Assembly (NCBI GenBank): GCA_964525455.1
Contig: CAZGHP010000011.1
Span: 336 to 24,335 of the forward strand
Direction of reading: 5' to 3'
Source: an uncultured Candidatus Saccharibacteria bacterium
GTDB taxonomy: Bacteria > Patescibacteriota > SICC01
Length of the DNA stretch: 24,000 nt
The position numbers and the translations under genes are program-made. The stretch's first letter is position 1. The number at the start of each line of letters is the position of its first letter. Positions 1 through 24,000 of the stretch are shown one piece after another. A model generated the notes under the pieces. It had not been told where the DNA came from. It saw nothing but the letters and a program-made list of their open reading frames with translations, and ran no database searches.

Positions 1-869
1 TCGCCCGGAAGCACGGTCTCGGCATCTCCGTGCTCGGTCCCGTCGAGATCCGGCGGGCCGGGCTCGGCGCCTTGCTCGCCGTCGCCAAAGGGTCGGACGA
101 GCCGCCGCAACTGATCAAGCTGACCTATAGGCCGCGCGGTGCGAAGAAACATGTAGTCCTGGTCGGCAAAAGCATCACCTATGACTCGGGCGGTATCAAT
201 CTCAAGCCGTCGCGGGGGGGTGCGCTGGAGGACATGAAGCTCGATATGTCGGGCGGAGCCGCGGTGCTCGGCGCGATGAGTGCGCTGGGAAAGCTCGGCG
301 TGAAACATCGGGTCACCGGCTACCTTCCCGCCACCGAGAATCTGCTCGGCGGTTCGGCTTATAAGCCCGGCGACGTGGTCACGACGTACAACGGTAAGAC
401 CATCGAGGTCGGCAACACCGACGCCGAAGGACGGCTGACCCTGGCGGACGCGCTCGCGTACGCGACCGCCAAGGACAAGCCGGACGAGATCATCGATCTC
501 GCGACCCTGACTGCCACCGAAGTCAGTCTCGGCCCCTCGTACGCGGCGATTTTCTCGAACAGCCCGCGCCTGGAGAAACGATTCACGGAAGCGGGCGAAC
601 GGGCCGGTGAGAAGGTCTGGCCACTTCCATTCCCCGAGGAATACGACGAGATGACGAAGAGCGCGGTCGCGGACTTCAGGAACGACGTGACGTCCAGCCG
701 GGCCTACACCCTTTCCGGTCCACTACTGCTCAAGCATTTCGTCGGGAAGACACCGTGGGTCCATCTCGATATCGGTAGCGCCGCTATGGCAACCAAAGAC
801 AGTGGCTACACCAAGAAGGGCGGCTCCGGCTGGGGCACGCGCCTCCTGCTCCACTACCTTTCGGACTAG
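1..869 (+). CDS. pepA: Leucyl aminopeptidase (peptidase M17), C-terminal part; 5' end lies outside the window
   Basis: The frame is open to the window start: codons before the listed GTG at 30 read ARKHGLGIS in frame. M17 catalytic-domain motifs VGKSITYDSGGINLKP and NTDAEGRLTLADAL are present. Stop at 867-869. Confidence 0.9.
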   Translation, partial: ARKHGLGISVLGPVEIRRAGLGALLAVAKGSDEPPQLIKLTYRPRGAKKHVVLVGKSITYDSGGINLKPSRGGALEDMKLDMSGGAAVLGAMSALGKLGVKHRVTGYLPATENLLGGSAYKPGDVVTTYNGKTIEVGNTDAEGRLTLADALAYATAKDKPDEIIDLATLTATEVSLGPSYAAIFSNSPRLEKRFTEAGERAGEKVWPLPFPEEYDEMTKSAVADFRNDVTSSRAYTLSGPLLLKHFVGKTPWVHLDIGSAAMATKDSGYTKKGGSGWGTRLLLHYLSD

Positions 870-885
870 GGTATACTCAGCCGTC

Positions 886-1275
886 ATGCCGAAGAAAGCC
901 CCCGAAGAAGTGGCGGAGCGATCGCCCGAGGCACCCGCCTCGGGAGCCGAGTATGAGTTCCGGATCGATCTGGCGATCGGACTGGGCGGCTCGCATGATC
1001 GGTACTTCATCCGGCCGGGTTCCCCGCAACACGACGTGGAGACGGCATTCGCCCATGGCATCGAGTGGGCGCTCGAACGGACCGGGAAACGGCTGGAACG
1101 GGAGAATCCGGCGCGGTCCGGGGAAGTGGACGGGTGGGTGAAATCCGCCTTGGAGCCCGAGGACCGGCGCCGGTGGTTGGTATCGCTGTTCCGCGAAGGG
1201 CGGTTCACCAACTACCCTCGTAAACGGGTATTCTACGTAGGCGATGACAAAGTCCTCCTTTCGGAACCAGGTTAA
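886..1275 (+). CDS. Hypothetical protein (about 129 aa), no recognisable family
   Basis: In-frame ATG (MPKKAPEE...) lies 17 nt after the pepA stop. The part of the track ORF upstream of it overlaps pepA and is unlikely to be coding. Third-position G/C-rich codon usage matches the neighbours. The 3' end overlaps the next gene by 32 nt. Confidence 0.55.
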   Translation: MPKKAPEEVAERSPEAPASGAEYEFRIDLAIGLGGSHDRYFIRPGSPQHDVETAFAHGIEWALERTGKRLERENPARSGEVDGWVKSALEPEDRRRWLVSLFREGRFTNYPRKRVFYVGDDKVLLSEPG

Positions 1276-1564
1276 CGGGCTGGTAAGCGGAATCCCGCGC
1301 GGCCGGGTAATGACCTACGGCCAGATCGCGACGCTGCTCGGCCACCCGCGCCGGGCGCGCGCGGTCGGGTTCGTCGCCCACTACGGCGACCCGTCGATTC
1401 CCTGGCAGCGGGTCGTGAACCGCCACGGCCGGGTCGCGTCGGGATACCCCGGCGGGATGCCGGTCCACCGGGCGGAGCTTGCGGCCGAAGGCATCAAGCT
1501 CGGCGATGACTTCACCTGTAACCTCGACCGTTACCAGTGGTGGCCGCCGGAGTCTCAGGGATAA
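1244..1564 (+). CDS. Alkyltransferase-like (ATL) protein: MGMT/Ogt DNA-binding domain lacking the acceptor cysteine
   Basis: Ogt-like motifs GRVMTYGQIA and IPWQRVVNRHGRVASGYPGG are present. The canonical PCHRV active-site Cys is Trp (PWQRV), as in the ATL subgroup. Confidence 0.8.
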   Translation: MTKSSFRNQVNGLVSGIPRGRVMTYGQIATLLGHPRRARAVGFVAHYGDPSIPWQRVVNRHGRVASGYPGGMPVHRAELAAEGIKLGDDFTCNLDRYQWWPPESQG

Positions 1565-1788
1565 AGCGGCCGGCCCGACCGGTCGAAGACCTTGATCGCC
1601 CGGACCGGGCACTGCCGGGCGGCCTCGATGATCTTCTCCGTGTCCGCGAGCGAGGCGCCGCGCTTCACCCGCGACTTCCCGTCTTCGCCGAGCTCGAACA
1701 CGTCCGGAGCGATCGCTACGCAACTTGCCGAACCGATGCATAATCCCTTGTCGACCTCGATCCGGCCGACCGTGCGTGGATCCGTCAT
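1555..1788 (-). CDS. Small ferredoxin (single Fe-S cluster type), 77 aa
   Basis: This is the C-terminal 77 codons of track ORF 1555..2577, starting at ATG 1786-1788: MTDPRTVGRIEVDKGLCIGSASCVAIAPDVF...ARQCPVRAIKV (CxxxxxC...CP pattern). ATGA overlap with the upstream gene stop at 1785-1788. Confidence 0.8.
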   Translation of the reverse strand: MTDPRTVGRIEVDKGLCIGSASCVAIAPDVFELGEDGKSRVKRGASLADTEKIIEAARQCPVRAIKVFDRSGRPLYP

Positions 1789-2003
1789 GTCGTCGTCCCT
1801 TCGCCGATCATCCCGTTCACCCGTCCGATCATCTCCGTGACCTCCTCGTCCGTCATGCCGTGGATCCGGGCACCGGTCCCGAGCGTATCGTAGGTGTTCG
1901 CGAAGCACCCGACGCAATGCAGGCCGTACTCCAGCAATACCTCCGCCGTCCGCGGATAGCTTTTGACCAGTTCGCCGAGATTGGTATCCGCAGTAACCTG
2001 CAT
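1785..2003 (-). CDS. DUF1858 / hybrid-cluster-protein-associated redox disulfide domain protein, 72 aa
   Basis: From ATG 2001-2003: MQVTADTNLGELVKSYPRTAEVLLEYGLHCVGCFANTYDTLGTGARIHGMTDEEV, with the typical DUF1858 layout and an HCxGC motif. SD-like GAAGGGGGA lies 8 nt upstream. Confidence 0.75.
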   Translation of the reverse strand: MQVTADTNLGELVKSYPRTAEVLLEYGLHCVGCFANTYDTLGTGARIHGMTDEEVTEMIGRVNGMIGEGTTT

Positions 2004-2031
2004 GAGTCGGTCCCCCTTCGTACGTGCTCCC

Positions 2032-2059
2032 ACTATAGCAACCAGGAAAACCCTGCCAA
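2032..2059 (-). promoter_or_regulatory. Putative sigma-70-type promoter for the DUF1858-ferredoxin pair
   Basis: Minus strand reads TTGGCA (2059-2054), a 16-nt spacer, then TATAGT (2037-2032). It lies immediately after the sufU stop and about 29 nt upstream of ATG 2003. Confidence 0.45.
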
Positions 2060-2443
2060 CTAGACGGGATTCCGCTTCCGCTGCGAGCTTCTTGCCGCAT
2101 CCCGCAGCGCGACGAGTGCCAACAGGCCGCACGGCAGGCGGGCCGGGGAGAGCGGTACACCGATCGCTTTGAGCAACGCCTCGTCCGGCAGGCGGGCTGC
2201 CTCGGCAACGGTCTTGCCGACCACCAGCTCCGTGAGCAGGGAAGCTCCCGCCTGGCTGATCGCGCACCCTTCTCCGGTGAAACGCACCTCGCCGATCCGG
2301 CCGTTCCGGACCTTGTAGCCGAACGAAAGACGGTCGCCGCAGACCGGGTTCGCGGCTTCGCCGACGACGTCCGCCCCGTGCAACGCTCCCTTGTTCCGTG
2401 GGTGCTTGTAGTGGTCGAGGATGTGATCGCGGTAGAGATCCAT
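2060..2443 (-). CDS. sufU: SufU-type Fe-S cluster assembly scaffold / sulfurtransferase, 127 aa
   Basis: From ATG 2441-2443: MDLYRDHILDHYKHPRNKG...NPVCGDRL...TGEGCAISQAGASLL...LPCG (three conserved Cys, NifU-N/SufU pattern). Immediately downstream of sufS. Confidence 0.85.
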   Translation of the reverse strand: MDLYRDHILDHYKHPRNKGALHGADVVGEAANPVCGDRLSFGYKVRNGRIGEVRFTGEGCAISQAGASLLTELVVGKTVAEAARLPDEALLKAIGVPLSPARLPCGLLALVALRDAARSSQRKRNPV

Positions 2444-2444
2444 G

Positions 2445-3665
2445 TCAGGTGAGGGTTTTGACGGCACCCCGGAGGCCTTCCACCAGCCGATCGATGTCCG
2501 CCGGAGCCGTGTACACGCCCCAACTGGCGCGGGTCGAGGCGGGGATGCCGAGCCGCCGGTGAAGCGGTTGGGCACAATGGTGTCCGGAACGGATCGCGAT
2601 TCCCTCACGGTCCAGCAGGGTCGCGAGGTCATGGGGGTGTGTCCCTTCGACGGCAAACGAGACGAGCCCCACCCGCGCGGACGGATCGGCCGGCCCGAAG
2701 ACGCGGAGGCCGGGAACGTCGTCGAGCTTTCCCAGGGCATATGCGCTCAGTTCGCGATCATGTGCGGCGATCCGCTCCCTGCCGAGCTTCTCCACATAGC
2801 CGGCCGCCGCCGCCAACCCGATCGCCTCCGCGACCGGCGGCGTGCCGGGTTCATACTTCGCGGGCGGGTCGGCGAACGAGACGGTGCCGAGCCCCACCTC
2901 GGTGATCATCTCGCCGCCGCTGAAGACCACGTCCATCTCCGTATAGACCTGGTGACGCGTCCAGAGCACGCCGATGCCGGTAGGACCATAGAGCTTGTGA
3001 CCGGATACCGCATACCAATCGGCCCCGAGCGCCCGCACGTCGACCGGCAGGTGCGGCGCCGCCTGCGCCCCGTCCACCAAAATCTTCGCGCCGGCTTCGT
3101 GCGCGATTCCCGCAAGCTCCGCGACCGGGTTGATCGTCCCGAGCACGTTCGAGGCGTGGGCCACGGAGACCAGTTTGACGCCGGCCGCTTTCTTCCGGAA
3201 ATCGGCGAGGTCGAGCCGGCCGTCTCCGGTGACTCCCCCGAAGCGGAGTTCGAGTCCCTGCGCTTCGGCCAGCCGGTACCACGGCACCAGGTTGGCATGG
3301 TGCTCCATCTCGGTAAGCAGGATCGCATCGCCCTTCTTGAGATTTCGAGACCCCCAACCGGCCGCGACCAGGTTGATACTCTCTGTCGCGTTCTTGGTGA
3401 AGACGACTTCCGACGCATCGTCGGTACCGAGGAATGTCGCGACCGTCTTTCGGGCTTGCTCGTATTCCCCGGTCGCCGCTTCCGCGAGCGCGTAGATACC
3501 GCGGCGCACTGACGCGTAGCGCTCACGATAGAATCCGTCCATCGCATCGAGCACCACCCGCGGCTTCTGCGCCGTAGCGGCGGAGTCGAGGTAAATCAGC
3601 GGCGTACCATCATGCCGCCGGGAAAGGACCGGAAAGTCCGCTTTCGAAACCAAGGCTTTGCCCAT
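2445..3665 (-). CDS. sufS: Cysteine desulfurase SufS (class V aminotransferase), 406 aa
   Basis: Full-length ORF with FPVL...IYLDSAATAQKP, SGHKLYGPTGIGVL (PLP lysine region) and RSGHHCAQP (active-site Cys loop). Confidence 0.9.
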   Translation of the reverse strand: MGKALVSKADFPVLSRRHDGTPLIYLDSAATAQKPRVVLDAMDGFYRERYASVRRGIYALAEAATGEYEQARKTVATFLGTDDASEVVFTKNATESINLVAAGWGSRNLKKGDAILLTEMEHHANLVPWYRLAEAQGLELRFGGVTGDGRLDLADFRKKAAGVKLVSVAHASNVLGTINPVAELAGIAHEAGAKILVDGAQAAPHLPVDVRALGADWYAVSGHKLYGPTGIGVLWTRHQVYTEMDVVFSGGEMITEVGLGTVSFADPPAKYEPGTPPVAEAIGLAAAAGYVEKLGRERIAAHDRELSAYALGKLDDVPGLRVFGPADPSARVGLVSFAVEGTHPHDLATLLDREGIAIRSGHHCAQPLHRRLGIPASTRASWGVYTAPADIDRLVEGLRGAVKTLT

Positions 3666-3713
3666 ATGGTCATTGTGCGCCGCCGCGGTCGGCGCCTCAA
3701 TCGACGGCGGTAT

Positions 3714-4925
3714 TCACGCCCGTGACAAACGCGCATCGATTGCCGCCTGGTACAGGGCGCGGGTACGCGGATCGACATCCGCCAACAGCGACTGCAGGAA
3801 TCCGCTCACGATCAGCCGCTCCGCGACCGTGCGGGAAAGTCCGCGGCTCATCAGGTAGAAGAGCTGCTCTTCGTCGAGCTGACCGACCGTCGCGCCGTGG
3901 CCGGCGATGACGTCGTCGGCGTCGATCTCGAGGCCCGGGATGGCATCCACGTGGGCACGTTCGGAGAGCAGCATGGCGTGGCCGTTCTGATCGGCCGCCG
4001 AGCCGTGCGCGCCCTTGGCGATCCGGATCATTCCGCGGTAGACGGCGCGCGCGGTATCGCGACAGACGCCGCGGGCGTAGGTGTCGGAGGTCGTCCTGCC
4101 GGCGGCGTGGTTGGCGACCAGCTCCTGCTCGAAGTGCTGCGCGGCGGAACCGAAGTAAATTCCGTGGACGTCGGTCTCCGCACCGGCGGCGACGAGCGCC
4201 GACTCCACGCTGACCTGGGAGAACGACCCTCCGAACGAACCCGCCAGCCAGTCCAGCCGGGCGTTCCGGCCGACCCGGCCGCGGTAGACGGCCAGGTCGG
4301 TGGCGGTGGCATCCCAATCCGCCAGGCTGCGATAGCTGAGCTTGGCGCCGTCCTCCACATATGCCTCGATGCCGCGGACAAGCACCGCCTCCCCGCCGCC
4401 GGTACCGTGTTCAAAGAGCTCCAGTTCGGCTCCTTCCTTCACGACGATTACGGTCCGGGAAGCACTGAGGCTTCCGGATTCGGCCGGAAACGAGAGATCA
4501 ACGACCGCCTTGGTGCCGGACGGAACCACTACTACGGCCCCGTCCTTCCAGAGCGCACCGGACAGCGCGGAGAAGTAGTGTGCCGCCACGGGCAACGCGG
4601 GGCCGAGGAGGTGCCCGGCGACGTGCTCGGGCCAATCATTCACGGCCTTCCGGAGCGAGACGCCCATCGGCTTGAACTCACCCTCGTACGAGCGGACGGC
4701 GACGTGCGGGGCCAACGTACCGATCGCTTTCCCTGCGAACCGCTCCGCGATGCCGTGACGTGCCCAGTTGGTGTACTTCTTGTCCGACGGCGGTGCGAGC
4801 CGCTCCAGTGCCCGGTACGCCGCGGTCCGCTTCTTCGCGAACGCTACCGGTTCGCGCGGCGTGAACCGCGGAATCGGAATAGTCGCAGATGCCACCCCGG
4901 AGACAGTTTGTCCAAGTGCTGTCAT
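3714..4925 (-). CDS. sufD: Fe-S cluster assembly protein SufD, 403 aa
   Basis: C-terminal SufB/D signature HGATVGQLDEEQLFYLMSRGLSRTVAERLIVSGF. Lies between the sufB/NUDIX genes and sufS. Confidence 0.85.
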   Translation of the reverse strand: MTALGQTVSGVASATIPIPRFTPREPVAFAKKRTAAYRALERLAPPSDKKYTNWARHGIAERFAGKAIGTLAPHVAVRSYEGEFKPMGVSLRKAVNDWPEHVAGHLLGPALPVAAHYFSALSGALWKDGAVVVVPSGTKAVVDLSFPAESGSLSASRTVIVVKEGAELELFEHGTGGGEAVLVRGIEAYVEDGAKLSYRSLADWDATATDLAVYRGRVGRNARLDWLAGSFGGSFSQVSVESALVAAGAETDVHGIYFGSAAQHFEQELVANHAAGRTTSDTYARGVCRDTARAVYRGMIRIAKGAHGSAADQNGHAMLLSERAHVDAIPGLEIDADDVIAGHGATVGQLDEEQLFYLMSRGLSRTVAERLIVSGFLQSLLADVDPRTRALYQAAIDARLSRA

Positions 4926-5344
4926 GAGTCGGTTACTAAGCGCGGTACATCACGGAAATTATCCTGACGCCATCGCCAGATCTCATCTCTCAGAAATCGG
5001 GGTCTAATCTCCGGCATCTGGTTCCGGCTGAAGAATCGCGCTTCGACGATCGGGCCACCAATATCCGACCAATGTTCTGGCAACTTCGCGCTCGTGCGAG
5101 CTAGAAACCAGAGCGAGATGCTCCTGTCGCCCTCTTCCCTGAGGTACTCATGGGCAAAAAGAAAACGAGGATTTCTGATCTTTAGCCCGGTCTCCTCATG
5201 AATCTCGCGGAGAAGCCCTTCGACAGCCGTTTCCCTTCCGGATAAACCGCCGCCAGGCGTATACCAATACCGTTCACTGTCCCTGACCAACAATAGCTCG
5301 TCGCTCTTGTTGAAGATCAGAGCCCTCGCGGCGTAGCGACTCAC
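4922..5344 (-). CDS. NUDIX hydrolase, 140 aa
   Basis: Complete Nudix box GGLSGRETAVEGLLREIHEETGL (GX5EX7REUXEEXGU). GTG start overlaps the sufB stop (GTGA, 5341-5344) and its stop overlaps the sufD ATG (ATGA, 4922-4925). GC is visibly lower than the flanks (a hand-counted 60-nt line gave about 53%). Confidence 0.85.
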   Translation of the reverse strand: MSRYAARALIFNKSDELLLVRDSERYWYTPGGGLSGRETAVEGLLREIHEETGLKIRNPRFLFAHEYLREEGDRSISLWFLARTSAKLPEHWSDIGGPIVEARFFSRNQMPEIRPRFLRDEIWRWRQDNFRDVPRLVTDS

Positions 5345-6756
5345 CCGACACTCCCCTCCATCTCCATCGCGATCAGCCGGTTGAGTTCGACTGCGTACTC
5401 CAGCGGCAGTTCCTTCACCACCGGCTCAATGAAGCCGTTCACGATCATCCCGACCGCCTCTTCTTCGGACAACCCGCGAGACATCAGGTAAAAGAGCTGT
5501 TCCTCGCCGATCCGGCCGACCGTCGCTTCATGCGAGACCGTCACTTTCGGCTCGTCCACCTCGATGTGGGGCAGTGTGTCGGAGACCGATTCGGCATCGA
5601 GGATCAACGCGTCGCACTGCACGTTGGCGACGGCGTTCCGCGCGCCGGGAATGATCTTGAGCAGTCCCCGGTAGGCCCCGCGTCCGCCGTCTTTCGAAAT
5701 CGACTTGGCGATCACCCGCGAGCTCGTGTCCGGCGCGAGATGGAAGACCTTGGCGCCGGTGTCCTTGTCTACTTTCCCGCAGGCCAACGCCACGTTCAGG
5801 TGTTCGGCCGACGCCCCGCGCCCGAGCAGCATCGAGCACGGATACAGCATCGTTACGCCGGAACCGAGGGAGCCGCCGACCCATTCTTGCCGCGCGTCCT
5901 GCTCGACCAGCGCCCGCTTGGTGTTGAGATTATAGACGTTCTTCGACCAGTTTTGGATCGTGGTGTAACGCGACTTCGCGGCGCGTTTGGCGAAGATCTC
6001 CACCACCGCGGAATGCAGTGACGCGGTCGAGTACAGCGGCGCGGTACAACCCTCGATGTAATGCACCTCGGCGCCTTCTTCGACGATGATCAGCGTGTGC
6101 TCGAACTGCCCCTGCCCGGATGCGTTCATCCGGAAGTACGTCTGCAGCGGCATCTCGACCTTGACGCCTTTCGGGACGTACACGAACGAACCGCCGCTCC
6201 AGACCGCGCCGTGCAGCGCCGCGAACTTGTTGTCCTGGGGCGGCACGCAGCGGGTCATGAAGTAGTCCTTTACCAGGTCGGGATATTCCCGTACCGCGTG
6301 GTCCATGTCACAGAAGATCACTCCCTGTTTTTCCCACGGCCGTTTGAGCGAGCGGTAGACCGTCTCGGAATCATACATTGCCACCACGCCGGAGAGGACG
6401 TCGCGTTCCGCTTCCGGGATCTTCAGCTTGTCGAACGTCCGCTTGATGTCTTCCGGCAGATCCTCCCAGCGCTGTGCGACCCGCTCCGTCGGGCGGAGAT
6501 AGTAGGTGAGCGCCTGGAAGTCGATGCCGGAAAGATCCGGTCCCCAAGTCGGGAGCGGCTTGGACTCGAAGATCTCGAACGAGCGCAATCGGTGCTCGCG
6601 CATCCAGGCCGGCTCGTTTTTCTGGTGCGAGATGTCCTCGACCGTCCGGCGGGTGAGGCCCTGGCGCGAACGGTACGTGTGCCGTTCCCGATCCTTGTGC
6701 CGGAACCGCTCAAGCCCGCTCTGTGCCGATGCGACGCTAGCCGTCTGGTCAGCCAT
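5341..6756 (-). CDS. sufB: Fe-S cluster assembly protein SufB, 471 aa
   Basis: Full-length ORF ending in the typical SufB C-terminus HEATVGRIGEEQLFYLMSRGLSEEEAVGMIVNGFIEPVVKELPLEYAVELNRLI. Confidence 0.92.
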   Translation of the reverse strand: MADQTASVASAQSGLERFRHKDRERHTYRSRQGLTRRTVEDISHQKNEPAWMREHRLRSFEIFESKPLPTWGPDLSGIDFQALTYYLRPTERVAQRWEDLPEDIKRTFDKLKIPEAERDVLSGVVAMYDSETVYRSLKRPWEKQGVIFCDMDHAVREYPDLVKDYFMTRCVPPQDNKFAALHGAVWSGGSFVYVPKGVKVEMPLQTYFRMNASGQGQFEHTLIIVEEGAEVHYIEGCTAPLYSTASLHSAVVEIFAKRAAKSRYTTIQNWSKNVYNLNTKRALVEQDARQEWVGGSLGSGVTMLYPCSMLLGRGASAEHLNVALACGKVDKDTGAKVFHLAPDTSSRVIAKSISKDGGRGAYRGLLKIIPGARNAVANVQCDALILDAESVSDTLPHIEVDEPKVTVSHEATVGRIGEEQLFYLMSRGLSEEEAVGMIVNGFIEPVVKELPLEYAVELNRLIAMEMEGSVG

Positions 6757-7540
6757 GGGGATCGTCTTCCACGGCGGCCGGAACCTGCCGCCGGCTCAGC
6801 CAATCGTAGCCTTTGGATTCGAGCTTCCGCACCAGTTCCGGCGGGCCGGATTCCGCGATCCGGCCGTGCATCATCACGTGAACCGCATCCGGCCGGACAT
6901 AGTTGAGGATCCGCTGGTAATGGGTGATCAGCAGCACGCCCATCTCCGGGTTCGCCTGTCGCACGGCATTCACGCCGCCGGACACGATCCGAAGCGCGTC
7001 GATGTCGAGTCCGGAGTCCGTCTCGTCGAGCACGGCTACCCGCGGTTCGAGCAGCGCCAGCTGGAGAATCTCGGCCCGTTTCTTCTCTCCGCCGGAGAAT
7101 CCCTCGTTCAAGTACCGGTCCGTGAACTTCCCGCTCATCTTGAGCAATGCCAGCTTCGTTTCAAGGACTTTGCGGAACCGCGCCACGGTGAGTTCGTCTT
7201 CGCCGCGGGCGGTACGGACGGCATTGACCGCACCCCGCAGGAACGAACCGAGCGTGACGCCAGCCACGGACTGCGGATACTGGAACGCCAGGAACAGGCC
7301 GGCATGTGCCCGCGCGTCAGGCGAGAGTTCCAACAGGGCCGTGCCGCCCAAACGCACCGAACCTCCCGTGACCGTATAGCCAGGATGGCCCATCAATACG
7401 CTGGCCAATGTGGACTTGCCGGATCCGTTCGGACCCATCAGCGCATGCACCTTGCCCGGATCGACCGTCAGGTCCACGCCACGCAGGATCGCCTTGCCGC
7501 CGACGCCGGCCTCGAGCCGCTTGATGTCCAGAAGGGCCAT
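6749..7540 (-). CDS. sufC: Fe-S cluster assembly ATPase SufC, 263 aa
   Basis: Start chosen at ATG 7538-7540 (MALLDIKRLEA...). Walker A GPNGSGKST, signature FSGGEKKR, Walker B VAVLDETDSGLD. 8-nt overlap with sufB. Confidence 0.9.
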   Translation of the reverse strand: MALLDIKRLEAGVGGKAILRGVDLTVDPGKVHALMGPNGSGKSTLASVLMGHPGYTVTGGSVRLGGTALLELSPDARAHAGLFLAFQYPQSVAGVTLGSFLRGAVNAVRTARGEDELTVARFRKVLETKLALLKMSGKFTDRYLNEGFSGGEKKRAEILQLALLEPRVAVLDETDSGLDIDALRIVSGGVNAVRQANPEMGVLLITHYQRILNYVRPDAVHVMMHGRIAESGPPELVRKLESKGYDWLSRRQVPAAVEDDPHG

Positions 7541-7547
7541 TGCCCTC

Positions 7548-7553
7548 ATCCTA
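7548..7553 (-). promoter_or_regulatory. -10-like hexamer TAGGAT, 7 nt upstream of the sufC ATG (candidate leaderless promoter)
   Basis: Minus strand reads cTAGGATgagggcaATG. There is no properly spaced SD. Confidence 0.35.
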
Positions 7554-7574
7554 GCAGCGTGACAGCGCGTCAGG

Positions 7575-7593
7575 ATACCGCCCGAAGCAGGCG
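7575..7593. repeat. Copy 1 of a 19-nt intergenic motif: ATACCGCCCGAAGCAGGCG
   Basis: 18 of 19 nt identical to 8531-8549. Lies in the gap between the DUF4234 gene stop and the sufC start. Confidence 0.7.
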
Positions 7594-7633
7594 TGCGCAA
7601 ACGAGACGGGCCAGGCACGTGCGGCGCGAGAGG

Positions 7634-8494
7634 TCAGAACTTCGTCTTGCTGCTTACTTTGCCGTTCGTGAACGTAATGCTGACGAAGTCGCTTCCCGCG
7701 TAGTAGTTCCAGACCGCCGTCCGCGTACCGCCGATATCGCTCTCCGTCTTGTTATCCGGATCGCTGCCGGCCACGTCACTGACCTCGTCCATGGTCATCC
7801 CGTCCTTCACGCCATCGTAAATCCGCTGGATGTCCGTCACGCTCTGCTCATCGTTGCCGCCGGGCAGCGTATCCAGGTCGTAATCATCGTTCGTAGTGTT
7901 CCGGTCGGAAGTAACGTTCAGCACCAGCAGCAGCACGCCGACGATAATCACCGCGATCTCGCCTTTGCCGAACGGCGCCTCGGTGCCACCGACCTTGTCC
8001 CAGTATTCATTGAGTTTCTTGACCGCGAGTCCCAAGAAGACGTACTGCGAAACACCCGCCGCCAAGGCGAGCAGCAGGAAAAGCAGCAACCCGCCGATGG
8101 CGCCGCCGCCGAGGAGTCCGCTTGAGGTGGCGTCATTGTCCAGCGCCGCACCGATACCGCCCAACAGCGACACGAAGGCTCCGAACCCGACGACCATCGC
8201 CGCAGCGATCAGGATATAAGGAATCGCCACGTACCAGCCGGCTGGGAATGTCTCCAGTTGCTTGCCGCTCCGCGCCTGGTTGATGTCGCGGTACAGCCAG
8301 TAGAGGATGAACGCGTTGAGGATCGGCACGATCAGTCCGACCGTCTGCAGGCCGACGTTGTCATCCGTCTTCAGTTCGGACTTGAGCCGGCCCTTCGTGA
8401 CGTAGAACCAATAGAACAAATAAAGCCCGGACGTGACAATCGTAAGTCCGAGCACTCGAAGTACGCTGCGCTTTACTGCCTTGGTATCCACCAT
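7634..8494 (-). CDS. Membrane protein with N-terminal DUF4234-like region and C-terminal DUF3862-like domain
   Basis: DUF4234-type SGLYLFYWFY and ILYWLYRDIN motifs lie in TM segments. The C-terminus, TDIQRIYDGVKDGMTMDEVSDVAG...ISITFTNGKVSSKTKF, resembles DUF3862. ATG at 8494 is preferred (GGGGG 6 nt upstream) over the track GTG at 8506. Confidence 0.7.
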   Translation of the reverse strand: MVDTKAVKRSVLRVLGLTIVTSGLYLFYWFYVTKGRLKSELKTDDNVGLQTVGLIVPILNAFILYWLYRDINQARSGKQLETFPAGWYVAIPYILIAAAMVVGFGAFVSLLGGIGAALDNDATSSGLLGGGAIGGLLLFLLLALAAGVSQYVFLGLAVKKLNEYWDKVGGTEAPFGKGEIAVIIVGVLLLVLNVTSDRNTTNDDYDLDTLPGGNDEQSVTDIQRIYDGVKDGMTMDEVSDVAGSDPDNKTESDIGGTRTAVWNYYAGSDFVSITFTNGKVSSKTKF

Positions 8495-8530
8495 CGTTAC
8501 CCCCACGGGTTAATTATTTCTGCGCTTACC

Positions 8531-8549
8531 ATACCGCCCGAAGCAAGCG
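8531..8549. repeat. Copy 2 of the 19-nt intergenic motif: ATACCGCCCGAAGCAAGCG
   Basis: 18 of 19 nt identical to 7575-7593. Lies 3 nt from the SOD stop codon and 37 nt upstream of the DUF4234 gene start. Confidence 0.7.
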
Positions 8550-8552
8550 GGT

Positions 8553-9146
8553 TCAACCGCGGATTCCCTGGAAGCGGTCCTCGACCACCTGCCAGTCCAT
8601 ATTGGCGAAGAAAGCCTCGATGTACTTGGGGCGGGCCGTCGAGAAGTCCGCGACGTACGAATGCTCATAGACGTCGAGCGCGACCACCGGGAACGCGTTC
8701 CAGACGGGAAACGTATTCTGGGCGTCACCGACCACGTTCATCAGCTTGCCGAAGTCCGTGTCCCACGCCGTCCAGGCCCAGCCGCGGCCTGCCATACCGG
8801 CGGCGGTGAGGTCGGCGGCGTAGTCGTCCCACGAACCGAAGTCCTGCTCGACCTGCTGTCTGAACGTGCCGTCCACCGGCGAACCGTCACCGCCGAGATG
8901 CCCGAAGTAGATCTCGTGGTTCTTGATGCCGCCGATCGCGAAGGTCAGGTCCACGGCCGCGGCCCGATAATCCGAGAAGACCTGGTTCGCTTTCGACTTG
9001 TCGGCCGCGGCCAAACGCGCGGATGCTTCACCATACTTCGCGCAATACGCTTCATAGAGTTTGTAGTGTGCCTGGACGGATTCTTTCGAGAACCCTTTCA
9101 GGCCGTCGAGTTTCGGATCGTAGGGTTTGGCTTGGTAGTCGGCCAT
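8553..9146 (-). CDS. Fe/Mn-family superoxide dismutase (divergent N-terminal helix motif), 197 aa
   Basis: SOD motifs GGIKNHEIYF, GWAWTAW and LDVYEHSYV (D and H ligands) are present. The N-terminal motif is AHYKLYEAY rather than HHxKHHxxY/HYGKHH. SD AAGGAGA lies 5 nt upstream of the ATG. Confidence 0.8.
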   Translation of the reverse strand: MADYQAKPYDPKLDGLKGFSKESVQAHYKLYEAYCAKYGEASARLAAADKSKANQVFSDYRAAAVDLTFAIGGIKNHEIYFGHLGGDGSPVDGTFRQQVEQDFGSWDDYAADLTAAGMAGRGWAWTAWDTDFGKLMNVVGDAQNTFPVWNAFPVVALDVYEHSYVADFSTARPKYIEAFFANMDWQVVEDRFQGIRG

Positions 9147-9231
9147 GTGTCTCCTTGGTTATGTATGCCTAGTGTACCCGCTTGTGGACCGGCGTCTTCG
9201 GCGGAATGCCCAAACCGGCGGCAAACGCACG

Positions 9232-9261
9232 AAAGGCTCCCGGACGGTACGGGGAGCCTTT
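9232..9261 (-). terminator. GC-rich hairpin downstream of the DUF1761 gene (weak-U intrinsic terminator candidate)
   Basis: 10-bp stem AAAGGCTCCC (9232-9241) / GGGAGCCTTT (9252-9261) with a 10-nt loop. It sits 18 nt after the stop at 9279. The U tract is short, so this is tentative. Confidence 0.45.
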
Positions 9262-9278
9262 CGCGAATGACCGGGAGC

Positions 9279-9704
9279 CTACGGGAGCCAGCCGCCGATG
9301 ATGCAGCCGGCCGCCAGGAACACCAGCAACATATAGCCGGTGTCGATGGCGTAGAGCTTCAAGGACTTCAACTGGTAGAGGTAGTTGATCGCCGTGACGG
9401 TGGCCGCGAAACCGAGCCACATCCAGAAGCCGACCATCAGGCCCTCGGTAACGTCGGAAACCTCGGCCAGCGAGGCGACGTGCGCGATGACATAAGCGAT
9501 CAGCAGTTCGGCGAGAAAGGCGCCGAGGAAAACCAACGGATTGGCCTTGGCGACGTCCTTCTCCTTCAGGCCGACGCCTTTCATCCACGGTTTGGCGAAG
9601 ACGTTGTACCAGATCGCGCCGATGCCCATGGCAACGATGCCGGAGACCAGCACGGCCCAGTAGTTCACTTCGATTTGGTCTAATACGGATTCCAGGGTAA
9701 TCAC
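9279..9704 (-). CDS. DUF1761 family membrane protein, 141 aa
   Basis: VNYWAVLVSGIVAMGIGAIWYNVFAKPWM plus further TM helices match the DUF1761 pattern. GGAGGGAGG lies directly upstream of the GTG start. Confidence 0.7.
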   Translation of the reverse strand: MITLESVLDQIEVNYWAVLVSGIVAMGIGAIWYNVFAKPWMKGVGLKEKDVAKANPLVFLGAFLAELLIAYVIAHVASLAEVSDVTEGLMVGFWMWLGFAATVTAINYLYQLKSLKLYAIDTGYMLLVFLAAGCIIGGWLP

Positions 9705-9760
9705 CTCCCTCCGGAACGATCCGCGGGCAGTATGCTCCCTTGCCTGGTAGATTACAACGC

Positions 9761-10315
9761 TTACTTGCGCCAGGTCTGCTCGGGGGCACCGGCCCGGTGA
9801 TTGACCGCCCGGGCGAGGACGAACAGGAGGTCGGAAAGCCGGTTGAGATACATCAGGCTGGCCGGATTCACGGTCTCTTCCTCACCGAGCGCGGCGAGCC
9901 GGCGTTCGGCACGGCGGCAGACCGCGCGCGCGAGATGTAGCCGTGCTCCGGATGCGGCGCCGCCAGGGAGGATGAACGCGCTAAGCGGCGTAAGCTCCTG
10001 CTCGAACGCGTCGATCCAGCGCTCCAGCTTGGCGACCTGCATCGGCCCGACGCGGAGTGCGTCGTCGATCATCTTCTTCGCCTGGGTACCGCCTTCCGCG
10101 GCCTCCGCCCCGATATTGAACAGCACGTTCTGTACCTCGAGGATCGTCTCCCGGATGTCCTCGTCCGTGATGTCGGCCAAGGCCACGCCGAGGTTCGCGT
10201 TGAGCTCGTCCAGGGAACCGAACACCGCCACGCGCGTCTTGAACTTAGGCACGCGCTGCCCGCCGTAGAGACTGGTCAGTCCCTTGTCGCCGGTACGGGT
10301 GTAGATGCGCGGCAT
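9761..10315 (-). CDS. PduO-type ATP:cob(I)alamin adenosyltransferase, 184 aa
   Basis: N-terminal signature MPRIYTRTGDKGLTSLYGGQRVPK and the helical-bundle remainder typical of the PduO/MMAB family. Confidence 0.85.
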   Translation of the reverse strand: MPRIYTRTGDKGLTSLYGGQRVPKFKTRVAVFGSLDELNANLGVALADITDEDIRETILEVQNVLFNIGAEAAEGGTQAKKMIDDALRVGPMQVAKLERWIDAFEQELTPLSAFILPGGAASGARLHLARAVCRRAERRLAALGEEETVNPASLMYLNRLSDLLFVLARAVNHRAGAPEQTWRK

Positions 10316-10324
10316 GGTGGAGTC

Positions 10325-10330
10325 AGTCTA
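10325..10330 (-). promoter_or_regulatory. -10-like hexamer TAGACT, 9 nt upstream of the adenosyltransferase ATG
   Basis: Minus strand reads cTAGACTgactccaccATG. No SD. Confidence 0.3.
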
Positions 10331-10356
10331 GCAGATGGACACGCGGGCTACGTCGG

Positions 10357-11238
10357 TCAGCCAAGCTCCGCCAGGAGCTTCCGGATATCCGTCTTCGGTC
10401 CTGCCTGTACGAGCGGCGTCGTGAGCTGCGCATACTGCTCGTGGAACACCGGCCGCTCCTCCTGATAGAAGATACCGATCGGGACACGGTCGCCATGCTC
10501 GTCGGCACGGCGGCGGGCCTTGGCGGGATCGGTCGGGTCATGATGGTGTTCTTCCAACTTATAGATCCGCTCGCGGTAGTAGTCGTAGGTCTGCACGTGG
10601 TTGAACGTCACGCAGGGCTGGAAGACGTCGATGAAAGCGTAGCCCTTGTGCCGCATGCCGGCTCTCACCAGCTCGAGCAGGTGGGCATGGTCGCCGGCGA
10701 ACCCACGCGCCACGAAGCTTGCCCCCGCGACCAGTGCCATCGCGATCGGGTTCAGCGGCCGGTCCGGATTGCCCTCCGGCGTGGACTTCAGCTTGTGCCC
10801 CTCTTCGGTAGTCGGCGATGCCTGGCCGGTAGTGAGCCCGTAAATCAGGTTGTCGTGGACGATGTGCGTGAGGTCGTGGTTGCCGCGCATCGTATGGATC
10901 CAGTGGTTCAGGCCTTCGCCGTAGTTGTCGCCGTCGCCGTTCACCACCAGTACCGGCAGGCCGTGGTTGGCCAGCTTGACGCCCTCCGCGTTGGGAAGCG
11001 CCCGGCCGTGCAGCGAGTGCAGTCCGTAGGCATTCACGAAGCTGCACATGTTGCCGCTGCAGCCGACGCCGTAGACGACGGCCAGCTCGTGCGGCGGGAT
11101 CCCCAAGTCTGCCAACGATTGCTTGATCGCGCCCCAGATCGAGAAGTCCCCGCAGCCCGGACACCAGGTCGGGAAGATGTCGGTCTCGTAGTCGGTCGCC
11201 CGCGGTTTGCGCGGTCCCGGAGAATGCCGTTCAGCCAC
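10357..11238 (-). CDS. 2-oxoacid:ferredoxin oxidoreductase, beta (TPP-binding) subunit, 293 aa
   Basis: TWCPGCGDFSI, GVGCSGN and VVNGDGDNYGEGLNH (TPP/Mg motif GDGD). Start taken at GTG 11236-11238, giving an 8-nt overlap with the alpha subunit stop. The track ORF upstream of this point is overlap-frame read-through. Confidence 0.85.
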   Translation of the reverse strand: MAERHSPGPRKPRATDYETDIFPTWCPGCGDFSIWGAIKQSLADLGIPPHELAVVYGVGCSGNMCSFVNAYGLHSLHGRALPNAEGVKLANHGLPVLVVNGDGDNYGEGLNHWIHTMRGNHDLTHIVHDNLIYGLTTGQASPTTEEGHKLKSTPEGNPDRPLNPIAMALVAGASFVARGFAGDHAHLLELVRAGMRHKGYAFIDVFQPCVTFNHVQTYDYYRERIYKLEEHHHDPTDPAKARRRADEHGDRVPIGIFYQEERPVFHEQYAQLTTPLVQAGPKTDIRKLLAELG

Positions 11239-13117
11239 CGAGCACCTCCTTCGCACGTTGGACGATTTCTTCCGGATAGACCGGCCGGCCGTCGAACTTG
11301 AGTAGCCGGTCCGGCGATTCGATACCGGTGTATTCGCGGACCAGCCCGCCGAGCTGGGCGGTCGCGTTCTGCTCCACCAACAACGTTCGCTCCGCGTTTT
11401 CCAACGCCGTCCGGACCTGCTTGGTCGGGAACGGCCACGGCACCGTGACCTGCAGGAAGTTCGCGGTGATGCCGTCGTGCTTGAGGTGATCGAGTGCGGT
11501 GAGGATCGAACCCTTGGTCGAACCCCAGCCGATGACGGTGAGCGGCGCGCCCTTCGGGCCATGCAGGTTCACGGACGGGACCGCTCGTTCGATCGCATCG
11601 AGTTTGGCGAAGCGTTTCTTGGTCATGTTCCGCCGCATCAGCGAGTCCTCGGTGGTATAGCCGAACTCGTCGTGTTCGTCGGAATTCGCCATGAAGATGC
11701 CGTTCGGCTGGCCGGGGATGCTGCGCGGCGAGATGCCGTCGCCGGTGAATTCATAGCGCTTGAAGCGCCGGGTGAGTTTCTTCAGTTGCGCGGCCGTCGC
11801 GAGCTTGCCACGGTCGATCCTGAGCCCGTCCGTGCTGAACGGCTTCGCCGTGAAGTGCGATTCGTTGAGATACTTGTCCGTCAGCACGAAGACGGGGATC
11901 TGGAACCGCTCCGCCAGGTTGAACGCCTCGAACGTGAAGCGGAACGACTCCTCCACGTCGCCGGGCGCGAGGATCACGCGCGGGAACTCGCCCTGTGCCG
12001 CATGGATCAGGAACCGGAGGTCCTCCTGGCCGGTCCAGGTCGGCAGTCCCGTGGCCGGGCCGGGCCGCATCGCTTCGAGGATCACCAGGGGGGTCTCGGT
12101 GACCGCCGCGAGTCCGAGCGACTCGACCATCAGCGAGAAACCGCCGCCGGAGCTGCCGGTCATCGCACGGACGCCGGCGAAGGCCGCGCCGATCGCCAGG
12201 TTGACCGCCGCGATCTCGTCCTCCGGATGTCGGACGACCATGCCGGTCTCCTCCTGCTTGGCAGCGAGGTAGTGCAGTACCGGCGAGGCCGGAGTCATCG
12301 GGTAGGCCGCGTAGAGCTGGCAGCCGGCAGCGACCGCCCCGAGCGCGACCGCTTCCGCGCCGGTGACGGCGATACGGTCCTTGGCCTTCCGCGGCTTGAT
12401 CACGAAGCGCTCCTGCTCCGGGAAATTATCGAGCACGAACGCATGCCCCGCCCGGGCGGCCGCGATGTTCCGCTTCGCGACTTCCGACCCTTTGCCCTTC
12501 CCCGCGAAGACCTCCGTGATCACCCCTTCGATCAACCCACAGGGACAACCGACCACGCCGAGGAACGCTCCGAGCGCGACCGTGTTCCGCATGAGCTTGT
12601 TGCCGGCCGCCTCCGCCGCCAACGTCTCGAACGGCACGCCGATCAGCTCGAGATCGTCCCGCTTGAGCGTGCCGTCACCCAGGTCCATCTCGTCGCGGTC
12701 GTAAAGCACGGCGCCGCGCGCGCCCAGCTCATGTTCGTGCAGCACGGCGGTCGCCTTGTTCAGCGCGATCAGTACGTTGACCTCGGAAAGTGGCGCCCGT
12801 ACCTCTTCCTCCGCGACGCGGAGCAGGAAGACGTTATGCCCGCCGCGGATCAGCGACGGATACTCGGTGTAATCGAGCACGGAAAGTCCGGCGCGCAGCA
12901 GCGTCTTGGTAAGCAATAGCCCGGACGTGGCGATGCCGAACCCCGCCTCGCCGCCGATCTTCACGGTCAGGCGGTTCGGCTCGGGACGGGCGTGCTTCGG
13001 GTGCGGCGTCCCCCGCACTTCGGCGCGGCGCGGGTCGTGATGCGTCGTCGCGGACCGCAGCTGACGGTCGCTCTTCTCGGGATGCGGATCCGATGCCCGC
13101 GGTTTCGAAGCCCCCAT
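11231..13117 (-). CDS. 2-oxoacid:ferredoxin oxidoreductase, alpha subunit (fused gamma+alpha domains)
   Basis: N-terminal gamma-like KIGGEAGFGIATSGLLL...PSLIRGGHN is followed by the alpha domain (AYPMTPASPVLHYLA, GSSGGGFSLM). The start is uncertain: ATG 13117 is chosen, GTG 13183 is the alternative. Confidence 0.85.
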   Translation of the reverse strand: MGASKPRASDPHPEKSDRQLRSATTHHDPRRAEVRGTPHPKHARPEPNRLTVKIGGEAGFGIATSGLLLTKTLLRAGLSVLDYTEYPSLIRGGHNVFLLRVAEEEVRAPLSEVNVLIALNKATAVLHEHELGARGAVLYDRDEMDLGDGTLKRDDLELIGVPFETLAAEAAGNKLMRNTVALGAFLGVVGCPCGLIEGVITEVFAGKGKGSEVAKRNIAAARAGHAFVLDNFPEQERFVIKPRKAKDRIAVTGAEAVALGAVAAGCQLYAAYPMTPASPVLHYLAAKQEETGMVVRHPEDEIAAVNLAIGAAFAGVRAMTGSSGGGFSLMVESLGLAAVTETPLVILEAMRPGPATGLPTWTGQEDLRFLIHAAQGEFPRVILAPGDVEESFRFTFEAFNLAERFQIPVFVLTDKYLNESHFTAKPFSTDGLRIDRGKLATAAQLKKLTRRFKRYEFTGDGISPRSIPGQPNGIFMANSDEHDEFGYTTEDSLMRRNMTKKRFAKLDAIERAVPSVNLHGPKGAPLTVIGWGSTKGSILTALDHLKHDGITANFLQVTVPWPFPTKQVRTALENAERTLLVEQNATAQLGGLVREYTGIESPDRLLKFDGRPVYPEEIVQRAKEVLGG

Positions 13118-13230
13118 GCTGCCATGGTACGATAACGCCGTGAGAAACGTATCGCAGCTCCTGCTCCTCCTTAGCTCGCCCACCCCGGCGGCTGGGATGC
13201 GCTAGCGCGAAACGCTTCGGCCACCCCACC

Positions 13231-13252
13231 AACCGCCGGGAGGCGGTTTTTT
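13231..13252 (+). terminator. Canonical intrinsic-terminator hairpin on the plus strand, located in a 5' leader position
   Basis: AACCGCC-GGGA-GGCGGTT (7-bp stem, 4-nt loop) running into T6 (13247-13252). It lies 35 nt upstream of the small-ORF ATG at 13288, and no plus-strand gene precedes it. Confidence 0.55.
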
Positions 13253-13287
13253 CGTATTCATTCACGTGATGAGAGGAGGTGATGACC

Positions 13288-13512
13288 ATGGCCAAAGCAC
13301 ATCCCGAGCTGTTCGCGGAACCGCCGGTGGCGGACCGGACCGAACGCACGAAACCGGCGGTCGAAGCTTGCATGAGCGGCCAGGCAGATACGTTGGATGC
13401 GGACGCCTTCCGGGCGCTGGATTACTACGCGGTCGAAAATTTCGGGTTCGTGCCGAAGGAAGTACTGGCGGCCTTGGAGGAACGGGCCGGCGGGCGCCGC
13501 CCCGGATCCTGA
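13288..13512 (+). CDS. Hypothetical small protein, 74 aa
   Basis: AGGAGG (13274-13279) lies 8 nt upstream of ATG 13288 (MAKAHPELF...). Codon usage is GC3-rich. No recognisable family. Confidence 0.55.
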   Translation: MAKAHPELFAEPPVADRTERTKPAVEACMSGQADTLDADAFRALDYYAVENFGFVPKEVLAALEERAGGRRPGS

Positions 13513-13519
13513 GCCGCGC

Positions 13520-13525
13520 TATACT
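13520..13525 (+). promoter_or_regulatory. -10-like hexamer TATACT, 8 nt upstream of the ABC ATPase ATG
   Basis: Reads gcgcTATACTaagccggtATG. No SD. Confidence 0.35.
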
Positions 13526-13533
13526 AAGCCGGT

Positions 13534-14316
13534 ATGGATGCACTCTCGATCAACGGACTGGTCAAGCAGTACCGCAAGGGGCCCGAGGCCCTCAAGGGCG
13601 TCGACCTCACGGTCGGCAAGGGTGAGTTCTTCGGGCTGCTCGGTCCGAACGGCGCGGGTAAGTCCACGCTGATCCACTGCGTCACCGGGCTGGCCGTACC
13701 GACCGCCGGCAAGATCGAGGTGTTCGGCAAGGATGCCGTGACCGAATACCAGCAGGCGCGCCAGGCCGTCGGCCTCAGTCCGCAGGAGGTGATGAGCCTG
13801 GACTGGTTCCTCAACGTCGAGGAGACGCTCGATTACCACGGCGGCTATTACGGCATGCCGAAACACCGGCGCCAGCGGCGGATCAAGGAACTGCTCAAGG
13901 CATTCTCCCTGGAAGACAAGCGGAAGGCCAGCGTGCGGGCATTGTCCGGCGGTATGCGCCGCCGGCTCGTGATCGCCCGGGCGCTGATGCATAAGCCGAA
14001 GCTCCTGATCCTGGATGAACCGACCGCCGGCGTGGACGTGGAACTCCGGCTCGAGCTCTGGCACTACATGAAACGGGTGAATCAGCAGGGCACGACGATC
14101 CTCCTTACCACCCACTACATCGAGGAAGCGGAACAGCTTGCTAGCCGGATCGCCCTGATCAACCGGGGAGAGATCGTGGAGCAGGGGACCGTCAGGGAGC
14201 TCAAGCGGAAGTTCAAGAAGAAGACGCTGGAAGACGTGTACCTGTCGGTGGTCGGGCGGGAAGAGCTCGGGCGGAACGGCGGCGCCAAGGCCAAGACCGC
14301 GCGGGGGTTCGGATGA
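13534..14316 (+). CDS. ABC transporter ATP-binding protein (ABC-2/DrrA-YadG-like), 260 aa
   Basis: Walker A GPNGAGKST, signature LSGGMRRR, Walker B LLILDEPTAGVD, H-loop TTHY. Confidence 0.9.
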   Translation: MDALSINGLVKQYRKGPEALKGVDLTVGKGEFFGLLGPNGAGKSTLIHCVTGLAVPTAGKIEVFGKDAVTEYQQARQAVGLSPQEVMSLDWFLNVEETLDYHGGYYGMPKHRRQRRIKELLKAFSLEDKRKASVRALSGGMRRRLVIARALMHKPKLLILDEPTAGVDVELRLELWHYMKRVNQQGTTILLTTHYIEEAEQLASRIALINRGEIVEQGTVRELKRKFKKKTLEDVYLSVVGREELGRNGGAKAKTARGFG

Positions 14317-15080
14317 GCGCCTGGCAGACTCGGTTCGGACTCGGTTTCAAGCGGGAATTCACGCGATACTGGAGCATCAAGCGGCAAACGATCCTTACGC
14401 CGCTGCTCGAGACCTACCTCTATATCTCCGTGTTCGGCGCGGCGCTCGGCAGCCGGGTCGGCGAACTCGAGGGCGTGCCGTACATCACGTTCATCCTGCC
14501 GGGACTGGTGATGATGGCTTTCGCGCTGAACGCCTTTGAAAACAACGCGAGTTCCCTGTTCCAACAGCGGTTCATGCGCGCGATCGAGGACCAGCTTGCC
14601 TCACCGCTGCACAACCTTGAGCTGCTCGGCGCGTACACGCTTGGCGGGTTCGTGCGTGGCGCGATCATCGCCAGCGTGACGCTGCTGACTGCCGGATTCC
14701 TCGTGGACCTGCCGGTCGCCGATCCGCTACTGCTGCTGTGGAGCTTCGTGTCCATCGGTTTGTTCTTCTCGCTGCTCGGCGTGCTGGTCGGGGTATTCGC
14801 CGAGGCTTTCGACAGCATCAGCCTGTACCGGAGCTTCGTGCTCCAGCCGCTGATCTTCATCGGCGGCGTGTTCTATTCGGCCACGCTGCTGCCGGAGCCG
14901 TTCCAGACGATCGCCCACTTCAACCCGATCTTCTACATGATCAACAGCGTCCGGCACGGTTTCCTCGGCTACTCGGATGTGGATCCGTACCTCTCGCTGG
15001 CGATCGTATCCGGCGGGGTGCTGGTGCTGTTCGCGATCGTCTACTGGATCTTCCGCAAGGGCTACAAGCTGCGGTTCTAG
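14313..15080 (+). CDS. ABC-2 type transporter permease, 255 aa
   Basis: ATGA overlap with the ATPase gene. Six predicted hydrophobic segments. YadH/ABC-2-like C-terminal region FNPIFYMINSVRHGFLG. Confidence 0.85.
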   Translation: MSAWQTRFGLGFKREFTRYWSIKRQTILTPLLETYLYISVFGAALGSRVGELEGVPYITFILPGLVMMAFALNAFENNASSLFQQRFMRAIEDQLASPLHNLELLGAYTLGGFVRGAIIASVTLLTAGFLVDLPVADPLLLLWSFVSIGLFFSLLGVLVGVFAEAFDSISLYRSFVLQPLIFIGGVFYSATLLPEPFQTIAHFNPIFYMINSVRHGFLGYSDVDPYLSLAIVSGGVLVLFAIVYWIFRKGYKLRF

Positions 15081-15568
15081 CGCGTCGCTGACCGCTCCGG
15101 GATCGTGACCGCTAGTTCGGCGGCCCACGCGTCGATCGGCGCCGGGTCCTGCTGTGGGAAACCGTCGTACTTGAGCGGCGGCAGGAGCAGTTCCCCGCCG
15201 AGCCGCTGTACCAGGACCTGCAGATGGTTGGCCGCCCCGGCGAACGCCGTGTACTCGTGGCGGCCGAGCGCGAAGACCGCGAACCGGGCGCCGGGCAGCT
15301 TGGTGTGTTCGGCCGATCCAGCGAAGCGATGCATGTGCTCCGGAAGTTGTCCTTCGAGCTTGCCTTCCGGCGTGCGTCGCTCCCAGGTGCAGGAGCCGAA
15401 CACGACCACCGGGTAGCCGCGCAGTTCGTGGGGCTTCATGCCGGCCACATCGCGCACGACGACACTGCGGCCCTGCTGCTGTAGTACCTCCGCGATCCGT
15501 TCGGCGGCATAGCGGGTATTGCCCGAGTTCGAAGCGTAGACGATCAGGGTATCGGCAGCGTTCGGCAT
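15077..15568 (-). CDS. Flavodoxin, 163 aa
   Basis: N-terminal FMN phosphate-binding loop LIVYASNSGNTR and a flavodoxin-like layout (VVFGSCTW...). Its stop overlaps the permease stop (CTAG). Confidence 0.8.
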   Translation of the reverse strand: MPNAADTLIVYASNSGNTRYAAERIAEVLQQQGRSVVVRDVAGMKPHELRGYPVVVFGSCTWERRTPEGKLEGQLPEHMHRFAGSAEHTKLPGARFAVFALGRHEYTAFAGAANHLQVLVQRLGGELLLPPLKYDGFPQQDPAPIDAWAAELAVTIPERSATR

Positions 15569-15574
15569 GCCCTG

Positions 15575-15580
15575 ATTCTA
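15575..15580 (-). promoter_or_regulatory. -10-like hexamer TAGAAT, 6 nt upstream of the flavodoxin ATG
   Basis: Minus strand reads gTAGAATcagggcATG. No SD. Confidence 0.35.
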
Positions 15581-15611
15581 CCCGACAGTGCACTCCCCGT
15601 TGATACGGGCC

Positions 15612-15710
15612 CTACTTCCGGCCACGCAACAGACTCATCAGCGCTGCAATCAGCAGCAAGATGAACAGGATGATGTAGAAGAGGCTGACCGCAACCAGGC
15701 CGCCGATCGC
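15612..15710 (-). pseudogene. 3'-terminal remnant of a membrane-protein gene (C-terminal TM anchor plus basic tail only)
   Basis: Minus frame reads ..HAIGGLVAVSLFYIILFILLLIAALMSLLRGRK*, with stop TAG at 15612-15614. The frame is closed by an in-frame TGA at 15720-15722 and has no ATG/GTG/TTG upstream of the helix. Confidence 0.5.
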
Positions 15711-15712
15711 AT

Positions 15713-15817
15713 GTGGGTTTCATCGAGCAGGGCCGTCGCAAGCCGACGATCCCGACGTTACTCAAGATCGGCCGGGCGCTCGATACGTCCTTGGAGCGGT
15801 TACTCCGCGGATTCTGA
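15713..15817 (+). pseudogene. 5'-truncated XRE-family helix-turn-helix regulator remnant
   Basis: Plus frame reads (V)GFIEQGRRKPTIPTLLKIGRALDTSLERLLRGF*, matching the second half of XRE HTH domains (ExGxRxPxxxTLLKIxxALxxSLxxLL). The first two helices are absent, and an in-frame stop lies at 15686-15688. Confidence 0.6.
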
Positions 15818-15862
15818 CGGGCAGCAGTCCCAACGACCGTCTAGTCTGGCAGTCGCCCGCGC

Positions 15863-16741
15863 CTACGCCCTTGACGCCTGCGTCGCCGCGATCCCCTCGA
15901 AGAATCGTTCGGACTCATGGCGGGCAGTCTCGGTCATCGCTTCCCAGTAGGGATGATGGACGCGTCGGTAGGTCGGACGATGCGCCGGACGGCCTTCGGT
16001 CTCATCCGTACGGACGATCAATCCGGCCTGCTCGAAGTCGAGCAGGATGCCTCGGGCATGCGGCAAACGGGCGGTGTCCGGTTCCGCCGGATCCTGCCTT
16101 ACCGATTCCGCGATCACCAGCTCGTCGAACGTATCAGCGGGATTCCATTGGGCGACTTCGGTCGCGACCTCAAGCTTGAGGGCGTTTCCGAAAAGCGGGC
16201 GGGACAATTTCCGCAGGCGCTGCTGAAGTTGCCTGAGGTGTTCCGGGCTCGGCGGCTGCTCGGCGACCGTCTCGTGCAACCGCTGACGGAATGCTTCGCA
16301 TCCATCTGGGTCATTAAGAAACGTTTCCAGGGCCTTGCCGGAGGGACTGTCCGGTGCCAATCCTTCACGGAACTCCGTCACGACTTGCGACATGATCGTT
16401 GCCAGCTCCTCGGCCGCGCAAGCCTGGTCGAAACGAAGCGGGTTTTCCTGCTGCGCGACCGCGACCGTCTCCGCGACCTGCAATTTGAACCCGGGGACGA
16501 CGCCGGCGTTCGGAGCATTGTGCTCGGCGAACATGTCGAGGTAGAGCTCGCCGAGTGGCTCCCGGCGATCGACAAGGCCGGTTACGACCTCCCTGCGCCG
16601 AACCGCTTCTGAAGGGCCGCTCTCCTGTAGTCGGTCCCTGATCTGCCGTAGTTGTGCACGAAGTCCGTCGCGCCCGACCTCATCGAGCCCTTCGGCCCAT
16701 TCCGCTGCTGGTGTAGAAGAAATTCCCATCGGCATCACCAT
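15863..16741 (-). CDS. Hypothetical protein, 292 aa; acidic and helical, with a possible C-terminal winged-helix-like segment
   Basis: The minus-strand ORF looks far more protein-like than the Arg-rich plus-strand alternative (15917..16612). No family recognised. The C-terminal GILLDFEQAGLIVRTDETEGRPAHRPTYRRV resembles an LxxLExxGLIxR...Y wing pattern. Confidence 0.6.
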   Translation of the reverse strand: MVMPMGISSTPAAEWAEGLDEVGRDGLRAQLRQIRDRLQESGPSEAVRRREVVTGLVDRREPLGELYLDMFAEHNAPNAGVVPGFKLQVAETVAVAQQENPLRFDQACAAEELATIMSQVVTEFREGLAPDSPSGKALETFLNDPDGCEAFRQRLHETVAEQPPSPEHLRQLQQRLRKLSRPLFGNALKLEVATEVAQWNPADTFDELVIAESVRQDPAEPDTARLPHARGILLDFEQAGLIVRTDETEGRPAHRPTYRRVHHPYWEAMTETARHESERFFEGIAATQASRA

Positions 16742-16755
16742 CGCTATGGCGATTA

Positions 16756-16784
16756 ACCGTACCGTATGGCCGCTTTCGCGTCAA
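16756..16784 (-). promoter_or_regulatory. Putative promoter of the 292-aa gene
   Basis: Minus strand reads TTGACG (16784-16779), a 17-nt spacer, then TACGGT (16761-16756), 14 nt before ATG 16741. Confidence 0.4.
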
Positions 16785-16796
16785 CAAGGCGTGAAA

Positions 16797-18260
16797 CTAC
16801 GACTCGCTGCGTGCTATCGCGGCTTGGGAACGCTGGCGGTCCGGCGGGGTATCCGACACCCGCATCTTGCCGAAGTAGCGGAGACCGAGCGTCATCCATC
16901 CGGCACAGACCGTGATCGCGAACAGGGTGAAGAACGGCAGCCCGACCGCCAGGATCAATGGCATCGAGAGCGCCGTGATCACACCGCCACCGACGAACGG
17001 CTCGAACATCAGCTGCTTGTAACCGAAGCTTTCCATCGAACTGGTCTTGTCTTCGGGATCGACGATGTGCAGGAGCAGCAGCCCGGTCGCGGTCATGCCC
17101 ATGGACTGGCCCATGTTCACGATGCCGTTCTGGAACCAGTGTTCGCGGAACATCCGCCGCGCGAAGACCATGAACCCGAAGAGGATCCAGGCGATGCCAC
17201 TGAACGCGAGCAGCCCGAACACCGCCGGGTGATGGCTGATGTATTCGAGCGACATCGTCCCTACCGCAGTGGCGATCAGGACGCTGAGAGCCAACGAGCT
17301 CATCAGCTCGACCAACGCCCGCGAGGTCCCGATACCCAGCCGCCGCCAGATGACGTGGGCGATCATGCCGCCGAACATGCAGAGCGGGAACATCGGGACG
17401 TAGTGCAGGAAGAACACGCCGGAGTGCGCTCCCCAGGTAAGCGTTTCGATCAGGAGCAGGCTCTGCCAAAGCAGCCACCCGATGCCGATCGCGACCGCTA
17501 GCAGCGCTATGTGGTTGGCGAGGCGCGACGGCGTGATGTGCTCCCGCAGACGCACGCCCTGCTTGCGCAGGTCATACAGGATCCGCCGGTGATAGGCCCG
17601 CTGGTACGCAGCCTGGTGGTGGACGGTCTTGATGTGGTGCCGGAGACGGCCCCAATGCACCAGCAGCATCCCGCTGATCAACGCGGTGATCAGGCTGACG
17701 GTCGCCAGGCCCATGGCCAGATCCCGTCCCTCTTGGAAACCGAGCTTGCCGAATATCGGCGACATACCTGATACGGTGCCGTGGCCGCCCTCGAAACTCA
17801 CTTCGATCAGGGCGGCGGTGAGCGGGTTGGCCCCGAAGAGCGGTACCAACACCAGCAACGCCAGCAGGCCGCCGACGGCGTACTGGCCCCAGGCCAGCGT
17901 CTGCCCGAACGCGACCTGCGGGCCGGCCGACCGCCACATATGCCGGAACGGCAGGATCGGGCGGGCCAGGAACAGACAGGCGAAGACGACGTTGATCAGT
18001 TCCTTCGGAAGTTGCCTCCACTGTGCATAGTACGAATCGGGAAGCTGCCAGTCCGGAAAATGTATCCCGGCGACCTGCGGGCCGAAGACCAGCAACAGCA
18101 TTCCCGCCACCAATGAGGCGGGGAGGAACGTCGACCGCACCATCGGGAGCTTGGCAAGTGCCGCCCCGGCCAACAGGAATACGCCCAGCAGGACCGCCGT
18201 ATACCCGTAATCTACGCAGGCGACGCCGATCTGTACGCAGGTGTCGAAAAAGTCGTTCAT
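16797..18260 (-). CDS. gltS: Sodium/glutamate symporter family (GltS-like) membrane protein, 487 aa
   Basis: Polytopic membrane protein with an EVSFEGGHGT motif resembling the GltS GGHGT region. Start taken at ATG 18260 (MNDFFDT...), because the longer track start falls inside the AT-rich promoter. Confidence 0.65.
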   Translation of the reverse strand: MNDFFDTCVQIGVACVDYGYTAVLLGVFLLAGAALAKLPMVRSTFLPASLVAGMLLLVFGPQVAGIHFPDWQLPDSYYAQWRQLPKELINVVFACLFLARPILPFRHMWRSAGPQVAFGQTLAWGQYAVGGLLALLVLVPLFGANPLTAALIEVSFEGGHGTVSGMSPIFGKLGFQEGRDLAMGLATVSLITALISGMLLVHWGRLRHHIKTVHHQAAYQRAYHRRILYDLRKQGVRLREHITPSRLANHIALLAVAIGIGWLLWQSLLLIETLTWGAHSGVFFLHYVPMFPLCMFGGMIAHVIWRRLGIGTSRALVELMSSLALSVLIATAVGTMSLEYISHHPAVFGLLAFSGIAWILFGFMVFARRMFREHWFQNGIVNMGQSMGMTATGLLLLHIVDPEDKTSSMESFGYKQLMFEPFVGGGVITALSMPLILAVGLPFFTLFAITVCAGWMTLGLRYFGKMRVSDTPPDRQRSQAAIARSES

Positions 18261-18292
18261 GAAGATGTTTTGGGTTTTTGCGCGATTAAGAG

Positions 18293-18321
18293 AAAATACC
18301 ATAATCATGGTACTTTTTCAA
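18293..18321 (-). promoter_or_regulatory. Putative gltS promoter with an embedded palindrome
   Basis: Minus strand reads TTGAAA (18321-18316), a 17-nt spacer, then TATTTT (18298-18293). The spacer contains the perfect inverted repeat TACCAT-AATC-ATGGTA (18297-18312). Confidence 0.4.
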
Positions 18322-18403
18322 GCCCCCAGGGATATGCTTCGATGGATAGGGGAATCGACGGCGGGAGCGAGGATCCGCTAAAAGGGTGCCGGGCTGGGCG
18401 GCG

Positions 18404-19072
18404 TCACCGCGGCCGGGCGCAGTGCACCGCGAAGTTCCGGAGCAGGCGCAGGCCGTCCGGACCGGACTTTTCCGGATGGAACTGCACGCCGAACACGTTG
18501 CCGTCCTGTACGGCACTTACGAACAGCGATCCGGTCTCGCCAAGCACATGACGCGGATCCGCCGGCCGGGCCGCGAAACTATGCATATGATAAAAGCAGG
18601 AATGCTCCGGCAACCCCTCGGCCAGCGGTGACGACTGCACGAACTCGACCGGGGCCCAGCCGACGTTCGGTAACCGCGGCAACTCCAGCCGCGTGACATC
18701 GCCAGGAATCCAGCCAAGTCCCTCGGTCGGCTCTCCGGCGACCCGTCCCCGCTCGGTCGACGAATCGAACAACAATTGTTCGCCCAGGCAGATGCCGAGC
18801 ACCGGGCGGCCACTGTCGCGGAACGCCTCGAGCGGTTCGATCATTCCCGACTGCTGCAAGCGTTCCATCGCCTGCGAAAACGTCCCTACGCCGGGGAGCA
18901 CCACGCCGTCGGCGTCCGTCAGAGCCGCCGGGGTATCGGCCCGCACCACCTCCGCGCCGACCGCCCTTAGCGCTTTCTCCACGGAGTAACGATTGCTGAT
19001 GCCGATATCTACCACGGCCACGCACGGCGGGCCATCGGCAGCCCGTTCCGCGGCGGGCGGTCTCCGGGTCAT
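18404..19072 (-). CDS. hisH: Imidazole glycerol phosphate synthase glutaminase subunit HisH-like (class I GATase), 222 aa
   Basis: LPGVGTFSQAM, GICLGEQLL (nucleophile Cys), HMHSF and GVQFHPEKSG. ATGA overlap with the qor stop (19069-19072). Confidence 0.8.
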   Translation of the reverse strand: MTRRPPAAERAADGPPCVAVVDIGISNRYSVEKALRAVGAEVVRADTPAALTDADGVVLPGVGTFSQAMERLQQSGMIEPLEAFRDSGRPVLGICLGEQLLFDSSTERGRVAGEPTEGLGWIPGDVTRLELPRLPNVGWAPVEFVQSSPLAEGLPEHSCFYHMHSFAARPADPRHVLGETGSLFVSAVQDGNVFGVQFHPEKSGPDGLRLLRNFAVHCARPR

Positions 19073-20004
19073 TCCTTCACGCTGATGACGACCTTGCCGG
19101 TCGGGTGGCCTTCCTGCAGATAGGTCAGGGCCTCGCCGGCTTGCTCCAGCGGGAAGGTCTTGTCCACATGGACCGTGACCGCCCCCCGCTCGACGAGCCC
19201 GGCCAGCTTCGTCAGCCGTTCGGCGGTGGCCCGCGCTTGCACGGGGATCACCTCGACGTCGTAGTCTTCGGATCCTTCGAGCGGACCGTAGAGGACCATC
19301 GAGGCGAGCTTTCCTCCGGGGCGCAGCACCCTCAACGAGTCGCGCAGCGTCTGGCCCCCGACCGTATCGAAGACGGCGTCATAATCACGGACCTTGTCCG
19401 TGAACGACTCGTTGCGGTAGTCGATCGTCTCGTCCGCTCCGAGCCGCTTGGCGAATGCCGCATCGGCCGCACCGACGGTAGTGGCGACGTATGCGCCGAC
19501 GGATTTGGCGATTTGGATCGCGACCGAACCGATACCGCCCGCACCGCCGTGGATCAGCACTTTCTGGCCGGCGGACAAAGCGAGGTGTTCCGTAATCACC
19601 TGGTATGCACTCGCGCCGACGAGGGGCAGGGCGCCCGCCTCGGTAAACGAGATGTCCTTGGGCTTGGGCGCCAACTGGTCGGCCGAGACCGCGGTATATT
19701 CCGCGAACGAACCGGCGCCGCTGACCGCATCGGCCGCACCGTAGACCGCGTCACCGACCGCGACGCCTGACACACTCTTGCCGATCGCCGTGACCACACC
19801 GGCGACGTCCCCGCCGAGCGTGGCGGGAAACTGCAGTGGGATCGCTTCCTGCATCTGGCCGGAGCGGACCTTGCAATCGAACGGGTTCACGCCGGCCGCA
19901 TGCACCTCCACCACCACGCGGCCTTCGCCGGCCACGGGCTTTTCCGCTTCATTCAGGACATGGACCTCGGCGCCACCGTAACCGGTGATTTGTGATGCTT
20001 TCAT
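19069..20004 (-). CDS. NADPH:quinone oxidoreductase / zinc-type alcohol dehydrogenase-like (MDR superfamily), 311 aa
   Basis: VEVHAAGVNPFD and the Rossmann motif LIHGGAGGIGSVAIQIAK, with the typical Qor-like length. SD GAAGGAGA upstream. Confidence 0.85.
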   Translation of the reverse strand: MKASQITGYGGAEVHVLNEAEKPVAGEGRVVVEVHAAGVNPFDCKVRSGQMQEAIPLQFPATLGGDVAGVVTAIGKSVSGVAVGDAVYGAADAVSGAGSFAEYTAVSADQLAPKPKDISFTEAGALPLVGASAYQVITEHLALSAGQKVLIHGGAGGIGSVAIQIAKSVGAYVATTVGAADAAFAKRLGADETIDYRNESFTDKVRDYDAVFDTVGGQTLRDSLRVLRPGGKLASMVLYGPLEGSEDYDVEVIPVQARATAERLTKLAGLVERGAVTVHVDKTFPLEQAGEALTYLQEGHPTGKVVISVKE

Positions 20005-20099
20005 CGTCTCCTTCTCGAGGTCATGCTACATCAGATGCCGGGTGTGCCCGCGCGCATGAACGCTCCCGCCCCAAACCCACCAGGCTCTGGTTTCTCTTT

Positions 20100-20106
20100 C
20101 TTACTC
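20100..20106 (+). repeat. Left copy of the 7-bp direct repeat CTTACTC
   Basis: Identical heptamer at 21315-21321. This copy is the 5' strand of hammerhead stem III plus the cleavage-site C. Confidence 0.5.
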
Positions 20107-20152
20107 CATGAATGCGCGTTTATGCTGATGAGTCCGAAAGGACGAAAGTGAG
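20100..20152 (+). ncRNA. Hammerhead self-cleaving ribozyme motif, type III topology
   Basis: CUUACUC^CAUGAA-UGCGCG-UUUAUG-CUGAUGA-GUCC-GAAA-GGAC-GAA-AGUGAG. The full invariant core is present (CUGAUGA 20125-20131; GAA 20144-20146; A15.1-U16.1 = 20147/20105; C17 = 20106; G10.1-C11.1 = 20132/20143), enclosed by three correctly placed helices. Confidence 0.85.
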
Positions 20153-20195
20153 CTTGGGATAAAGACGATTTTAGCGGCGACGCTTCCATGACAAA

Positions 20196-20216
20196 AAGAG
20201 GCCGTATAAGCCTCTT
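20196..20216 (-). terminator. Intrinsic-terminator-like hairpin oriented on the minus strand
   Basis: AAGAGGC-CGTATAA-GCCTCTT (7-bp stem). On the minus strand the stem runs into TTTTTG (plus-strand A-run 20193-20197). It would block minus-strand transcription from the islet toward qor. Confidence 0.45.
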
Positions 20217-20316
20217 GCGAAACGTCCATGCCGGGCTCCCCAAAGCGTACTATGTTCGAACCGAAATTGGCGATCCTTTGCAGGTTTCTATATAAAAAAC
20301 ATGTAAGGTATGTCCT

Positions 20317-20628
20317 ATGGCTACAAAAGAAATTTCTGGCGGCACGGTACACAAACTGCCAGCCGATCTACGCAAGGCGTTGATTGCTGATCCAAAGGTG
20401 CTCGCTCTATGGGAAGACATTACTCCGCTCGCGCGTAATGAGTTTATCTGCTGGGTTGAGAATGCCAAACAGATTGAAACCAGGAATCGTCGCATCAAAA
20501 GAACGTGCGAAGAACTTCTCGAAGGAAAACGCCGGCCCTGCTGTTGGATTGGTTGCATCCACCGCACGGACAAGCCGCTAAGCCCCTCGGTGCGACGGGT
20601 GCTCGGTAAACAAGCTAAAAAGTCATAG
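20317..20628 (+). CDS. YdeI/OmpD-associated family protein, 103 aa
   Basis: LPADLRKALIADPKVLALWEDITPLARNEFICWVENAKQIETRNRRIKRTCEELLEGKRRPCCW matches the YdeI-type pattern. Low GC. AAGG lies 9 nt upstream of the ATG. Confidence 0.75.
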   Translation: MATKEISGGTVHKLPADLRKALIADPKVLALWEDITPLARNEFICWVENAKQIETRNRRIKRTCEELLEGKRRPCCWIGCIHRTDKPLSPSVRRVLGKQAKKS

Positions 20629-20643
20629 AAGCAAAAGGGTGTC

Positions 20644-21012
20644 ATGGCAAAACATCGGATCTACACAACGAGTGTCGCAAGGGTCTATCCATACTATGTT
20701 GCTAAGGCAGAGAAAAAGAGTCGCACAAAAACGGAAGTCGACGAAATTATTCGTTGGCTGACAGGATATAACCAGAAAGAGCTGGAAGCACAACTAGAAG
20801 AACAGACTGACTTTGAGACTTTCTTTGCAAAAGCTCCTCAGCTGAATCCGTCGCGAGCTTTGATTACAGGCGTAGTTTGCGGTGTCCGAGTGGAAGATAT
20901 CGAAGAACCGACCATGCAGGAAATTCGCTACCTGGATAAACTGATCGATGAGTTAGCGAAGGGTAAGACGATGGAGAAGATTTTGCGGAAGGAACCTAGA
21001 GGTGGAGCTTAG
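20644..21012 (+). CDS. DUF2200 domain protein, 122 aa
   Basis: [42 protein letters not shown]...[22 protein letters not shown] is the characteristic DUF2200 sequence pattern. SD AAGGG upstream. Confidence 0.8.
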
Positions 21013-21045
21013 TCCAGCTTCAGTAACGAAAATATAACGTTGCCC

Positions 21046-21083
21046 CAACGGTTAGCAACGTCATTGCAGCTGCTAACCCGTTG
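21046..21083. terminator. Hairpin between convergent genes (bidirectional terminator candidate)
   Basis: CAACGGTTAGCA (21046-21057) pairs with TGCTAACCCGTTG (21071-21083) with one bulged C and a 13-nt loop. Lies between the DUF2200 stop and the 62-aa gene stop. Confidence 0.45.
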
Positions 21084-21093
21084 CTTCCCTAGA

Positions 21094-21282
21094 CTAAGAT
21101 TTGTCGTTTAGGTACTTACCGGCAACACTGAGGGCAAACGAGGGCAGGATAACAAAAACAGTGGCAAACAGGAGCTTTGAAAGTATGTCATCATCCTTCG
21201 GCTGCGTCAGAACAACTAAAATTCCCAAAACGCCAAATACAACTGAAGCGTAGGTGAATATTCGCGTCGCTATCTTTTGCAT
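21094..21282 (-). CDS. Small two-TM membrane protein, 62 aa
   Basis: Two hydrophobic helices (YASVVFGVLGILVVL, LLFATVFVILPSFALSVAG). SD AGAGAGG lies 7 nt upstream of the ATG. Low GC. Confidence 0.55.
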   Translation of the reverse strand: MQKIATRIFTYASVVFGVLGILVVLTQPKDDDILSKLLFATVFVILPSFALSVAGKYLNDKS

Positions 21283-21314
21283 GATTGAACCTCTCTAGAC
21301 ATTAGTTGAAAGTA

Positions 21315-21321
21315 CTTACTC
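21315..21321 (+). repeat. Right copy of the 7-bp direct repeat CTTACTC
   Basis: Identical to 20100-20106. Separated by 1 nt from the encoded CCA end of tRNA-Asn. Confidence 0.5.
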
Positions 21322-21322
21322 T

Positions 21323-21397
21323 TGGCTCCGGAGGTCGGATTCGAACCGACGACCTTCGCGTTAACAGCGCGCTGCTCTACCGCTGAGCTACTCCGGA
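21323..21397 (-). tRNA. tRNA-Asn (anticodon GTT), 75 nt, with encoded CCA
   Basis: Minus strand reads TCCGGAG-TA-GCTC-AGCGGTA-GAGC-A-GCGCG-CTGTTAA-CGCGA-AGGTC-GTCGG-TTCGAAT-CCGAC-CTCCGGA-G-CCA. This gives a full cloverleaf, with anticodon loop CT-GTT-AA. Confidence 0.92.
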
Positions 21398-21421
21398 AAG
21401 TGCATGAGGCACTCTTAAAAG

Positions 21422-21427
21422 TATAAT
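21422..21427 (+). promoter_or_regulatory. Consensus -10 hexamer TATAAT, 6 nt upstream of the GTG start at 21434
   Basis: Reads aaaagTATAATggccatGTG. The overlapping minus-strand TATACT (21425-21420) could serve the divergent tRNA. Confidence 0.4.
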
Positions 21428-21433
21428 GGCCAT

Positions 21434-22375
21434 GTGCAGGAAACACACACCGGCCAAGACCACCACCGGCCGTCCGGGGCCGCCCGGAAGCAGCCCGGCC
21501 TGAAGCGCCAGTACTTCGTGGTAGCGCTGGTGGCGATCGGCATCTCGCTCCTGCTCTCGCCGCCGCGGCAGCCGGTGCACCGGACGGAGACCGCCCAGGC
21601 GCTAGCCGGTCTCCCGGAAGTCCGGTCGCAGGAAGCGCTGACGATCCGGATCGCCCAGACCCTCGGCGAAGGACACATCGGCATCGCCGCCAAGGACCTC
21701 CGGACCGGCGAAACGTTCGCGCTCGGCGCGGACGAGACGTTCGACGCCGCTTCCACCATGAAGCTCGTGATCGTGGGGTTCATGTACCACGAGGCCTCGA
21801 ACAACCGCTTCGACCTCGACGAAGTCCTCACGCTGTCGCCGGGCGAGATCCAGCCGTACGGCACCGGCACGATCCATCTGCAGCCGGCGCCGCACCGTTA
21901 CAGCTGGCGGGAGCTCGCGCGGCTGACGATGGAGAAGTCGGACAACACGGCCGCCTATGTGCTGGCTGCCCGGCTCGACAAGGCCAAGCTCCAGCGGTTC
22001 GCGGACGAGCAGGGACTGGCCGGCACTTCGATCGAAAGAAACGTCACGACCCCGCGTGACATGCTGCACTACCTGGAGCGGCTCTACGCCGGGCGGGTCG
22101 CCGACGAAGTCCTGACGGAAGAGCTCCTCGGTATCCTCGATGACAGCGACTTCGAGGAGCGCATCCCCGGACAGCTCCCCGAAGAGACGACCGTGTATCA
22201 CAAGACCGGCGACGCCTTCAACGGCGGCCAGCACGACGCCGGCATCGTCGTCTACGAAGGCCATCCGTACGTCGTGGCGATCTTCACCGAGCGCGTCACC
22301 GGCGACATCGGCCTCACCCGCACCAAGATCGCCGAGGCTTCGCGCGACATCTTCGCGTACTACTTGAACCGGTAG
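21434..22375 (+). CDS. Class A beta-lactamase-fold serine hydrolase with N-terminal membrane anchor, 313 aa
   Basis: SxxK (STMK), SDN (EKSDNTA) and KTG (YHKTGDA) motifs occur in the correct order. An N-terminal basic segment is followed by a TM helix. Confidence 0.8.
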   Translation: MQETHTGQDHHRPSGAARKQPGLKRQYFVVALVAIGISLLLSPPRQPVHRTETAQALAGLPEVRSQEALTIRIAQTLGEGHIGIAAKDLRTGETFALGADETFDAASTMKLVIVGFMYHEASNNRFDLDEVLTLSPGEIQPYGTGTIHLQPAPHRYSWRELARLTMEKSDNTAAYVLAARLDKAKLQRFADEQGLAGTSIERNVTTPRDMLHYLERLYAGRVADEVLTEELLGILDDSDFEERIPGQLPEETTVYHKTGDAFNGGQHDAGIVVYEGHPYVVAIFTERVTGDIGLTRTKIAEASRDIFAYYLNR

Positions 22376-22389
22376 GTCATACCCCGTGG

Positions 22390-23427
22390 TTATCCGCCGA
22401 GCTGCCGTTCATAGAACGCCCCGATTCCCCGTGCGAACCGGCTCCAGTCCGCGCCCTCGAAGATGTGTGGCGCGTCCGGGTAGGTGATGAATTCGGTCGA
22501 TCGGCCGAGCCGCTCGAGTTCCGCTGCCAAGTCCGCCGACCACTGATAGGGAACCTGGGTATCGGCGGTGCCGTGGTGGATCTGCACCGGTGCACGGAAG
22601 TCACCCAGATACGGCAACGCGGACAACCGGCGGTAGACATCCGGGACCTCCTCGAGCGACCCGAAGCGGGCGTCGAACGGCGCCTTGTACGACGGGTTCC
22701 AGACTTCGGTGACCCGGCGGTAGTTCTCGGACTCGTCGGCGTTCATCGCACCGTAGAGCACCACCGCCCGGTACCAGTCAGGCCGCGCCGCGACGGCCTT
22801 GAGCGTGACGTCGCCGCCCATCGAATGTCCCCAGATGCCGATCCGATCCGCAGCGACCGCCGGGTCCCCCCGGAGCGAGGCGGTGAGGTTCAGGACGTCG
22901 AAGTAGTAGGCGTTCCGGGTCAGGTACACGTCGGGGTATCGGCTGGAGCCGGCATGGTTACGGTAGTCCGGCGCGACGGTGAGGAATCCGCGATCAGCCA
23001 GGTAGTCGAGCTCCCGCTTGGTGCCGTCGCCCGGCTCATACCCCGGTACCGGATAGTACCCGTGGTTCAGGATGACTGCCGGAAACGGCCCGTCTCCCGC
23101 GGGAACGTTCATCAGGCCGGTGATCCGAAGTCCGTCGCTCGGGTAACTGATCGCGTAGGTGGTATAGGCGCCGGTCTCCGCGAGCTTCCGCTCCCGGACG
23201 ATCCCGCCGCCGGGAAAGTCACGGCTCCGCGCGCGCTCGATGAAGAAATCCTCCGGCGGATCCAAGACCAGCGGTTCCGCGGGCGACGGCGCGGGGCTCG
23301 GTGCCACCGCCGGCGCCGGCGTACCCACCGGTCCGTTCTCCGGGGCGGCCAGGAAGACCCGCCAAGTCACGGCCGCCAGCAGGGCGGCGGCGGACAAGAC
23401 GAAGAAAATGACTCTTTTCCGAGACAT
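22390..23427 (-). CDS. Secreted or anchored alpha/beta hydrolase (S9 / dienelactone-hydrolase-like)
   Basis: Nucleophile elbow GIWGHSMGG and a C-terminal HHGTAD motif. Signal/TM segment MSRKRVIFFVLSAAALLAAV. ATG 23427 is preferred over the GTG at 23451, which abuts the rpoD stop. Confidence 0.75.
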   Translation of the reverse strand: MSRKRVIFFVLSAAALLAAVTWRVFLAAPENGPVGTPAPAVAPSPAPSPAEPLVLDPPEDFFIERARSRDFPGGGIVRERKLAETGAYTTYAISYPSDGLRITGLMNVPAGDGPFPAVILNHGYYPVPGYEPGDGTKRELDYLADRGFLTVAPDYRNHAGSSRYPDVYLTRNAYYFDVLNLTASLRGDPAVAADRIGIWGHSMGGDVTLKAVAARPDWYRAVVLYGAMNADESENYRRVTEVWNPSYKAPFDARFGSLEEVPDVYRRLSALPYLGDFRAPVQIHHGTADTQVPYQWSADLAAELERLGRSTEFITYPDAPHIFEGADWSRFARGIGAFYERQLGG

Positions 23428-23451
23428 GGTCGGGTTGGACGGCGGCAACAC

Positions 23452-24000
23452 CTAGCTCAGGTATTCCCGGAGTTTCTTGGCTTCCTGCTTCTTCTTGAGC
23501 TTGGCGAGCGCCTTCGCCTCGATCTGCCGGATCCGTTCGCGCGTCACGCCGAATTCCGAACCGACTTCCTCGAGCGTGTGGGTCTTGCCGGAATCTACTC
23601 CGAACCGCATCCTGATGATCTTCTGTTCGCGCGGCGTAAGCTCGGCGAGCACGCGGCGGATGCTCTCCTTCATCAGCTGGGTCGCCGCCAAATCCTGGGG
23701 ACTCTCGGTTTCATCATCAAGGATGAAGTCGCCGAGCCGGGAATCCTCCTCCTCGCCGACCGGCGCTTCGAGAGAAACCGTCTCCTGCGAGATCTTCAGG
23801 ATATGCTGGACCTTCTCGACCTCGATCTCCATCTCCGCAGCGATCTCCTCGGGCAGCGGTTCGCGCCCAAGGTCCTGCACCAGCCGCCGCTGGGTGCGCA
23901 CCAGCTTGTTGATGGTCTCGACCATGTGGACCGGGATCCGGATCGTCCGGGCCTGGTCCGCGATCGCACGGGTGATCGCCTGGCGGATCCACCAGGTCGC
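23452..24000 (-). CDS. rpoD: Primary-type RNA polymerase sigma-70 factor, C-terminal part (regions 2.4-4.2); 5' end outside the window
   Basis: The frame is open to the window end. It reads [32 protein letters not shown]... then ...[27 protein letters not shown]. Confidence 0.9.

Follow-up and report, generated by a model that had tools for sequence, protein, structure and literature searches.

The window, by which we mean the whole 24-kb stretch of DNA that was analysed, contains a GC-poor islet (20086-21322) with three small genes. Two of these lie on the plus strand and encode a YdeI/OmdA-family protein (20317-20628, 103 aa; Pfam PF13376, E 2e-19) with the conserved C-terminal motif RRPCCWxGCxHR, and a DUF2200 protein (20644-21012, 122 aa; Pfam PF09966, E 6e-53). 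The third, on the minus strand (21094-21282), is an ORF for a 62-aa membrane protein without a Pfam match, referred to here as tm62, which belongs to a family of small proteins with ~2000 homologues; the named sources of these were Saccharimonadales, Saccharibacteria and Patescibacteria as well as one MAG labelled Methylomirabilota. On the right, the GC dip is bounded by a minus-strand tRNA-Asn(GTT) gene with an encoded CCA (21323-21397). The region directly upstream of YdeI (20251-20316, plus strand) presumably holds its promoter and leader. A terminator-like hairpin followed by a T run (20196-20216, minus strand) is located between YdeI and a hammerhead motif further to the left and was present in the minimum-energy fold of 20153-20250, and hairpins in the terminator region where DUF2200 and tm62 converge (21038-21083, unstranded) included one, at 21046-21083, that folded with z = -2.3. 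An earlier note, made by reading the sequence, had listed a YdeI-like protein, a DUF2200 protein, a 62-aa two-TM protein and two hairpins that looked like terminators, and all of these were recovered, the left hairpin scoring as minus-strand terminator-like.

The GC content of the islet was 46.9% compared to 64.2% in the flanks (z = -8.7, relative to same-size windows elsewhere in the 24-kb stretch, which had a mean of 0.642 ± 0.020 and a minimum of 0.595), in line with the hand counts of ~45–50% against about two-thirds in the earlier note. The tetranucleotide distance of the islet from the rest of the window was likewise extreme (z = 14), such that the computed GC and k-mer profile, proposed in that note as a check, showed a significant deviation in both respects. 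GC3 was 0.46–0.53 in the three islet genes and 0.79–0.90 in well-supported host genes; thus, amino acid content does not explain the dip, and the composition of the islet is foreign-looking. The shift was abrupt on the left and on the right, as might be seen if a low-GC fragment of another organism had been joined into a high-GC contig during assembly. The likelihood of such a chimera is practically negligible, given that a separate Logan assembly of SRR6868922 contained a 100% identical 9-kb contig across both junctions and that the same arrangement was found in two other assemblies from other samples.

The left edge of the islet carries a type III hammerhead ribozyme motif (20100-20152, plus strand), which was identified by direct reading, by a model (R1) and by a covarying copy in another metagenome contig (L111). 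Helix III, which is open, pairs C20100-C20104 with G20148-G20152 (5 bp) and additionally U20105 with A20147, helix I pairs 20107-20112 with 20119-20124 (6 bp) beneath a UGCGCG loop, and helix II (20132-20143) consists of 4 bp (GUCC/GGAC) closed by a GAAA loop. The core comprises CUGAUGA (20125-20131), GAA (20144-20146), the A20147 that pairs with U20105, and C20106 at the cleavage site, 3′ of which cleavage is predicted. All conserved positions of the type III core (C3-U4-G5-A6-U7-G8-A9, G12-A13-A14, A15.1-U16.1 and H17) are present, and every pair in the three helices, of which I and II are loop-closed, is standard. Model R1, for which nine hammerheads of phages and satellites were used, matched 20101-20151 of the window from end to end (58.7 bits, E 3.6e-18, all 14 pairs standard). 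Because the 23-nt core is the same by design in R1, the independent evidence in this score lies in helices I and III only.

Independent evidence comes from the copy in L111, which is located 68 nt from a YdeI homologue, with a tm62 homologue also adjacent, and scored 58.1 bits with R1 and 41.9 bits over its full length with the Rfam model (E 2.6e-7). Relative to the window, helix I of this copy carries double changes at three base pairs, all compensatory, and its helix III is wholly unlike that of the window yet fully paired; comparison of the flanks of the two hammerheads revealed zero similarity. The 35-codon ORF that follows the hammerhead in the window (20188-20295) showed no conservation in L111. 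In the alignment of the hammerhead family, 100% of cells were paired and 11 of the 14 pairs had changes on both sides. That the helices were kept in L111 as the flanks diverged points to selection on the hammerhead fold. Judged on its sequence, 20100-20152 qualifies as a true self-cleaving motif of type III; the ribozyme that the earlier note had placed at the left boundary is thus real, with a complete core and a covarying second copy.

It is quite unlikely that the hammerhead has no function at present, be it as an inert remnant of phage DNA or as a chance match. Such a reading would fit its match to Rfam Hammerhead_3 (RF00008), which was local (model positions 9-47) and, at 20.2 bits, far under the gathering score of 48.5; a search of the window against Rfam at gathering level recovered the tRNA alone. 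The minimum-energy fold of the region also differs from the hammerhead fold (z = -0.08; for a motif of this kind, such a value is expected and carries no information), no plus-strand promoter was detected upstream, and the hammerhead is missing from both genomes that share the synteny of the locus (L090 and L196, described below). Against this, the core nucleotides are all intact with 14 of 14 pairs standard, and L111 has retained both helices despite the loss of flank similarity.

The closest counterparts of the motif are the intergenic type III hammerheads of phages and prophages (RF00008; PMC3088659), with which it shares the full core, the three-helix layout with an open helix III, and the CUC triplet. 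Seventeen IMG/VR contigs carried hammerheads before small genes with the same 6-bp helix I and 6-nt UGNGNG-like loop and the same helix II (GUCC-GAAA-GGAC); in phage contigs this subtype occurred several times per contig, 23–29 nt upstream of small ORFs. Beside the phage hammerheads, visual inspection had picked out a T-arm-like hairpin that suggested adjoining tRNAs; ARAGORN called no tRNA there, and the idea was dropped. In contrast to its phage counterparts, the window hammerhead occurs as one copy only, its chromosome is cellular and Patescibacteria-like, neither a prophage nor an integrase lies close to it, its helix III is longer (5–6 bp cf. 3–4 bp), and it is 164 nt from the next start codon rather than ~25 nt; it also differs from RF00008 in its sub-threshold Rfam score, and its cleavage is a prediction. 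Bacterial hammerheads that flank single genes or short blocks of varying identity are described in PMC3088659 (Perreault et al. 2011). A literature search, which was not exhaustive, yielded no paper that connects hammerheads with Patescibacteria, and a well-supported phage-subtype type III hammerhead with a covarying second copy can now be placed in a chromosome of this kind.

Most likely, this phage-type hammerhead acts as an RNA-processing element at the left edge of the islet. It would cut plus-strand transcripts that enter YdeI-DUF2200 from the left, after C20106, and cleavage would uncouple the RNA of the YdeI-DUF2200 operon from upstream sequence, leaving a structured leader with a 5′-OH. 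Against such a role, no plus-strand promoter was detected to the left of the hammerhead, and the conserved region that precedes YdeI is located downstream of it. Since the L111 hammerhead is convergent with YdeI, a role as the 5′ leader of YdeI would not be general.

Relatives useful for synteny were found through homologues of YdeI and tm62, and the high-GC clade at hand comprised three genomes, namely the window, L090 (GCA_040902515.1) and L196 (GCA_025449535.1). L196 has the arrangement dnaG-sigma70-..-bla-tRNA-Asn-tm62-DUF2200-YdeI, matching the window in order and orientation, with ABC transporter and Cob adenosyltransferase homologues also present in the surroundings. L090 reads symporter ... 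YdeI-DUF2200-..-tRNA-Asn-bla-S9 hydrolase-sigma70, and its locus includes the reverse transcriptase of a diversity-generating retroelement. Nucleotide identity between L090 and the window was 78.5% in the flanks, 77% over the YdeI-DUF2200 pair and 82% in the region upstream of YdeI (20251-20316), where the shared part of the islet starts; the tRNA-Asn was a conserved anchor, with 97.6% identity over an 82-nt alignment containing the gene. The stretch around the hammerhead (20005-20250) was not present in the syntenic genomes, and 21038-21083 was missing in L196.

The GC dip was common to all three genomes (0.47–0.58 in L090 and 0.49–0.56 in L196), and GC3 of the islet genes was 0.69–0.72 in L090 and 0.61–0.68 in L196, with hosts at 0.80–0.91. 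The earlier note had named the same genes in the same synteny at normal host GC as the observation that would mark an ancient resident locus; genes and synteny matched in L090 and L196, but GC was not host-normal. In low-GC Saccharimonadales, on the other hand, the islet genes had a normal composition, with GC3 of tm62 and YdeI inside the range of the neighbouring genes, or near it, at loci L193, L194, L121 and L149, and across hosts with GC3 of 0.31–0.90, that of YdeI was 0.40–0.72. A YdeI gene converging on tRNA-Asn was also found at L089, L121, L123, L124 and L149. Around the nearest homologues of DUF2200 (L083-L087), no YdeI, tRNA or hammerhead was found. An empty site with qor directly beside tRNA-Asn was not found in the three-genome clade, as both L090 and L196 carry the genes, and a search of representative genomes with qor gave as its best match a Saccharibacteria MAG (72%) that shared qor only and no synteny.

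These comparisons bear on the earlier proposal that the islet represents a new type of mobile mini-element, one that lacks a recombinase, has a ribozyme at one boundary and a tRNA end at the other, and inserted into the window genome. Several observations are in keeping with such an element: the foreign composition, the adjacency to a tRNA, the real hammerhead at one edge, the recurrence of a hammerhead beside YdeI and tm62 homologues in L111, and a short motif (see below) on both sides of the YdeI-DUF2200 pair in L090. The claim that a recombinase is lacking was also upheld, with no integrase or transposase Pfam match among the 29 ORFs of the window. However, the proposal is already contradicted by synteny, as L090 and L196 have these genes in the matching position of the backbone but lack the hammerhead, and neither an empty site nor a repeat of the islet ends within the window was found. 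YdeI and tm62 were absent from viral contigs, and YdeI from phage records. Nor does the hammerhead mark the boundary of the unit in the syntenic genomes, and in L111, the one other locus found to have it, it is located at the other end of YdeI, is encoded by the other strand and has unrelated flanks. Hammerheads occurred at 2 of ~100 loci with YdeI and/or tm62, and the motif accompanies YdeI to the extent that it recurs beside it in L111, but not in L090 or L196. A search of 19500-21800 revealed no second ribozyme at the right boundary and no other self-cleaving class. Overall, a newly inserted element of this type is scarcely tenable.

The islet resembles tRNA-associated genomic islands in its atypical GC and tetranucleotide content, its boundary at a tRNA 3′ end, its small accessory cargo, and a content that varies among relatives at the site (a diversity-generating retroelement in L090). 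It is unlike them in that an integrase, a direct repeat of the tRNA end and an empty site are all missing, and in that its cargo is syntenic across three diverged genomes. The islet abuts the 3′ end of tRNA-Asn, but an att-like repeat was absent, and no second copy of the tRNA 3′ end was found in the window with up to 3 mismatches allowed.

The motif on both sides of the pair in L090 is represented in the window by 27 nt (20235-20261, plus strand) that end in ACTATGTTCGAAC and contain the palindrome GTTCGAAC. The window has it to the left of YdeI-DUF2200 and L196 to the right (downstream of DUF2200, 26 of 27 nt identical); in L090 it flanks the pair as a 17-nt direct repeat (15/17). It has TATGTT in common with the XerD arm of dif, but as XerC-arm symmetry is absent and no dyad arms are evident, a dif-like site remains a lead only. 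Units of one or two genes that lack their own recombinase and are flanked by short repeats are known from the Xer-dependent pdif modules of Acinetobacter plasmids and from integron cassettes. The islet differs from both in that it has no two-arm dyad, shows the repeat on both sides in L090 only, and has no array or integrase. We regard it as highly unlikely that YdeI-DUF2200 is a discrete cassette of this sort, moved by host enzymes at the ACTATGTTCGAAC motif with the hammerhead as part of the machinery. The hammerhead could in that case define an RNA intermediate, and the L090 locus does contain a diversity-generating-retroelement reverse transcriptase, but there was no evidence of a second ribozyme, a circular form or multiple insertion sites. 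Copies of GCTCCSCAAAGCGTACTATGTTCGAAC beside other small cassettes in the clade would, if found, revive this hypothesis.

Divergence between the window and L196 was sharply unequal among adjacent genes. Identity at 4-fold sites was 28/39 for DUF2200, 5/28 for YdeI and 14/28 for tm62, relative to 203/374 for the backbone (Fisher tests: DUF2200 vs YdeI, p = 1.7e-5; YdeI vs backbone, p = 2.6e-4; such sites numbered only 28–42 in each of these short genes), with a breakpoint near 20507. Neighbouring segments were thus mosaic and incongruent relative to the backbone. At the amino acid level, the window YdeI was 88% identical to that of L088 and L089, 82% to that of L090 and 65% to that of L196, and tm62 was 87–90% identical to alleles from low-GC Saccharimonadales and 82% to that of L196.

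These values weigh on the possibility that the islet is a single ancient island, acquired once beside tRNA-Asn by the ancestor of the high-GC clade from a low-GC donor, having since lost its integrase and still ameliorating. One old acquisition followed by amelioration alone suits L090 and L196 fairly well, as the dip is found in all three syntenic genomes, GC3 is intermediate in these two (0.61–0.72), and the islet copies of the window and L090 match at about the level of the backbone (4-fold identity of 0.62 and 0.50 cf. 0.51–0.62). The direct repeat around YdeI-DUF2200 in L090 and the presence of DUF2200 on many plasmids (94 were counted) also accord with such an origin. However, the window copies are unameliorated (GC3 0.46–0.53) despite near-saturated synonymous sites in the backbone, adjacent genes differ sharply in their divergence from L196, tm62 and the YdeI-tRNA-Asn pairing are native and of normal composition in low-GC relatives, and a tRNA-derived repeat is absent. 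We therefore consider a single acquisition possible but rather unlikely.

The reading that we favour, and consider probable, is that the islet is a long-resident flexible locus of a high-GC Saccharimonadia-like Patescibacterium, the alleles of which have been replaced by homologous recombination from lower-GC relatives. YdeI, DUF2200 and tm62 reside beside tRNA-Asn in several related genomes and are members of small, highly conserved families common to lineages of widely different genomic GC. Their alleles would have been exchanged again and again, over tracts shorter than the islet, for DNA that the cells took up from lower-GC relatives. The block would thereby stay GC-poor without any integrase being required or att sites being left behind; the islet genes apparently stay GC-poor because their gene pool is common with that of lower-GC relatives. 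The near-invariant tRNA gene could serve as the right-hand homology arm. A conserved left-hand arm was not found in the three genomes, all of which differ in their left flank. Natural competence and recombination have been described in Saccharibacteria (PMC10633639), and most gene transfers in Patescibacteria stay within the phylum (PMC12455944).

A flexible locus of this kind has much in common with recombination hot spots and flexible islands, which combine a fixed backbone position (seen here in the window, L090 and L196) with mosaicism among alleles and with gene trees in conflict with the flanks, and which need no dedicated recombinase in naturally competent hosts (PMC10633639). It differs from them in that it is tiny (1.2 kb), its donors were apparently of much lower GC, and we infer both the recombination route and the direction of transfer. 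What appeared to be a new class of mobile element thus gives way to a more ordinary picture that is testable, and the islet serves as a caution that a GC dip adjacent to a tRNA is no proof of recent insertion.

Searches of PDB and NCBIfam for the function of the islet proteins gave as their sole match 3c9p, the structure of an uncharacterised DUF2200 protein (E 6e-28), and the one paper found to mention DUF2200 held no functional clue. Recurrent pairing and extreme conservation across phyla and on plasmids (amino acid identity of 84–89% between DUF2200 and its homologues from Bacillota and metagenomes, and 82–88% for YdeI homologues) make YdeI and DUF2200 candidates for functional study.

The GC content of the GC-poor islet (20086–21322) was 46.9% relative to a mean of 64.2% (sd 2.0, minimum 59.5) in equal-sized windows elsewhere (z = -8.7), confirming the large dip claimed in an earlier note made from the sequence alone, and tetranucleotide distance between the islet and the remainder of the window gave z = 14. 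Third-codon-position GC (GC3) was 0.46–0.53 in the three islet genes cf. 0.79–0.90 in well-supported host genes, and thus the dip was not explained by amino acid content. The gene set described earlier was also borne out, namely an OmdA/YdeI-family gene (YdeI; 20317–20628, + strand), a DUF2200 protein gene (20644–21012, +), a gene for a 62-aa membrane protein (tm62; 21094–21282, -) and tRNA-Asn(GTT) with an encoded CCA end (21323–21397, -), as were both hairpins and the absence of a recombinase, since none of the 29 ORFs of the window carried an integrase or transposase domain. A second copy of the tRNA-Asn 3' end was found nowhere in the window. An assembly chimera was ruled out, because a separate Logan assembly of run SRR6868922 contained an identical 9-kb contig spanning both islet junctions. 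The NUDIX gene at 4922–5344 was a second, milder composition outlier (GC 0.544; GC3 0.61 vs ~0.8 in its neighbours).

The proposal in the earlier note that the islet is a new type of element was not supported; rather, it is best read as a tRNA-adjacent flexible locus maintained by recombination, which is an already known kind of thing. A search with the quinone-oxidoreductase-like gene to the left of the islet (qor; best match a Saccharibacteria MAG of 63% GC) pointed to a high-GC Patescibacterium as the host but revealed no synteny, which was found instead through YdeI and tm62 homologues in two high-GC Patescibacteria, L090 (GCA_040902515.1) and L196 (GCA_025449535.1). The gene order in L090 was symporter ... 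YdeI-DUF2200, a retroelement, then tRNA-Asn-bla-S9 hydrolase-sigma70, with nucleotide identity to the window of 97.6% over an 82-nt alignment that includes the tRNA gene, 78.5% in the flanks and 77% in the YdeI-DUF2200 pair. On its 810-kb contig, L196 had the order dnaG-sigma70-..-bla-tRNA-Asn-tm62-DUF2200-YdeI, in the same order and orientation as the window; further on come genes homologous to those for the ABC transporter and Cob adenosyltransferase in the window. Both relatives showed a GC dip at the same place (GC3 of 0.61–0.72 in islet genes vs 0.80–0.91 in their host genes), and the hammerhead motif described below was absent from both. Five more loci, sharing no other synteny, had YdeI converging on tRNA-Asn 0.3–3.4 kb away. 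The tm62 family comprised ~2000 homologues, whose named sources were nearly all Saccharimonadales, Saccharibacteria or Patescibacteria, and in four low-GC members (L193, L194, L121 and L149) the GC3 of tm62/YdeI lay within or near the range of neighbouring genes. No empty site was found in the relatives examined. Taken together, the synteny, the shared dip and the distribution of tm62 and YdeI argue that the block is indigenous to the group and a resident of this site.

The sequence to the left of YdeI differed among all three genomes (window 18404–20004, L090 1525–5856, L196 6048–7460). In the window it encodes a class-I glutamine amidotransferase and the quinone-oxidoreductase-like dehydrogenase, both at host GC; the latter has its closest homologues at 72% in a Saccharibacteria MAG, followed at 51–56% by those of Methanoperedens archaea and other Patescibacteria. 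A stretch of L090 between DUF2200 and tRNA-Asn (6767–8247) encodes a reverse transcriptase (PF00078) together with a bAvd accessory protein, a combination that looks like a diversity-generating retroelement; this region was also GC-poor (0.51–0.55), with a long hairpin at 7804–7909.

A single old acquisition followed by amelioration would accord reasonably well with L090 and L196 but does not fit the window, whose copies still have a GC3 of ~0.5 even though synonymous sites of the backbone are near saturation. Moreover, divergence from L196 was mosaic within the islet. Identity at 4-fold sites was 28/39 in DUF2200, 14/28 in tm62 and only 5/28 in YdeI, relative to 203/374 in pooled backbone genes (Fisher test, DUF2200 vs YdeI p = 1.7e-5; YdeI vs backbone p = 2.6e-4), with a breakpoint near 20507. 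The window's YdeI was 88% identical to the L088 and L089 proteins, 82% to L090 and 65% to L196, while its tm62 was 87–90% identical to low-GC alleles and 82% to L196; for both genes, the window allele is nearer to its counterparts in lower-GC genomes than to the syntenic ones. Natural competence is a property of Saccharibacteria, which incorporate DNA through homologous recombination (PMC10633639), and most gene transfers detected in Patescibacteria stay within the phylum (PMC12455944). The best-supported explanation is that the locus stays fixed while its alleles are swapped repeatedly, piece by piece, through recombination that we infer; such a process would require no integrase and leave no att sites behind. 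The idea of a cassette that has no recombinase of its own and enlists the ribozyme is highly improbable.

A motif ending in ACTATGTTCGAAC, with the palindrome GTTCGAAC, precedes YdeI in the window (20249–20261). In L196 it was found between DUF2200 and tm62 (5189–5215; 26/27 bases equal to window 20235–20261), and in L090 on both sides of YdeI-DUF2200 (5932–5948 and 6684–6702) as a 17-nt direct repeat (15/17). The motif thus stands to the left of this gene pair in the window and to its right in L196, and L090 has it on either side. Only two chance hits with 1 mismatch occurred in 1.9 Mb of other fetched loci. It may have been left behind by a duplication or by cassette recombination, and is offered as a lead only.

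Direct reading of 20100–20152 (+) gave a complete type III hammerhead, with helix III formed by CUUAC/GUGAG plus an A15.1-U16.1 pair, C17 at C20106, helix I as CAUGAA-UGCGCG-UUUAUG, the core CUGAUGA, and helix II as GUCC-GAAA-GGAC followed by GAA. Rfam Hammerhead_3 matched it only locally (20.2 bits; gathering score 48.5), and the minimum-energy fold of the region was uninformative. The exact 23-nt core plus helix II was found in 17 IMG/VR contigs, mostly in type III hammerheads whose helix I has the same geometry, often with several to a contig and with a small ORF starting 23–29 nt downstream. Nine of them, without the window sequence, were used to build a covariance model, which matched the whole of 20101–20151 (58.7 bits, zero non-standard pairs), a score in which the core agrees by construction while helices I and III do not. 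A second cellular hammerhead, in the JGI metagenome contig Ga0164242_10189230 (L111; 1530–1480, -), scored 58.1 bits with this model and 41.9 bits in Rfam (full length, E 2.6e-7). Relative to the window copy, three pairs of helix I had undergone compensatory double changes and helix III was wholly different yet fully paired, and there was no similarity between the surrounding sequences. All cells of the 18-sequence family alignment were paired, with both-sided changes in 11 of 14 pairs. Judged by sequence comparison, with the second cellular copy as the decisive evidence, 20100–20152 is a real hammerhead motif that has apparently been kept by selection, the conserved part being the ribozyme alone and not its surroundings. 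The family is known; the host group is unusual.

Directly upstream of the L111 hammerhead is a very stable long hairpin (1533–1593, minus strand; -46.6 kcal/mol, z = -6.4), the window counterpart of which is only a weak 5-bp hairpin (20079–20091, z = -0.24). Four IMG/VR phage contigs (L105 870–3144, L107 657–2538, L095 12916–13613 and L101 579–1668) carry two or three hammerheads of the same subtype within 1–2.5 kb, each closely followed by a small ORF of 63–94 aa.

The qor-YdeI spacer is 312 nt in the window vs ~145 nt in L090 and L196, both of which lack a counterpart of 20005–20250, the extra stretch that contains the hammerhead in the same orientation as YdeI-DUF2200. The hairpin at 20196–20216 has no T run on the plus strand, and therefore a plus-strand transcript would continue into YdeI. 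Judging from the phage copies and from bacterial and phage hammerheads (Perreault et al. 2011; PMC3088659), the likeliest role may tentatively be co-transcriptional cleavage that would separate the YdeI-DUF2200 RNA from anything upstream. Three observations weaken the case for this role: no promoter was detected upstream of the hammerhead, YdeI itself possesses a conserved upstream region, and the L111 hammerhead faces the 3' end of YdeI from the opposite strand.

YdeI and DUF2200 were adjacent, in varying order, in 4 of 80 metagenome YdeI loci (in a fifth, DUF2200 was ~2 kb off). The window, L090 and the L195–L197 loci likewise had them side by side, a recurrence that suggests a functional link. 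The YdeI ORF was missed by the gene caller of the matching Logan contig (L001 5404–5715, equal to window 20317–20628) despite a strong Pfam match, so that the protein collection lacks an entry with its own sequence. Aligned short YdeI/OmdA proteins, 60–88% identical across genomes of GC 0.29–0.68, all had a C-terminal RPCCWxGCxHR, usually RRPCCWxGCxHR, possibly a metal- or thiol-related site. DUF2200 showed 74–89% amino acid identity across Bacillota, alphaproteobacterial plasmids and one haloarchaeal plasmid, a degree of cross-domain conservation that is unusually high for a protein without known function; its plasmid matches included rhizobial megaplasmids (64 Sinorhizobium records), an Enterococcus plasmid and a Haladaptatus (archaeal) plasmid.

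Follow-up and report, generated by a model that had tools for sequence, protein, structure and literature searches.

The window analysed here is a 24,000-nucleotide stretch of DNA, in all likelihood from a high-GC Patescibacterium, and the element under study lies on a chromosome with housekeeping genes around it. In the locus itself (Table 1), qor lies on the minus strand, a YdeI/OmdA-like gene and a DUF2200 gene follow on the plus strand, and the preliminary description had placed a complete type III hammerhead ribozyme in an intergenic region upstream of this pair. We found that the motif stands 95 nt from the divergent qor gene and 164 nt from the start codon of the YdeI-like gene (20317), in agreement with the distance of about 165 nt given before. 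No same-strand gene was found upstream of the motif at this locus. In addition, a consensus scan of the plus strand 5′ of the motif detected no sigma-70-like site, which bears out the earlier statement that no obvious promoter precedes it; CPR promoters may differ from this consensus.

A conserved block lies between the ribozyme and the YdeI-like gene. Positions 20251-20326 of the window, which reach 10 nt into the coding region, share about 80% identity over 79 nt with the region upstream of YdeI in a Patescibacteria MAG that has no hammerhead. Judging from the sequence, the noncoding part of this block (to 20316) is probably the YdeI-like gene's own promoter and 5′ UTR. The YdeI-DUF2200 pair is syntenic with that of L101, and among thousands of metagenomic sequences the identity of the YdeI proteins is 80-88%. 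An association between hammerheads and YdeI was rejected: L101-L109 and 80 metagenomic YdeI loci yielded one nearby hammerhead, which is in a metagenomic locus and oppositely oriented, and no hammerhead lies upstream of YdeI in L101, L105, L109 and the other 79 metagenomic loci. Furthermore, the GC content falls abruptly, from about 66% to about 47%, right at the 5′ edge of the motif, and the low-GC segment extends from about 20092 to 21322, that is, from the ribozyme to the 3′ end of tRNA-Asn. A comparison of the edge of this island with tRNA-Asn for att-type direct repeats gave just a chance-level 10-mer, TTCGAACCGA.

Table 1. Features of the hammerhead locus (positions in the window)
Feature	Position	Strand	Basis or remark
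Upstream flank CCAGGCUC, with small hairpin 20079-20091 and pyrimidine tract UUUCUCUUU	20080-20099	+	Scan and folding
Stem III, 5′ strand CUUACU	20100-20105	+	6 bp with 20147-20152; wobble U20102.G20150; U20105 = U16.1
Cleavage-site nucleotide C17, triplet CUC	20106	+	Aligned with family H17; scissile bond predicted at 20106/20107
Stem I hairpin CAUGAA/UUUAUG, loop 1 UGCGCG	20107-20124	+	Sequence and fold; 6 bp, 20107-20112/20119-20124; wobble G20110.U20121
Catalytic core C3-A9, CUGAUGA	20125-20131	+	Sequence; aligned to invariant family columns
Stem II hairpin GUCC-GAAA-GGAC	20132-20143	+	G10.1-C11.1 = 20132/20143
G12 A13 A14, GAA	20144-20146	+	Sequence; aligned to invariant family columns
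Stem III, 3′ strand AGUGAG	20147-20152	+	A20147 = A15.1
Conserved block upstream of YdeI-like gene	20251-20316	+	Sequence identity
YdeI/OmdA-like gene	20317-20628	+	Pfam PF13376, 2.3e-19
DUF2200 gene	20644-21012	+	Pfam PF09966, 6.1e-53

Every coordinate given earlier for the 53-base motif (20100-20152, plus strand) was verified against the sequence. Loops cap stems I and II and stem III is open, which is the type III topology, and the RNAalifold consensus of 98 sequences has the same topology. The window copy retains the full set of 11 core nucleotides and 16 stem pairs as well as H17; the A15.1-U16.1 pair is A20147-U20105, and H17 is not G (C20106). A seventh pair, U20113.G20118, may close stem I. 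The two wobble pairs would become A.C mismatches if the motif were read on the minus strand, and thus the constrained strand is the plus strand. The minimum-energy structure of the isolated 53-mer is exactly the predicted three-way junction (-11.5 kcal/mol), with a folding z-score against shuffles of only -1.55. Hammerheads depend on a tertiary contact between loops 1 and 2 to be active at physiological Mg2+. Loop 1 and loop 2 match the family pattern UGYGUR/GAAA, common to satellite-like RNAs, except at the fifth base of loop 1, where the window copy carries C against U in 90% or more of the family.

To estimate how often such a motif arises by chance, we generated 3000 artificial 24-kb sequences that follow the dinucleotide transition frequencies of the window. 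Ten of them matched a relaxed hammerhead descriptor with minimum stem lengths of 4/3/4 bp, and none had a motif as good as the observed one (at least 6/4/6 bp), in line with the earlier judgement that a chance origin is very unlikely. The covariance-model check named in the preliminary description had a divided outcome. That description took the lack of a match above threshold as a refutation, and for Rfam this was formally the result, also at a permissive E-value. The Rfam model RF00008 gave 20.2 bits on the window, below its gathering score of 48.5, by a local match that covers model positions 9-47 and leaves stem III unaligned. However, none of 18 loci that each bear a family hammerhead reached this score either, and clear relatives score 43.9-48.6 bits, the last figure being that of a 322-nt satellite-like RNA record, which attains the gathering score. 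Thus, the RF00008 threshold is too strict for this subfamily, and the gathering score is the curators' cut-off, not a biological feature. A family model (R1), built from about 100 relatives, matched the window copy over its full length with 64.9 bits (E about 1e-18), inside the family score range. The orthologue in the sister strain L127, which is outside the training set, scored 69.6 bits. No second hammerhead was found in the 24 kb window, where the next-best R1 match was 10 bits with filters off.

An exact search with the 23-nt core and stem II returned 98 genome loci, of which 78 bear the name of a Patescibacteria (CPR) lineage, and 102 of its 106 matches were complete type III hammerheads. 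The H17 of these 102 relatives was C in 74, U in 17, A in 11 and never G. The CUGAUGA columns are invariant by construction, as they belonged to the search pattern; this core is also retained in the copies found with the model. Stem I was 99.9% paired in 98 sequences, with both sides changed in six of its seven pairs. The inner four pairs of stem III were 100% paired and showed all four Watson-Crick types, and the 16.1-15.1 pair was U-A in 98 of 98. The covariation score of stems I and III was 0.669; shuffled controls gave 0.19 and slid controls about 0.10. In the model-found copies, whose stem II alignment was fitted to the model itself, the three distal pairs of stem II also covary (for instance, UA 86, CG 14, GC 3 and AU 2), and 97 of 106 model-aligned copies have G-C at 10.1-11.1. 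RNAalifold independently gave the same structure for the family. The claim of a complete hammerhead is upheld by the covariation of all three helices, and the motif is almost certainly a genuine type III hammerhead and a true member of this family.

The family exceeds 150 copies with similar loop 1 and stem lengths. Its subfamily design, which combines a 6-bp stem I, loop 1 UGYGUR and stem II GUCC-GAAA-GGAC, also occurs in satellite-like RNA records of less than 500 nt, and it is abundant in Patescibacteria genomes and in phage contigs, the latter with two to three copies each. Copies from the same genome are more alike than copies from different genomes. A blastn search of GenBank phages with the 53-mer gave no match, this query being too short to be informative, and a viral scan anchored on loop 1 (ATGYGTRT...CTGATGAG...CGAAA) gave 0 matches with a pattern too narrow for the phage copies.

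Family members sit in intergenic gaps and flank single non-conserved genes. Two to ten copies occur in 36 of 98 loci, on one strand in all but two of the 36, and the intervals between copies (0.2-1.2 kb) are mostly occupied by one ORF. In 75% of cases a copy shares its strand with the gene upstream, and in 55% with both of its neighbours. The context of the window copy, with a divergent upstream neighbour, was found in only 14 of 113 family members. The flanking genes are small, diverse and accessory-like, with Csx3, SAVED, MazF, helicases and methyltransferases among them. A conserved protein partner was rejected, since the flanking ORFs are mostly singletons (114 of 154 proteins) and few have Pfam or PHROG matches.

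The orthologue in strain L127 retains the motif with only two differences, and both preserve pairing: C at 20102 turns the U.G pair of stem III into C-G, and A at 20110 turns the G.U pair of stem I into A-U. The two strains are near-identical across the next 220 nt. In the sister strain, a 42-nt in-frame indel does not interrupt a small ORF at 20023-20151. This ORF was judged coincidental, with three non-synonymous against one synonymous difference and no family support.

A scan of the upstream flank revealed a terminator-like hairpin with a T-rich tail. This flank is able to pair with the 3′ half of the ribozyme, and the result is a predicted competing, inactive fold. In contexts of 121-171 nt, the lowest-energy structure joins 20091-20100 to GAAAGG/GAAA and 20080-87 to 20149-56. 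Under the nearest-neighbour model it lies 7.1 kcal/mol below the best hammerhead-containing fold, and the corresponding gap in the sister strain is 7.8 kcal/mol. The probability of stem II in the native context is about 0.01 for the window copy, whereas 92 of 104 family members still form this stem when folded in context. Since the upstream tract can trap the ribozyme, the active fold would form only if the RNA folds co-transcriptionally or if the transcript starts after about 20092. Viroid and satellite hammerheads likewise lie within more stable alternative folds and act co-transcriptionally.

The core and the open stem III are shared with Rfam RF00008 (Hammerhead_3, clan CL00010) and the plant-virus satellite RNAs. 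Three satellite-like IMG/VR records (322, 366 and 457 nt) have the same 6-bp stem I, a UGYGUA-type loop 1 and an identical stem II GUCC-GAAA-GGAC, and the 457-nt record also has a hairpin ribozyme (RF00173, 79 bits). The sTRSV hammerhead resembles this design in loop 1 and shares its stem II, apart from the GUGA loop that caps the stem. However, the window copy differs from satellite hammerheads in being single and bacterial-chromosomal, not part of a small circular replicon, and in having C-G instead of G-C at 16.2-15.2 of stem III (CUC, not GUC). A viroid-like or satellite circular RNA and a retrozyme-type element were rejected, as there is one hammerhead in 24 kb and the genes around it are chromosomal housekeeping genes.

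Most published bacterial hammerheads are of type II and are often stabilised by pseudoknots. In contrast, the subfamily found here is of type III, has satellite-like loops and is concentrated in Patescibacteria. Intergenic hammerheads of bacteria and prophages are the subject of Perreault et al. 2011 (PMC3088659), De la Pena & Garcia-Robles 2010 and Jimenez et al. 2011. Two reports (PMC3088659, PMC6155905) describe these hammerheads as canonical, intergenic, often clustered, and placed beside individual genes or short runs of small genes that are not conserved; they also note a phage link and propose that the ribozymes turn long transcripts into gene-length RNAs. Forms of type II and forms stabilised by a pseudoknot are both on record there. 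The family found here shares the intergenic, clustered arrangement with non-conserved genes and the phage link, whereas the window copy has no upstream same-strand gene. A literature search that combined hammerhead ribozymes with Patescibacteria, Saccharibacteria, Parcubacteria or candidate phyla radiation as topic returned nothing relevant. Meanwhile, a 2026 preprint (bioRxiv 10.64898/2026.04.26.720920) reports hammerhead-interspersed vrRNA arrays of VIPR systems with helicase or nuclease partners. Three family loci (L007, L022 and L058) likewise intersperse hammerheads with short RNAs beside a helicase. The tracts of L007 and L022 are NNN[G/C]T, not GGYNN, and the comparison covers the arrays and the helicase.

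The explanation that we favour, with some reserve, is a plus-strand type III self-cleaving hammerhead with an intergenic processing or insulating role and inefficient or conditional cleavage. The minimal RNA is probably catalytically competent. By the chemistry of the class, stems I-III would form around the CUGAUGA/GAA core as the transcript folds, and loops 1 and 2 would dock. The 2′-OH of C20106 would then attack its own 3′ phosphate, and the products would be an upstream fragment with a 2′,3′-cyclic phosphate at 20106 and a downstream fragment with a 5′-OH at C20107. The family context suggests an intergenic transcript-processing or insulating element, by which a plus-strand RNA entering from upstream would be cut away from the YdeI-DUF2200 unit. 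At the window locus, cleavage would probably be inefficient or conditional, as the pyrimidine tract may trap the ribozyme in the more stable inactive hairpin. The synthetic insulator of the RiboJ type is an sTRSV-derived hammerhead between promoter and gene, whose defined 5′-OH end uncouples the gene from the upstream sequence. The two may be compared as satellite-type type III hammerheads upstream of a gene; the window element is natural, however, and its gene seems to own a promoter downstream of the ribozyme. The preliminary description was right to leave the role open: of its suggestions, the one that a read-through transcript is processed at its 5′ end suits the family context best, but at this locus neither a same-strand gene nor a promoter was found upstream. 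A present role at this locus has, in our view, slightly less than an even chance. The window copy is an atypical member of a known ribozyme class, in a possibly non-functional setting.

The element could instead be a decaying or silenced relic, a family member by descent that is no longer transcribed or no longer cleaves. It might have been carried in on the low-GC YdeI-DUF2200 segment, or a rearrangement might have stranded it, and it would persist only by virtue of the closeness of the two sampled strains. The lack of an upstream same-strand gene or detectable promoter agrees with this reading, as do the GC drop at the 5′ edge, the two wobble pairs and atypical loop 1 base, the competing fold favoured by about 7 kcal/mol, and the hammerhead-less YdeI loci. 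Furthermore, the near-identity of the sister strain over the next 220 nt makes the conservation of the motif there weakly informative. Against it stand the intact core nucleotides, H17 and stem pairs and an R1 score inside the family range. Both strain substitutions keep pairing, for which we reasoned, without computing it, a chance of about 1 in 4 for two stem transitions. The stabler alternative folds of active viroid and satellite hammerheads also weaken the folding argument. We regard a relic as unlikely, though it deserves serious weight. That the hammerhead bounds or belongs to a mobile or phage-derived cassette (hammerhead, YdeI and DUF2200), instead of serving host transcript processing, seems quite improbable. 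The low-GC segment, the phage contigs with two to three copies, the closer likeness of copies within a genome, the accessory-like flanking genes and the high identity of YdeI proteins across metagenomes are in its favour. Nevertheless, no tRNA 3′-end direct repeat, integrase or second hammerhead was found, and PHROG matches are sparse among the flanking ORFs. In addition, a hammerhead-less relative (qor identity about 70%) has YdeI-DUF2200 beside the same beta-lactamase-like and S9 hydrolase genes, and thus the pair is ancestral to the locus and not a recent insert.

The reading of the element as a processing unit of a guide-RNA array, namely a VIPR-type vrRNA array with interspersed ribozymes, draws on the preprint and on the dense hammerhead arrays, pentamer-periodic tracts and DinG-like helicase of L007 and L022. 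It was rejected for the window, which has one hammerhead and no tract of GGYNN or NNN[G/C]T pentamers, and in which Pfam showed neither a helicase nor a RAMP-like protein among the neighbours; we consider it very improbable. A chance match to a minimal hammerhead descriptor would accord with the Rfam score under gathering and with the modest z-score. It is refuted by family membership: the simulations gave nothing as good, the family model scored 64.9 bits, loop 1 and the stem lengths agree with those of the family, and the sister strain keeps the motif, so that its probability is negligible.

For the window itself the gain is modest, one further hammerhead, a true ribozyme that was picked from raw sequence and that the curated threshold of Rfam misses. 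This suggests that the Rfam hammerhead models and thresholds under-call the CPR clade. The wider value lies in the family: a satellite-style type III hammerhead is apparently very common in CPR, where it punctuates arrays of small unknown genes, and in a few loci it punctuates pentamer-coded small-RNA arrays beside a helicase. Through the family, the function of bacterial hammerheads, a question of long standing, becomes accessible to concrete study. A bolder and rather unlikely proposal is that the hammerhead would be a general transcript 'punctuation mark' in Patescibacteria and phages, setting RNA ends one gene at a time instead of protein RNases or terminators, with the 'anti-ribozyme' tract of the window as a conditional switch before YdeI-DUF2200. 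The family also offers modules that can be tested, namely the 5′ hairpin, the ribozyme, the motif 3′ of stem III and the possible anti-ribozyme tract. The 5′ hairpin is frequent among the copies, and the 3′ motif, GWWCWUUNARA, stands at a fixed position just 3′ of stem III in about one quarter of them. This motif is BoxA-like.

The motif in the window is almost certainly a true member of the hammerhead family, and its minimal RNA is predicted to be catalytically competent, which we consider likely. All hammerhead positions assigned in the preliminary description were correct when checked against the sequence, and the motif was the sole match in a descriptor scan of the window (core present, cleavage-site nucleotide H17 not G, all three stems). 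In addition, the three-way junction was the minimum-energy fold of the isolated 53-mer (−11.5 kcal/mol), an energy ordinary for its composition (z = −1.55).

Coordinates of features in the window and at related loci
Feature	Sequence	Position	Strand	Remark
Suf proteins; 2-oxoacid:ferredoxin oxidoreductase; superoxide dismutase; flavodoxin	window			encoded
Class A beta-lactamase-like protein; S9 hydrolase; sigma-70 C-terminus	window			encoded
qor	window	19069-20004	minus	quinone-oxidoreductase-like gene
Inverted repeat	window	20003-20009 / 20163-20169		ATCGTCT / AGACGAT
Small ORF	window	20023-20151	plus	42 aa; stop UGA 20149-20151
GC-rich indel, window vs sister strain	window	20038-20079		42 nt
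Competing fold	window	20080-20156	plus
Pairing segments of competing fold	window	20080-87; 20091-20100; 20149-56		CCAGGCUC; UUUCUCUUUC; GAGCUUGG
Segment of ~47% GC	window	~20092-21322
Hammerhead	window	20100-20152	plus	CUUACUC CAUGAA UGCGCG UUUAUG CUGAUGA GUCC GAAA GGAC GAA AGUGAG
Terminator-like hairpin	window	20196-20216	minus	AAGAGGC-TTATACG-GCCTCTT then TTTTTGT
Block before YdeI start	window	20251-20316	plus
YdeI/OmdA-like protein	window	20317-20628	plus	103 aa
tRNA-Asn	window	21323-21397	minus
RVT_1 + bAvd genes	L101	5767-7247
Hammerhead array	L007	2472-6531	plus
Hammerhead array	L022	2597-6338	plus
Hammerhead array	L058	6886-7697	minus

The exact pattern CTGATGAGTCCGAAAGGACGAAA (core plus stem II) was searched against species-representative genomes, and we found 98 loci (L001-L098). 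Seventy-eight were named as Patescibacteria/CPR lineages, e.g., Saccharibacteria, Parcubacteria, Paceibacterota, and Minisyncoccia, an enrichment that rests on an exact-pattern scan favouring this stem II; the rest were 8 generic 'bacterium' records and differently labelled ones. The complete arrangement, with a 5-8 bp hairpin abutting the core on its 5′ side, a single unpaired nucleotide, and 4-9 bp in stem III, was seen in 102 of 106 pattern occurrences. That nucleotide (H17) follows the NUH rule: 74 copies have C, 17 have U, 11 have A, and none has G.

In the family alignment A4 (98 sequences including the window), loop 1 has the consensus UGYGUR. Stem I was 99.9% paired, with both sides changing in six of seven pairs, and stem III was 100% paired over its four inner pairs, all four Watson-Crick types being used in both stems; copies with a stem I under 4 bp or a stem III under 3 bp were not extracted, which removed just 4 of the 106 matches. 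The covariation score was 0.669, compared with 0.19 after column shuffling and about 0.10 when partners were slid. Furthermore, RNAalifold independently predicted the same structure from the family alignment. Stem II, as part of the search pattern, is invariant in A4 by construction. On the same loci, R1, the covariance model built from A4, found 163 copies, many with another stem II. In a 106-copy alignment fitted to the model itself, the three distal pairs of stem II covary (e.g., U-A 86, C-G 14, G-C 3, A-U 2), and G10.1-C11.1 is G-C in 97 copies. The compensatory changes for which the preliminary description proposed to search homologues were thus found in stems I and III (A4) and in the distal pairs of stem II (model alignment). 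R1 gave 64.9 bits (E about 1e-18) to the window, itself one of the 98 training rows, and 69.6 bits to the orthologous copy of a sister strain outside the training set; the next best match in the 24 kb, with filters off, reached 10 bits.

When the window was searched with Rfam at gathering score, no family but tRNA passed. A permissive search of 20000-20300 gave Hammerhead_3 (RF00008) 20.2 bits, under its gathering score of 48.5, in a local alignment from stem I through GAA that left stem III unaligned. By the earlier reasoning, such a score alone spoke against the motif. However, the family itself sits at or slightly below the cut-off: RF00008 scored 48.6 bits (just at gathering) in a 322-nt viral record, 44.2 in one of 366 nt, 48.3 in a phage copy, and 43.9 in a Saccharibacteria copy, and Rfam at gathering matched none of 18 genome loci each with a family hammerhead. 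Because a large covarying family lies there, the Rfam miss does not refute the window motif. The lower score of the window copy relative to its relatives is attributed to a stem I rich in A/U and to C-G instead of G-C at 16.2-15.2.

The same 23-mer was present in 17 viral contigs. Most are phage contigs of 13-60 kb that share this design and frequently have 2-3 copies of it, and three are short, at 322, 366, and 457 nt, the longest of which also carries a hairpin ribozyme (RF00173, 79 bits). By type, the family is the classical type III hammerhead of satellite RNAs, and the window adds one more copy to this known class. According to two publications, bacterial hammerheads form clusters around single small genes that vary, frequently within prophages, with a proposed role in dividing long transcripts into RNAs the length of one gene; their role is still called an open question (PMC3088659; PMC6155905). 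The context of our family matches that description. In the literature searched (most subscription-journal papers lie outside it), the Patescibacteria enrichment, the Rfam miss, and add-on modules of this design were not described.

The family copies lie in intergenic gaps. By crude ORF calls around 113 copies, 85 copies share their strand with the upstream neighbour, 76 with the downstream one, and 62 with both; the median gaps to the two neighbours are 83 nt and about 105 nt, respectively. At 36 of the 98 loci, there were 2-10 copies within 8 kb, on a single strand in all but two; the intervals (0.2-1.2 kb) were mostly filled by one ORF. The flanking proteins are small and non-conserved (114/154 singletons), and the few Pfam matches have an accessory or defence flavour (Csx3, SAVED, MazF, DinG-like helicases, methyltransferases, radical SAM). 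In addition, structure was stronger in the 45 nt upstream of copies (mean −8.0 kcal/mol) than in the 45 nt downstream (mean −5.7 kcal/mol), and sigma-70-like sites within 150 nt were threefold more frequent downstream (24/144) than upstream (8/144). A GWWCWTTNARA motif (e.g., GTTCTTTGAAA), which we take to resemble the BoxA antitermination element, follows the ribozyme's GAAA by 5-11 nt, at a fixed position just 3′ of stem III, in 27/102 copies vs 1/102 controls; it is absent from the window. Many Saccharimonadia-type copies (L016, L033, L069, L072, L093, and others) lie 20-40 nt past a strong G+C-rich hairpin without U-tail, and a near-consensus TTGACA-17-TAATAT promoter is found 15-70 nt downstream of copies in L001, L025, L032, L033, L046, and L069. 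Thus, those copies have a terminator-like hairpin before the ribozyme and the next promoter after it.

Three loci (L007, L022, L058) have dense same-strand arrays, each adjoining a DinG-like helicase of about 600 aa (Helicase_C_2 + DEAD + ResIII). R1 found 10 copies in L007, and some array neighbours are only 75-85 nt apart. Between the ribozymes of L007 and L022 there are pentamer runs (NNN[G/C]T) at least 8-9 units long, found in none of the other fetched loci, the window, or shuffles. VIPR systems have 'ribozyme-vrRNA arrays', which the three arrays resemble, but the pentamer consensus differs (bioRxiv 10.64898/2026.04.26.720920).

The window has about 63% GC, and a 9-kb Logan contig carries the same sequence. 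For both qor and the YdeI-like protein, the nearest relatives with a name come from Patescibacteria MAGs, and a relative's YdeI locus (L101, GCA_040902515.1, 59% GC) shares the gene order YdeI - DUF2200 ... beta-lactamase-like - S9 hydrolase. Thus, the window most likely belongs to a high-GC Patescibacterium, and the ribozyme to its usual phylum.

In the sister strain (L127, ENA ERZ27297438 k141_360066; qor 98% identical), the ribozyme lies at the same place. The 53-nt motif differs at two positions (T20102 to C, G20110 to A), and these changes turn the window's two wobble pairs into C-G and A-U. Structural constraint would lead to such changes, but there are only two events; by our own reasoning, two stem transitions would give such an outcome about once in four by chance. 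The next 220 nt are identical, so the strains are too close to show more. The ribozyme is absent at the YdeI loci L101, L105, and L109 and at 79 of 80 metagenomic YdeI loci, the single exception being oppositely oriented. Upstream of YdeI, the window and L101 share only the 75 nt directly before the start codon; the block there is probably YdeI's own promoter and leader, downstream of the ribozyme. The tabulated block, about 80% identical to L101-L104, may serve as a promoter or operator together with a leader; within it are TATGTTCGA, a short hairpin (GATCCU..AGGUU), and TATATAAAAAACATGTAAGG. The small ORF overlapping the ribozyme has 28 aa in L127, the indel being in frame with it; with three non-synonymous changes against one synonymous, it is probably coincidental.

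By analogy with the chemistry of the class, the folded RNA would cleave between C20106 and C20107, and the downstream RNA would then start with a 5′-OH and carry the ribozyme body; as in the family, the upstream RNA would be severed from the YdeI-DUF2200 unit. Whether the hammerhead has a present role at this locus is close to balanced, leaning slightly against. The role is weakened by a divergent upstream gene with no promoter-like site found before the ribozyme, YdeI's apparent own promoter, and a competing fold. qor starts 95 nt from the ribozyme (53 nt in the sister strain), a divergent context seen in only 14/113 family copies, and, in line with the preliminary description, no promoter-like site was found upstream. 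In 121-171 nt of context, the minimum-energy structure is a rod-like hairpin that keeps stem I only: the pyrimidine tract UUUCUCUUUC pairs with GAAAGG and GAAA, ACUC with GAGU, and CCAGGCUC with GAGCUUGG. It is 7.1 kcal/mol lower than the best hammerhead-containing fold (7.8 in the sister strain), and the probability of stem II is about 0.01-0.03. Stem II is kept in context by 92/104 family copies, whereas 12/104, including L016 and one L033 copy, share a window-like competing fold. However, nearest-neighbour energies omit loop-loop docking and co-transcriptional kinetics, so the competing fold does not prove inactivity; cleavage would hinge on transcript start or folding kinetics. A silenced relic seems rather unlikely to us.

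The hammerhead could also mark the edge of a mobile or phage-derived cassette. The low-GC segment has the ribozyme at one edge and the 3′ end of tRNA-Asn at the other, in surroundings of 63-66% GC, and contains YdeI, DUF2200, and a 62-aa membrane-like ORF. Neither an att-like repeat nor an integrase was found, and L101 has a milder GC dip over the same genes; we regard this origin as improbable. A unit of a guide-RNA array is far less credible, the window having a single hammerhead and no pentamer tracts. A chance match to the descriptor is the least credible of all: when 3000 sequences were simulated from the dinucleotide statistics of the window, a relaxed descriptor (stems of 4/3/4 bp or more) matched in 10, and none equalled the real motif (6/4/6 bp or more), which bears out the earlier claim that chance is unlikely.

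Around the hammerhead, the terminator-like hairpin between ribozyme and YdeI has no minus-strand gene upstream; should transcription of qor start beyond 20216, the hairpin would be part of a long leader of that gene. The inverted repeat could mask the qor ribosome-binding region. The spot between DUF2200 and the beta-lactamase-like gene is variable between relatives: L101 has a reverse transcriptase (RVT_1) and a bAvd gene, which look like a diversity-generating retroelement, and the window has tRNA-Asn there. Metagenomic homologues of the YdeI/OmdA-like protein number in the thousands and are 80-88% identical; at five checked loci, the genomes have 48-63% GC. For a small accessory protein, either the conservation is unusually tight or transfer is frequent. 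Its gene was left uncalled on the Logan and ENA contigs carrying it.

Follow-up and report, generated by a model that had tools for sequence, protein, structure and literature searches.

Here we asked whether a short direct repeat bracketing a GC-poor islet beside a tRNA gene is the footprint of one mobile element or a coincidence. The repeat, CTTACTC, occurs exactly twice in the window (the whole stretch of DNA that was analyzed, 24 kb), both times on the plus strand, at 20100-20106 and at 21315-21321; the right copy is separated by 1 nt from the CCA end of tRNA-Asn and the left copy belongs to a hammerhead ribozyme (Table 1). An earlier note on this DNA had taken the repeat for a target-site duplication or att core around a single islet whose RNA would receive its 5' end from the ribozyme. 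Our best explanation, to which we assign a probability of roughly 0.78, is that the two copies are unrelated and match by chance, that the islet is a stack of modules, and that a degenerate copy of the 3' end of tRNA-Asn within the islet is the likelier scar.

Table 1. Features of the islet and of its tRNA-side border, in coordinates of the window.
Feature	Position	Strand	Basis or remark
Type III hammerhead ribozyme	20097..20155	+	Subfamily covariance model R1, 64.4 bits
Left CTTACTC copy	20100..20106	+	Hammerhead stem III 5' strand (5 nt), U16.1 and C17
Intrinsic-terminator-like hairpin with T-run	20196..20216	-	12 nt beyond the end of the pseudo-tRNA element
Degenerate direct copy of the tRNA-Asn 3' end (pseudo-tRNA element)	20228..20275	-	Similarity beyond shuffles
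Promoter-like TTGGCG-16 nt-TATATA, 5' of OmdA	20267..20294	+	Alignment; kept in G004 and G005
OmdA/YdeI-family gene, 103 aa	20317..20628	+	PF13376, E 2e-19
DUF2200 gene, 122 aa	20644..21012	+	PF09966, E 6e-53
Spacer present only in this genome	21038..21083	.	Two hairpins
Two-helix membrane ORF, 62 aa	21094..21282	-	Equal length and 50/62 residues identical in G003
Right CTTACTC copy	21315..21321	+	tRNA-Asn 3' trailer and minus-strand leader of the 62-aa ORF
tRNA-Asn(GTT), encoded CCA	21323..21397	-	ARAGORN; Rfam tRNA 70 bits

The repeat and its chance level

The sequence confirms both copies of the repeat at the positions given by the earlier note, and their identity does stop at 7 nt, as it had claimed. 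Its estimate of a few percent for a chance 7-mer match with about 20 nt of slack was too low. In shuffled sequences the two edges shared a word of at least 7 nt in 3%, 9.5% and 18% of cases with ±10, ±20 and ±30 nt of slack, respectively, and such a word was also shared by 9.2% of random pairs of 47-nt windows drawn from the islet itself. When the 7-mer of the ribozyme is fixed beforehand, the probability of meeting it no more than about 34 positions from the tRNA end is ~0.001, so that under this framing the coincidence of the two copies is not trivial; this figure belongs to a narrow, post-hoc framing, the broad one at ±20 nt of slack giving 9-10%.

The composition of the islet agrees in part with the earlier description, according to which the repeats lie exactly on its boundaries. 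The islet is indeed GC-poor (47% in 20100-21321 against 64-66% in the flanks), but the exactness was lost on examination: the best left step falls at about 20085-20092, and the best right step, in 300-nt windows, near 21445, beyond the repeat, since GC is reduced in the tRNA and in the following promoter region, too. The ORFs of the islet encode the OmdA and DUF2200 proteins and the 62-aa membrane protein, with no transposase, integrase or reverse transcriptase among them, and no terminal inverted repeats are seen at its edges.

A reading of the 1.2-kb islet as one mobile unit, with a 7-bp target or att duplication and a hammerhead setting the 5' end of its RNA as in ribozyme-bearing retroelements, draws on the exact 7-mer at both GC-poor edges, its right copy adjoining the tRNA, on the narrow-framing probability, and on the coincidence of the predicted cut with the junction between repeat and interior. 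It also draws on a reverse transcriptase that G004, a genome of the same genus, carries at the same hotspot, although this enzyme is of the DGR type. Against these points stand the chance level under the broad framing, the lack within the islet of the enzymes and inverted repeats named above, and the results from the hammerhead subfamily and from related genomes given below, which together lead us to consider this reading very improbable. A target-site duplication doubling as ribozyme substrate would, if true, have meant a new kind of bacterial mobile element, but the feature does not hold up.

A type III hammerhead ribozyme accounts for the left copy

All core positions of the hammerhead are canonical (CUGAUGA at 20125-20131, GAA plus A at 20144-20147, U at 20105). 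Stem III is formed by CUUAC and GUGAG (5 bp) and is followed by U16.1 and C17, stem I is CAUGAA-UGCGCG-UUUAUG (6 bp), and stem II is GUCC-GAAA-GGAC (4 bp), followed by GAAA. H17, which is any base but G at hammerhead cleavage sites, is C here (20106), and self-cleavage is predicted between 20106 and 20107. The earlier proposal that the left copy provides the 5' strand of stem III plus C17, and that the cut would fall at the junction between repeat and interior, is thus supported, with U16.1 also included, by the match to the subfamily model R1 (20097-20155, E 1e-20), a covariance model built from 84 other instances with the window sequence left out. The general family model of Rfam, RF00008, gives 20.2 and 25.8 bits, below its gathering threshold of 48.5 bits, and the relatives in the subfamily, with 35-46 bits, likewise fall under it. 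Folding of 20095-20158 as a single sequence did not recover stem III (z-score 0.16), a procedure that is uninformative for a small ribozyme with non-canonical core pairs. R1 has one match only in the window and in the genome, and a promoter scan found none for the hammerhead. Taken together, this is a well-supported and functional-looking type III hammerhead, probably capable of self-cleavage.

The subfamily is very large, and most of the records in which it occurs carry Patescibacteria or Saccharibacteria in their titles. Among the 84 relatives, stem cells are paired in 97.9% of cases, compared with 33-44% when the partners are slid, and the alignment contains 395 double-change cells, with double changes in 10 of the 15 pairs; stems I and III lay outside the search pattern used to collect the members. 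Stem I has all six of its pairs in 85 of 87 instances, and the cleavage dinucleotide is UC in 58, UU in 20, UA in nine and UG in none. Stem II is fixed as GUCC-N4-GGAC and loop I as UGYGYR, while stem III varies freely in sequence (49 different 4-mers). Similarity between the window and other subfamily loci ends at the edges of the ribozyme, and the genes downstream of these hammerheads are mutually unrelated. They usually lie in an intergenic leader or 30-110 nt downstream of the stop codon of an ORF on the same strand, and presumably cut transcripts in cis. They occur near tRNA genes at only about twice the genome density, which gives no strong link between hammerheads and tRNAs. No paper containing both "hammerhead ribozyme" and "Patescibacteria" was found in a full-text literature search, hammerheads went unmentioned in the papers listed by a looser one, and metagenome scans with a 29-mer of the hammerhead and a 31-mer of the left flank matched neither.

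If the ribozyme marked the end of a mobile element whose strand is repeated at the other end, as the earlier note supposed, its own 7-mer should recur downstream. Among 87 members it is found at 0.077 per kb downstream and 0.063 per kb upstream, with similar values for reversed-word controls; no downstream excess exists, which argues against this idea and against the islet being a single unit. The left copy is accounted for by the ribozyme, five bases of the copy pairing with GUGAG and the last two being the cleavage dinucleotide U16.1 and C17.

The right copy, for its part, lies in the trailer of tRNA-Asn, which is also the leader of the conserved 62-aa ORF. Its context is homologous in G003, where the word reads CTTACGC and occurs once, on the tRNA side only, in a genome that has neither the hammerhead nor the left copy; this again speaks against a single mobile unit. 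G005 retains only ACTCT at the corresponding position. A further possibility is that a second hammerhead once stood here and was lost against the tRNA, with nothing but the right copy remaining. Paired hammerheads do exist in the subfamily, in seven of the loci fetched, three of which (L076, L077 and L102) have the same stem III 5' strand in both, and hammerheads flanking single genes have been described (Perreault et al. 2011, PMC3088659). The right copy is followed by no CUGANGA or GAAA core, the tRNA beginning 1 nt on; the single R1 match in window and genome, and the conservation of the context in G003, which is without an R1-type hammerhead, further reduce this origin to the least probable of those we weighed. 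Cleavage of the right copy in trans by the ribozyme of the window is not expected, because stem I is a closed hairpin and the UUGGCU that follows the right copy cannot replace its 5' strand.

The islet is a mosaic

Comparison with genomes of the same genus showed that the interval 20100-21321 is no single insertion; it is composed of four or more pieces that differ in their distribution, and the claim of a single unit bracketed by a target-site duplication or att core fails on this ground. The alignable parts of the window are 20242-20984 in G005, 20251-20990 in G004, and two separate blocks, 20521-20994 and 21093-22375, in G003. The segment with the hammerhead and the terminator (20100-20232) belongs to this genome only, R1-type hammerheads being absent from these three relatives. 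The OmdA-DUF2200 pair is common to all three at the divergence of core genes: amino acid identity is 84-85% in G004 and G005 and 64% in G003 for OmdA, and 80-84% in the three genomes for DUF2200, so that the range for islet genes (64-85%) is similar to that of the flanking core genes (69-81%). The spacer, consisting of a minus-strand terminator-like hairpin (21050-21038) and a 12-bp hairpin (21046-21083), stands where the same three genomes carry the pseudo-tRNA element, and the module of the 62-aa ORF, which has no Pfam match, is common to one same-genus genome, G003.

The surroundings are variable as well. The stretch from the conserved ABC-2 genes to tRNA-Asn measures 1.2 to 6.2 kb and differs in content in all six genomes compared. 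In G006 the flank gene directly adjoins tRNA-Asn; both the islet and CTTACTC are missing, the sequence before the tRNA reading ...caatacg. G002 is unrelated at the tRNA-side junction. The left flank of the present genome is unlike that of all relatives, none of which shows a true empty site for the exact junction. The expectation that islet-free relatives would show a single CTTACTC next to the tRNA was therefore not borne out, G006 having none and G003 only CTTACGC; the relatives compared are other species, diverged by about 20-25% and with other left flanks, rather than alleles, so that any traces of an ancient duplication could since have been lost from them.

Alternatively, the 7-nt identity could be the microhomology of an illegitimate recombination or deletion that joined the ADH region to the hotspot, a rearrangement scar. 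The ADH, GATase and transporter genes of the left flank are located elsewhere in G004 and G005, the region from 15.1 to 20.1 kb is specific to this genome, and the same-strand ORF that usually precedes subfamily hammerheads is missing here, suggesting truncation just upstream. A microhomology-mediated deletion leaves, however, one copy and not two that are 1.2 kb apart, and the left copy, needed intact for stem III, is explained without recombination. We find such an origin quite improbable. Under the chance-match reading, the modules stacked at this variable hotspot beside tRNA-Asn would be the hammerhead with its terminator, probably acquired laterally, the old OmdA-DUF2200 module, the spacer unique to this genome and the small ORF. 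A transposon- or retroelement-like reading of the islet is not supported.

A degenerate copy of the tRNA end as candidate boundary

The pseudo-tRNA element comprises the T arm and the acceptor strand of the tRNA-Asn 3' end, in the orientation of the tRNA and with a 5-nt insertion in the T-loop. The copy in this genome resembles the 3' end of tRNA-Asn weakly, through a 10-nt core and GGAGCC, and the shuffle probability is 0.007 here, <0.0002 for the copy in G004 and about 0.002 for the copies in G007. Compared under stiff gap penalties with the full set of 45 tRNAs in this genome, the element did not rise above shuffles, and Rfam returned no family for it. The 5-nt insertion is shared by all copies and is not explained by simple displacement of native tRNA ends.

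Homology of the window with G004 and G005 starts exactly at the element. Copies of it lie around OmdA-DUF2200 in these two genomes, around a 192-aa membrane gene in G002 and around a phosphatase/NUDIX block in G007, and one copy in G004 is located beyond a DGR. The framed units are tiny, about 0.6-3 kb, with no recombinase inside. A search for tyrosine recombinases (PF00589) gave a single conserved gene per genome, far from the locus, and no cognate integrase was found in the five genomes searched. Two other roles for the element were rejected. It is not a template or variable repeat of a DGR, since the two copies in G007 differ by transitions instead of adenine-specific changes and the cassette between them has no reverse transcriptase; and a general role as promoter or operator is excluded because the copies differ in position relative to genes. 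The promoter-like sequence in front of OmdA was not among the matches of a consensus promoter scan. We consider 20228-20275 a better boundary candidate than CTTACTC and a putative fossil att site, and the nearby minus-strand hairpin is possibly the former terminator of tRNA-Asn. The copies may have been left by serial site-specific integration at the tRNA gene, through tandem accretion of integrase-less elements.

It is conceivable, if unlikely, that in Patescibacteria small integrase-less gene cassettes framed by tRNA-end-like repeats belong with hammerheads of this subfamily to a single system of cassette exchange at tRNA genes. The ribozyme would then be a functional part of the cassette that marks or processes its transcripts, possibly as a cassette end, and the hammerhead of the window would be the tip that survives from an older cassette, now truncated. 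What remains of the locus is ordinary in kind. The hammerhead is a new member of a very large subfamily, mostly from Patescibacteria records, that is missed at the Rfam threshold, and its stem explains the short repeat better than transposition does. The tRNA-Asn hotspot is a clear case of small cassettes (OmdA-DUF2200, a DGR, membrane and metabolic genes) framed by decayed copies of a tRNA end and lacking an integrase.

Comparison with known systems

Eukaryotic retroelements that bear hammerheads comprise the retrozymes and the Penelope-like elements. Like them, the islet is a stretch of distinct base composition with a hammerhead at its border and a short direct repeat on either side. It departs from them in that it encodes no reverse transcriptase, lacks ribozyme-bearing LTR-like repeats, and is a mosaic whose repeat is at chance level. 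The earlier analogy with a ribozyme-defined 5' end is not supported.

Bacterial type III hammerheads are intergenic and often flank single genes in regions linked to prophages or integrases (Perreault et al. 2011, PMC3088659; RF00008). The ribozyme of the window shares with them the canonical core, the three helices with stem III open and the UH cleavage site, as well as an intergenic position beside accessory genes, with variable neighbours and several copies at some loci. It differs in the scores of its subfamily (20-46 bits, under the Rfam cut-off), in the fixed stem II and loop I and an occurrence mostly in records titled Patescibacteria, and in the lack of a prophage or integrase nearby and of a same-strand ORF ahead.

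Work on ICESt1 and ICESt3 of Streptococcus thermophilus has reportedly revealed islands at tRNA 3' ends, tandem accretion, and integrase-less cis-mobilisable elements (CIMEs). The putative units described here are unlike CIMEs in their tiny size, in the degenerate repeats with a common T-loop insertion and in having no cognate integrase among the five genomes searched. They are like tRNA islands and CIMEs in the variable cargo placed directly at the 3' end of tRNA-Asn, in the direct partial copy of that end on the distal side, and in the framing of different cassettes in relatives by such copies, in units that carry no recombinase of their own.

A hammerhead ribozyme at the left end of the islet

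The earlier note had proposed that the two CTTACTC copies bracketing the low-GC islet (20100-21321) are a target-site duplication or att core, and that the left copy is the substrate strand of a hammerhead ribozyme. In the stretch 20100-20152, CUUAC forms the 5' strand of stem III and is followed by U16.1 and C17, the stem I hairpin CAUGAA-UGCGCG-UUUAUG, the core CUGAUGA, stem II (GUCC-GAAA-GGAC), GAAA and the 3' strand of stem III, GUGAG. Because the Rfam model RF00008 gave only 20-26 bits (cut-off 48.5), membership was tested independently with a covariance model built from 84 family sequences, the window being left out; its sole match in the window and in the whole genome was 20097-20155 (64.4 bits, E 1e-20).

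The family was searched in one genome per prokaryotic species with a pattern fixing only loop I, core and stem II, stems I and III being unspecified. At least 119 stretches were found, and those listed came mostly from records titled Patescibacteria, Saccharibacteria or Parcubacteria, with a few in Gammaproteobacteria MAGs. Members carry loop I UGYGYR and stem II GUCC-N4-GGAC and score 35-46 bits against RF00008, under the cut-off. Among 87 instances, stem I had 6/6 pairs in 85 and stem III between 3 and 8 pairs, while the dinucleotide preceding stem I was UC in 58, UU in 20, UA in 9 and UG in none. Standard pairs filled 97.9% of the pair cells when the 84 sequences were aligned, against 33-44% with the partners slid, and 395 cells held double changes. 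Stem III varies freely across the subfamily (49 different 4-mers): CTTACTC pairs with GTAAG in the hammerhead of locus L115, and the nearest relative among the matches listed (L084, 89% over 57 nt) carries CTTCACTC. The covariance match and the family behaviour of stems I and III, which is as required, thus show that the structural reading was right, including the predicted cut between 20106 and 20107. Of the seven bases in the left CTTACTC, the need to pair with GUGAG fixes five and catalysis fixes the last two.

The genome of the window also holds a second, GC-rich subfamily of type III hammerheads (4-bp stem I, AUA or AGA loop, CUGACGAG, long stem II), all four copies lying between co-directional genes (Table); relatives in G004 and G005 reach 29-34 bits with RF00008.

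Table. Features at the window locus and in related genomes (G000, genome of the window; G002, G004 and G005, same genus; G007, further related genome)
Feature	Location	Strand	Remark
Terminator	20216-20196	-	12 nt past pseudo-tRNA end
62-aa two-helix ORF	21282-21094	-	Leader holds right CTTACTC
tRNA-Asn(GTT)	21323-21397	-	ARAGORN and Rfam; CCA encoded
Second-subfamily hammerheads (4)	G000 C1 ~98690-98745 and ~155515-155570, C13 ~21325-21380, C17 ~4440-4500		Loci L040-L043
Element copies	G004 (L029), G005 (L028)		Flank OmdA-DUF2200 on both sides
Element copies	G002 (L031)		Flank 192-aa membrane gene on both sides
Element copies	G007 (L049)		Flank phosphatase/kinase-like/NUDIX block on both sides
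Element copy	G004		Far side of diversity-generating retroelement

The CTTACTC pair

CTTACTC occurs only twice in the window (20100-20106 and 21315-21321, both on the plus strand), and since the tRNA-Asn, with an encoded CCA, occupies 21323-21397, a single nucleotide separates it from the right copy. The islet is indeed poor in GC (47% versus 64-66% outside), but the copies do not mark its composition boundaries as exactly as had been claimed, the best left step being at ~20085-20092 and the right step being blurred by the tRNA-Asn and the next promoter region. A shared word of at least 7 nt between both edges, with ±20 nt of slack, arose in 9.5% of shuffles and in 9.2% of random window pairs drawn from the islet, rather than in the few percent estimated previously; only the post-hoc question of finding the ribozyme's own 7-mer no more than 34 positions from the tRNA gave P ~0.001. 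The repeat is real, yet not beyond chance by the edge-word test.

No general tendency to duplicate the substrate strand at a distal boundary was found across the 87 ribozymes. The ribozyme's own 7-mer recurred at 0.077 per kb within 3 kb downstream versus 0.063 per kb upstream, with 8 and 12 matches for the reversed words used as controls. A downstream copy was present for 13 of the 87, tandem ribozyme pairs accounting for some of these.

Downstream of the tRNA-Asn, the minus strand reads AGAGTAAG... and then carries the ribosome-binding site GAGAGG and the start codon (ATG) of the 62-aa ORF. The same-genus genome G003 carries this whole right-hand module, with an ORF of equal length (50/62 residues identical) and a conserved leader reading CTTACGC at the right copy; it lacks both a hammerhead and, at the left islet edge, a second CTTAC(G/T)C. 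G005 keeps only ACTCT ahead of the tRNA, in unrelated surroundings, and in G002 and G006 the sequence at this position is unrelated. Cleavage of the right copy in trans would not be expected, because stem I forms a closed hairpin and UUUAUG cannot pair with the UUGGCU that follows the right copy.

Mosaic composition of the islet

Islet pieces of the window genome (0.79 Mb, 33 contigs, probably patescibacterial) were compared against six same-genus genomes, the same-phylum sample spanning genomes of 0.4-2.1 Mb. OmdA (PF13376) and DUF2200 (PF09966), with the upstream region from ~20242, are common to G005 (80% nt) and G004 (77%), and the two genes also occur in G003; their protein identity (64-85%) is close to that (69-81%) of the beta-lactamase-fold and S9 peptidase genes on the flanks. 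The segments 20100-20232 (hammerhead and minus-strand terminator) and 21013-21092 belong to this genome only, 21093-21322 is common to G003 only, and the ADH gene of the left flank has another location in G004 and G005. This mixed distribution excludes a single insertion with target duplication as the source. Furthermore, a 186-aa gene directly adjoins tRNA-Asn in G006 where G003 has the homologous gene, the islet and then the tRNA, so that G006 represents the islet-free configuration, and it has none of the single CTTACTC expected there. The mobile-element half of the earlier interpretation is not supported; as judged from these comparisons, the islet is an old mosaic.

In distant families of the phylum (L005-L009: G046, G034, G008, G018, G035; 45-50% GC), OmdA and DUF2200 share 65-75% nt identity with the genes of the window, and a lateral origin of this low-GC module in a 65% GC genus would fit. 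The spacer at 21038-21083, present in this genome only, contains a bulged hairpin of 12 bp together with a terminator-like site on the minus strand and stands where G003, G004 and G005 have a pseudo-tRNA element after DUF2200.

A pseudo-tRNA element as candidate boundary

Homology with G004 and G005 starts at this element (20228-20275, about 40 nt; copies are roughly 40-100 nt), which on the tRNA strand resembles the 3' end of tRNA-Asn, with a T arm and an acceptor strand, the best copies also having CCA. A 5-nt T-loop insertion is constant in all copies. Against shuffled sequence, the G004 copy had P < 0.0002, two G007 copies had P ~0.002 and the window copy had P 0.007; a looser comparison with all 45 tRNAs did not reach significance. 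All copies share one orientation, the cargo between them differs, and they frame differing cassettes in this genus as well as a sister genus (L028, L029, L030 from G003, L031, L049). The neighbouring terminator appears to be placed as that of the original tRNA would be. We regard the element as a better candidate boundary than the CTTACTC pair.

Other features mark this tRNA-Asn locus in relatives. In G004 (C6, L029), a diversity-generating retroelement between DUF2200 and tRNA-Asn (6699-9450) comprises an RVT_1 reverse transcriptase, bAvd and a 136-nt repeat pair (8194-8329 and 8827-8962), and a long hairpin lies at 7736-7841. CCA is not encoded by the tRNA-Asn of G004 and G005 (L028) and is encoded in G000, G002, G003 and G006. 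At its left junction, the G003 islet (L030, oriented 6190-6215) has a T-arm-like hairpin, CAGGG-GAATCGA-CCCTG, which may be another tRNA-fragment scar.

Role, origin and known systems

No same-strand ORF precedes the window hammerhead, because the ADH gene is divergent, and a promoter scan found no consensus promoter upstream; downstream of the ribozyme, OmdA is preceded by a conserved promoter-like site of its own. Similarity to other family loci stops at the ribozyme edges. No other genome of the genus compared has this copy, and its subfamily occurs commonly among relatives of lower GC; we think that it was acquired laterally, and it may be the tip of an older, shortened cassette.

Copies of a tRNA end framing differing cargo are characteristic of CIME-like tandem accretion, in which integrase-less units build up at a tRNA gene. 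The locus is similar in that tRNA-end copies frame cargo without a linked recombinase, the only tyrosine recombinase in each of five genomes lying far away, although such accretion leaves unaccounted for both the 5-nt insertion common to all copies and the recombinase responsible. On this reading the hammerhead would sit outside the last att-like repeat. It is a further member of a known ribozyme class, adjoining a tRNA-linked mosaic of small cassettes. In its family, the nearest upstream ORF was on the ribozyme's strand in 59/79 cases, with tight spacing from stop to ribozyme (median 66 nt, IQR 46-108, usually 30-110 nt) and looser spacing to the next start (median 130 nt); the downstream genes are mutually unrelated, and in seven loci a pair of ribozymes surrounds genes. 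This ORF spacing and these paired loci agree with the transcript-processing role proposed for gene-flanking bacterial hammerheads (Perreault et al. 2011, PMC3088659).
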